Of a DNA stretch of 64,000 nucleotides, positions 1 to 64,000 are shown piece by piece; positions within the stretch are counted from its first letter, which is position 1; every line of letters starts with the position of its first letter. Location: NCBI GenBank assembly GCA_950097015.1, contig CATNEN010000012.1, positions 3,596,001 to 3,660,000 on the forward strand, written 5' to 3'. The notes under the pieces were generated by a model. That model saw only the letters and a list, made by a program, of their open reading frames with translations, was not told where the DNA came from and ran no database searches. Source of the DNA: Macrostomum hystrix (Eukaryota; Animalia; Platyhelminthes). The position numbers and the translations under genes were made by a program.

Positions 1-14
1 CACCCACAATTTCC

Positions 15-344
15 TTGCAGCACAATCTGCAGAGATCAAGGCAGCAAAACCGATCCACTCCAGCCAATCGGGGCAGATCTAATTTGGCCAATAGCAGCGG
101 CGCCGGCCAATATCAAAGGCTGCATCAGCCGAATGACGCATCACGGACGTTATTAAATCCAGGTTGCAAAAAAGACAAGCAGGTGACACTGGAAGGTCAG
201 GAGAAGCGCAAGCGAGTAAGCTAAATCAGTTCCCGTTACAATTGCATGTCTATTTCGTATCTCTGGTATGCTTGAATTCTATCTAAAAAACGAAACCCAT
301 TTCAGATGCTCAAGAACTCAAAAGGTGTGCCGCCGCCAAACTGA
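15..344 (+). CDS. Possible last two coding exons of a gene entering from the left (..215, 306..344); unknown product
   Basis: Open frame 15-215 ends at a GTAAGC donor (216) in phase 0; tttcag acceptor at 305 continues MLKNSKGVPPPN-stop. No recognisable homology. Confidence 0.25.
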
Positions 345-2140
345 AACACAATAATTAGATTTTGAACGTTTCCTAACATCTTATATCCGCGTATAATATT
401 GCTCGTACACATGTTTTGATAAATTTATTTGCATGTCCCAAATGTTTTAATCTCTACTTTTTGTGCCGAAATAAACGCCAAAACTCAGCGCAATTATCAG
501 TGCATTTTATATAATAAATTATTTGTTCTTTATAATGTTTGCTTATAAAGTTATAAGTCAGTTTGATTCTAGATCAGTAAATAATTTTGTCACAAAATTA
601 CCTTTGTCGTTATGTTTTTTTTTGTAAAGTGATGTAATGTGATAAATTATATTTTGACTGATTGCTTTTACTAGACGTTTTTTACTAGCAGTTGTGAGTA
701 AATATAAATCTAGAAAAATACGCAAAAATATATGAAGCTATAGTCATTTTATCTGAAGTTTTTTTATAAACGGAGAATTACATAACTTTTTGACAATTTT
801 GTTGTTCTCATTTATGAACCCTTCAGTACTATTATAATAATAATTACCACACAATTACCAACAGTACCACATAAGTTTAGAAACTCTTCTTTAGAAGAGA
901 AAGATAACGAGAAAGAGAAGAGAAGAGAAACTCTTCTTTATAGTTTAGAAGCAAATCTTCAAACTTGTATATTACGTTACAAAGAGAGAATCCTAGATAT
1001 GACAACGGGATGAATTAAATGTGATGAGATAAGACAGTTGAGGGAGGATACAGAAGATAGATGAGACAGAGGAGAGATAAGACAGAAGAGAGATAAGACA
1101 GGGACTGAAGTCGGACGTGAACGACTTAAAAATGGAAAGCAATGACATCGTGTTATGCATTCATGAGCGTAAATATTCTTGGAGTACTCCTATTGGTCAT
1201 TATATATAAATGCGAGGCACTACACGAAACTCGGCAAGGATGCAACCGAAATAGCGTTTTCAACAACTTGTCACAGCAAACAAGAAAATTTGTTTAAGAA
1301 CAGAGCATTAGATGCATGACATCGTAATATGTCGTTTCCTTATCGCCATTTTAGCTTTCTGCGCAGAAATTTAAATTATATTTCTTTCGTCACGTGCAGC
1401 TAGTCCTTCAGTAGGCTTTGCCTGATACTGAGAGTGATATATGTATTGTATTGTGTGGGTTTGCATTTATAATTTTACGATTGTTATACAGAGTAGTTAG
1501 ACAGACAGTAGTAGTATTATTTAGATGTTGAATTGACAAAGAAACAATGTTTATATTAGGCCTAGTATAAATTTCATATACTAATCAAATGACTATTAAT
1601 TTTAATAATTTATCGATCATTTGACTATAATGTTAATTATTTAATTATTCTAGCTTATCTTCTGAATAACTATGAATATTGTTTCTTTAAAGAATAAAAA
1701 AATGAAAGTATAATTTTTTATAGCATCTGTAGCAGATGTTCTGGCTGTGCGGTTTCTATTTGCCCTAATTTCTGGTATTTGCACTTTGGTCTCACGTGAG
1801 TAATGTGTTACCTTGGTAGCTGAATGTGCCCGAGCAGTAAGGCACTCCCTAATATTTTAATTCCAGCCTTCCGGGGCTTTACGCAGTGGATTGAAGCTGC
1901 CCAGTATTCACGATCAGGAGAGTGAAAGAGGGAGAATTCCTTCTTAATACAGTCGGGAATTGTAGGCTTAAACTTTACTGGCCATACATTATGAAGGACT
2001 TCAGTATATATGTCTGTCTCGAGTAGTACACACTAAACAGTAAAGACAATACGCCTTAGTTAATTCAACAGTACGTTGGTACACCCTAAACAATAAAGAC
2101 AATATGCCTTTTAGTCAATTAAACAATATGATTAGCCTAT

Positions 2141-2435
2141 TCATTGTCAACAACAACAATATACGCCAGGTCTCTGCATGGTCCATGGCGTCAGAAGGCA
2201 TGTTTCAAGGCCTGGGCGCGAACAAAAGCAGGACCCCCGGCAGTATCCGGGGCGCCGGCGTCGGCTAGCAGGCAGTCGACGAAACGCTGAGTTTGCGCTT
2301 GCCCCCTCCGGTAGGGTGCTTGCATCGTCAGCAGAAGTACCTCTTGCACGGGCTGGGGGCAGTACTCCTCAGCTTGGATTAGGTGGCCTGCCAGCTGTAG
2401 CCGCCGACGGCGCAATAGCTATTCCTTGTCAGTAG
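2141..2435 (-). mobile_element. 5'-truncated RTE-clade LINE, 3' fragment
   Basis: Translation LRRRRLQLAGHLIQAEEYCPQP...RRGQAQTQRFVDCLLADAG resembles the RRLRxAGH...RRGRP...D C-terminus of RTE ORF2. It is followed by a (GTT)n tail; candidate TSD tagcctat at 2133-2140 and 2436-2443. Confidence 0.6.
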
Positions 2436-2902
2436 TAGCCTATAGAACTAGTACAGCTCGATACTTTATTCACAGTGTAATTTAGATAGAACTAACACAG
2501 CTCTGGTCCCTTTTGAAATAATTAACACTACATTATTGATTTAAAGAACACTAGTCATATATGGCTTTAACTCTGATTGGTTTGAGCACCAAATACAGTT
2601 TGTATTTTTTAAGACACAGAAGCTACCTCTATATATTATATATCATAAAAATGGGGGCAGTGGCAAAGATTAAAACAAATTGTTGCAAGTGATTTTTTAA
2701 AGGAAATTTACTAATTGTTGCATAAAGGATTAGTGGCGCCTAATATAAAAAAAAATAATTCCTTAGTATAAATCCATACACAAGTTTTGGCAATGTTCTA
2801 CTTCCATTCGTTTTATTATTTTTTTGTTTTCAAACGACAGATAACAACAATTAACAAGTTTAACGGTAACAAAAAGTCAGTCGTTGGTCAGTCTTTCTTC
2901 CC

Positions 2903-4126
2903 TCAAACCGGGTAATAGTGCCTAATCCAGTTGAGGAGGGCACTGAAGCTATACTTGGGGTATAGACAGCACCATAGGAATTCTTTGAGGTGGCTTTCAA
3001 ATAGAGCAGCACTTGTGCCATGCATTTGGTGCAGCTTGGCCTTTGCATGGGCCCAGGTGCCCTCGATGGTATTCATATAGAGTGTCGGATCGGCCAGGTC
3101 CACAAAGTGGAGCCTGTGGTTGACAAATGCGTGGTTCTGCAAGCCAGCATATGCGAGCCACCCATCGGTCAAGATGCGGGTCCCTGGCAGGCTTACATGT
3201 GCAACACCCAGCCGACCCGGCCAAACCGGCCGGGTGAAACGAGGGCCAAGCAAGGTAAGTTGCAAAAACCAATCAACCAAACGCAAAAAAATCAAAGGGA
3301 GGACCAAGGGACAAAAAAGGAAGGCGTGAAGAAAAGGAAAAAGGGGAGAGATAAAGAGAGCAAATGAGAGAAAACTAAGTCGTAAATTTCTCAAAAGAGC
3401 AAAAACTAAGTTGCATGGCTGGCTAAGATTTGGTAGGTTGCGCATGTATGCTGGCAGGATGTGGCGCTGCAGAATGGGTGTCAATGTTGCAGCCGACCTG
3501 TCCTCGACGATGGCCATCATACAGTTACCAGTTCCTCGCTCGACCATTCCGAGCACCCAATGGCCTTCCCTCCAGGCTCCGCGGTGATATTTTTGATGCA
3601 TGAATTTTGACTTGTCGACCTCGACAATGATGCCTGGGCCACCAAGCTGGACGGGATGGTCAAGCAAATATTGTTGGCAAATGTCCCGAAGAAATTGCTG
3701 CCAGTCAACCGCAGTCTGGTGGGACAAGTGACAACCCTCTCGAATGGTGATTGATGGGTGTCCAATTGCCCAGTAATAGGCCAGCTCAACCAGCTGGGAC
3801 AGGGTGCAATGGGACCCTTCCCAGAACGACCCTTTCCACACCGACACTTGGGCATTGCAGTTGCGGCAGCCCTAGGCATACCCATCCATAAAGTGGTCAC
3901 CATCTTGACGCTGCACCTGCATCTCGATGTTGCAGCGACTGCAGTGCATTGTGTTGGCGAGCAGCCTGTACTTAACAAGCCAGCGCAGGGTTGCCTGGAC
4001 ATCTGCGGTCGCCGCACACATGTCCTGGATCTTAAAACTGTCCACAGTCAGGTTGAGCAGCTCTGCAGCATTCAGTATTCCATTTGGTGGCATAAATGCA
4101 GATGGGGCTGTAGGTCGTCCAGCCAT
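2903..4126 (-). pseudogene. Merlin/ISXO2-type DDE transposase pseudogene
   Basis: One frame from ATG 4126 (MAGRPT...): zinc motif CSRC...DGYA*GCRNC (TAG at 3872-3874 where the family usually has W); motifs VEVDKSKF, WVLGMVER, DRSAATL, ILTDGW, VNH, NTIEG; interrupted by a 267-bp insertion. Confidence 0.9.
3192..3450. mobile_element. 259-bp non-autonomous element (MITE; hAT- or P-like) nested in the Merlin ORF
   Basis: 8-bp TSD ctggcagg (3184-3191, 3451-3458); 14-bp TIRs cttacatgtgcaac / gttgcgcatgtatg (2 mismatches); removal restores HILP-GTRILTD. Confidence 0.88.
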
Positions 4127-6137
4127 ATAGTTATTTGAATTATTTGAATTATACTTATTTGAATGCAAGGTCTTGCAAAATCTTCAGCTACAGAATTCTG
4201 TGCTTCCTGTTCCCCCATATTTGCCAGATTTTGCCATAGACATAGATCATAGCCATAGACAAGTCAAGTCACTGCAAAGCCACGTTAGCATAACTTTTTC
4301 AAACTCAGAATGCATGTCAGCACAACTTTTTCAAACTCAGAATGCACATGTGGCACAAATTCAAACGAAAAATAATATAACAAACAGAAGTAGAACATTG
4401 CCTAAGTTTTATATATATATAGAAAAATTAGACTTTGGTGAAAATTAATAATAATAAAAACGCAATCTATTACACACATCAACATAATACTGTCATGAAA
4501 TGCTTTTGACTATAACCTATGGCAATGTTTATACTATATAGGCCTAATAATTTAGTAATTATAGTTTTTACTGATAATTAAATTACTAATAAGATACTGT
4601 TCCTTGGTAGCATATTTCTTACTTCACTTTTCACTAATTTTATGGCATGAGGTAACTGCCCTATTTGGGTTTAGCTGTTTAATTTTGTATACAAATTCTT
4701 CTGACCTAACAGTTTTAAAAGGCACATGTTTACAATGATGCAATTTAGTATGTGACTGCTGGCTTCTTTTTGAAAAAATCCTATACATTATAGCTGAAGG
4801 ACTGACTTAGACTTGTTGCTTTAGATAAAATTGTTGGGTTGGGCATAGGATTGCCAACTTTGCCAGAGTTGAAGGTGAAGCTCAAAGCCAGTTTTGGAGT
4901 GACAACATAATCAGCAGGGATGTAGTTGCAGTAGTTTTTGAAGGCCAAGCATGCAGACTTTGCCTTAGGCTACACTGAGGCTTCTTTTACATTGGAATGC
5001 TTGCCTCAAGCTGCTCTGCTTTGGCCTTCATAGAGGTGCACTGGCTACTGAATAAAAACAATAGAATCTAGTTTTGAAAAAAAACTTGTGATGCTGGCTA
5101 CAAAAAACTACACACATTACTGGCTGACTATAGCATCAATGTCCAGCTCCATAGACAGTTGTGATGGTGACTATCAAGAGTTATTCCCATGGTCTGTCTG
5201 CAAAGCCATTGTGGCAGAAAGTACTTCCCCAACTTTGATTGCTCCCTTGTACCAAAGTCAAAAGACTAAGGTTATTGCTCTGAACTAATTGGCATTACAT
5301 GGCTTCTATGCACTTTAAACAGACCTATTCCTTAGAATTCTTAAACTATTGAAAGCTCTCTGAATCTCAAAAATATTGCTGACATTCCATTCTTTAATCT
5401 GCATAGTATTGGCACCCTAGAAAGCACATTCAACTGTCAATCAGGTTTTCTCTAAGATTTTTTACTTTGTCAAGGTAGCAATGTTGCCTCATTGTGTCTT
5501 CACATCATTAGTGCTTTTAGCTTGAATAGGACACCACAACATATTATACCACTGTTATGAATTCGTTGTGGCACTTTTTGTAGCTGTATGGAATAAACAT
5601 TTATGTTATGAAAAAGGCACTAAAGAAATTAAAGCTGCACTGTAGTAGCTTACCTATTAAACTTCACAGGTTCAATGTTGTGAATGCTAGTGAGTGTGTG
5701 GTTCCTCTTCTAATATGACCTCAATTGCTATTACTATTAGCTCAATGGGTGTCTAAAATGGTTAGATGTGCTCATTTTAAAGTATTGTTATACTTAATAT
5801 TATAAAACTTGATCTCACCCCTAGAAATTAGAGAAATGTGCATTGACTTTGTCTGTCTCACACATACAACAATGTGATTCTAGATCCTTACTGATAATGA
5901 TACATAAGAGTCCCAATAAATAGATATAATTATATTTTGTTTTTATAAAGCTCAAAGTTTACAGTCAATCGATGTGAAATGAGTACTAATTATAGAATTT
6001 TTTAACTATTATACTCTGTATATTGTTATTAGGGTAATAAAGATTTGTATAACTGCCATTGAGTTATTTACTCACACTTTTTTTGATACAATGTACCAAA
6101 GTACATTAAAAAACTGAATAATACCTTTCAGAAACTA

Positions 6138-9100
6138 ATGGCACCATCATCAGCTTCTACTGAGCATATCAAGCTAATCCTTGCTAAATTAGAGGATGTA
6201 TTGAAAGCATACAACTTTGGTGAGTTATATAATTATCCTTTATTTCACTTAGCTAATGCCTGGATTAAAAGGTGAAAATGTGATTAAGAGTAACAAATTG
6301 ACTAAATGTAGTATTTAAAGCTGCTTTTGTTGAAAGAACAACAATTGTTGTTGATTGACCTGTCCACCTGGTTAACTTACTAATACTATTTGCTTCTCAA
6401 TTACTCTTAGATTGTCAGCAGCAGCAACAAAGACAGCAGCAGCTGGCCAGGGCAAGACTGTCGGCATCAACAACAAAACAACAACGAAGTAATGAATCAG
6501 TTGCTAAAGTGCAACAGCAACAGCAGCAGCATCGATCATCACCAACACGTACATTGGCTTCGTTTAGCTGTGAGGAAGCGGTCCAGACGCCTCAGCAGTC
6601 GACATCCGCTGCGCCAACAGGCAATAATAGCATTCTTGGCAGCGTCTTGGGCAGTCGGCGCAGGCGACGGCGCGGTCTCCTTGGCCGCCTGCTGAGGCAA
6701 TGCCTGCCTGCTGGCTTGGGGACAAAGGGCAGCGGCGACAGCAAGCCAAAGATACAGGTACAAATCATTTCACTAAAATATTTTCAGGACACGCCCTCTG
6801 TAGTGTCTGGGATTCGATACCAGGAGGTCCGATATCTCGTATTCGGGGCTTCTTTTTCTAGTATACTTGGCTTCTATATCTTGCATCCAAGGATTATATA
6901 TCTAGTATTCAAAGATTCGGTACCTAGAGAATTCGTTACCTAGAATTGGCACTTATCAAAGCCACCGCAGCAGTTCGCTAGGTATTCGATATCTAGTACC
7001 ATAGAATTCGTTACATAGTATTGGGGCATTCAGTACCTAGTACTATAGAATTCGTTGCCTAGTACCAGAAGGGTATTCAGTACCTAGTACCATAAGGGTA
7101 TTCAGTACCTAGTATCAGGGAATTCGATACCTAGTACCAGTGAATTCGTTACATAATATCAGGGAATTCGTTACCTAGTATCAGGGAATTCGTTACCTAG
7201 TATCAGGGAATTCGTTACCTAGTATCAGGGAATTCGTTACCTAGTATCAGGGAATTCGTTACCTAGTATCAGGGAATTCGTTACCTAGTATCAGGGAATT
7301 CGTTACCTAGTATCAGGGAATTCGTTACCTAGTATTAGGGAATTCGTTACCTAGTATCAGGGAATTCGTTACCTAGTATCAGGGAATTCGTTACCTAGTA
7401 TCAGGGAATTAGTTACCTAGTCTCGATATTTCTATTTTTGTAATTTATTTTCATCGCTCGCCCCTTCCCAGGTGCCTCTCGGCTGGGCCTCGGCCGTCAC
7501 TTTTAATTGGCGGCGTCAGACTTCAAATGTCAGCGGCGTTTCCGCAGATGTCGACAAAATCAATGACAACAGTGGCGGAGGCGGTCGGCTGCTGCACAAG
7601 CGCCTGAAGCGCTGTGGCTTAAGTAGCTTCGGTCATCACGAACCGGTTGTGCTAATCGGCCGTCGGGCTCGGCACAGCACCATTCTGATGGCGCGCGCCC
7701 GCCGACTAAGACGAAGTCTGCCGGCTAAACTGCGGCGCCAATTGGAGGGCCTAGGCAACGATCAGGCTGATGACGAGGAAGATGACGAAGAACAACAAGA
7801 CAAAGAACTGGAGGAGTTCAAGCAGCATTTTGCTAACAATGCTCAACATAGTCAGGACGACCTGCTGATGGCTCCCATCGCGCCAGTAGATTCCGTTGAC
7901 GTCATTGAAAGCTCCCTTGTAACTGACGAAGGCGCCGGTGTTGCCTCGTGCGCGGCCTCCGCTGCCGGCGTCGCATTCGCGCCAGACTCGGAGCAGTTGT
8001 CTGTGATTCTGGCCACACCGCAGCGTCGCGAGTTGGATGCCGAAGTGCGAAAAATTGAAGAAGAGATTAAAAATGTCCGGCAGCAGCTGGAGCAGCCGGA
8101 ATCCGAATCGCCGCTGATGCCAACGACGCCGCCGCCAAGGCGTCAGCTGCTTGTAACTAGCAGCGGCCTGGATCCCAGCGAAGTGGCCCAGTTAAGGCGG
8201 CTATGCGAGAATCACTCCGATTATTGCGCCTATCAGGCCAGGTTCCAGTTTGATCCGGCCTGTCACACTACTCACGTGGTCATCAGGGAGAGCGGTGCGG
8301 TCAGGGTTAGCGAGAGAACGCTAAAATACTTTCAGGTAATTTTACACTTGACATCTGCAGTGATGGTGGGGTGACAATCAATGCTCCCCGAAGTATCATT
8401 GGTACATTAGCAGTGCTCCCTGAAGTATCATTGGTACTAGCAGTGCTCCCTGAAGTATCATTGGTACTAGCAGTGCTCCCTGAAGTATCATTGGTAATAG
8501 CAGTACTCCCTGAAGTATCATTGGTACTAGCAGTACTCCCTGAAGTATCATTGGTACTAGCAGTACTCCCTGAAGTATCATTGGTACTAGCAGTACTCCC
8601 TGAAGTATCATTGGTAATAGCAGTACTCCCTGAAGTATCATTGGTACTAGCAGTACTCCCTGAAGTATCATTGGTACTAGCAGTACTCCCTGAAGTATCA
8701 TTGGTAATAGCAGTACTCCCTGAAGTATCATTGGTACTAGCAGTACTCCCTGAAGTATCATTGGTACTAGCAGTACTCCCTGAAGTATCATTGGTACTAG
8801 CAGTACTCCCTGAAGTATCATTGGTACTAGAAGTGCTCCCTGAAGTATCATTGATGCTAGCACTGGTCCCAGAAAGACCTTAGTTACTTGCAGTGGTCCC
8901 TAAGGAGTCAAGTTAAAAGCAGCAGTTCCTATAATATCTGACAGCTCTCGCTAAAAGTGCATAAAAAGCATTTCTACAAAAACATTTTTCCACTCAATCT
9001 TAAACGGGTTTCCCGCCCTTTCTCCCCCTCTCCGCAGGCGCTGGTGTCTGGCGCGTGGCTGCTGAGCTTCGACTGGGTGTCGGAGTCACTGGCCTCTGGC

Positions 9101-9592
9101 TCGCTGCAACCGGAGTCCAACTACGAGATCCAGGGCGACCTGTCGTGCGGCGTGAACCACATGGGGCCGGCCAGAAGCCGCCGAGGTCGCGCTCGCTGTC
9201 CCGGGCCGTCGCGTCTGTTGGAGCAGTTCAGCATCGCCCCAGTCGGCGAGTTCATCAACATGCCGACATTCGCACTGCAGACTCTGGTGCAGCAGTGCGG
9301 CGGTCAGTTCGTGGCAGAGCCGGAGCTGCTACCTCGGCGACAGCCCGCCGGCCGACTCAGCGTGGCCGTAGCCGATCAGGACGACGCCAGGTTCAGCGAG
9401 CCCCGCTGCCGCCACCTCGCGGCCTCCGGCGACATCGTCGTGCTGAACCGCGACTGGCTGCTGGACTCCATCAGCAAGTTCCGAGTGCAGCAGCTCGACA
9501 GCGCTGAGTACTGCATCGCTCCCGACTTCTCCGTTGTCATGCGGGTTCTGGCTCGCCAGAAAATCAGTTTGGCTGACCTTGCCGACTGTTAA
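6138..9592 (+). CDS. BRCA1: BRCA1-like protein, copy A (about 615 aa; tandem BRCT; no RING found)
   Basis: Exons 6138-6219, 6411-6757, 7472-8335, 9038-9592 with GT-AG sites and consistent phases (1,0,0). BRCT motifs VTSSGL, TTHVV, ERTLKYF, W..FDWV, YEIQGD..GVNHMGP, GEFINMP, NRDWLLDS match BRCA1. The first exon and start codon are less certain. Confidence 0.88.
7150..7420. repeat. 22-bp intronic minisatellite (gggaattcgttacctagtatca)
   Basis: About 12 near-perfect units; degenerate units extend left to about 6900. Confidence 0.95.
8381..8905. repeat. 30-bp intronic minisatellite (ttggtactagcagtactccctgaagtatca)
   Basis: About 16 units plus degenerate right edge, in the last intron of BRCA1-A. 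Confidence 0.95.
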
Positions 9593-9869
9593 CCCTGCTT
9601 GACAGGAATCTTGTTTCGTATTCCAGGGTTTTTCTGACATACTTAAAGTACATAGTTTCATATCATTGTGCCTTCCTGCACTGAAATTAAAAATTTAAGC
9701 CAAAATAATATCGCAATTGCTAAATTGACTTATTTTACGAGCGTACTAATCCTCTTCAGGCCTTCTCCCCCACCCGGAATTTCTTTGGTTAGGATTTTAA
9801 TAAACCTATGGGTCAGGAATCCTAATTAATTTAGAAATCCTCGCTGCTTTCTTAAATCCCTAGCTAAAA

Positions 9870-10395
9870 AATCCCACTGATTTGTAAAATCCCTAGATTA
9901 GAAATCCTCACTGATTTGTAAAATCCCTAGATTAGAAATCTTCACTGATTTGTAAAATCCCTAGACTAGAAATCCTCACTGATTTGTAAAATCCCTAGAT
10001 TAGAAATCTTCACTGATTTGTAAAATCCCTAGATTAGAAATCCTCACTGATTTGTAAAATCCCTAGATTAGAAATCCTCACTGATTTGTAAAATCCCTAG
10101 ATTAGAAATCTTCACTGATTTGTAAAATCCCTAGACTAGAAATCCTCACTGATTTGTAAAATCCCTAGATTAGAAATCCTCACTAATTTGTAAAATCCCT
10201 AGATTAGAAATCCTCACTGATTTGTAAACTGCCTAGGTTGGAAATTCCTACTGATTTGTAAAATCCATAGATTAGAAATCCTCACTGATTTGTAAAATCC
10301 CTAGATTAGAAATCCTCACTGATTTGTAAACTGCCTAGGTTGGAAATTCCTACTGATTTGTAAAATTCATTGATTAGAAATCCTCACTGATTCGT
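9870..10395. repeat. 34-bp minisatellite (ctgatttgtaaaatccctagattagaaatcctca)
   Basis: Period 34 (9911 to 9945); about 15 units. Confidence 0.95.
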
Positions 10396-11044
10396 CAACT
10401 CAAGAGATTTAGATATCCTCTTCGATCTCCCGAATCCCACGGTTTAAAATATTGAATCGTTTAAAAGTGTAATTTCACTGTTTGTTTTTTTGCGCCTAAG
10501 CCGCAGCCCTATTTGTCATTTCTGTTTACGTTTATGCTTTTTTCTCTACATTTTCTTGATAGAAGGCTTTCTATTTGTATTGGGGAATCGATTTGCACCT
10601 TTTACCTATCTTTGCTTACTTTTATACCAAGAAGGTCAATTTCTTAAGGCACCCAATATCCTTCAATCCTGGCATTTCATATGTTAGGGGTTATTGTAAC
10701 TGTTCATTAAAAAAACCCCACTTCCTATTTTATAATTCCTGCATTTTTAAACTAGTTTCTGCTTCCACAACGGCATGTACCGCAATGCAATAAGCATCTA
10801 GTTTAATTGCTTTTACTTTATTCACATTTTCTATTTTAAACTACTTTCGTTCTGGCTAGCTCCTAATTTTGCTAAATAATCTATTTTCTACTGTTTAATA
10901 TGCCTGTTAAATATTTATTTAGTGCCTAATGCGCGGAGTCTTATGTGCACGAGTAAAACGTTTTATCGCTCGGGACCTTGTTTATTAAAGCACTTTTCTG
11001 TTTCGAGATTTTTTTATTTAAATAGAAACTTAAGTCACCCCTGT

Positions 11045-11895
11045 AGTACTGAAGCCACACCCCTAGGGCTGAAGCCACACCTGATTATCTGAATCCACAC
11101 CTGTACTGTTGAAGCCACACCTTGGGGACTGTAGGAATACCATTAGGACTGAAGTCAAACTTTCAAGACTGTAGGACTAAAGCCACACCTTCATGACTGT
11201 AGGACTAAAGCCACACCTTCATGACTGTAGGACTGAAGCCAAACCTTCAAGACTGTAGGACTAAAGCCACACCTTCATGACTGTAGGACTAAAGCCACAC
11301 CTTCATGACTGTAGGACTGAAGTCAAACCTTCAAGACTGTAGGACTAAAGCCACACCTTCATGACTGTAGGACTAAAGCTACACCTTCATGACTGTAGGA
11401 CTAAAGCCACACCTTCATGACTGTAGGACTAAAGCCACACCTTCATGACTGTAGGACTGAAGCCAAACCTTCAAGACTGTAGGACTAAAGCCACACCTTC
11501 ATGACTGTAGGACTAAAGCCAAACCTTCAAGACTGTAGGACTGAAGCCAAACCTTCAAGACTGTAGGACTGAAGCCACACCTTCATTACTGTAGGACTAA
11601 AGCTACACCTTCATGACTGTAGGACTAAAGCTACACCTTCATGACTGTAGGACTGAAGCCAAACCTTCAAGACTGTAGGACTAAAGCCACACCTTCATGA
11701 CTGTAGGACTAAAGCCACACCTTCATGACTGTAGGACTAAAGCCACACCTTCATGACTGTAGGACTAAAGCCACACCTTCATGACTGTAGGACTAAAGCC
11801 ACACCTTCATGACTGTAGGACTAAAGCCACACCTTCAGGACTGTGGCTGCATCTGAAGATCTGAAGCTACACCCCTGGGGCACAAGCCACACCTC
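11045..11895. repeat. 28-bp minisatellite (gactgtaggactaaagccacaccttcat)
   Basis: About 25 regular units with degenerate edges. Confidence 0.95.
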
Positions 11896-12110
11896 TTAGG
11901 CTTAGGCCTTGTACTTTTCAACATTTCGTCGCAATCAACGCAAGAATAAATTACGATATTGGGAAGCTTAACCATAGACAGCTGGAGCATTCCGTCTTGT
12001 TTAGGCTAGATTAAAATATTTGTCATGCGGTCTGTTGTTAATCCACAGGTTTAAAAAATGCACGCAGCACAAACTGCAACACTGTCCGTAAAACAAAACC
12101 CGCAGTTGCC

Positions 12111-15100
12111 ATGAGCGATCGACGCGAGAAGCTCGGCAAAATCATCTCACTCATTGAGGACGTTATTGGCACTTACGATAATAGTGAGTCGTTTTTGGTC
12201 ACTGCGCGCATTTTTGTGTTTTGCAGTCCGCGGGGATTAGGCAAACAGCTTAGCTAAGTAAACTGCTTTGAATTAAACAGTGTGATTGTAAAATTAAAAC
12301 GGCAATAAAACCGCACATTTCAGCTATCTCGGTAGGCATGGGCGCAGGGCAGACCAAGTCTACTGCAGCGGCAGGCGACGGTGCCATCGCCGACAACCGT
12401 AGACCCCAGGCATCTACTAAAGCCATCGCCGATGACAATGCGGAAAATGTTGAAGTCGGTTTGAGTGTACCCGGCGCTATAAACAGCGGATCACGTTCGC
12501 CGCTCGAGCCCTTCAACAAGACATTCTCTAATAGGAAGGCCCACAATCAGCAGCAGGCTGTCAAATCGGAAGATTCGGTCCCGCCTACACCGCCAAAGCG
12601 AGCAAAACCTTCTGGGCCTTCTACAACTAGGCGCAGTCATCCCACCGCGTCGACCAAGTCGAAGCGTGAACAGGGCGAACGCGAGATGGCAAAGTTTTTG
12701 CGCGAAATGGCGGAAGTGGAGCGCTTTGTACTTGTAATTGAGGAGCAAGGCAGGAAATCGACAGAAGGACTAACTGGCACCGGGGAGAGAGAGGCGGCGG
12801 CTGCGGTCTCGACGAGTAGGAGACACAGTGCTCCAGAGGCTCATATGTGAGTTTAGTTTTATAATGCAGCGATTAGCTTACAATTGCACCGTTTTCAATT
12901 TAGTATGTTGGACTAGCAACTTTGCCCCCAATATTTGTTCATTTGGATAAGTTAAAATACTACATACCTGGCAACTATAACTTACTTTCTGCAACTCTGA
13001 AGTGTCCAGGGAGGCAAAATATAAAAAAATGGACCTATGAAATTTAAAGTTCACAGTGCTCCTAGGTAAAATGCTTTAAAGCATTCTCAAATCCGTCACG
13101 TGACTATTAAGGTCTTCAGACTGATAAAAAAATGACAATAATAACTGCAAGAGGGCTGTGGGCAACGGCACATTTGGTGACACTAGACCCGCAGCCAGCG
13201 AGGAGGCAATTCTGCGCATTTCGCTGACTCCTGTGCGCACACGCACACGGATATCGTACGCCGGCCCACGCTCACACAGGTGTGTACATCTGCCCAGACG
13301 TTCTCATCGTCCTGTAGGTTGGCCCTAAAGGGCGTAAATTGCACGACAAGCCCTCCAAGCCTTCTCTTCGCGGCTGCGCCCCAAATGAATGTGGCCTCGC
13401 CGTGGAATCGAGCTCAGGGACCTTGGTGCGAAAGGCAAACGCGTTAGACCGCTCTGCCACTCACCCCTTCATCGATAGTATAGATTCTAGATAGAAATTA
13501 CTTATAGCTCTTTTGTGTTCAGCCAGTGGCACAGCCGCAGCCATTGTGCGGCGCTTCCAAAGGCTGTGTACATGCTGGGCTACAAGCTCCCCATCATCTT
13601 CAACCTTCAGTTGACCTTTAGGCGAATTCCCTATCGAGATTTCATCACATATTTTTACTTTTAATTCAGAATGAAGCCAACAGAAGCGGCAGACGACACA
13701 ATGGCGTCGACAGTTAAGAAGGCCGCAGGTGACAATCACTGCCAACCATCAGCAGCCGAAGAGTCGACCAAGCCCAAGGCGGAGAAGGCGGTAACCTTCG
13801 CCACGGCCGGCAGCGGCCGCAAGCGCCACCTTGTTCTAGCGGACAATCCACGAGCAGATTTCAATGTCGACCTCGACATTGACGTCACCGACGATGAAGA
13901 TAACAACATAGAAGATCAGGAAAGCGAGGCGGAGGATAACCCGGCGTCCACCTCCATGTCTGGCGTCGGCTGCGCGCCACTGCGCGGCGGCTGGAAGGCC
14001 ACCGTCAAACGATTGAAACGGCCGTTTGCTCGTCTGAGCCGATTTCGTCAGACAGCCGCCACAATTGAAGATCCCGACGACCCCGTGGCGGACTCTGGAC
14101 CAGTGGTGCTGACTTCGCGAAGGCCGAGGCGCAGCACGGCCATTTTTCGTCTGTCTCGTAAGCCACAAAAGGCTCCACAGCCAATTGCCAAGGTGAGCGA
14201 ATCGGTAGTCATGTTTTAACCAGGAAATTCACTCACCGTGCTCAGATCAGAATCTCAAAAGGTCTCTAGGGAATCTCATCCTACTTAAGAGAGAATCTCA
14301 CCCTACTCTCTAAGGAATCTCATCTCACTTTATAGAGAATCTCACCCCACTATCTAAGGAATCTCATCCTACTTTAAAGAGAATCTCACCCCACTCTCTA
14401 AGGAATCTCGTGCTACTTTAGAGAGAATCTCACCCCACTCTCTAAGGAATCTCATCCTACTTTAGAGAGAATCTCACCCCACTCTCTAAGGAATCTCGTG
14501 CTACTTTAGAGAGAATCTCACCCCACTCTCTAAGGAATCTCATCCTACTTTCGAGAGAATCTCATCCTACTTTAGAGAGAATCTCACCCCACTCTCTAGG
14601 GAATCTCTCTTACTCTATTTCAGCCGCAGCCTGAAGTCCAGCAGTCACAAAAGCGTCGCCGTCAGCCAAAGCCTCCCGCTAGCGAAGAGGCCCCAGCACC
14701 CGACGGCGACATTGACTCCGTGCTGGCCGGCCTGCCAGAGTTCGCTACAGATTCGTTTCGTGTCCTCACAGGCCGCATGCTGCCGCCGCCGCCGCCCCAA
14801 CCGCTGCCGCAGCCCTCGGAGTCCTTCGAATCATTGGCGGCTGTGCCTGAGCAACAGCCGGCACTGCCGCAGCCGCCAATGCCGCAGTCAATCCAGGTGA
14901 CTAGCAGCGGCCTGGATCCCAACCAGATTGCTCAACTGAGGCAACTGTGCGAATTGCACTCGGACAAGTGCGCCTATCAGGCCAGGTTCCAGTTTAATCC
15001 GGACTGTCACACTACTCACGTGGTCATTAGAGAGTCCTCGGTGGCCAGGGTTGGCGAGAGGACGTTAAAGTACTTCCAGGTATGGAATTTTTTAATCATT

Positions 15101-15804
15101 TCGCTAACTAGCAGTGGATCCTAAGGAATCAAGTTAAAAGCAGCAGTTCCTATAATATCTGACAGCTCTCGCTAAAAGTGCATAAAAAGCATTTCTACAA
15201 AAACATTTTTCCACTCAATCTTAAACGGGTTTCCCGCCCTTTCTCCCCCTCTCCGCAGGCGCTGGTGTCTGGCGCGTGGCTGCTGAGCTTCGACTGGGTG
15301 TCGGAGTCGCTGGCCTCTGGCTCGCTGCAACCGGAGTCCAACTACGAGATCCAGGGCGACCTGTCGTGCGGCGTGAACCACATGGGGCCGGCCAGAAGCC
15401 GCCGAGGTCGCGCTCGCTGTCCCGGGCCGTCGCGTCTGTTGGAGCAGTTCAGCATCGCCCCAGTCGGCGAGTTCATCAACATGCCGACATTCGCACTGCA
15501 GACTCTGGTGCAGCAGTGCGGCGGTCAGTTCGTGGCAGAGCCGGAGCTGCTACCTCGGCGACAGCCCGCCGGCCGACTCAGCGTGGCCGTAGCCGATCAG
15601 GACGACGCCAGGTTCAGCGAGCCCCGCTGCCGCCACCTCGCGGCCTCCGGCGACATCGTCGTGCTGAACCGCGACTGGCTGCTGGACTCCATCAGCAAGT
15701 TCCGAGTGCAGCAGCTCGACAGCGCTGAGTACTGCATCGCTCCCGACTGCTCCGTTGTAGAGCGACTAGTCCTGGCTCAGCTGGGCTCGCTTTCGGCAGA
15801 CTAA
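12111..15804 (+). CDS. BRCA1: BRCA1-like protein, copy B (about 706 aa; tandem BRCT; no RING found)
   Basis: Exons 12111-12183, 12324-12846, 13670-14192, 14624-15079, 15259-15804; GT-AG sites, phases 1,2,0,0 give one 2121-nt frame; same BRCT motifs as copy A. Confidence 0.88.
13140..13467 (-). mobile_element. tRNA-derived SINE in BRCA1-B intron 2
   Basis: Minus-strand head GGGGTGAG-TGGCAGAGCGG (A box, 13449-13459) and GAGCTCGATTCC (B-box-like, 13404-13415), followed by a GC-rich body; no full cloverleaf. 3' end approximate; no TSD seen. Confidence 0.65.
14255..14610. repeat. 44-bp dimeric (22+22) intronic minisatellite
   Basis: gagagaatctcaccccactctc alternating with taaggaatctcatcctacttta. 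Confidence 0.93.
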
Positions 15805-15944
15805 ATTCACTGACGATTCTGTGCGAATTGATTTTTGCGAGTAATTTATTTTCTGAGCTGCTTTTTATTTGCCTGTTATTATATGTATGCTGTAGTGTTT
15901 AATATTGAAAGCACTGGATTGGCTTCAGTGGGGTAGACAATTCG

Positions 15945-16450
15945 AGGTGGTTGGTGCAGCGTTGTAGAGAATTTGTGGTGGATGGTGTGCAGCTTGGTAG
16001 AGAATTTGAAGTGGTTGTTGCAGCGGGGGTAGGGAATTTTGGGTAGTTGGTTTAGCGGGGGTATGGAATTTGAGTTGGTTGTTTCAGCGGGGGTAGGGAA
16101 TTTGAGGTGGTTGTTTCAGCGGGGGTAGAGAATTTGAGGTGGTTGTTTCAGCGGGGGTAGGGAATTTGAGGTGGTTGTTTCAGCGGGGGTAGGGAATTTG
16201 AGGTGGTTGTTGCAGCATAGTAGGGAATTTGAGGTGGTTGTTGCAGCATAGTAGGGAATTTGAGGTGGTTGTTTCAGTGGGGGTTGGGAATTTGAGGTGG
16301 TTGTTGCATATAGTAGGGAATTTGAGGTGGTTGTTTCAGCGGGGGTAGGGAATTTTGGGTTGTTGGTTTAGCGGGGGTATGGAATTTGAGGTGGTTGGTT
16401 CAGCGGGGTAGGGAATTTGAGGTGGTTGGTGCAGCGGGGTAGGGAATGTG
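15945..16450. repeat. 32-bp G-rich minisatellite (gcgggggtagggaatttgaggtggttgtttca)
   Basis: About 15 units just downstream of BRCA1-B. Confidence 0.92.
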
Positions 16451-17464
16451 AGTTGGTTAGTGCAACATAGTAGAGGATGTAAACTACTTCTACATAGTAG
16501 AGGAAGTAGCTGGAAGTATCCTTCCCAGTGTTTTGAGTCTCATTTGTCACATTAAATTGCTATAGGAGTCACTGACTTTACAGGATATGTCTCCGCCGTC
16601 TCCAATCAGCAGCTAAAAATATTTCGAACTGTTTGCTCAACTCATTTGCTATAGTGTTGCCACCGTATTATTATCTGTTTTCCTAATCGAAAGTTGCACA
16701 GTTTTAGCACAATTCTTTTATATTTAGTTGTCACCTGTCTCTTGCAAGACATCACCTGCTATTGTTTGATACCTTAGTAAATTAGTTCGTACTGAAAGAC
16801 ATTCTGGCAACATGCACTCCCACTTTTTATGTTGCTATTTCTCTACATGTCGATTTTGCTGCAATTTCCAGCGATTTGTTCATATTCCTACTAATAAGTA
16901 GCGAGATTGGACTTTGTTAATATTTTTCCGACTTTCTTTTTATCAATAAGCCCACGAGTGGTAACTATGCATCATAGAGTTGTCAATCTTGTCAATGGTG
17001 CTATTTATTGCTAATGATTTCCCACCTGTTTTGAAGTCTACTTTTATTTGAGCCAATAGTGTAAGTGCATTTTTGGTTTATTTTATTTAATCTTAAACTG
17101 TATCTGGCTCATTTATTCTGCGCATATTTTAGTTAATTCTAACTGACTGCTAATTGGTCGTTCGGCAATGAAAATTTTTGTTCGCCAAAACGTGTTTTTC
17201 GCCCAAACGCCTGCTATTATTATCGGAGTTAATAATTTCTCTATTTTGCATATTATCTGTATATTATTGCAACAATGATATGCGTACCAGTAAAGCTATA
17301 ACCAATTAGTCAATAAAATATATCATTGCAAGAATTTCCGTGCAATATAAGTCAGTCAATTAAAATATTTTAGTGGCTACCGAAGAGTCTACCATTGCTT
17401 GTCATTGATTTTCTATTTATCTGAAAACCACAGTAAAGAAATTGCACTTTTTGGGATGCTTGTC

Positions 17465-18235
17465 TTGACTCCTTGCTTCGATTCTGGCTTCGACTCCTTG
17501 CTGCGATTCTGGCTTCGACTCCTTGCTGCGATTCTGGCCTCGACTCCTTGCTGCGATTCTGGCCTCGACTCCTTGCTGCGATTCTGGCCTTGACTCCTTG
17601 CTGCGATTCTGGCCTCAACTCCTTGCTGCGATTCTGGCCTCGACTCCTTGCTGCGATTCTGGCCTTGACTCCTTGCTTCGATTCTGGCCTCGACTCCTTT
17701 CTGCGATTCTGGCCTCGACTCCTTGCTGCGATTCTGGCCTCGACTCCTTGCTGCGATTCTGGCCTTGACTCCTTGCTTCGATTCTGGCCTCGACTCCTTT
17801 CTGCGATTCTGGCCTCGACTCCTTGCTGCGATTCTGGCCTTGTCTCCTTTCTACGATTCTGGCCTCGACTCCTTGCTGCGATTCTGGCCTCGACTCCTTG
17901 CTTCGATTCTGGCTTCGAATCCTTGCTGCGATTCTGACCTCGACTCCTTGCTGCGATTCTTGCCTCGACTCCTTGCTGCGATTCTGGCCACGACTCCTTG
18001 CTGCGATTCTGGCCTCGACTCCTTGCTGCGATTCTGGCCTTGTCTCCTTTCTACGATTCTGGCCTCGACTCCTTGCTTCGATTCTGGCCTCGACTCCTTT
18101 CTACGATTCTGGCCTCGACTCCTTGCTTCGATTCTGGCCTTGTCTCCTTTCTGCGATTCTGACCTCGACTCCTTGCTGCGATTCTGGCCTCGACTCCTTG
18201 CTGCGATTCTGGCCTCGACTCCTTTCTGCGATTCC
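17465..18235. repeat. 25-bp minisatellite (cgactccttgctgcgattctggcct)
   Basis: About 30 units. Confidence 0.95.
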
Positions 18236-18600
18236 AGCTACCATTCCTGCTATTATTCTAGATTCTAGCTACCATTCCTGCTACTGTTCTAGATTCTAGC
18301 TACCATTCCTGCTACTGTTCTAGATTCTAGCTACCATTCCTGCTACTGTTCTAGATTCTAGCTACCATTCCTGCTACTATTCTAGATTCTAGCTACCATT
18401 CCTGCTACTATTCTAGATTCTAGCTACCATTCCTGCTACTATTCTAGATTCTAGCTACCATTCCTGCTACTATTCTAGATTCTAGCTACCATTACTGCTA
18501 CCATTCTAGATTCTAGCTACCATTCCTGCTACTATTCTAGATTCTAGCTACCATTCCTGCTACTATTCTAGATTCTAGCTATCATTCCTGCTTCGATTCT
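18236..18600. repeat. 31-bp minisatellite (agctaccattcctgctactattctagattct)
   Basis: Period 31 (18361, 18392, 18423); abuts the 25-mer array. Confidence 0.95.
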
Positions 18601-19439
18601 GTGTATAATTGTCTACCTCTACATTTTTTCCTGTATATTGGAAGGGTGCAGTGTCACTGAAAATCAGCGGATCTAGGATCGTATATGGTGCAGGTAAGAT
18701 TGAACTGTCGCTATGTTCTAAAAATGCGCCGCAGAACTTTAGGAGGCTAGCTGCCAGTCCAAGTTCCATTTTGTTCAGTTTCTTTCTCTCCCTTCAGTGC
18801 CAAGACAGCATAATCTTTATCCTATATCCATTCGCTATAGTGTATTGCCGAGTGACAGTGTGTTGCTATGCGCTCGCAACCAGAATAACCCCCCTACGGT
18901 CCATCCCGAATCCCCAGTGTTGCTGCACTCCTGCTGGAGTCAGAAATTTTATACTGCGCTCGCTCCCCTTTTCTTGACCCGGATGGCCAGGTCCCAGTTC
19001 CCAATGCTATACTTTTCTCCCCTATCCTTCTATCCTTATCCCTGACGATTCTACGTGTATAGGTCAGGGAGAAAGGGAAGAAATTGGTGTGTGCGCGCGT
19101 GGGCACTGAACTTGCGCTTGCGCGAAGAAGCTGACGTCCGTACAGACGTATAACTGCATCAGTGTGCTCCTCATGTGACAACTCATTCCATTTATACGAG
19201 GAAAGAATTGCCGGCCAATTCTGGTCCCTTGAAGAATTCCCTTGAAACCAGACGGGGACCCAGTGGGAATTGGGGGATGAAAGGGGAGAGAGGACACCGG
19301 AAATTAAGGCGTGATTTTCAAATATGGAATTTCGCGATTCTATGAAACGTTCCTTCACTCATAGTTCCGGTATTAGGCTATCTCGAGAATCCATCGGACA
19401 GGAAATCCCTTGTTTGAGTATATGTAATGTCTTGCTTAG

Positions 19440-20280
19440 GGGGAAACGGGGAATTCCGAGGATAAGGAATTCCTTGTTTTTACAATCCTCAATAAGAAGA
19501 ATTCCCAGTATTTGAGAAAATCCCGCGATTTCCGAGGACGGTAAGTTCCTTCCTTATGGAATCCTGAGTATAGGAATTCCTTTGTTGGGGAATTGCCAGG
19601 ATATGAAACCCTTGCTTGGGGAATTCCGAGGATAGGAAACCCCATGTGTAGGCAATTATGAGGATAGGAAACCCCATGTGTAGAATCTGTCCTTTTGCAC
19701 CAGCTTGCGCAGGAGAGACGTATATGCTATTATGAGGATAGGAAACCCCATGTGTAGGCAATTCCGAGCATAATGAATCCCCATTTTAGGGAATTCCGAG
19801 GATAGGAAACCCTATGTGTAGGCAATTCCGAGCATAATGAATCCCCATTTTAGGGAATTCCGAGGATAGGAAACCCCATGTGTAGGCAATTCCGAGCATA
19901 ATGAATCCCCATTTTAGGGAATTCCGAGGATAGGAAACCCCATGTGTAGGCAATTCCGAGCATAATGAATCCCCATTTTAGGGAATTCCGAGGATAGGAA
20001 ACCCTATGTGTAGGGAATTCCGAGGATAGGAAACCCCATGTGTAGGGAATTCTGAGGATAGGAAACCCTATGTGTAGGCAATTCCGAGGATAGGAAACCC
20101 TTTGTTTGGGGAATTCCGAAAATAAGAAAATCCCTCATTTGGGGAATTCCGAAGATAAGAAAACCCCTTGTTTGGGGAATTCCGAAGATAAGAAAACCCC
20201 TTGTTTGGGGAATTCCGAAGATAAGAAAACCCCTTGTTTAGGGAATTCCGAGGAAAATAAATCCCTTGTTTATGGAATTA
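19440..20280. repeat. About 32-bp minisatellite (gggaattccgaggataggaaaccccatgtgta) with dimeric higher-order unit
   Basis: Repeated gggaattccga core with two alternating variants at 19740-19990. Confidence 0.9.
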
Positions 20281-20789
20281 ACAAGGGATTTATTTTAATA
20301 TGCATATCCTTATCTTTATCTTAATATCCTTATAATATGTACGAATGCACATAATTTCAATTACTATAGAAATCACGACTATTGTTAGAGGAAACATGGC
20401 CATAGAAGCGGCAGTCTTTGAAACACTGTGGAAGAAGGTCGAAGGCAGAATTGCTTTCTTCGCTTCATTAATTCAGTTTCGTCTTCTTCACGGCGGTCCC
20501 CTGAAACCTCCGCCCCCTCGCAGTCTACTGGCACTGATTTATCTCTAGCGACTATCTATAAGCACTCTCTTCTACCCCTGACTTCTATCTGTACTCATTT
20601 CCTTATTAAGAAAATTTATTGCATTTGCCGTATTTTAAGCTTCAAAAAAGGCATACTAACGTTTGTAGAGTTATAGTAAACCTCCAATGTAATGAGTTTT
20701 TTTTCTTTTATAGTCAGGACACGGTCGAATTTCAACATTGTGAACTACAAGACTGCATAAAATTTCAAGGGCTTTGGGTCGAAATTGGG

Positions 20790-21820
20790 TCGGCATCGAG
20801 TTTATGGGATTCAGCATCGAATTTATGGGATTCAGCATCGAGTTTATGGGATCCAGCATCGAGTTTATGGGATTCAGCATCGAGTTTATGGGATCCAGCA
20901 TCGAGTTTATGGGATCCAGCATCGAGTCTATTGGATTCGGCATCGAGTTTATGGGATTCGGCATCGAGTTTATGGGATTCGGCATCGAGTTTATTGGATT
21001 CCGCATCGAGTTTATGGGATTCAGCATCGAGTTTATGGGATTCGGCATCGAGTTTATGGGATTCGGCATCGAGTTTATTGGATTCGGCATCGAGTTTATG
21101 GAATTCGGCATCGAGTTTATGGGATTCGGCATCGAGTTTATGGGATTCGGCATCGAGTTTATGGGATCCAGCATCGAGTTTATGGGATCCAGCATCGAGT
21201 TTATGGGATCCAGCATCGAGTTTATGGGATCCAGCATCGAGTTTATGGGATCCAGCATCGAGTTTATGGGATCCAGCATCGAGTTTATGGGATCCAGCAT
21301 CGAGTTTATGGGATTCAGCATCGAGTTTATGGGATCCAGCATCGAGTTTATGGGATTCAGCATCGAGTTTATGGGATCCAGCATCGAGTTTATGGGATTC
21401 AGCATCGAGTTTATGGGATCCAGCATCGAGTTTATGGGATCCAGCATCGAGTCTATTGGATTCGGCATCGAGTTTATGGGATTCGGCATCGAGTTTATGG
21501 GATTCGGCATCGAGTTTATGGGATTCGGCATCGAGTTTATTGGATTCCGCATCGAGTTTATGGGATTCGGCATCGAGTTTATGGGATTCGGCATCGAGTT
21601 TATGAGATTCAGCATCGAGTTTATGGGATTCGGCATCGAGTTTATGGGATTCAGCATCGAGTTTATTGGATTCGGCATCGAGTTTATGGGATCCAGCATC
21701 GAGTTTATGGGATCCAGCATCGAGTTTATGGGATTCAGCATCGAGTTTATGGGATCCAGCATCGAGTCTATGGGATTCGGCATCGAGTTTATGAGATTCA
21801 GCATCGAGTTTATGGGATTT
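20790..21820. repeat. 21-bp minisatellite (atcgagtttatgggattcggc)
   Basis: About 49 units; produces spurious ORFs on both strands. Confidence 0.96.
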
Positions 21821-23224
21821 GGAGCTCATTGCATACCTAATGTTGCAGCTCGTAGCGGGACTTTATGTAACTAGGAGAAGCTTTTAACCTTTCATTTCAT
21901 TACAGGAAACGCAGGACTAATGCTAAGCATTAGATTAGCATTTTATAGTGACAAGTTTATGTATATCTCCACGCCCGTGTCCCGATCGTGTGATTAAATT
22001 GTGAGGCCTGGGATCGGCTGTGCTCAACTGGCCAGGGTGTTCGCTGGCGGAGGCAGAAAATCCTTTGAACTCCACTATAAAGTACATTTCCACTTAGCCT
22101 CAGTCATTACGAGCAGTGCTATGTAGCTCGGGTGAGCATTAATATAAATTATTATGATGTGCCATCTAGAGTTACAATTACATTGCTGCAAGCTATGAAA
22201 AGAAGCAACAAGATCAATTGTCAAATTAATCGAAATGTTTGCACATTCCTTAGATATACGCGCAGCTAGCATAAAAATATACTTTCATTACATTTTTGCT
22301 GTCCTTTTGCACCAGTTTGCGCATACGAGGAGAGACGTGTATGCTAACCTAATCATTCGTTGTCGCGTTGGTCAAGAGCTACGAGTAAGGAAGGGCCAGG
22401 AGAGGCCTAAATTACGGTCAGACAGACTCATTTAGAAAGCGTCACGAGCCTGAGCTCACAGTCGACTATCCGACTAATTTGTACATTAAACTGTTGAGCC
22501 CGACTGTGCCCTCGATTCCACCCAATTATAATCAGTCCACCCACATGTGCTCATGTCTGGCTAGAAAAGATATGCAGGCCATACGTCTGCTTATTTATAC
22601 ATATACTAAGCTCGCCGCGTGGCCAGACTGAGGAGGGTGGGTGGGTGGTTCATGTCTGATGCCGTAAGGCTAGCGCCCTAGAGCGTACGATGGATGGGCA
22701 GTTGGCAGTTGTACTTGATTGGCAGACCCCTTCCTGCGCGCTTGCTATTTAGCCAGCGGCTGCTTTGAAAAACAGTTTGTACATCTTGACTCTCTTACTA
22801 AAAATAGCCTACCCGAGCGTAAGCGGAGTGGGGTGGGCTTTCTCAGCCGCCTGGTTGGCTGGCCCAAACGGCCGATCCTTCCTTTCCTTCACTTTATAGA
22901 TAAGGGCTTATAACCAGCCCGTGCTAGCGTTAAGTCTAAGCCCCAACCCCCTCTATCGTCCTTACCTTAACTTTTGGCCGAGAACGGGAACCGCGCAAGG
23001 ACCAGCCAAATAATTAACAATTCGTACGCTCACGTTAGACATTTTTTCCGACGCTCAAATTAAAAAAAAGAGAAAAGTACACACTTTCTCACTGCGCAAG
23101 GTTTGTGGTGTGTACACACTGGATTACAAAAGATATTGTATATCCGTTTGATTGCGCCAAAACAGGCAAACATATTGCACTTACTTTGAATTCAAGCCAA
23201 GAAGCATCAATAAGAAACCCCATT

Positions 23225-26200
23225 ATGGATCTAACAGTGTTCTTATCGGTTGTGCTCTTCATTGTAATAGCCCTCTTGCTGGGCTTACTTGTTTACTCTG
23301 GCCTACTAACCGACATTAGCGTTGAGGCCCGCAAGTCTCCGTACGACGAACTGCTAGTTTACTACAAGAGCCACATCGGGCCCTACGCCGATGTTGGTGA
23401 CCTGTTTCGCGCCACCCAGCAGCTGGCGCCAAACAATCGTCTGGTTGGCATCTATCTGGACGATCCAAAGTACACACCGTCTGACTGTTGCCGCTCAGCT
23501 ATTGGCGCCATTGTGCCTAATCCGACGGCTGATGCGGCGACTGTACAGCGGCTCGAGTCAGCTGGCTATGTCAGCAAGTTGTTGCCGAAGGCGGACAATG
23601 TTGTCTATTGTACTTTTCCGCTGATAAACCGGGTGTCGGTCTACATATCTGCCTGGCGAGTGTATCCTGCAATGCGGGACTACCTCATTGTGAGTGACTC
23701 GAGCATTCGGCCCTGTTAACAGCCGTATAGAACATTCGAACATAAAAACGGAGTGCTTTTAATTTTCTACCGAGCATGCTCGATAATCTTAGAACATAGC
23801 TGGTAAGACTCTCTCTAGATTTCGAAAGAGTTCTCTAGATTTCGAAAGAATTCTCTAGATTTCGAAAGAATTCTCTAGATTTCGGAAAGAATTATCTAGA
23901 TTTCAGACGGAGTTCTCTAGATTTCGGAAAAAGTTCTCTAGATTTCGGAAAGAATTCTCTAGATTTCAGACGGAATTCTAAAGATTTCGTTTTTTTTAAA
24001 ACTACCAAAGTCTGAAGGAAATTTTCGATTTTTTCAAAAGTGCTAGTTTCACTAGTGTCACTGCCTATAGAGGCATGAAGATTAAGATAGGTTACCCAAA
24101 TTTAGGATGTGGTTCCTTAGACTCATATAGAGTAGTTTCAATTTCTGGGTGAAATATTTCTACTCAGTGAATAAATCCGAATCACCCTCGATTCTGAAGG
24201 GACTACCAACATTTTTCTTGTCATTGATAATCGATAATAGTCCCCTAATCCCAACACTGGATCGCGCAGGAGAACGGGCTGACCGCTCGGCCCTTCATTG
24301 AGATTTGCGAAGGCAGCCGTCTAGTGTTTCTGGCACCGTTGTCCCGCTACGAAGAATTCCAGCCAGATATTCAGTCGCCGTCAGTGCCCCGACAGGTGCA
24401 GGAACCGGTGCAGCCACAGGTTCAGGCAAAAGTGCAGGAACCAGTGCAGGGACAGGTGCAGCCACAGGTGCAAGAACCAGTGCAGGAACAGGTGCAGGAA
24501 CCGGTCCAGGCACAGGTGCAGGAACCGGTCCAGCCACAGGTGCAGGAACTGGTCCAGGCACAGGTGCAGGAACCGGTCAAGCCACAGGTGCAGGAACTGG
24601 TCCAGGCACAGGTGCAGGAACCGGTCCAGCCACAGGTGCAGGAACCGGTCCAGCCACAGGTGCAGGAACTAGTGCAGCGGGAGCCGCAAGTCTCGGAATC
24701 GGCTCCTGAGCTGCCGACAGAGCCAACCGAAGTCGGCACCGAGGAGCTCATCAGCGATGCCGTCGCTGAGAACTCCGAGACGGTGGCTCCTTCCTCGCCG
24801 GCGGCTAGCGGCGGAGAGGTTGAAACGGTTTTCGAGAATCGGCAGGACCTGCTGGAGGCCATGGCCGACCGTCCTGACGAGGCAGATTCGAAGCCGGCCC
24901 ACACTGCGGGCGCGCGCTCCGATGTCGCAGATTCTTCGGACGCTGGCGCCGAGTCGATGAGAGCGAACGCTGACTCGGAGGCTGGCCAGGAGGCCGGCGA
25001 AGGCATAGCCTTTAACGATGAGGCAGACGAAGAGGGCGGCGATGCCCATGCCAACGCCGACTCAGTCCAAAGTGTCGGCGAAGAGGCCGGCGAAGGCTTG
25101 AACTTTGGCGATGATGCACCTGGTGCTGAACCGGAAGGTGAGGGTGACGAAGCTCTGGAAGCTCTAGAGCAGCGTCTGGCCCAGCTAGAGGAGGACCTCA
25201 CCGACAAGCAGAGCCGAGTGCGCAGCGATGTCAGTCAGTATAACAACAGCCTGGCTCTGGCTGAGATCGAGGAACACCTGCGGCGCACTGTGCCCGAGCC
25301 GGTGAGTCCTTCGGTTTGAGTAGTTGTCTTTAGATGTCAAGTGAGTCACCGTCAGAAATCCCCAATCAGTCGCTGTCAAAAATCCGCAATAATTCACTGA
25401 CCTTTCACTGCGGCTGTCAACTTCGACTTTGATCTCAAGGAAATCACCCCTTCGAGAATGACCTCAGGGAAATCACAAATTCGAGAATGAATTTAGGAGA
25501 ATGGCTCTCTGAGAATGAACTCAGGGGAATGGATCTCTGAGAATGAACTCAGAAGAATGGACTCTGAGAATGAACTCAGGAGAATGGCTCTCTGAGAATG
25601 AACTCAGGAGAATGGCTCTATGATAATAAATTAAAAAAATGCCTAAGTCGGTAAAAATGGCTCGTACATTTTTTACCATTTCCTTTCGATCCTCAAACTT
25701 TTAGCAGGCAACCGAACCGGCTGTTGCAGCCACCTCCGCCGAGTTTGCTATCTCACTATCCGAGGACGCGAAACCGGAATCGAGCAGCGACCTTCAGGTT
25801 CGATCCAATATAGAATTGATTTGGAGCTCTGAGAATGAACTCAGGAGAATGGATCTCTGAGAATGAACTCAGGAGAATGGCTCTCTGAGAATGAACTCGG
25901 GAGAATGGATCTCTGAGAATGAACTCAGGAGAATGGCTCTCTGAGAATGAACTCGGGAGATTGGATCTCTGAGAATGAACTTAGAAGAATGGCTCTCTGA
26001 GAATGAACTCAGGAGATTGGATCTCTGAGAATGAACTCGGGAGAATGGATCTCTGAGAATGAACTCAGGAGAATGGCTCTATGAGAATGAACTCAGGAGA
26101 ATGGCTCTCTGAGAATGAACTCAGGAGAATGGCTCTATGATAATAAATTAAAAAAATGCCCAAGTCGGTAAAAAATGGCTCGTACATTTTTTACCATTTC

Positions 26201-27666
26201 CTTTCGATCCTCAAACTTTTAGCAGGCAACCGAACCGGCTGTTGCAGCCACCTCCGCCGAGTTTGCTATCTCACTATCCGAGGACGCGAAAGTCAGGGAG
26301 GGAGCGAGGGAGGGACGCGAGGGAGCTCTGAGAATGAACTCAGGAGAATGTATCTCCGAGAATGAACTCGGGAGAATGGCTCTCTGAGAATGAACACAGG
26401 GGAATGGATCTCTGAGAATGAACTTAGAAGAATGGCTCTCTGAGAATGAACTCAGGAGAATGGATCTCTGAGAACGAACTCAGGAGAATGTATCTCCGAG
26501 AATGAACTCGGGAGATTGGATCTCTGAGAATGAACTCGGGAGATTGGATCTCTGAGAATGAACTCGGGAGATTGGATCTCTGAGAATGAACTCGGGAGAA
26601 TGGATCTCTGAGAATGAACTCAGGAGAATGTATCTCCGAGAATGAACTCAGGAGAATGGATCTGACAAAAATTTACGAGTAACGCGTTACAAACTTATCA
26701 GACCCAAATACTGATCCGAATTCTTAATTAGGCTCATAGATCGATGCTCGAGGTAATCGGTTGTCATAGCATAACAACTAAATCTACGTGATTTTCGCAC
26801 GGGAAACAATATTTATCTATACAGAGATGCAGCAAGATTTTAGAACTCACTATGAGATTTTAGAACTGACCATGAGTTAGATAGAATTAGATGAATTAGA
26901 TATGAAATTTGAAAATGTATTTTTTTCGCTAACTGTTCCAGGCCCAGCTTAGCAACACCGATGAGGACAAAGGGCACGAGGCCGAAGCCGTGCCACTCAT
27001 AAAGCTCCAGCCTGCCGAAACCCTGCCTCAGGTGATTGGACTCATTGCACTTCATTTCCCTGGACTCTTTGGTCATCAATTCATTTTCTTAACATTCATT
27101 TTGGAATGTCTACTTTCCAACTCGCCTGCTGTTAGTACAGTCTGCCGAACAAATTGCATTAAGGAGCCGAATTCTCGTAACAAAGTAGCTTCCCCTGTCA
27201 TTGGGTGACGATAGACTAGCCAACCAGCAATGGGTTTTCAATATAATATTCATCCAAAGCATTCCATTACTTATGATAAATCTTACTTTGCGGTGGAAAA
27301 ATTTGCGTTTCCTAAATTTATTAGACATTTTCTGAGTCGTAAAGCTGGTCTCTCATCAATTACCAGGCCCAGGCTGATATGGCGGCTGACAAAAAGGCTG
27401 ACGAGGCAGACGCCACCACCGAAGACGTTGATCAGGCGGTCGACTCAGCTGATGTGAATCAATTCATTCAGTCCGTTGTGCAACGCGCTCAGCAGATCTG
27501 CGAAGCCGAGGCCGCTACCGCCCTGACTGCCGAGGAGCGCTCAGGCGGCGACGCCGATCCCGGCACGGAGAGGCGAGAGAAGCGACTGCCTTCGCCGCTG
27601 CGGCACCAGACCAGCCGCTCCAGTCTGAGCGACTCGCCGGAGTCGCCTCTGCCAGCCAATGATTAA
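23225..27666 (+). CDS. TEX264: TEX264-like ER membrane protein (N-terminal TM helix, GyrI-like domain, long acidic tail; about 658 aa)
   Basis: Exons 23225-23689, 24270-25301, 25708-25797, 26942-27031, 27367-27666, all phase 0, GT-AG. YSGLL..., YKSHIGPY, IYLDDP..TPSDCCRSAIG, TFP, RVYPA, PFIEI...FLAPLSR track vertebrate TEX264 in order. Confidence 0.9.
23810..23990. repeat. About 21-bp intronic repeat (ttctctagatttcg(g)aaagaa)
   Basis: About 8 units in TEX264 intron 1. Confidence 0.9.
24390..24680 (+). repeat. Coding 24-nt repeat (QVQEPVQP/A) in TEX264 exon 2
   Basis: caggtgcaggaaccggtccagcca-type units, about 11 copies, in frame. Confidence 0.92.
25470..26665. repeat. 28-bp intronic minisatellite (gaatgaactcaggagaatggctctctga) interrupted by an exon and its duplicate
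   Basis: Three blocks (25470-25620, 25825-26137, 26323-26665); internal CTGAG...CTCAG inverted pair. Confidence 0.94.
26226..26291 (+). other. Duplicated, truncated TEX264 exon; candidate 66-nt cassette exon
   Basis: 26138-26291 copies 25621-25773 including the acceptor (2 differences seen); it is followed by GTCAGG. Confidence 0.6.
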
Positions 27667-27989
27667 CCAGACCAGGCGGACAGCGGATTCTGGAGTTTTT
27701 TTAACTTTTTTGCGTCTACTTTTTTGTTACAAATCACATAATAACCTTTATAGCGGCATTATTAAAAGCCGTATTTTTATTATTAAGTTTTACTATTTCA
27801 GATACGGTTGCTTAAAAATCGCGGCTTATAAGCAGACAGGTAGTCATCTATTTAACTTATTTGTAGTTGGGATCTTCAAATCATGATGTGAACAGGGCTG
27901 CTGGATCTTAATGTTCTCGAGAATTATATACTGCAACAACCCCTCATTTTATCTCTCTTTTCTCTACACGCGCCACCTTATTTTCCCTG

Positions 27990-28325
27990 CCATTCCTCTA
28001 CACCCATGACCTCATTTTCTCTACCCTTCCCCTACAGGCCTGCACCCACCACCTCATTTTCTCTACCCTTCCCTTACAGGCCTGTACCCAACACCTCATT
28101 TTCTCTGCCCTTCCCCTGAAGGCCTGCACCCACCACCTCTTTTTCTCTGCCCTTTCGCTACAGGCTTGCACCCACCACCTCATTTTCTCTGCCCTTCCCC
28201 TGAAGGCCTGCACCCACCACCTCATTTTCTCTGCCCTTCCGCTACAGGCTTGCACCCACCACCTCATTTTCTCTGCCCTTTCCCTGAAGGCCTGCACCCA
28301 CCACCTCATTTTCTCTGCCATGCCA
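27990..28325. repeat. About 42-bp C-rich minisatellite
   Basis: ctcattttctctgcccttcccctgaaggcctgcacccaccac, about 8 units. Confidence 0.92.
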
Positions 28326-29299
28326 CATTTTCTACATCACATTCCCTCTTTCAGTTCCTTAAACTGCGCGTTATGATTGCTTTTTGGATGAATTCTAACA
28401 AAGCGGCACATAAAAACTACTCGCTTAATGCAATGAGCTGCTGAGTTGCAAGTAGCTTCTTTTCGTTCACTAACTTAACTAGGATGACCATTTTCATTTT
28501 TTGTAGAGTAAAATGTGTTTTTGAGCCGCTGCCAATCTTTCCCGGATTGTTTTGTATTTCAATCGATATTTTTCAGAACTAGAAGCACTTATCACAAATG
28601 GGTACTTTATACATTACCTTAGTAAACATTTAGATCTTCTGCTTTCGCCTTCTTCACCTCTTTCCCACTCTCTCTGGCGTTTGAGCAGCCTGTGAGTCGC
28701 CAGATTCTTACCGAATTCTTTTCTCTTTGAGTCCCTTATGTCTTATATATCTCCGCCATAGCTATAATAGGCCTTTTGCTTGGCTGGACTCTACTGCAAC
28801 TGTTACAATTTTTGTTAGCTTTTTGCCCTGCGCTATCAAATAATAAAATAGTCATAAAATTCACAACATTTACGCATATCTGTGTCTCTTATTTTATAGC
28901 TTGTCGAATTGTGGGTAAATTTTGACCGTTTAAGTTTGCACAATTTTCCCCACTTAGCCCGTAGTTACTAAATTGCGCGCACTAATTAAAGAATCTTGCT
29001 ATCAACTCTAAGCTTTCCTGAAGCCACTATTGCCTGGCATTCATTTGATTTAGCATACAAGCTAACTATTATTAGCATGCAATCGTATCGATCTGAAATA
29101 GAAAATATCCTGAATCCTTATCCAAACGGCTCTGCAATATCCTGTTTTGATGTCAGACACTCGAATACAACGAATATTGTGGATCTTTAGAGCACTATAA
29201 TTCAAGGCTCTCGCTTGTGCCTTTTTGTCTTTTACGCTCCGGCTTGTTCTGTTCTACTTTTGTAGGGCCATCTCTTATTTTCTTCTCTCCTTCATTTCC

Positions 29300-30480
29300 G
29301 TCTCCTGTTTACCCTTTACTCAAGCATTCCCCCATTCTCCCATCTCTCTCATTCTCCATCCCTCCTATTCTCCCATCTCTCTCATTCTCCATCCCTCCCA
29401 TTCTCCCATCTCTCTCATTCTCCATCCCTCCTATTCTCCCATCTCTCTCATTCTCCATCCCTCCCATTCTCCCATCTCTCTCATTCTCCATCCCTCCCAT
29501 TCTCCCATCTCTCTCATTCTCCATCCCTCCTATTCTCCCATCTCTCTCATTCTCCATCCCTCCCATTCTCCCATCTCTCTCATTCTCCATCCCTCCTATT
29601 CTCCCATCTCTCTCATTCTCCATCCCTCCCATTCTCCCATCTCTCTCATTCTCCATCCCTCCCATTCTCCCATCTCTCTCATTCTCCATCCCTTACCATT
29701 CTCCCATCTCTCTCATTCTCCATCCCTCCTATTCTCCCATCCCTCTCATTCTCCATCCCTCCCATTCTCCCATCTCTCTCATTCTCCATCCCTCCTATTC
29801 TCCCATCCCTCTCATTCTCCATCCCTCCCATTCTCCCATCTCTCTCATTCTCCATCCCTTACCATTCTCCCATCTCTCTCATTCTCCATCCCTCCTATTC
29901 TCCCATCCCTCTCATTCTCCATCCCTCCTATTCTCCCATCCCTCTCATTCTCCATCCCTCCCATTCTCCCATCTCTCTCATTCTCCATCCCTTACCATTC
30001 TCCCATCTCTCTCATTCTCCATCCCTCCTATTCTCCCATCTCTCTCATTCTCCATCCCTCCCATTCTCCCATCTCTCTCATTCTCCATCCCTCCTATTCT
30101 CCCATCTCTCTCATTCTCCATCCCTCCCATTCTCCCATCTCTCTCATTCTCCATCCCTCCTATTCTCCCATCTCTCTCATTCTCCATCCCTCCCATTCTC
30201 CCATCTCTCTCATTCTCCATCCCTCCCATTCTCCCATCTCTCTCATTCTCCATCCCTTACCATTCTCCCATCTCTCTCATTCTCCATCCCTCCTATTCTC
30301 CCATCCCTCTCATTCTCCATCCCTCCCATTCTCCCATCTCTCTCATTCTCCATCCCTCCTATTCTCCCATCTCTCTCATTCTCCATCCCTCCCATTCTCC
30401 CATCTCTCTCATTCTCCATCCCTCCCATTCTCCCATCTCTCTCATTCTCCATCCCTCCTATTCTCCCATCCCTCTCCCGT
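29300..30480. repeat. 33-bp polypyrimidine minisatellite
   Basis: ccatccctcc(c/t)attctcccatctctctcattct, about 35 units. Confidence 0.96.
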
Positions 30481-31059
30481 TCTTCCATCCCTCCCCTATC
30501 GGTTCCCCATTTCCATATTCTTATCCTCCCTTCTTACTTTCTCCCAGCCTCCCAGAGTCGCAGCTCTGTCTGACACAGAAACTCTAGGCTATAGAGCTAG
30601 AGCGAACAGGAGCAAGTTGTCTTTGAAGCCCGGACTGCTTCCACTGGCATTCACTTCGGTTCATTTTCTTTTGTGCGCTGCTGGCGAGCCTAAGCCTTCA
30701 TCAGACTTAGAAATCAATATAGTGGACGCGACACGCACCGCCCAGTGGGATTTTAGGCTGCGGGACTATTAGATACCTGCGCAGATAGCTCAGCGGGCGT
30801 GCTGGAATTGCTTTTAATTCCCAAGGCCGACTGAGGAATTAGTGTGGAAAAAATTCGATATTGGATCGCACGAGGGCCGCAGCGATCTGCTCTCAAACCT
30901 GCGAGTACACCCCGTCAAGAAATTGATCGGCTTTGACCGCTTCATCAGCAGAGTAGTGTATATGCAGCATCGAGAAACACAATAACTAGATATAAATACA
31001 ATAAAAAAATTTACTCTGGAAATCTGGACATCCACTACAAATAGGAATTCCCAGAATTT

Positions 31060-31900
31060 AGAAATGAGAATCCCGACAATTCAGAAATGGAAATAACGAA
31101 TATTTAGAAATGGGAATTCCGATTAGAAATGGGAATTTAGAAATGGGAATTTCGATTATTTAGATATGGTAATTCCGAGAATTTAGAAATAGGAATTCCC
31201 AGAATTAAAAAAAGGGAATCCTGAATATTTAGAAATGGGAATTCCGATTAGATATGGGAATTTAGAAATGGGAATCCCGAATATTTAGAAATGGGAAGCC
31301 TGACTATTTAGAATTGGGAATCCCGACTATTTAGAAATGGGAATTCCGATTAGAAATGGGAATCCCGATTATTTTTTGGAAATGGGAAGCCTAACTATTT
31401 AGAATTGGGAATCCCGACTATTTAGAAATGGGAATTCCGATTATTTAGAAATGGGAATTCCGATTATTTAGAAATGGGAATTCCGATTAGAAATGGAAAT
31501 CCCGATTTTTTGGAAATGGGAATTCCGAGAATTTAGAAATAGGAATTCCCAGAATTAAAAAAAGGGAATCCTGAATATTTAGAAATGGGAATTCCGATTA
31601 GATATGGGAATTTAGAAATGGGAATCCCGAATATTTAGAAATGGGAATCCCGACTATTTAGAAATGGGAATTCCGATTAGAAATGGGAATCCCGATTATT
31701 TTTTGGAAATGGGAAGCCTTACTATTTAGAATTGGGAATCCCGACTATTTAGAAATGGGAATTCCGATTATTTAGAAATGGGAATTCCGATTAGAAATGG
31801 AAATCCCGATTTTTTGGAAATGGGAATTCCGAGAATTTAGAAATAGGAATTCCAAGAATTAAAAAATGGGAATCCCGAATATTTAGAAATGGGAATCATG
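31060..31900. repeat. Irregular gaaatgggaattccga array with about 300-350 bp higher-order duplication
   Basis: The block starting aattccgagaatttagaaataggaattccc recurs at 31171, 31521 and about 31823. Confidence 0.9.
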
Positions 31901-32376
31901 ATTGTTTCATAAAATTCGGATCAGATATTTCTCTGAACGTACTCGTAGAATTGGGAATCTGTGCAATTCATGCGAAAGCACAACATCGGACCGGCAGAAA
32001 CAAAGTTAATTAAGATCGAGTTCCAGATTGCTAAATTAAATTTTCACGAAGTGCAAAGCATTTCTCTTTCATATAGCTTGCACAATATTATAATTATTAG
32101 CACGCTGCATCAGATACAGGTTTTTAATCATTAGCAATTCTATTTAGACTATTAAGGTGTTGGGGGCTTGCGGAGTTATTCAGTCGACGAATACGTACCC
32201 CAACTCACACAATCGTTTGTATATCTTTCCAGACTTTCTAATCAACTATCGGAGTGTAATCACCAAAAATAAAATATTGAAAAAACGACTTTGCCCAGTT
32301 AATTGCAACATTAAAGCTTACTGAAAAAACGGCCTTCAAATTTTAATTGGCTTCAGTTAGTCACATGCTTTTGCTC

Positions 32377-32640
32377 TTCTAAAAATAGCAACAACTCCAC
32401 CCAATCAAAATTTAAAGGCTTCGTGTTTATAATTCTAAAAATAGCGAAACTCCACTCAATCAAAAATTAAGCCTTGTCTATAATTCTAAAAATAGCAAAC
32501 TCCACCCAATCAAAATTTAAAGGCTTCGTGTTTATAATTCTAAAAATAGCAACAGCTCCACCCAATCAAAATTTAAAGGCTTTGTGTTTATAATTCTAAA
32601 AATAGCAAAACTCCACATATTAAAAATGTAAAGGCTTCGT
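32377..32640. repeat. About 55-bp tandem repeat, 5 copies
   Basis: ttctaaaaatagc starts at 32377, 32433, 32484, 32538 and 32594. Confidence 0.88.
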
Positions 32641-33534
32641 GTGGTTAGTCCTTAACTTAGCAAAAACTCCTCTTCATAAAAATAAAAACTTTTTAGTACA
32701 CATGTTTAAGAAGAAAGCAACATCCTAGAAAATATTTTTACGATCACAAGGATTTTTGAACTTTCATACGACCATAACTCAATGTTTCTACATATTTTAT
32801 ATTTTTGAACTAGGGCAGTGAGCTCCGTGTGTGCTGTGCGCTCAATTTCAGCTTCTTCATCCGAGGTCCTTCGACAGTTAATTTGCAGTCAGGCACAAAA
32901 AGTCCTCCTACTCCTATCCCCTTACCAATGCCTCATCGGAGCTCGATAAATCATTCGGACACTTGAAGTCACTCATTCCAGCCAGTCTCCCAGATCCACA
33001 GTTGCGGTCTCTATGCGGATCCCCACAGCTGGCATTTACCTTCGGCCTCCTTCCGTCTCCTCTCCTTCTTGCACCAGCTACTCGGCTCAATATGGGGGGT
33101 CGTGCGAACCTCGCTCAGTGTGAGAAGTCATAAATTAGATTCCAAACTGAGAACTGTCATTGCTCATGCCGGGACTGGGCGAGTCGGCGATCGCGAATGG
33201 GAGATGGCAGATGGGAAGGAAACGGTTTCTAAGAAACGATGCACTTTCCAGTTGACTCCGCTGGAATCCCTGTTTGGAATCTGGCATTGGCAAATTTCCT
33301 TCAAGCAGCCCAACAAAAATCTGCATGCAATTTTGCTAGCCTGATTTAATTACCGTTTCACGACCGCGACAGCTCAAGCTGGGCTGATGGCGAGAGTACA
33401 TTAAGGGACCCTTGGCGAGAATCGGCTCGGAGGGCTCTAAAACCGCGATGCACTTTTCCAGGCCTCGCTTTCGAAGAGGCGAAAGGAGATTAGCGTAAAC
33501 TGTCAGATAGTAATAGCAGCTGGGAGGTACTGCA

Positions 33535-35550
33535 TTTGGGATAGAGTGACTGTCTATGGGATAGAGTGACTGTCTATGGGATAGAGTGACTGTATATGGA
33601 ATAGATAGTAGCTGTCTATGGGATAGATAGAGTGACTGTCTATGGAATAGATAGTAGCTGTCTATGGGATAGATAGAGTGACTGTCTATGGAATAGATAG
33701 TAGCTGTCTATGGGTTAGATAGAGTGACTGTCTTGGGTTAGATAGAGTGGCTGTCTATGGGTTAGATAGAGTGACTGTCTTGGGTTAGATAGAGTGGCTG
33801 TCTATGGGTTAGATGGAGTGACTGTCTTGGGTTAGATAGAGTGACTGTCTTGGGTTAGATAGAGTGACTGTCTTGGGTTAGATAGAGTGACTGTCTTGGG
33901 TTAGATAGAGTGACTGTCTTGGGTTAGATAGAGTGACTGTCTTGGGTTAGATAGAGTGACTGTCTTGGGTTAGATAGAGTGACTGTCTTGGGTTAGATAG
34001 AGTGACTGTCTTGGGTTAGATAGAGTGACTGTCTTGGGTTAGATAGAGTGACTGTCTTGGGTTAGATAGAGTGACTGTCTTGGGTTAGATAGAGTGACTG
34101 TCTTGGGTTAGATAGAGTGACTGTCTTGGGTTAGATAGAGTGGCTGTCTATGGGTTAGATAGAGTGGCTGTCTATGGGTTAGATAGAGTGACTGTCTTGG
34201 GTTAGATAGAGTGGCTGTCTATGGGTTAGATAGAGTGACTGTCTTGGGTTAGATAGAGTGGCTGTCTATGGGTTAGATAGAGTGACTGTCTTGGGTTAGA
34301 TAGAGTGACTGTCTTGGGTTAGATAGAGTGACTGTCTTGGGTTAGATAGAGTGACTGTCTTGGGTTAGATAGAGTGACTGTCTTGGGTTAGATAGAGTGG
34401 CTGTCTATGGGTTAGATAGAGTGACTGTCTTGGGTTAGATAGAGTGACTGTCTTGGGTTAGATAGAGTGACTGTCTTGGGTTAGATAGAGTGGCTGTCTA
34501 TGGGTTAGATAGAGTGACTGTCTATGGGTTAGATAGAGTGACTGTCTTGGGTTAGATAGAGTGGCTGTCTATGGGTTAGATAGAGTGACTGTCTTGGGTT
34601 AGATAGAGTGACTGTCTTGGGTTAGATAGAGTGACTGTCTTGGGTTAGATAGAGTGGCTGTCTATGGGTTAGATAGAGTGACTGTCTTGGGTTAGATAGA
34701 GTGACTGTCTTGGGTTAGATAGAGTGGCTGTCTTGGGTTAGATAGAGTGACTGTCTTGGGTTAGATAGAGTGACTGTCTTGGGTTAGATAGAGTGGCTGT
34801 CTATGGGTTAGATAGAGTGGCTGTCTATGGGTTAGATAGAGTGACTGTCTTGGGTTAGATAGAGTGACTGTCTTGGGTTAGATAGAGTGGCTGTCTTGGG
34901 TTAGATAGAGTGACTGTCTATGGGTTAGATAGAGTGACTGTCTTGGGTTAGATAGAGTGGCTGTCTTGGGTTAGATAGAGTGGCTGTCTATGGGTTAGAT
35001 AGAGTGACTGTCTTGGGTTAGATAGAGTGACTGTCTTGGGTTAGATAGAGTGACTGTCTTGGGTTAGATAGAGTGACTGTCTTGGGTTAGATAGAGTGAC
35101 TGTCTTGGGTTAGATAGAGTGACTGTCTTGGGTTAGATAGAGTGACTGTCTTGGGTTAGATAGAGTGACTGTCTTGGGTTAGATAGAGTGACTGTCTATG
35201 GGTTAGATAGAGTGACTGTCTTGGGTTAGATAGAGTGACTGTCTTGGGTTAGATAGAGTGACTGTCTTGGGTTAGATAGAGTGACTGTCTTGGGTTAGAT
35301 AGAGTGACTGTCTATGGGTTAGATAGAGTGACTGTCTATGGGTTAGATAGAGTGGCTGTCTATGGGTTAGATAGAGTGACTGTCTTGGGTTAGATAGAGT
35401 GGCTGTCTATGGGTTAGATAGAGTGGCTGTCTATGGGTTAGATAGAATGGTCTATGGGTTAGATAGAGTGGCTGTCTATGGGTTAGATAGAATGGTCTAT
35501 GGGTTAGATAGAGTGGCTGTCTATGGGATAGAGTGGCTGTCTATGGGACT
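33535..35550. repeat. 23/24-bp minisatellite (gggttagatagagtgactgtctt)
   Basis: About 85 units in two main variants. Confidence 0.97.
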
Positions 35551-35924
35551 CTATTTATAAAGTAATGGATATATGTTAAGCTTCTCAGTACTGAGTCCTA
35601 AAAGTCCCGTAAGAGCTCAACCAAGCACTGCCAATCGAGAAGTTGTACACATTTTGCTTTAAATCTCAGGGTCATGGAAAAGTTCAGATCTTCCGAATAT
35701 TAAAAGGAGGACCAGACTGGGTTATGGAAGACCAGACCTCAACTTGCAGCAGCACCCATTCAGTACTTTGGCCGATAAAAAAACTGCCGGGAACTTATGT
35801 GTGTCTGGGAATAATTCACAGCTCCACATCCACTGCCCCTTCTGTAGCAACTATTTATCTGCTGTGCACTGCGGCCTTTTCTTCGAATTAATATTCTGTG
35901 TCAGCTCATTCTCTCACTCACACT

Positions 35925-37430
35925 TTCTCACTGACTCACTCATTCACTCACAACCTTTCTCACTCATTCACTCACAACCTTTCTCACTGACTCACTCATT
36001 CACTCACAACCTTTCTCACTCATTCACTCACAACCTTTCTCACTGACTCACTCATTCACTCACAACCTTTCTCACTGACTCACTCATTCACTCACAAACT
36101 TTCTCACTCATTCACTCACAAACTTTCTCACTGACTCACTCATTCACTCACAACCTTTCTCACTGACTCACTCATTCACTCACAAACTTTCTCACTCATT
36201 CACTCACAAACTTTCTCACTGACTCACTCATTCACTCACAACCTTTCTCACTGACTCACTCATTCACTCACAAACTTTCTCACTCATTCACTCAAAAACT
36301 TTCTCACTCATTCACTCACAAACTTTCTCACTGACTCACTCATTCACTCACAAACTTTCTCACTCATTCACTCACAACCTTTCTCGCTCATTCACTCACA
36401 AACTTTCTCACTGACTCACTCATTCACTCACACTTTTTCACTGACTCACTCATTCACTCACAACCTTTCTCACTCATTCACTCACAACCTTTCTCACTCA
36501 TTCACTCACAAACTTTCTCACTGACTCACTCATTCACTCACAAACTTTCTCACTCATTCACTCACAAACTTTCTCACTGACTCACTCATTCACTCACAAA
36601 CTTTCTCACTCATTCACTCACAACCTTTCTCACTCATTCACTCACAACCTTTCTCACTCATTCACTCACAACCTTTCTCACTGACTCACTCATTCACTCG
36701 CAAACTTTCTCACTCATTCACTCACACTTTTTCACTGACTCACTCATTCACTCACAACCTTTCTCACTCATTCACTCACAACCTTTCTCACTCATTCACT
36801 CACAAACTTTCTCACTGACTCACTCATTCACTCACAAACTTTCTCACTCATTCACTCACAAACTTTCTCACTGACTCACTCATTCACTCACAAACTTTCT
36901 CACTCATTCACTCACAACCTTTCTCACTCATTCACTCACAACCTTTCTCACTCATTCACTCACAACCTTTCTCACTGACTCACTCATTCACTCGCAAACT
37001 TTCTCACTCATTCACTCACAAACTTTCTCACTGACTCACTCATTCACTCACAACCTTTCTCACTGACTCACTCATTCACTCACAAACTTTCTCACTGACT
37101 CACTCATTCACTCACAAACTTTCTCACTGACTCATTCACTCACAAACTTTCTCACTGACTCACTCATTCACTCACAAACTTTCTCACTGACTCACTCATT
37201 CACTCACAACCTTTCTCACTGACTCACTCATTCACTCACAAACTTTCTCACTGACTCACTCATTCACTCACAAACTTTCTCACTGACTCATTCACTCACA
37301 AACTTTCTCACTGACTCACTCATTCACTCACAAACTTTCTCACTGACTCACTCATTCACTCACAAACTTTCTCACTGACTCACTCATTCACTCACAAACT
37401 TTCTCACTCATTTTCTCACACTTCACTCAC
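35925..37430. repeat. 24/32-bp minisatellite (ctttctcact[gactcact]cattcactcacaaa)
   Basis: Short and long units interspersed; the long unit contains TGACTCA. Confidence 0.96.
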
Positions 37431-37837
37431 TCACACAAGATTTTTCTTCGGGCTTAGTGATGCAAACCGATTTGTTTTCTACATACATCTGACTACTGCA
37501 TTCAGTAGCTTATTGTGATTTGCATGTAAATTTTTTGTTGGCCTGTTTTTTGTAAATATTGAACAAAAGCTGTAGAATTTACTTACTAGAAATAATCAAT
37601 AGTTTTGGGAACTTTTTCGCTCTTGAGTGTTGGGCAAATTGAAACTTGACTGATTAATTGATCGGGTGGTTCATTAGTTTAGTGAGTTCCAAAACTCAAC
37701 TGCTGAGAAGCCCAACCGTCTGCTGCTCAGCCTGAAATGAACAATAAATTAATAAACGGGGAGCCGGATAAGAAGTTGGAAGCACTTTAGTCCGAGCTTT
37801 GTTGCGTGCTCAGATTTTGAAAAGTCTGTATTTTACC

Positions 37838-38635
37838 CCCTATGCCTCTCTTTAGCCTCTATGCCTCTCTTTACCCTCTATGCCTCTCTTTACCCTCTAT
37901 GCCTCTCCACCCTCTATGCCTCTCTTTACCCTCTATGCCTCTCTTTACCCTCTATGCCTCTCTTTACCCTCTATGCCTCTCTTTACTCTCTATGCCTCTC
38001 TTTACCCTCTATGCCTCTCTTTACCCTCTATGCCTCTCTTTACCCTCTATGCCTCTCCACCCTCTATGCCTCTCTTTACCCTCTATGCCTCTCTTTACCC
38101 TCTATGCCTCTCTTTACCCTCTATGCCTCTCTTTACCCTCTATGCCTCTCCACCCTCTATGCCTCTCTTTACCCTCTATGCCTCTCTTTACCCTCTATGC
38201 CTCTCTTTACCCTCTATGCCTCTCTTTACTCTCTATGCCTCTCTTTACCCTCTATGCCTCTCTTTACCCTCTATGCCTCTCTTTACCCTCTATGCCTCTC
38301 TTTACCCTCTATGCCTCTCTTTACCCTCTATGCCTCTCTTTACCCTCTATGCCTCTCTTTACCCTCTATGCCTCTCTTTACCCTCTATGCCTCTCTTTAC
38401 CCTCTATGCCTCTCTTTACTCTCTATGCCTCTCTTTACCCTCTATGCCTCTCTTTACCCTCTATGCCTCTCTTTACCCTCTATGCCTCTCTTTACTCTCG
38501 ATGCCTCTCTTTACCTTCTATGCCTCTCTTTACCCTCTATGCCTCTCTTTACTCTCTATGCCTCTCTTTACTCTCTATGCCTCTCTTTACCCTCTATGCC
38601 TCTCTTTACCCTCTATGCCTCTCTCTACCCCCTGT
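37838..38635. repeat. 19-bp minisatellite (ctatgcctctctttaccct)
   Basis: About 42 units. Confidence 0.96.
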
Positions 38636-39559
38636 CTCTCGTCTACTTGCCATTGTCATTTTCATTAGAAATGCAAATATTAGTTTTCAGCAGTTTTGCC
38701 TTCAATAATTAGTCTGGGTAGGGGCCAAAAGTCCTTGTCTGCCAAAAACTTTTTTCGGCTCCAAGATTTATTGACAGCTTAAAAATAAATGTACAAGTTT
38801 AGAGTTAATTTACTTTAAAATCAGGTGGATTCGCGCCCAACTCCTGTCAGGTCCTACAATTCGCATTTATCCCTTCCCCACTAGCCCACAGATCTGGCCA
38901 CTACCCCCCTAAAATCCCTTATCCCGCTATCACACAGACAGATCGAATCCCGGTCGATTTGTCTGATTGCATCCGCCCCTGCAAGCTCACCCGCCGGACT
39001 CGAGCAGTTTGAGTATAAGTTTTCCCTCTCCTGCTGTCTCTCGCTGAAGTGATTCAAAGAAATTGTTTTGCATGGTCGCCAACTAAAAGTTCGCTCTTGG
39101 CTTGGGCGGTGCCGGCAGTGGGCTCAGCAACAGGAATTGGAATTAGTTGATTGGCTAATGAATTGGCGTAGCCTATGGCGACAGATTCAGCGACACCAGG
39201 AGCCAATTATTGCACTGAAGTGGCCATTAGCAACTCGAGATAAGCAAATTCCCTGATCCCCTGTTCTAGTTATACCATTTGGCCAGCTATAATTAGCTCC
39301 TGAGACTGCACCTCATCAAGTGACAACCCCACGGGGACTGATCAGTTTAAGTTGATTCCACTCTCCCTATATCTGACAGGATTGCTAATTTGGCTGCGGT
39401 TTAGAAATCTGATCATCGTTTGAACGAAGTAGGCTGCATTCACTGCCTCTGCGCTTCACAAGTTTGAGTTCTCTTTCTTTTAAATTGCCTTTTAATTTAA
39501 ATTGCTTCACTTATATTGCCTCGCATTTTCTCCATTTCTTAATCTTCTCCTCTTCTCAT

Positions 39560-40310
39560 CTTGTCAATATTCTCCTCTTCTCATCTTGTCAATATTCTCC
39601 TCTTCTCAAACTTCTCCCCCTTCTCACACTTCTCCCTCTTCTCACACTTCTCCCCTTCTCACACTTCTCCCTCTTCTCACACTTCTCCCTCTTCTCACAC
39701 TTCTCCCTCTTCTCACACTTCTCCCTCTTCTCACACTTCTCCCTCTTCTCACACTTCTCCCTCTTCTCACACTTCTCCCTCTTCTCACACTTCTCCCTCT
39801 TCTCACACTTCTCCCTCTTCTCACACTTCTCCCTCTTCTCACACTTCTCCCTCTTCTCACACTTCTCCCTCTTCTCACACTTCTCCCTCTTCTCACACTT
39901 CTCCCCTTCTCACACTTCTCCCTCTTCTCACACTTCTCCCTCTTCTCACACTTCTCCCTCTTCTCACACTTCTCCCTCTTCTCACACTTCTCCCTCTTCT
40001 CACACTTCTCCCTCTTCTCACACTTCTCCCTCTTCTCACACTTCTCCCCTTCTCACACTTCTCCCTCTTCTCACACTTCTCCCTCTTCTCACACTTCTCC
40101 CCTTCTCACACTTCTCCCCTTCTCACACTTCTCCCTCTTCTCACACTTCTCCCCTTCTCACACTTCTCCCTCTTCTCACACTTCTCCCTCTTCTCATACT
40201 TCTCACTCTTCTCACACTTCTCTCCCTTCTCACCATTCTCCCTCTTCTCAAACTTCTCCCGTTCTCAGACTTCTCCCCTTCTCATTTTTGTCTCCCTTCT
40301 CACACATCCA
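39560..40310. repeat. 18-bp minisatellite (ctccctcttctcacactt)
   Basis: Period 18, with 17-bp variants. Confidence 0.95.
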
Positions 40311-41059
40311 CCCCATTTTCTTACCGTTCTCACCCTCATTCTCATCATTTTCTCCTAAATCTGAACTGTGCCCACTCTATCCTAGTTAACGGTGTCTAAT
40401 TACTTTCCTAATATTTACTTGGAACTTCTCAAGCTCTTGCCACTCAAAAGGTCGCCTTGATCACCTGTTTATAACCACAAAATCATTCATCCTTCACTCC
40501 AAACTATTTTTAGCGACTATTAAGCCCGACGAAGAATAATCTAAGCGAAGCAGCTTCCGTGCAGACAGCTCATGAAGCTCCTAGCAGATGAAGCACGGAT
40601 TTCCCGAATGGAGGATCAGAATCCTCCTTCGTCCTGATTGGCATTCATTCAGAAAAAGTGTTGCGGTGGAAAAAAACAGTTTTAATCGTATCTAAATCGG
40701 TTTGTTGAATAGTTTGGATTTCAGTTTAACAGAGTGGGTCAATGATTTTCGCAAAGTGTGGTCGGCAGTTAAAGTAATCATCTTCACTGAAGGTTCGACT
40801 GAATCACCGCTTTGCATAACGAAGTTTTCGCACCAACCAATTCTGCTGGAGCCAATTTGTGAGCAAATCATTTTAAGCTAATCCAGAGCGACTCAACACT
40901 GGTGCTGGCAGATCAGATAGGCTGCAATCAGACTGGCTGACCTGATGTCATGAGGGCTGCCCAGCGCCTGAGCTCCCCCTATAGACATCCGGCTGGAGAT
41001 AGCACAGTCAAATTTAGCCTGGGAAAGATAATTATTTGTTCGGGAGTCTCCGTGATTGC

Positions 41060-41340
41060 GAGTTAGACAGAGATTGAGAAAGATTCGTGGGAGATTGGAG
41101 AGAGATTCGATGAAGATTTAAGAGAGATTTAAGAGGCATTAGTTGAAGATTTCAAAGTTTTAAGAGAGATATTAGGGACATTCGAGGGAGATTTGAGAGA
41201 GATTATTCGAAGATTTCAGAGAGATTCGAGGGAGATTCGAGAGAGATTCGAGGGAGATTTGAGAGGGATTCAAAAGAGATTGAAGGGACATTTGAGAGAT
41301 ATTAGATGAAGATTCGAGGGAGATTTGAGGAAGATTTAAA
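41060..41340. repeat. Degenerate purine-rich repeat (gagagatt(c/t)gaggga)
   Basis: Irregular units just upstream of the peptide gene. Confidence 0.75.
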
Positions 41341-41567
41341 ATGCGTAGAGGCTGCATAAAATTTGAATCATTTTAGACTTACTCGAGTCTGGCCAATGAG
41401 AGGAGACCGCAATCCATAATTCGGTGACTACTAAAAGGGTTGCCCCGGCCGAAACCCGAGTCTCCTCTCTGCTTCACAAAGTTGAGCACTGAACTCAAGT
41501 CCAAGACGAAAGGATCTGCTCACTAACGCATACTCAGATTTCTAAAGCAGAAGTTCGCTCGGCCAGC

Positions 41568-41873
41568 ATGCGCCTTCTCGTAATGACCGGCTCGCTACTG
41601 CTGGCACTGGCCAGCCTCGGGACCGGAGGGGCAGCACCTCTGCCGCAGCCGCGGGAGCTGGAGCAGCAGCAACGGCAGCAGCAGCGGCAGCAGCAGCAGC
41701 AGCAGCTACTAGAGCGGCTGCTGTGCGCTACGGAGGCCGGGCCCTGCCGTTGGAGTATTCAACCTGCGGGCGGGTCAGCCGATGCTGCCGAGGAAGAATT
41801 CAACAATGACGCAAGCGGCGCGTTCCGTCGTGGCAAGAAGCAGCCGCCAAGGAAGCCGCCAGGAATCTGGTGA
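41568..41873 (+). CDS. Putative secreted neuropeptide precursor (101 aa)
   Basis: GC-rich ORF; signal-peptide-like MRLLVMTGSLLLALASLGTGGA; polyQ spacer; one Cys pair; acidic spacer; FRR-G-KK amidation/cleavage site; AATAAA at 42001. Confidence 0.65.
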   Translation: MRLLVMTGSLLLALASLGTGGAAPLPQPRELEQQQRQQQRQQQQQQLLERLLCATEAGPCRWSIQPAGGSADAAEEEFNNDASGAFRRGKKQPPRKPPGIW

Positions 41874-42269
41874 ACAGCTGGAAGGTTCCCGAGCCTGCTG
41901 ACACCGCTGACAGTGATCCCCTTATTTTCAGCTGAGACCCAGCCATTGGCCAGCGTGCGCCCGCATTAGTTTCTGCCGCGTTGCAAAGCCAAGGCCCGTA
42001 AATAAAGCACTGAACCTGAGAGTCAACAAGATTTCGTTTGTCTCCCGCAGTTCGTCCATTGACTCGCGTTGCTTCGGCAAATGTCGCTCGGCGATATTGT
42101 TTTGCTGGTCATCACTTATTTTTTGTCTTCTTTCAAGTTTAATTTAAATAATTGCACTAAAAAACCTTCAATGCTACTTAAAGTAGTTCTAATTAGTAGT
42201 ATGTCACGAAGCGCACAAATGAAAGTACGATCTCAGTTTGTGTGTGAAAGACACATATGACTATGAGAT

Positions 42270-42920
42270 TAAGATTGATAGCGATGAAAAACTAAGATTC
42301 ATGAAGATTTAGAATTCGAGATTGATGAAGAATGATCGGGTGAAAAACTGAGATTAATGGAGACTGATGGGGGTGAGAAACTGAGATTGATGGAGATTGA
42401 TCGGGGTGAGAAACTGAGATTGATGGAGATTGATGGGGGTTAGAAACTGAGATTGATAAGATATGAGAAGCTGAGATTGATGAAGATGAGAAGCTGAGAT
42501 TGATGGAGATGAGAAGCTGAGATTGATGGAGATGAGAAGCTGAGATTAATAAGAGATGAGAAGCTGAGATTGATGAAGATGAGAAGCTGAGATTGATGAA
42601 GATGAGAAGCTGAGATTGATGGAGATGAGAAGCTGAGATTAATAAGAGATGAGAAGCTGAGATTGATGAAGATGAGAAGCTGAGATTGATGAAGATGAGA
42701 CGCTGAGATTGATGAAGGTGAGAAGCTGAGATTGATGAAGATGAGAAGCTGAGATTGATGGAGATGAGAAGCTGAGATTGATGGAGATGAGAAGCTGAGA
42801 TTGATGGAGATGAGAAGCTGAGATTGATGGAGATGAGAAGCTGAGATTGATGGAGATGAGAAGCTGAGATTGATGGAGAGAGAAGCTGAGATTGATGAAG
42901 ATGAGAAGCTGAGGTTGATG
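42270..42920. repeat. 23-bp minisatellite (gagattgatg(a/g)agatgagaagct)
   Basis: Period 23 (42781 to 42804); degenerate left edge. Confidence 0.93.
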
Positions 42921-43354
42921 TAAATTAGTCAGTAGTCTGGCAAATTCAACTCCGATTTATCCATGAGTTTTGTCCGAAGTCAAGCCGGACTCTAAATGGT
43001 ACAGTTTAATTGAAGAGATAACAAATGATACATGAGTTACTTTAGCATAGCAAAAGGTGTCCAGGGCATATCAGGTAGTTACAAGAGAAATCAGGTGTGC
43101 CATCAGGCATGCAATATTGATCTGTGATCTGTGAAGTTACGCAATCAATTGTGATCCGTGTGCGGCTTTGCGCGCAATCAAAGTAGAGCAGCGATGAGAA
43201 TTTCTTACAGTTTAATTTCTGTCCCTAGAATTAGTCAAATGTAAAATGGTATTGCTCCAGAACAGAAACAGCTACTAAAAACATTTAGGAGATTGAAGAT
43301 GGGGCAGTGCTAGACAGCTTAGGCTAGATGTAAGAAGGACCAAGCAGGTGGTTT

Positions 43355-43740
43355 AAGGGTAGGAGACAGGGGCAGAAGGGTAGGAGACAGGGGCAGAAAG
43401 GTAGGAGACAGGGGCAGAAAGGTAGGAGACAGGGGCAGAAGGGTAGTTGACAGGGGCAGAAGGGTAGGAGACAGGGGCAGAAGGGTAGGAGACAGGGGCA
43501 GAAAGGTAGTTGACAGGGGCAGAAGGGTAGGAGACAGGGGCAGAAGGGTAGGAGACAGGGGCAGAAGGGTAGGAGACAGGGGCAGAAGGGTAGGAGACAG
43601 GGCAGAAACGTAGGAGACAGGGGCAGAAAGGTAGGAGACAGGGGCAGAAAGGTAGGGGACAGGGGCAGAAGGGTAGGGGACAGGGGCAGAAGGGTAGGAG
43701 ACAGGGGCAGAAGGGTAGGAGACAGGGGTGGAAGGGTTGA
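43355..43740. repeat. 21-bp G-rich minisatellite (gggtaggagacaggggcagaa)
   Basis: About 18 units. Confidence 0.94.
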
Positions 43741-44519
43741 AAGTACAGAGTGATAGTGGGTCAGAGAAGAATGACGAAATGATTCAGGAAACTTTGAGTG
43801 AGGTTTGAGTGTTCAAATTGCAACACGGAGCACTGCATAGTAACAAAAAGTGCATAAAATAGCACAATAATTGCACACTGACTAAATATAGAATTCCTGC
43901 AACAGTTAACTTAAGAGGGTCCATGAACAAATTTGGTGTAAAAAATAATCCTATATTAGGTAGTATAAGAGGCACTCATGCTAATAAGATGAAAATCGAG
44001 ATTTCTGTTGCTCATTGTAGATGATTTAAAAAATTACGCAAAGTAGATAAACAAATCTGGAAATACAAAGATCAAGAGTAGCAGATAAACAGCTGACATC
44101 TAAACTGATGAGAAAAACAAATTAACAAATTCAACTTTCCACGCGCAAGTTAACAAATTAGGTTGCGAAAAGTTTTTGGTGTAAATGTTCCGACCACAGG
44201 TTTTTGGTTGCTGTGGCCAGTTATTATTTAAACTTTCATAATACCGTCTACTTTTATGAATTTTCTCTTGAGTGCTCAGATCATTGAGTACACCTGTATT
44301 TATGACGTGTTTTAAAATGTTAAAAAAGCGCAAAACACAAAGGCTAAACAAAGACTCGTCGACAAAGACACGGCTCACAAAGTGGTCAGAGGTCAGACAC
44401 AACGCAGGCTAAAAATCAATGCAACAAAGACGACAACAAAGACTTTAAACACAGTTTTTTCAGTTAAAAGAATATAGATAGCGGGTGGGAATGACGGATG
44501 AGGGCTGGCTGCTTCACCG

Positions 44520-56008
<11,489 letters not shown>

Positions 56009-56279
56009 CTGTTTGACTGTTACAAAAAAAAGAGAATAAAAGGAAGCGAAATTGAATTCTCTTTTGCTTAAATTAGTTTCGTTGGGCAATGCAATTATTT
56101 GGCCATTGGCAAGAGCCACACTCACTTGTTGCCGAATAGATGGGACGCGCACACCGCTGATCGAGGCAATTCGGACAGTTGAATAAGATTCAATAATGTT
56201 CTCTTGTCCTCCTTCCCCAAGTGTTTTCAATTTAATACGGTAACCGGCCGACACCCACCTCCCACCCACGAAAATTCCA

Positions 56280-56410
56280 ACACACACCCTCCCCAATCGA
56301 CGGGTCGCCTTGTCAGCAAATTTCCGAATGCCCACACTGGCGCCAACCCCACCCTACCCTGCCAGTGAGCGGGACCAATACGGGCTACGGTCTTCTCTGA
56401 TTGGCTGGGA
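56280..56410 (-). promoter_or_regulatory. Candidate ovo proximal promoter
   Basis: Three CCAAT/ATTGG motifs and GC/GT boxes about 150-280 bp upstream of the putative 5'UTR donor at 56125; motif matches only. Confidence 0.3.
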
Positions 56411-56834
56411 GGCTTTGTCAATGTATTTGCAGAGCCCTGGCATTGAAAATTGTCACTTAGATTCCGTTTGAGATAAAAAACTTCTTTATTACGGTTTATG
56501 GTTATTTTTTATAGAAAACATGCAAACAGCTGACCGTGATTTATCGATTATATCTGAAGTCACCCATTGTCTTGGTGTCTCATTCTCAGATAAATTCTAA
56601 TTATAACAAGTAGACATGAAGTATTGAATCAAAGTTACACCATTTTCTAACGCTTGGGTACAGTACCACAGTTGCATAGTGGCACAAAAGTTGAACTAAC
56701 TGTCAATTGAAATACATAATTTGCTTTCCTTGTTGCAAAATTTGTTTTTTTAGATTTTTATTTGTTCGATGTATATAAAACCTAATTTTACAGAACTTTT
56801 AATTCTGAGCCTAGAATTATCAATGATGATCCCA

Positions 56835-57895
56835 CAATTCCTTTTTTTGATCCCACAATTCCCTATTCTGATCCCAGAATTCCCTATTTTGATCCCCGAA
56901 TTCCCTATTTTGATCTGAGAATTCCCTATTTTGATCTGAGAATTCCCTATTTTGATCTGAGAATTCCCTATTTTGATCTGAGAATTCCCTATTTTGATCT
57001 GAGAATTCCCTATTTTGATCTGAGAATTCCCTATTTTGATCTGAGAATTCCCTATTTTGATCCGAGAATTCCCTATTTTGATCTGAGAATTCCCTATTTT
57101 GATCTGAGAATTCCCTATTTTGATCTGAGAATTCCCTATTTTGATCTGAGAATTCCCTATTTTGATCCCAGAATTCCCTATTTTGATCCCCGAATTCCCT
57201 ATTTTGATCTGAGAATTCCCTATTTTGATCTGAGAATTCCCTATTTTGATCCCAGAATTCCCTATTTTGATCCCCGAATTCCCTATTTTGATCTGAGAAT
57301 TCCCTATTTTGATCCCAGAATTCCCTATTTTGATCCCAGAATTCCCTATTTTGATCCCAGAATTCCCTATTTTGATCCCAGAATTCCCTATTTTGATCTG
57401 AGAATTCCCTATTTTGATCCCAGAATTCCCTATTTTGATCCCAGAATTCCCTATTTTGATCCCAGAATTCCCTATTTTGATCCCAGAATTCCCTATTTTG
57501 ATCCCCGAATTCCCTATTTTGATCTGAGAATTCCCTATTTTGATCTGAGAATTCCCTATTTTGATCCCAGAATTCCCTATTTTGATCCCAGAATTCCCTA
57601 TTTTGATCTGAGAATTCCCTATTTTGATCCCAGAATTCCCTATTTTGATCTGAGAATTCCCTATTTTGATCCCAGAATTCCCTATTTTGATCCCAGAATT
57701 CCCTATTTTGATCCCAGAATTCCCTATTTTGATCTGAGAATTCCCTATTTTGATCTGAGAATTCCCTATTTTGATCCCCGAATTCCCTATTTTGATCCCA
57801 GAATTCCCTATTTTGATCCCAGAATTCCCTATTCTGATCCGAGAATTCCCTATTTTGATCCCAGAATTCCCTATTTTGATCCCAGAATTTCCCAC
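56835..57895. repeat. 21-bp minisatellite (gaattccctattttgatc(cca/tga))
   Basis: About 50 units. Confidence 0.96.
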
Positions 57896-58123
57896 TGTAA
57901 TTCTAGAATTTCTAATTCCAACAGCTCCCACAAGCATACCATTAACCTGGCAGTCAGCTTTCCATTGACAATCTTGACTCAAGCTATGCAGCTTTAGGTT
58001 TTTCTGCGTACGGGAGTCATACAGTCATACAGTCTTGCCGCACGCACCTGCAGGCTTCAAGCAGGCAAACTGTCATATTAAACAAAAACAAAGCTATGGA
58101 AACGGTAGGTACGGTACGCCTCC

Positions 58124-58234
58124 TTAGCAGGTCCCCCGCGTGTTCAGCGGACCGAGAAAGTCCGCGCCACCATTGCATATTGGAGACAGCAGCAGCAGCA
58201 GCAGCAGCAGCAGCAAGAAGTTAAGAATGCGCAT
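58124..58234 (-). CDS. Possible 36-aa secreted micropeptide (or a plus-strand polyQ exon)
   Basis: MRILNFLLLLLLLLLLSPICNG-GADFLGPLNTRGTC-stop; the Leu run comes from a (CTG)9 repeat. Confidence 0.25.
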   Translation of the reverse strand: MRILNFLLLLLLLLLLSPICNGGADFLGPLNTRGTC

Positions 58235-58989
58235 TGGATGGCAAGACAATTAAAGGCTTGAATATGAAGGTAAACTATAGCTTCATCGTGCATCTCTTAA
58301 AAAGCGTGTTGCCCTTATGAGAAGCACGCATAGAAGAATCACTATATTCACGGCTTTGCTTGCTTGACCCTGGCAGGGGGTCGCTCGCTTCTCTTCTTCA
58401 AGTGGCGGTTGGGGGGACCCGCCATAGTGAAAACAATGACAATCACGACACGGACAGGTCTGTGTATAAAAAATAACTTTGCCCCTGCATGGTTGCTCCG
58501 CACAGTTTGACAGGGCCCGCATCGCAACTCATGCTGCACTTCACTTTCCATTTTTTTCAATTCGCTTTTTCATTTTCTTGTGGGAACTTTGAAATTTGAT
58601 GAATATATATAGACAAGATGCATACAGGTGGATACAGACACTTATTTACACCTTGTCAATGAAAGCAGCAGAATTCGAAGCTATTGATATAATTTTTGGA
58701 TGCGGGTTGGATATAAGGCCGGGAAATTTCTACTTATTTTGATGCGGAATTATTGGCTGAATTAGCTTCATCACCCATGTACAATGGATGGAGCACATGC
58801 AATTTCTTGAAATATCCGGGCATACCCCCTGCAGTTTTGGGAATTGGGCTGTAATATCCCTGTTTGTCACGCTAGACGATATAGAGCTAAAGACACGAGG
58901 AATCAAGATAGGTTATTTTGAAAATAAGTGCTTTAAGGTGTGTGATAAAGGCTGAGACTAGAGATAGACGTAGGGGGGAGAATTGATGG

Positions 58990-59215
58990 GTGGGGTACAC
59001 TAGATGGAGGGTGAGATAGATAGACGGAGGGTGAGATAGACGGAGGGTGAGATAGACGGAGGGTGAGATAGACGGAGGGTGAGATAGACGGAGGGTGAGA
59101 TAGACGGAGGGTGAGATAGACGGAGGGTGAGATAGACGGAGGGTGAGATAGACGGAGGGTGAGATAGACGGAGGGTGAGATAGACGGAGGGTGAGATAGA
59201 CGGAGGGTGAAAGAG
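58990..59215. repeat. 16-bp minisatellite (gacggagggtgagata)
   Basis: About 13 perfect units. Confidence 0.95.
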
Positions 59216-60059
59216 TGAGGGAAATGAAAGTTAAGGGAGTGAGCACTGGGGAGGAGACCTGAGACCGGTGAGTCCACCTCACAGGTGGGACCCATAGGCG
59301 CCCGCAGGTCGATAGCTAGCTGTTATTCATGCTAGAATGAGTAGGCAAAATTCAACTAAACATTTTAAAGCAGCAACAAAGAAGCAGCTCAGCATTTTGC
59401 GCATTGCTTTAGAGAATAGGCAGGAATCCCGCTTCTCAAAGCTATAGCTCGCTGCTGCCGAGAAATGGCATTGTCTAGCCGCTGCAGAGTCCGGGCCATC
59501 GGTCTCAGGGCCACCTCTGATCCCCGTGGCCTCCATCCACTCAGCCCAACACCTCAAGCTCAGGAAGAAATCAACCAGCTGTGACCGGCCAACTGAGACT
59601 TCAACAGTTCCAAGTCTGTATAATGGCCTCCCTAACTAATCAATCCTTTAAAATGCGGGAATGACAGAAAGGAATTATAGAACAGCAGAGAGTTGGAAAG
59701 AAAAGATGGTATTAGTGCAGAAGCAGCTGCAACAGTTCCATATCGACCCAGCAATAGACTAGATGCATTGTCATGTTACTACTCTGCCTCACACTTGAAG
59801 TGGGCTTCGGTTTGGGAAAATGGGAGCATTGTTTAAGAGGAGTGAGAAGACATCAGAGTGGCACTACTCAAGTCTATAACTGTTCCCAGAACCTCTATTC
59901 AATCGTGCCACATTATCGACCTTCGATGGCTGGCTTAACATTGAAACTGAAACCAAGTAGACAGGTTAACACCTGTCTATCTCCGCATTTTCTGATTTGC
60001 GCGAGACTGCAGATGTGGCTGCTAATTTTCTGTTCTGAAGCGTCTCTGATTTGACACTT

Positions 60060-62210
60060 TCAGAAAGCTGAGATTTGAGACTGACTCAAAAATTCCGCTG
60101 AGATTTGAGACCGACTCAAAAATTCCGCTGAGATTTGAGACTGACTCAAAAATTCCGCTGAGATTTGAGACTGACTCAAACAATCAATCAGCTGAGATTT
60201 GAGACTGACTCAAAAATTCCGCTGAGATTTGAGACTGACTCAAACAATCCATCCGCTGAGATTTGAGACTGACTCAAAAATTCCGCTGAGATTTGAGACT
60301 GACTCAAAAATTCCGCTGAGATTTGAGACTGACTCAAACAATCCATCAGCTGAGATTTGAGACTGACTCAAACAATCCATCAGCTGAGATTTGAGACTGA
60401 GTAAAACATTCCGCTGAGTTTTGAGACTGACTCAAACAATCCATCAGCTGAGATTTGAGACTGACTCAAACAATCCATCAGCTGAGATTTGAGACTGACT
60501 CAAACAATCCATCAGCTGAGATTTGAGACTGACTCAAAAATTCCGCTGAGATTTGAGACTGACTCAAACAATCAATCAGCTGAGATTTGAGACTGACTCA
60601 AAAATTCCGCTGAGATTTGAGACTGACTCAAACAATCCATCCGCTGAGATTTGAGACTGACTCAAAAATTCCGCTGAGATTTGAGACTGACTCAAAAATT
60701 CCGCTGAGATTTGAGACTGACTCAAACAATCCATCAGCTGAGATTTGAGACTGACTCAAACAATCCATCAGCTGAGATTTGAGACTGACTCAAACAATCC
60801 ATCAGCTGAGATTTGAGACTGAGTAAAACATTCCGCTGAGTTTTGAGACTGACTCAAACAATCCATCAGCTGAGATTTGAGACTGACTCAAACAATCCAT
60901 CAGCTGAGATTTGAGACTGACTCAAACAATCCATCAGCTGAGATTTGAGACTGAGTAAAACATTCCGCTGAGTTTTGAGACTGACTCAAACAATCCATCA
61001 GCTGAGATTTGAGACTGACTCAAACAATCCATCAGCTGAGATTTGAGACTGACTCAAACAATCCATCAGCTGAGATTTGAGACTGACTCAAACAATCCAT
61101 CAGCTGAGATTTAAGACTGATTCAAACAATCCATCAGCTGAGATTTGAGACTGACTCAAACAATCCATCAGCTGAGATTTGAGACTGACTCAAACAATCC
61201 ATCAGCTGAGATTTAAGACTGATTCAAACATTCAGCTGAGATTTGAGACTGACTCAAACATTCAGCTGAGATTTGAGACTGACTCAAACAATCCATCAGC
61301 TGAGATTTAAGACTGATTCAAACATTCAGCTGAGATTTGAGACTGACTCAAACAATCCTATAGCTGAGATTTGAGACTGACTCAAACAATCCATCAGCTG
61401 AGATTTGAGACTGACTCAAACAATCCATCAGCTGAGATTTGAGACTGACTCAAACAATCCATCAGCTGAGATTTGAGACTGACTCAAACAATCCATCAGC
61501 TGAGATTTAAGACTGATTCAAACATTCAGCTGAGATTTGAGACTGACTCAAACAATCCTATAGCTGAGATTTGAGACTGACTCAAATAATCCATCAGCTG
61601 AGATTTGAGACTGACTCAAATAATCCATCAGCTGAGATTTGAGACTGATTCAAACAATCCATCAGCTGAGATTTGAGACTGACTCAAACAATCCATCAGC
61701 TGAGATTTGAGACTGACTCAAACAATCCATCAGCTGAGATTTGAGACTGACTCAAACAATCCATCAGCTGAGATTTGAGGCTGACTCAAACAATCCATCA
61801 GCTGAGATTTGAGACTGACTCAAACAATCCATCAGCTGAGATTTGAGACTGACTCAAACAATCCATCAGCTGAGATTTGAGACTGACTCAAACAATCCAT
61901 CAGCTGAGATTTGAGACTGACTCAAACAATCCATCAGCTGAGATTTGAGACTGACTCAAACAATCCATCAGCTGAGATTTGAGACTGAGTCAAACAATCC
62001 ATCAGCTGAGATTTGAGACTGACTCAAACAATCCATCAGCTGAGATTTGAGACTGACTCAAACAATCCTATAGCTGAGATTTGAGACTGACTCAAACATT
62101 CCTTTAGCTGAGATTTGAGACTGACTCAAACAATCCATCAGCTGAGATTTGAGACTGACTCAAACAATCCATCAGCTGAGATTTGAGACTGACTCAAACA
62201 ATCCTTAAAC
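60060..62210. repeat. 34-bp minisatellite (ctgagatttgagactgactcaaacaatccatcag)
   Basis: About 60 units, with shorter variants. Confidence 0.97.
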
Positions 62211-62734
62211 TAGGCTAATTAGAAAAAAATTATCAAGATTTAACGCAGCCTGATGGGATCATTCGCTAAAAATCCTTTCTATATGTAAACAAAGCTTTAC
62301 TTATAAACAAACAACTCGTAGCGGACCGGATGCTGCTAACCTGGCTTGACAACAAGTTTATGTTCTGCTCTATAAGATTTACTTTTTTTAATTCGCCATT
62401 ATGCATGCCTGCAAGTTGGTGTTCAAAAATGCATAAATAGTTAATGAAGTTCTTAGAGTAAAATAAAATTTAGATTTATTATTTTTTCGTGACTTGTTAA
62501 TAATAAACAAGCTAAATGCATAGGATTGGATTTAGAATAATGGTACACAGAACTATTCAATGGATCGTTTAAATACTCGATCGGTGCAGGTGAACTCACT
62601 GCTAATTTCAAATTGATGTCCATCTTGAATTGACTAACTTGGGTAGAAAGGCTATATTTGTTACCTTTGCGTGTATGATTATTACAGCTATAACACTTCT
62701 ATTTTTAACGCATACTAAACCAAACCCTGTGGAT

Positions 62735-63530
62735 CCCATTGTTCACCACATGCAAATCCCATTTTTCACCCCATGCAAACCCCATTGTTCACCACATGCA
62801 AATCCCATTTTTCACCCCATGCAAACCCCATTGTTCACCACATGCAAACCCCATTGTTCACCACATGTAAATCCCATTGTTCACAATTGCAAATCCCATT
62901 GTTCACAATTGCAAATCCCATTGTTCACAATTGCAAATCCCATTGTTTACACATGCAAATCCCATTGTTTATACATGCAAATCCCATTGTTTACACATGC
63001 AAATCCCATTGTTCACAATTGCAAATCCCATTGTTCACAATTGCAAATCCCATTGTTCACAATTGCAAATCCCATTGTTTACACATGCAAATCCCATTGT
63101 TTATACATGCAAATCCCATTGTTTACACATGCAAATCCCATTGTTTACACATGCAAATCCCATTGTTTACACATGCAAACCTCATTGTTCACCCCATGCA
63201 GATCCCATTGTTCACCCCATGCAGATCCCATTGTTCACCACATGCAAACCCCATTGTTCACCACATGCAAACCCCATTGTTCACCACATGCAAACCCCAT
63301 TGTTCACCACATGCAAACCCCATTGTTTACACATGCAAATCCAATTGTTAACAAATGCAAATCCCATTGTTTACACATACAAACCCCATTGTTTACACAT
63401 GCAAATCCAATTGTTAACAAATGCAAATCCCATTGTTCACCACATGCAAACCCTATTGTTAACTTACACAAACCCTATTGTTCACCACGCGAAAATCCCA
63501 TTGTTACCACATGCAAATCCCATTGTTCAC
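62735..63530. repeat. 21-23-bp minisatellite (aaatcccattgttcaccacatgc)
   Basis: About 35 units in several variants. Confidence 0.94.
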
Positions 63531-64000
63531 ACATCTGTACAACTCTAATTCTTACACACGTCTCACACAAGCAATTCCGAAATATAATTGAAGCTTTTCT
63601 ATTTCGCTGGCAGAATTGGCAGCGAATGCAGGCAAGGATTGGACTCAAAAGACAATTGCAGTTACGGAATGACTTGCTATAACTGCTCATTATCTTAGTT
63701 ATTGTATTTTAGTGGGGCCGCTAAGACTAATGTAAGTGTATATCCTTCACAAGTGAATTCTGAATTTGCCCGTTTTCGTGTCCGTGTGCTCGGAGGCAGA
63801 CACAGTCACGGCCGCCAGTGGAAATTTGAATTGAAAGTTGAAGAGAGAGAGAAAAAAAACGACACATTTTATAACTGTGCTCTCACAATGGAGTTTAGAA
63901 TTAACAGACAAGCAGATATACACATTTCACCCCTCCGCATAGTGAATTGGATTGGCACAGTAAACGGAGGGGATAAGCCAATTCGAGAATGCGTTAACTA

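What the first reader, a model, noticed from the sequence alone, without database searches (positions are those of the whole stretch)
6138..15804. Tandem pair of apparently RING-less BRCA1 genes
Seen: both copies keep the residues matching the BRCA1 phosphopeptide pocket (SG, ERTLK, NMP, RDW), yet I find no C3HC4 RING exon. For copy B the 2.5 kb upstream is two minisatellites plus short non-coding sequence. Both start with a homologous phase-1 exon (EHIKLILAKLEDVLKAYNF versus EKLGKIISLIEDVIGTYDN), each just after an AG acceptor (6131, 12048). Established: canonical BRCA1 has an N-terminal RING that pairs with BARD1; flatworms use SL trans-splicing. Inference: this helix may be the remnant post-RING helix, and these may be natural ligase-less BRCT adaptors, possibly trans-spliced.
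Basis: partly seen in the sequence, partly recalled or inferred. Interest (0 to 1): 0.75.

Follow-up and report, generated by a model that had tools for sequence, protein, structure and literature searches.

The report
Flatworm BRCA1 gene pair without RING
Two neighbouring, expressed flatworm genes descend from the DNA-repair gene BRCA1 but have lost its ubiquitin-ligase (RING) end at an old exon border, so a tractable animal may show what BRCA1 does without that domain.

Summary
Window 6132-9592 (gene A, 615 aa) and about 12106-15804 (gene B, 706 aa) are intact GT-AG genes of a Macrostomum flatworm (M. hystrix according to earlier scan notes).

- **BRCA1 type.** Both end in a tandem BRCT of BRCA1 type with the phosphopeptide pocket residues kept. 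PDB E-value is 5e-18 for BRCA1, against 0.04-0.2 for MCPH1 and BARD1. Their nearest relatives are the BRCA1 proteins of parasitic flatworms, which keep the RING.
- **No RING.** None is encoded in 64 kb here, in the syntenic M. lignano locus, or beside a more distant relative.
- **Exon 1.** Its helix matches the BRCA1 post-RING helix (hhalign P 4e-5; 0 of 200 shuffles). That helix is a single 89-nt exon with a phase-1 donor in a mammal, a cestode and a trematode. Exon 1 here is 88 nt with a phase-1 donor, so the genes were cut at an ancestral exon border.
- **Transcripts.** Spliced RNA contigs confirm all three introns of A. They carry 22 non-genomic letters at acceptor 6131, which fits a spliced leader, but the letters were not shown.
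- **Other features.** A keeps the PALB2-type coiled coil. Both copies are under purifying selection.

Still untested: B's 5' end (no RNA supports acceptor 12048), BARD1, and a RING-bearing copy elsewhere in the genome. The scan had already noted the conversion tract on this same stretch, but not the RING loss.

The parts
6130..6131 (+). AG acceptor of gene A exon 1; in RNA it is joined to 22 letters that do not match the genome upstream
   Evidence: 1349-nt contigs in three runs begin their match at 6131 and carry 22 further letters, although 6108-6130 was offered.
6132..6219 (+). Gene A exon 1 (88 nt; ATG at 6138; phase-1 donor). Encodes the helix homologous to the BRCA1 post-RING helix.
6411..6757 (+). 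Gene A exon 2, low-complexity Gln/Ser/Arg-rich
   Evidence: joints 6219|6411 and 6757|7472.
7472..8335 (+). Gene A exon 3: basic and acidic linker, coiled coil, first half of BRCT1
8000..8095 (+). Gene A coiled coil matching the PALB2-binding coiled coil of canonical BRCA1
   Evidence: hhalign probability 96%, E 4e-9.
8141..8335 (+). Gene A BRCT1 N-terminal half with the SG and RTLKYF pocket residues
9038..9592 (+). Gene A last exon: rest of BRCT1, BRCT2 (NMP, RDWLLDS), stop codon
12047..12048 (+).
   Evidence: depth 0 on 11908-12107 in four runs..
12104..12105 (+). Alternative AG acceptor for B, 5 nt before the ATG, in the motif CCCGCAG|TTG shared with M. lignano
12111..12183 (+). Gene B first coding exon (helix; phase-1 donor)
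12324..12846 (+). Gene B exon 2; holds a weak candidate coiled coil at about 12667-12750
   Evidence: P 0.026 only.
13670..14192 (+). Gene B exon 3
14624..15079 (+). Gene B exon 4: Pro-rich linker and BRCT1 N-terminal half
15259..15804 (+). Gene B last exon: rest of BRCT1, BRCT2, stop codon
8890..9539 (+). Gene-conversion tract (copy in A), about 650 nt including 148 nt of intron. Partner in B at about 15110-15760, with 2-3 differences.
   Evidence: The same pattern is seen between the two M. lignano copies.
9831..11844 (.). Spacer between A and B: 34-mer and 28-mer minisatellites flanking about 640 nt of unique, transcribed, unspliced sequence. No RING-like ORF.

Best explanation
A and B are the two co-orthologues of BRCA1 in Macrostomum flatworms. 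Both have lost the N-terminal helix and the C3HC4 RING.

**How the RING was lost.** The loss is exon-precise. Their first exon is the old internal exon that encodes the helix just behind the RING. In a mammal, a cestode and a trematode this exon is 89 nt with a phase-1 donor. The exon has gained a start codon. Its acceptor no longer receives RING exons. In RNA it receives a short non-genomic leader, most probably the Macrostomum spliced leader.

**What the proteins are.**
- A: post-RING helix, low-complexity linker, PALB2-type coiled coil, tandem BRCT.
- B: post-RING helix, longer linker with at most a degenerate coiled coil, tandem BRCT.

**Inferred function.** They act as non-catalytic scaffolds in homologous recombination. 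The BRCT pair would bind pSer-x-x-Phe partners of the CtIP, BRIP1 or Abraxas kind. A's coiled coil would recruit PALB2-BRCA2-RAD51. There would be no RING-based E3 activity and no canonical four-helix RING pairing with BARD1.

**Age and maintenance.** The pair arose before M. hystrix and M. lignano split. Both copies are under purifying selection, and their last exon is kept alike by gene conversion.

**Shown:** gene structure, splicing of A, BRCA1-type BRCT, absence of a RING locally, helix and exon homology, coiled coil in A, synteny, selection.
**Inferred:** identity of the leader, lack of ligase activity, binding partners.
For: - **Gene models and RNA.** Open frames with GT-AG introns. Spliced contigs in three runs confirm A's three introns and carry a 22-nt non-genomic 5' end at acceptor 6131. 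All three assemblies stop at the same length. The match starts at 6131, so the letter before the exon is G and the one before it is not A, as expected for a leader ending in ATG.
- **BRCT identity.** PDB phmmer gives BRCA1 5e-18, MCPH1 0.04 and BARD1 0.17. Of the 150 best hits among 1.8 billion proteins, 79 carry a RING at about residue 22-24, and those named are BRCA1. An AF2 model of the M. lignano A BRCTs (pLDDT 87.6) matches BRCA1 BRCT with target TM about 0.9, against about 0.75 for BARD1. In the BRCT tree the nearest relatives are L001 and then the RING-bearing neodermatan BRCA1s.
- **Pocket residues** are kept in both copies.
- **No RING.** Regex and profile searches on six-frame pieces of the window, L001 and L002 find none. 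The neodermatan BRCA1s keep it.
- **Helix.** hhalign of the exon-1 profile against BRCA1 N-termini scores 23.6, against shuffles 8.0 +/- 1.7 (0 of 300). Against flatworm N-termini it gives P 3.9e-5 and score 26.6, against 8.3 +/- 1.8 (0 of 200). The match lies right after the last CPxC.
- **Exon structure.** The helix exon is 89 nt in Rhynchocyon, Echinococcus and Calicophoron. It is 88 nt in M. hystrix A and L001 and 93 nt in M. lignano A. All have phase-1 donors.
- **Start codon.** The acceptor-to-ATG distance is 6 nt in M. hystrix and 8 nt in M. lignano, so that stretch is untranslated.
- **Coiled coil.** Probability 96%, E 4e-9.
- **Synteny.** The same A-then-B order is found in M. lignano.
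- **Selection.** dN/dS is 0.14-0.23 between species and 0.31 between A and B.
- **Spliced leader background.** In M. hystrix 10-20% of genes are trans-spliced and the leader ends in AUG (PMC10468722).
Against: - The 22 leader letters were not printed, so identity with the spliced leader is unproven. An extension of 22-23 nt is also shorter than the 30 nt a k=31 assembly could keep.
- B's 5' end has no direct RNA evidence. B's expression is only inferred from the share of words held by the runs.
- The whole genome could not be searched. A separate RING-bearing BRCA1, a RING-only fission product, or BARD1 may exist.
- The helix match rests on about 25 residues of an amphipathic helix. The reversed control scores 13, so part of the score is helical periodicity.
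- The borders of Macrostomum exon 1 lie 4-5 codons off those of the 89-nt exon in the best alignment. Only L001 fits within one codon.
- Function is entirely inferred.
Confidence: 0.75

Rival explanations
1. The RING is still there. One or more RING-coding exons lie further upstream than the sequence examined (more than 6 kb for A) and are cis-spliced onto acceptor 6131. The 22 extra letters are the end of that exon.
For: One search shows that something is spliced onto 6131, but its letters were not shown. There is no in-frame stop between the acceptor and the ATG in A.
Against: - Three independent assemblies at depth about 13 all stop 22 nt upstream. That is unexpected for a unique coding exon.
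- The acceptor-to-ATG spacing differs by 2 nt between the M. hystrix and M. lignano orthologues, so the frame is not kept upstream of the ATG.
- All five genes compared have an ATG at the start of the first coding exon, within 3-8 nt of the acceptor in M. hystrix A, M. lignano A and L001.
- No RING lies in 6.1, 3.8 and 6.1 kb upstream in three genomes.
- For B, the space back to gene A holds only minisatellites and short unique sequence.
Confidence: 0.07
2. A and B are real RING-less genes but are accessory paralogues. A canonical RING-bearing BRCA1 (with BARD1) exists elsewhere in Macrostomum genomes and carries the ligase function, so the lineage has not given up the RING.
For: The genome could not be searched. 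Word-based protein searches saw only proteins of 209-1141 aa. Only 30 of the 150 exhaustive hits were named. Gene duplication often precedes domain loss in one copy.
Against: - In the exhaustive search the only hits above 41% identity are the M. lignano A and B proteins.
- The rows nearest to the Macrostomum clade in the BRCT tree are L001, neodermatan flatworms, an annelid and echinoderms. None is from Macrostomum.
- A and B sit where the species tree would put the flatworm BRCA1 orthologue, and both copies lack the RING.
- 3968 earlier scan notes on this genome mention no other BRCA1 and no BARD1. This is weak evidence, because the notes do not cover the whole genome.
Confidence: 0.15
3. The resemblance of exon 1 to the post-RING helix is convergence between amphipathic helices. 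The N-terminus is a new exon unrelated to the RING domain.
For: The match covers only about 25 residues. Single HMM hits have E 0.2-10. The reversed profile still scores 13.
Against: - The score is about 9 standard deviations above shuffles and twice the reversed control, against two independent profiles.
- The best hits fall at the same place, just after the RING, in long canonical proteins.
- In the M. lignano locus, the two best of all six-frame pieces (15 aa or longer) against the BRCA1 N-terminal profile are exactly the two first exons.
- Exon size and donor phase match the conserved 89-nt exon.
Confidence: 0.1

Closest known systems
Canonical BRCA1 (RING-type E3 ubiquitin transferase BRCA1), including the neodermatan flatworm BRCA1 proteins of Schistosoma, Echinococcus, Opisthorchis and Calicophoron
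   Same: C-terminal tandem BRCT with the pSer-x-x-Phe pocket; PALB2-type coiled coil (gene A); post-RING helix encoded by one exon of about 89 nt with a phase-1 donor; position in the BRCT tree next to flatworm BRCA1.
   Different: No N-terminal helix and no C3HC4 RING, so no RING E3 module and no canonical four-helix bundle with BARD1. Much shorter (615 and 706 aa against about 900-2800 aa). Duplicated in tandem, with a gene-converted last exon.
RING-less BRCA1 made in human tumours and mouse models (for example from 185delAG-type alleles by downstream translation start)
   Same: A protein that starts after the RING and keeps the coiled coil and BRCTs. In those systems it is a partly functional hypomorph (papers listed, such as PMC5403137 and PMC8647010; titles and abstracts only were read).
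   Different: Here the truncation is natural and fixed. It is older than the split of two species and is maintained by purifying selection. It arises at the level of gene structure, not from a mutant allele.
BARD1
   Same: Tandem BRCT protein of the same superfamily, and the partner of BRCA1.
   Different: BARD1 has its own RING and ankyrin repeats, and none is found here. The BRCTs match BARD1 far less well than BRCA1: E 0.17 against 5e-18, and TM 0.75 against 0.9.
Spliced-leader trans-spliced genes of Macrostomum (10-30% of genes; leader ends in AUG)
   Same: The first exon starts at an AG acceptor a few nt before the ATG, and RNA carries a short non-genomic 5' extension ending in G.
   Different: The leader sequence itself was not read here. 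What is unusual is that the acceptor appears to be an ancestral internal cis-splice acceptor.

Membership tests
BRCA1 orthologue group | C-terminal tandem BRCT closer to BRCA1 than to any other BRCT family | tested here: met
BRCA1 orthologue group | Phosphopeptide pocket residues (human S1655/G1656, R1699/T1700/K1702, N1774/M1775, R1835/W1837; numbering from memory) | tested here: met
   The SG, RTLKYF, NMP and RDWLLDS columns are kept in A and B.
BRCA1 orthologue group | Coiled coil upstream of the BRCTs (PALB2-binding region) | tested here: met
   Gene A: hhalign probability 96%, E 4e-9. Gene B is inconclusive: P 0.026, with a 3-residue insertion.
BRCA1 orthologue group | Helix following the RING, on its own 89-nt exon with a phase-1 donor | tested here: met
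   Exon length is 88-93 nt. Borders fit within one codon in L001 and are shifted 4-5 codons in Macrostomum.
BRCA1 as RING-type E3 ubiquitin transferase | N-terminal C3HC4 RING with the preceding helix | tested here: not met
   Absent from both models, from the 64-kb window, and from the M. lignano locus and L001. These genes are therefore BRCA1 by descent, but not members of the ligase class.
BRCA1 as RING-type E3 ubiquitin transferase | Heterodimer with BARD1 and H2A ubiquitylation | not testable with these tools
SL trans-spliced mRNA | The mature 5' end is the spliced leader joined at an AG acceptor | tested here: inconclusive
   Gene A: 22 non-genomic letters at acceptor 6131, with G as the last letter, but the letters were not shown. 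Gene B: no contig on 11908-12107.
BARD1 | RING plus ankyrin repeats plus BARD1-type BRCTs | tested here: not met
   Pfam finds only BRCT. The PDB sequence and fold searches favour BRCA1.
Tandem paralogues under concerted evolution | A near-identical tract within each species that differs between species | tested here: met
   Within M. hystrix there are 3 differences in 501 nt. The M. lignano A and B last exons are likewise nearly identical to each other but only 81-85% identical to M. hystrix.

The most novel reading that the evidence does not exclude
Macrostomorphan flatworms have no RING-bearing BRCA1 at all. They run BRCA1-dependent recombination with two ligase-less proteins. The domain was removed in one step, when spliced-leader trans-splicing captured the acceptor of the internal post-RING-helix exon. 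The retained helices of A and B might pair with each other (or with what is left of BARD1) in place of the BRCA1-BARD1 RING bundle.
Probability: 0.4. Interest if true: 0.8.

Novelty: new variant of a known kind. Interest (0 to 1): 0.68.

Why it matters
The BRCA1-BARD1 RING heterodimer is treated as the conserved core of BRCA1 from plants to mammals. Whether its ligase and RING module is needed for recombination and genome stability has been argued for years, using engineered or tumour-derived RING-less proteins.

This would be a natural lineage that dropped the RING and kept the post-RING helix, the PALB2 coiled coil and an intact BRCT pocket, in two selectively maintained copies. That is an evolutionary separation-of-function experiment. 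It occurs in a flatworm genus whose model species, M. lignano, is studied for regeneration and stem-cell function (PMC10468722).

The exon-precise cut also suggests a general route to domain loss in trans-splicing organisms. An internal acceptor that begins to take the spliced leader makes every upstream exon dispensable at once.

Tried and rejected
- **Reading the 5' leader.** The one read-laying run listed only the best-supported loose ends, and the 22 letters at 6131 were not among them. The Logan product of that contig is not in the protein collection, so the contig could not be fetched.
- **Both 5' ends in one call.** I placed the 6000-letter stretch at 6108-12107 to catch both. Nothing lay on B's first 59 nt, so B's start stayed open.
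- **Joined models.** The joined spliced models were built only inside a script, to check frame and stops. They were not sent to any search or folding tool. Searches used single exons by reference or the database orthologues P0001, P0002 and P0152.
- **Short exon queries.** BRCT1 half-exons alone against PDB were too short to be significant (A: E 0.21; B: no BRCA1 hit).
- **Pfam on first exons** gave nothing useful.
- **Rfam on the whole window:** no hit.
- **The look-up of encoding contigs** found no record for P0001 or P0149.
- **Supplements.** None are held for the M. lignano trans-splicing paper. The M. hystrix genome paper's supplements do not mention BRCA1.
- **Exon 1 as the helix in front of the RING.** I considered and rejected this. 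The profile alignment puts it behind the RING in both tests.
- **B as a BARD1 stand-in by descent.** Rejected, because its BRCTs are BRCA1-type and gene-converted with A.
Full report
**What is there.**
The region is minisatellite-rich eukaryotic DNA. Earlier scan notes name the genome Macrostomum hystrix. Consistent with a Macrostomum origin, the closest database proteins are from M. lignano at 57-88% identity.

Two + strand genes can be built with canonical GT-AG introns and no internal stops:
- A: 6138-6219, 6411-6757, 7472-8335, 9038-9592 (615 aa).
- B: 12111-12183, 12324-12846, 13670-14192, 14624-15079, 15259-15804 (706 aa).

I joined exons only inside that script, to check frame. All searches used single exons by reference or database orthologues.

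**RNA evidence.**
Three runs of one study hold about half of the sampled words of 6000-15900. Their contigs are spliced, so they are RNA. A 1349-nt contig in each run covers 6131-6218, 6410-6754 and 7469-8332, then 30 nt of the last exon. The joints fall at the three predicted introns.

The contig stops 30 nt (k-1) into the last exon because A and B share that exon.

At its 5' end the contig carries 22 letters that do not match genomic 6108-6130. The acceptor at 6131 is therefore used and joined to something else. The match starts at 6131 rather than 6132 or 6130. So the letter before the exon is G and the one before that is not A, as expected for a leader ending in ATG. By chance this would happen about one time in five. 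The letters themselves were not listed.

B's expression is only inferred. The contigs laid on 6108-12107 account for about 0.26 of the words. The remaining 0.24 is about what B's exons would add. No contig lay on 11908-12107, although partial matches of about 35 nt were reported elsewhere in the same table. So B's mRNA probably does not contain 12049-12107. The AG at 12104-12105 lies in a CCCGCAG|TTG motif conserved in M. lignano and is the better candidate acceptor. B's 5' end stays open.

**BRCA1 identity.**
- A's last exon hits BRCA1 BRCT structures at E 5e-18. The next families are MCPH1 at 0.04 and BARD1 at 0.17.
- An exhaustive HMMER search with the BRCTs of the M. lignano orthologue gave 900 hits. 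Of the best 150, 79 carry a C3HC4 RING at residues 22-24 or so. Those whose names I looked up are BRCA1 of vertebrates, molluscs, a nemertean, echinoderms, an annelid and parasitic flatworms.
- An AlphaFold model of the M. lignano BRCTs (pLDDT 87.6) matches only BRCA1 BRCT among the top 30 PDB chains (target TM about 0.9, rmsd 2.2-2.5). BARD1 gives TM about 0.75.
- In a FastTree of the BRCT regions, the Macrostomum sequences group with L001 and then with neodermatan BRCA1. These are long branches, so the order is indicative only.
- In a fragment alignment, both A and B keep SG, RTLKYF, NMP and RDWLLDS in the canonical columns.

**The RING is absent.**
- Neither model has a Cys/His cluster.
- No RING pattern occurs in any frame of the window.
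- A profile of the first 115 residues of 79 canonical BRCA1s finds nothing (best E 0.66, in a wrong frame) among 3020 six-frame pieces of the window and L001.

M. lignano holds the same tandem pair in the same order (locus L002, NIVC01001010.1). It has no RING in the 3.8 kb upstream of A's first exon. The two best pieces against the BRCA1 N-terminal profile there are exactly the two first exons.

A more distant relative (L001, an unnamed ENA contig; BRCTs 41% identical) has the same first exon and no RING within 6 kb upstream.

BRCA1 of Spirometra, Echinococcus, Hymenolepis, Schistosoma japonicum, Opisthorchis, Paragonimus and Calicophoron, and by the RING pattern Dicrocoelium, keeps the RING. 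The loss is therefore not flatworm-wide.

The distance from acceptor to ATG is 6 nt in M. hystrix A and 8 nt in M. lignano A. A coding exon spliced on upstream could not be in frame in both, so that stretch is untranslated and the ATG is the start.

**What exon 1 is.**
- A profile of five first exons aligns to residues 71-95 of the BRCA1 N-terminal profile. The score is 23.6, against column shuffles of 8.0 +/- 1.7 (maximum 15.6; 0 of 300). The reversed control scores 13.2.
- Against flatworm N-termini it gives P 3.9e-5 and score 26.6, against shuffles of 8.3 +/- 1.8 (0 of 200). The match begins right after the last CPxC of the RING.
- An HMM of the exon finds its best place at residues 72-94 in most canonical proteins.
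- I mapped the gene structure of three RING-bearing genes. The helix is one exon of exactly 89 nt, with a phase-2 acceptor and a phase-1 donor. This holds in an elephant shrew (L005 24089-24177), Echinococcus (L004 762-850) and Calicophoron (L003 1270-1358). From memory, this is legacy exon 6 of human BRCA1.
- From AG to the phase-1 GT, the first exon is 88 nt in M. hystrix A, 88 nt in L001 and 93 nt in M. lignano A.
- In the best alignment L001's borders fit within one codon. The Macrostomum borders are shifted by 4-5 codons with the phase kept.

The simplest reading is that the RING exons were dropped and the ancestral internal acceptor became the 5' end of the mature mRNA. M. hystrix trans-splices 10-20% of its genes with a leader ending in AUG (PMC10468722). 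A spliced leader is therefore the most likely partner of acceptor 6131.

**Other features.**
- A's exon 3 holds a coiled coil that aligns with the canonical BRCA1 coiled coil (probability 96%, E 4e-9). B's candidate is weak (P 0.026).
- dN/dS between A and B in the unconverted BRCT1 half is 0.31, with dS about 1.
- dN/dS between species is 0.14-0.23 in all exons tested of both genes.
- The last exon plus 148 nt of intron is nearly identical between A and B. The two M. lignano copies are likewise alike but differ from M. hystrix. This is concerted evolution, already noted by the scan on this stretch.

**Mechanism proposed.**
Shown: these are BRCA1 by descent, they lack a RING, both are under purifying selection, and A is shown transcribed (B only inferred).

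Inferred from established BRCA1 biology:
- The BRCT pair reads pSer-x-x-Phe partners.
- A's coiled coil links to PALB2-BRCA2-RAD51.
- No RING-based ligase or canonical BARD1 bundle is possible.
- The kept helix may be a residual pairing surface or the nuclear export signal known in that helix of human BRCA1 (from memory, untested).

**Limits.**
- The leader letters were not read.
- B's start is unresolved.
- BARD1 and the rest of the genome were not searched.
- The organism of L001 is unknown.
- Short RING-less 'BRCA1 homolog' models also exist in RefSeq for an oyster, an abalone and a nemertean. They may be partial models, or a sign that such forms are more widespread.
- I found no paper describing a natural RING-less BRCA1 orthologue. 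The library is incomplete, so this is not proof of novelty.
- L005 is a non-human mammal locus. It was used only to map four exon borders.

Noticed in passing
window 8890-9539 and 15110-15760: About 650 nt, including 148 nt of intron, are nearly identical between otherwise diverged A and B (dS about 1 elsewhere). The two M. lignano copies show the same pattern, so there is ongoing gene conversion in both species. Between species, dS in this exon (0.45-0.50) is also lower than in the other exons (1.0-1.5).
   Followed up: partly
window 10301-10940: Unspliced RNA contigs lie in the unique stretch between the two intergenic minisatellites, at the same depth as gene A. This may be a long 3' UTR or read-through towards B, which would fit an A-B operon resolved by trans-splicing. 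AATAAA at 9799 suggests the main poly(A) site is earlier.
   Followed up: no
window 2903-3847 (- strand): A 314-aa ORF with an ISXO2/IS1595-type DDE transposase domain (Pfam E 3e-11), interrupted by a low-complexity stretch. Probably a decayed DNA transposon upstream of gene A.
   Followed up: no
window 6984-7421, 8384-8862, 14263-14607: Three introns of the two genes (two in A, one in B) hold a minisatellite (22-, 30- and 44-nt units). The 30-mer array reads as ORFs of 155-170 aa on both strands. These are artefacts. An annotated 290-aa M. lignano 'gene' at L002 6769-7641 lies inside the A orthologue's last intron and may be the same kind of artefact.
   Followed up: no
L001 6126-6213 and 9458-11167 (ENA ERZ25070786 contig ctg115010l): A contig of an unidentified organism carries a RING-less BRCA1-like gene with the same 88-nt first exon (AG, 3 nt, ATG, phase-1 donor). 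The coiled coil and both BRCTs lie in one long exon. This hints that the loss is older than the genus Macrostomum.
   Followed up: partly
proteins P0009, P0018, P0153: RefSeq 'BRCA1 homolog' models of Saccostrea (430 aa), Tubulanus (368 aa) and Haliotis (445 aa) have BRCTs but no RING. They may be partial models or real short forms. I did not examine this.
   Followed up: no
window 12058-12114: If B's exon started at 12049, its leader would hold an upstream ATG (12058) opening a 18-codon ORF that ends overlapping the main ATG. In gene A, a leader ending in ATG would be in frame with the main ATG (ATG AAA CTA ATG). In M. lignano A it would not be.
   Followed up: no
window 9088: The RNA contigs of the shared last exon read G where copy A has A and copy B has G. 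The assembled shared-exon contig therefore follows B's allele at this site, a small hint that B is transcribed.
   Followed up: no
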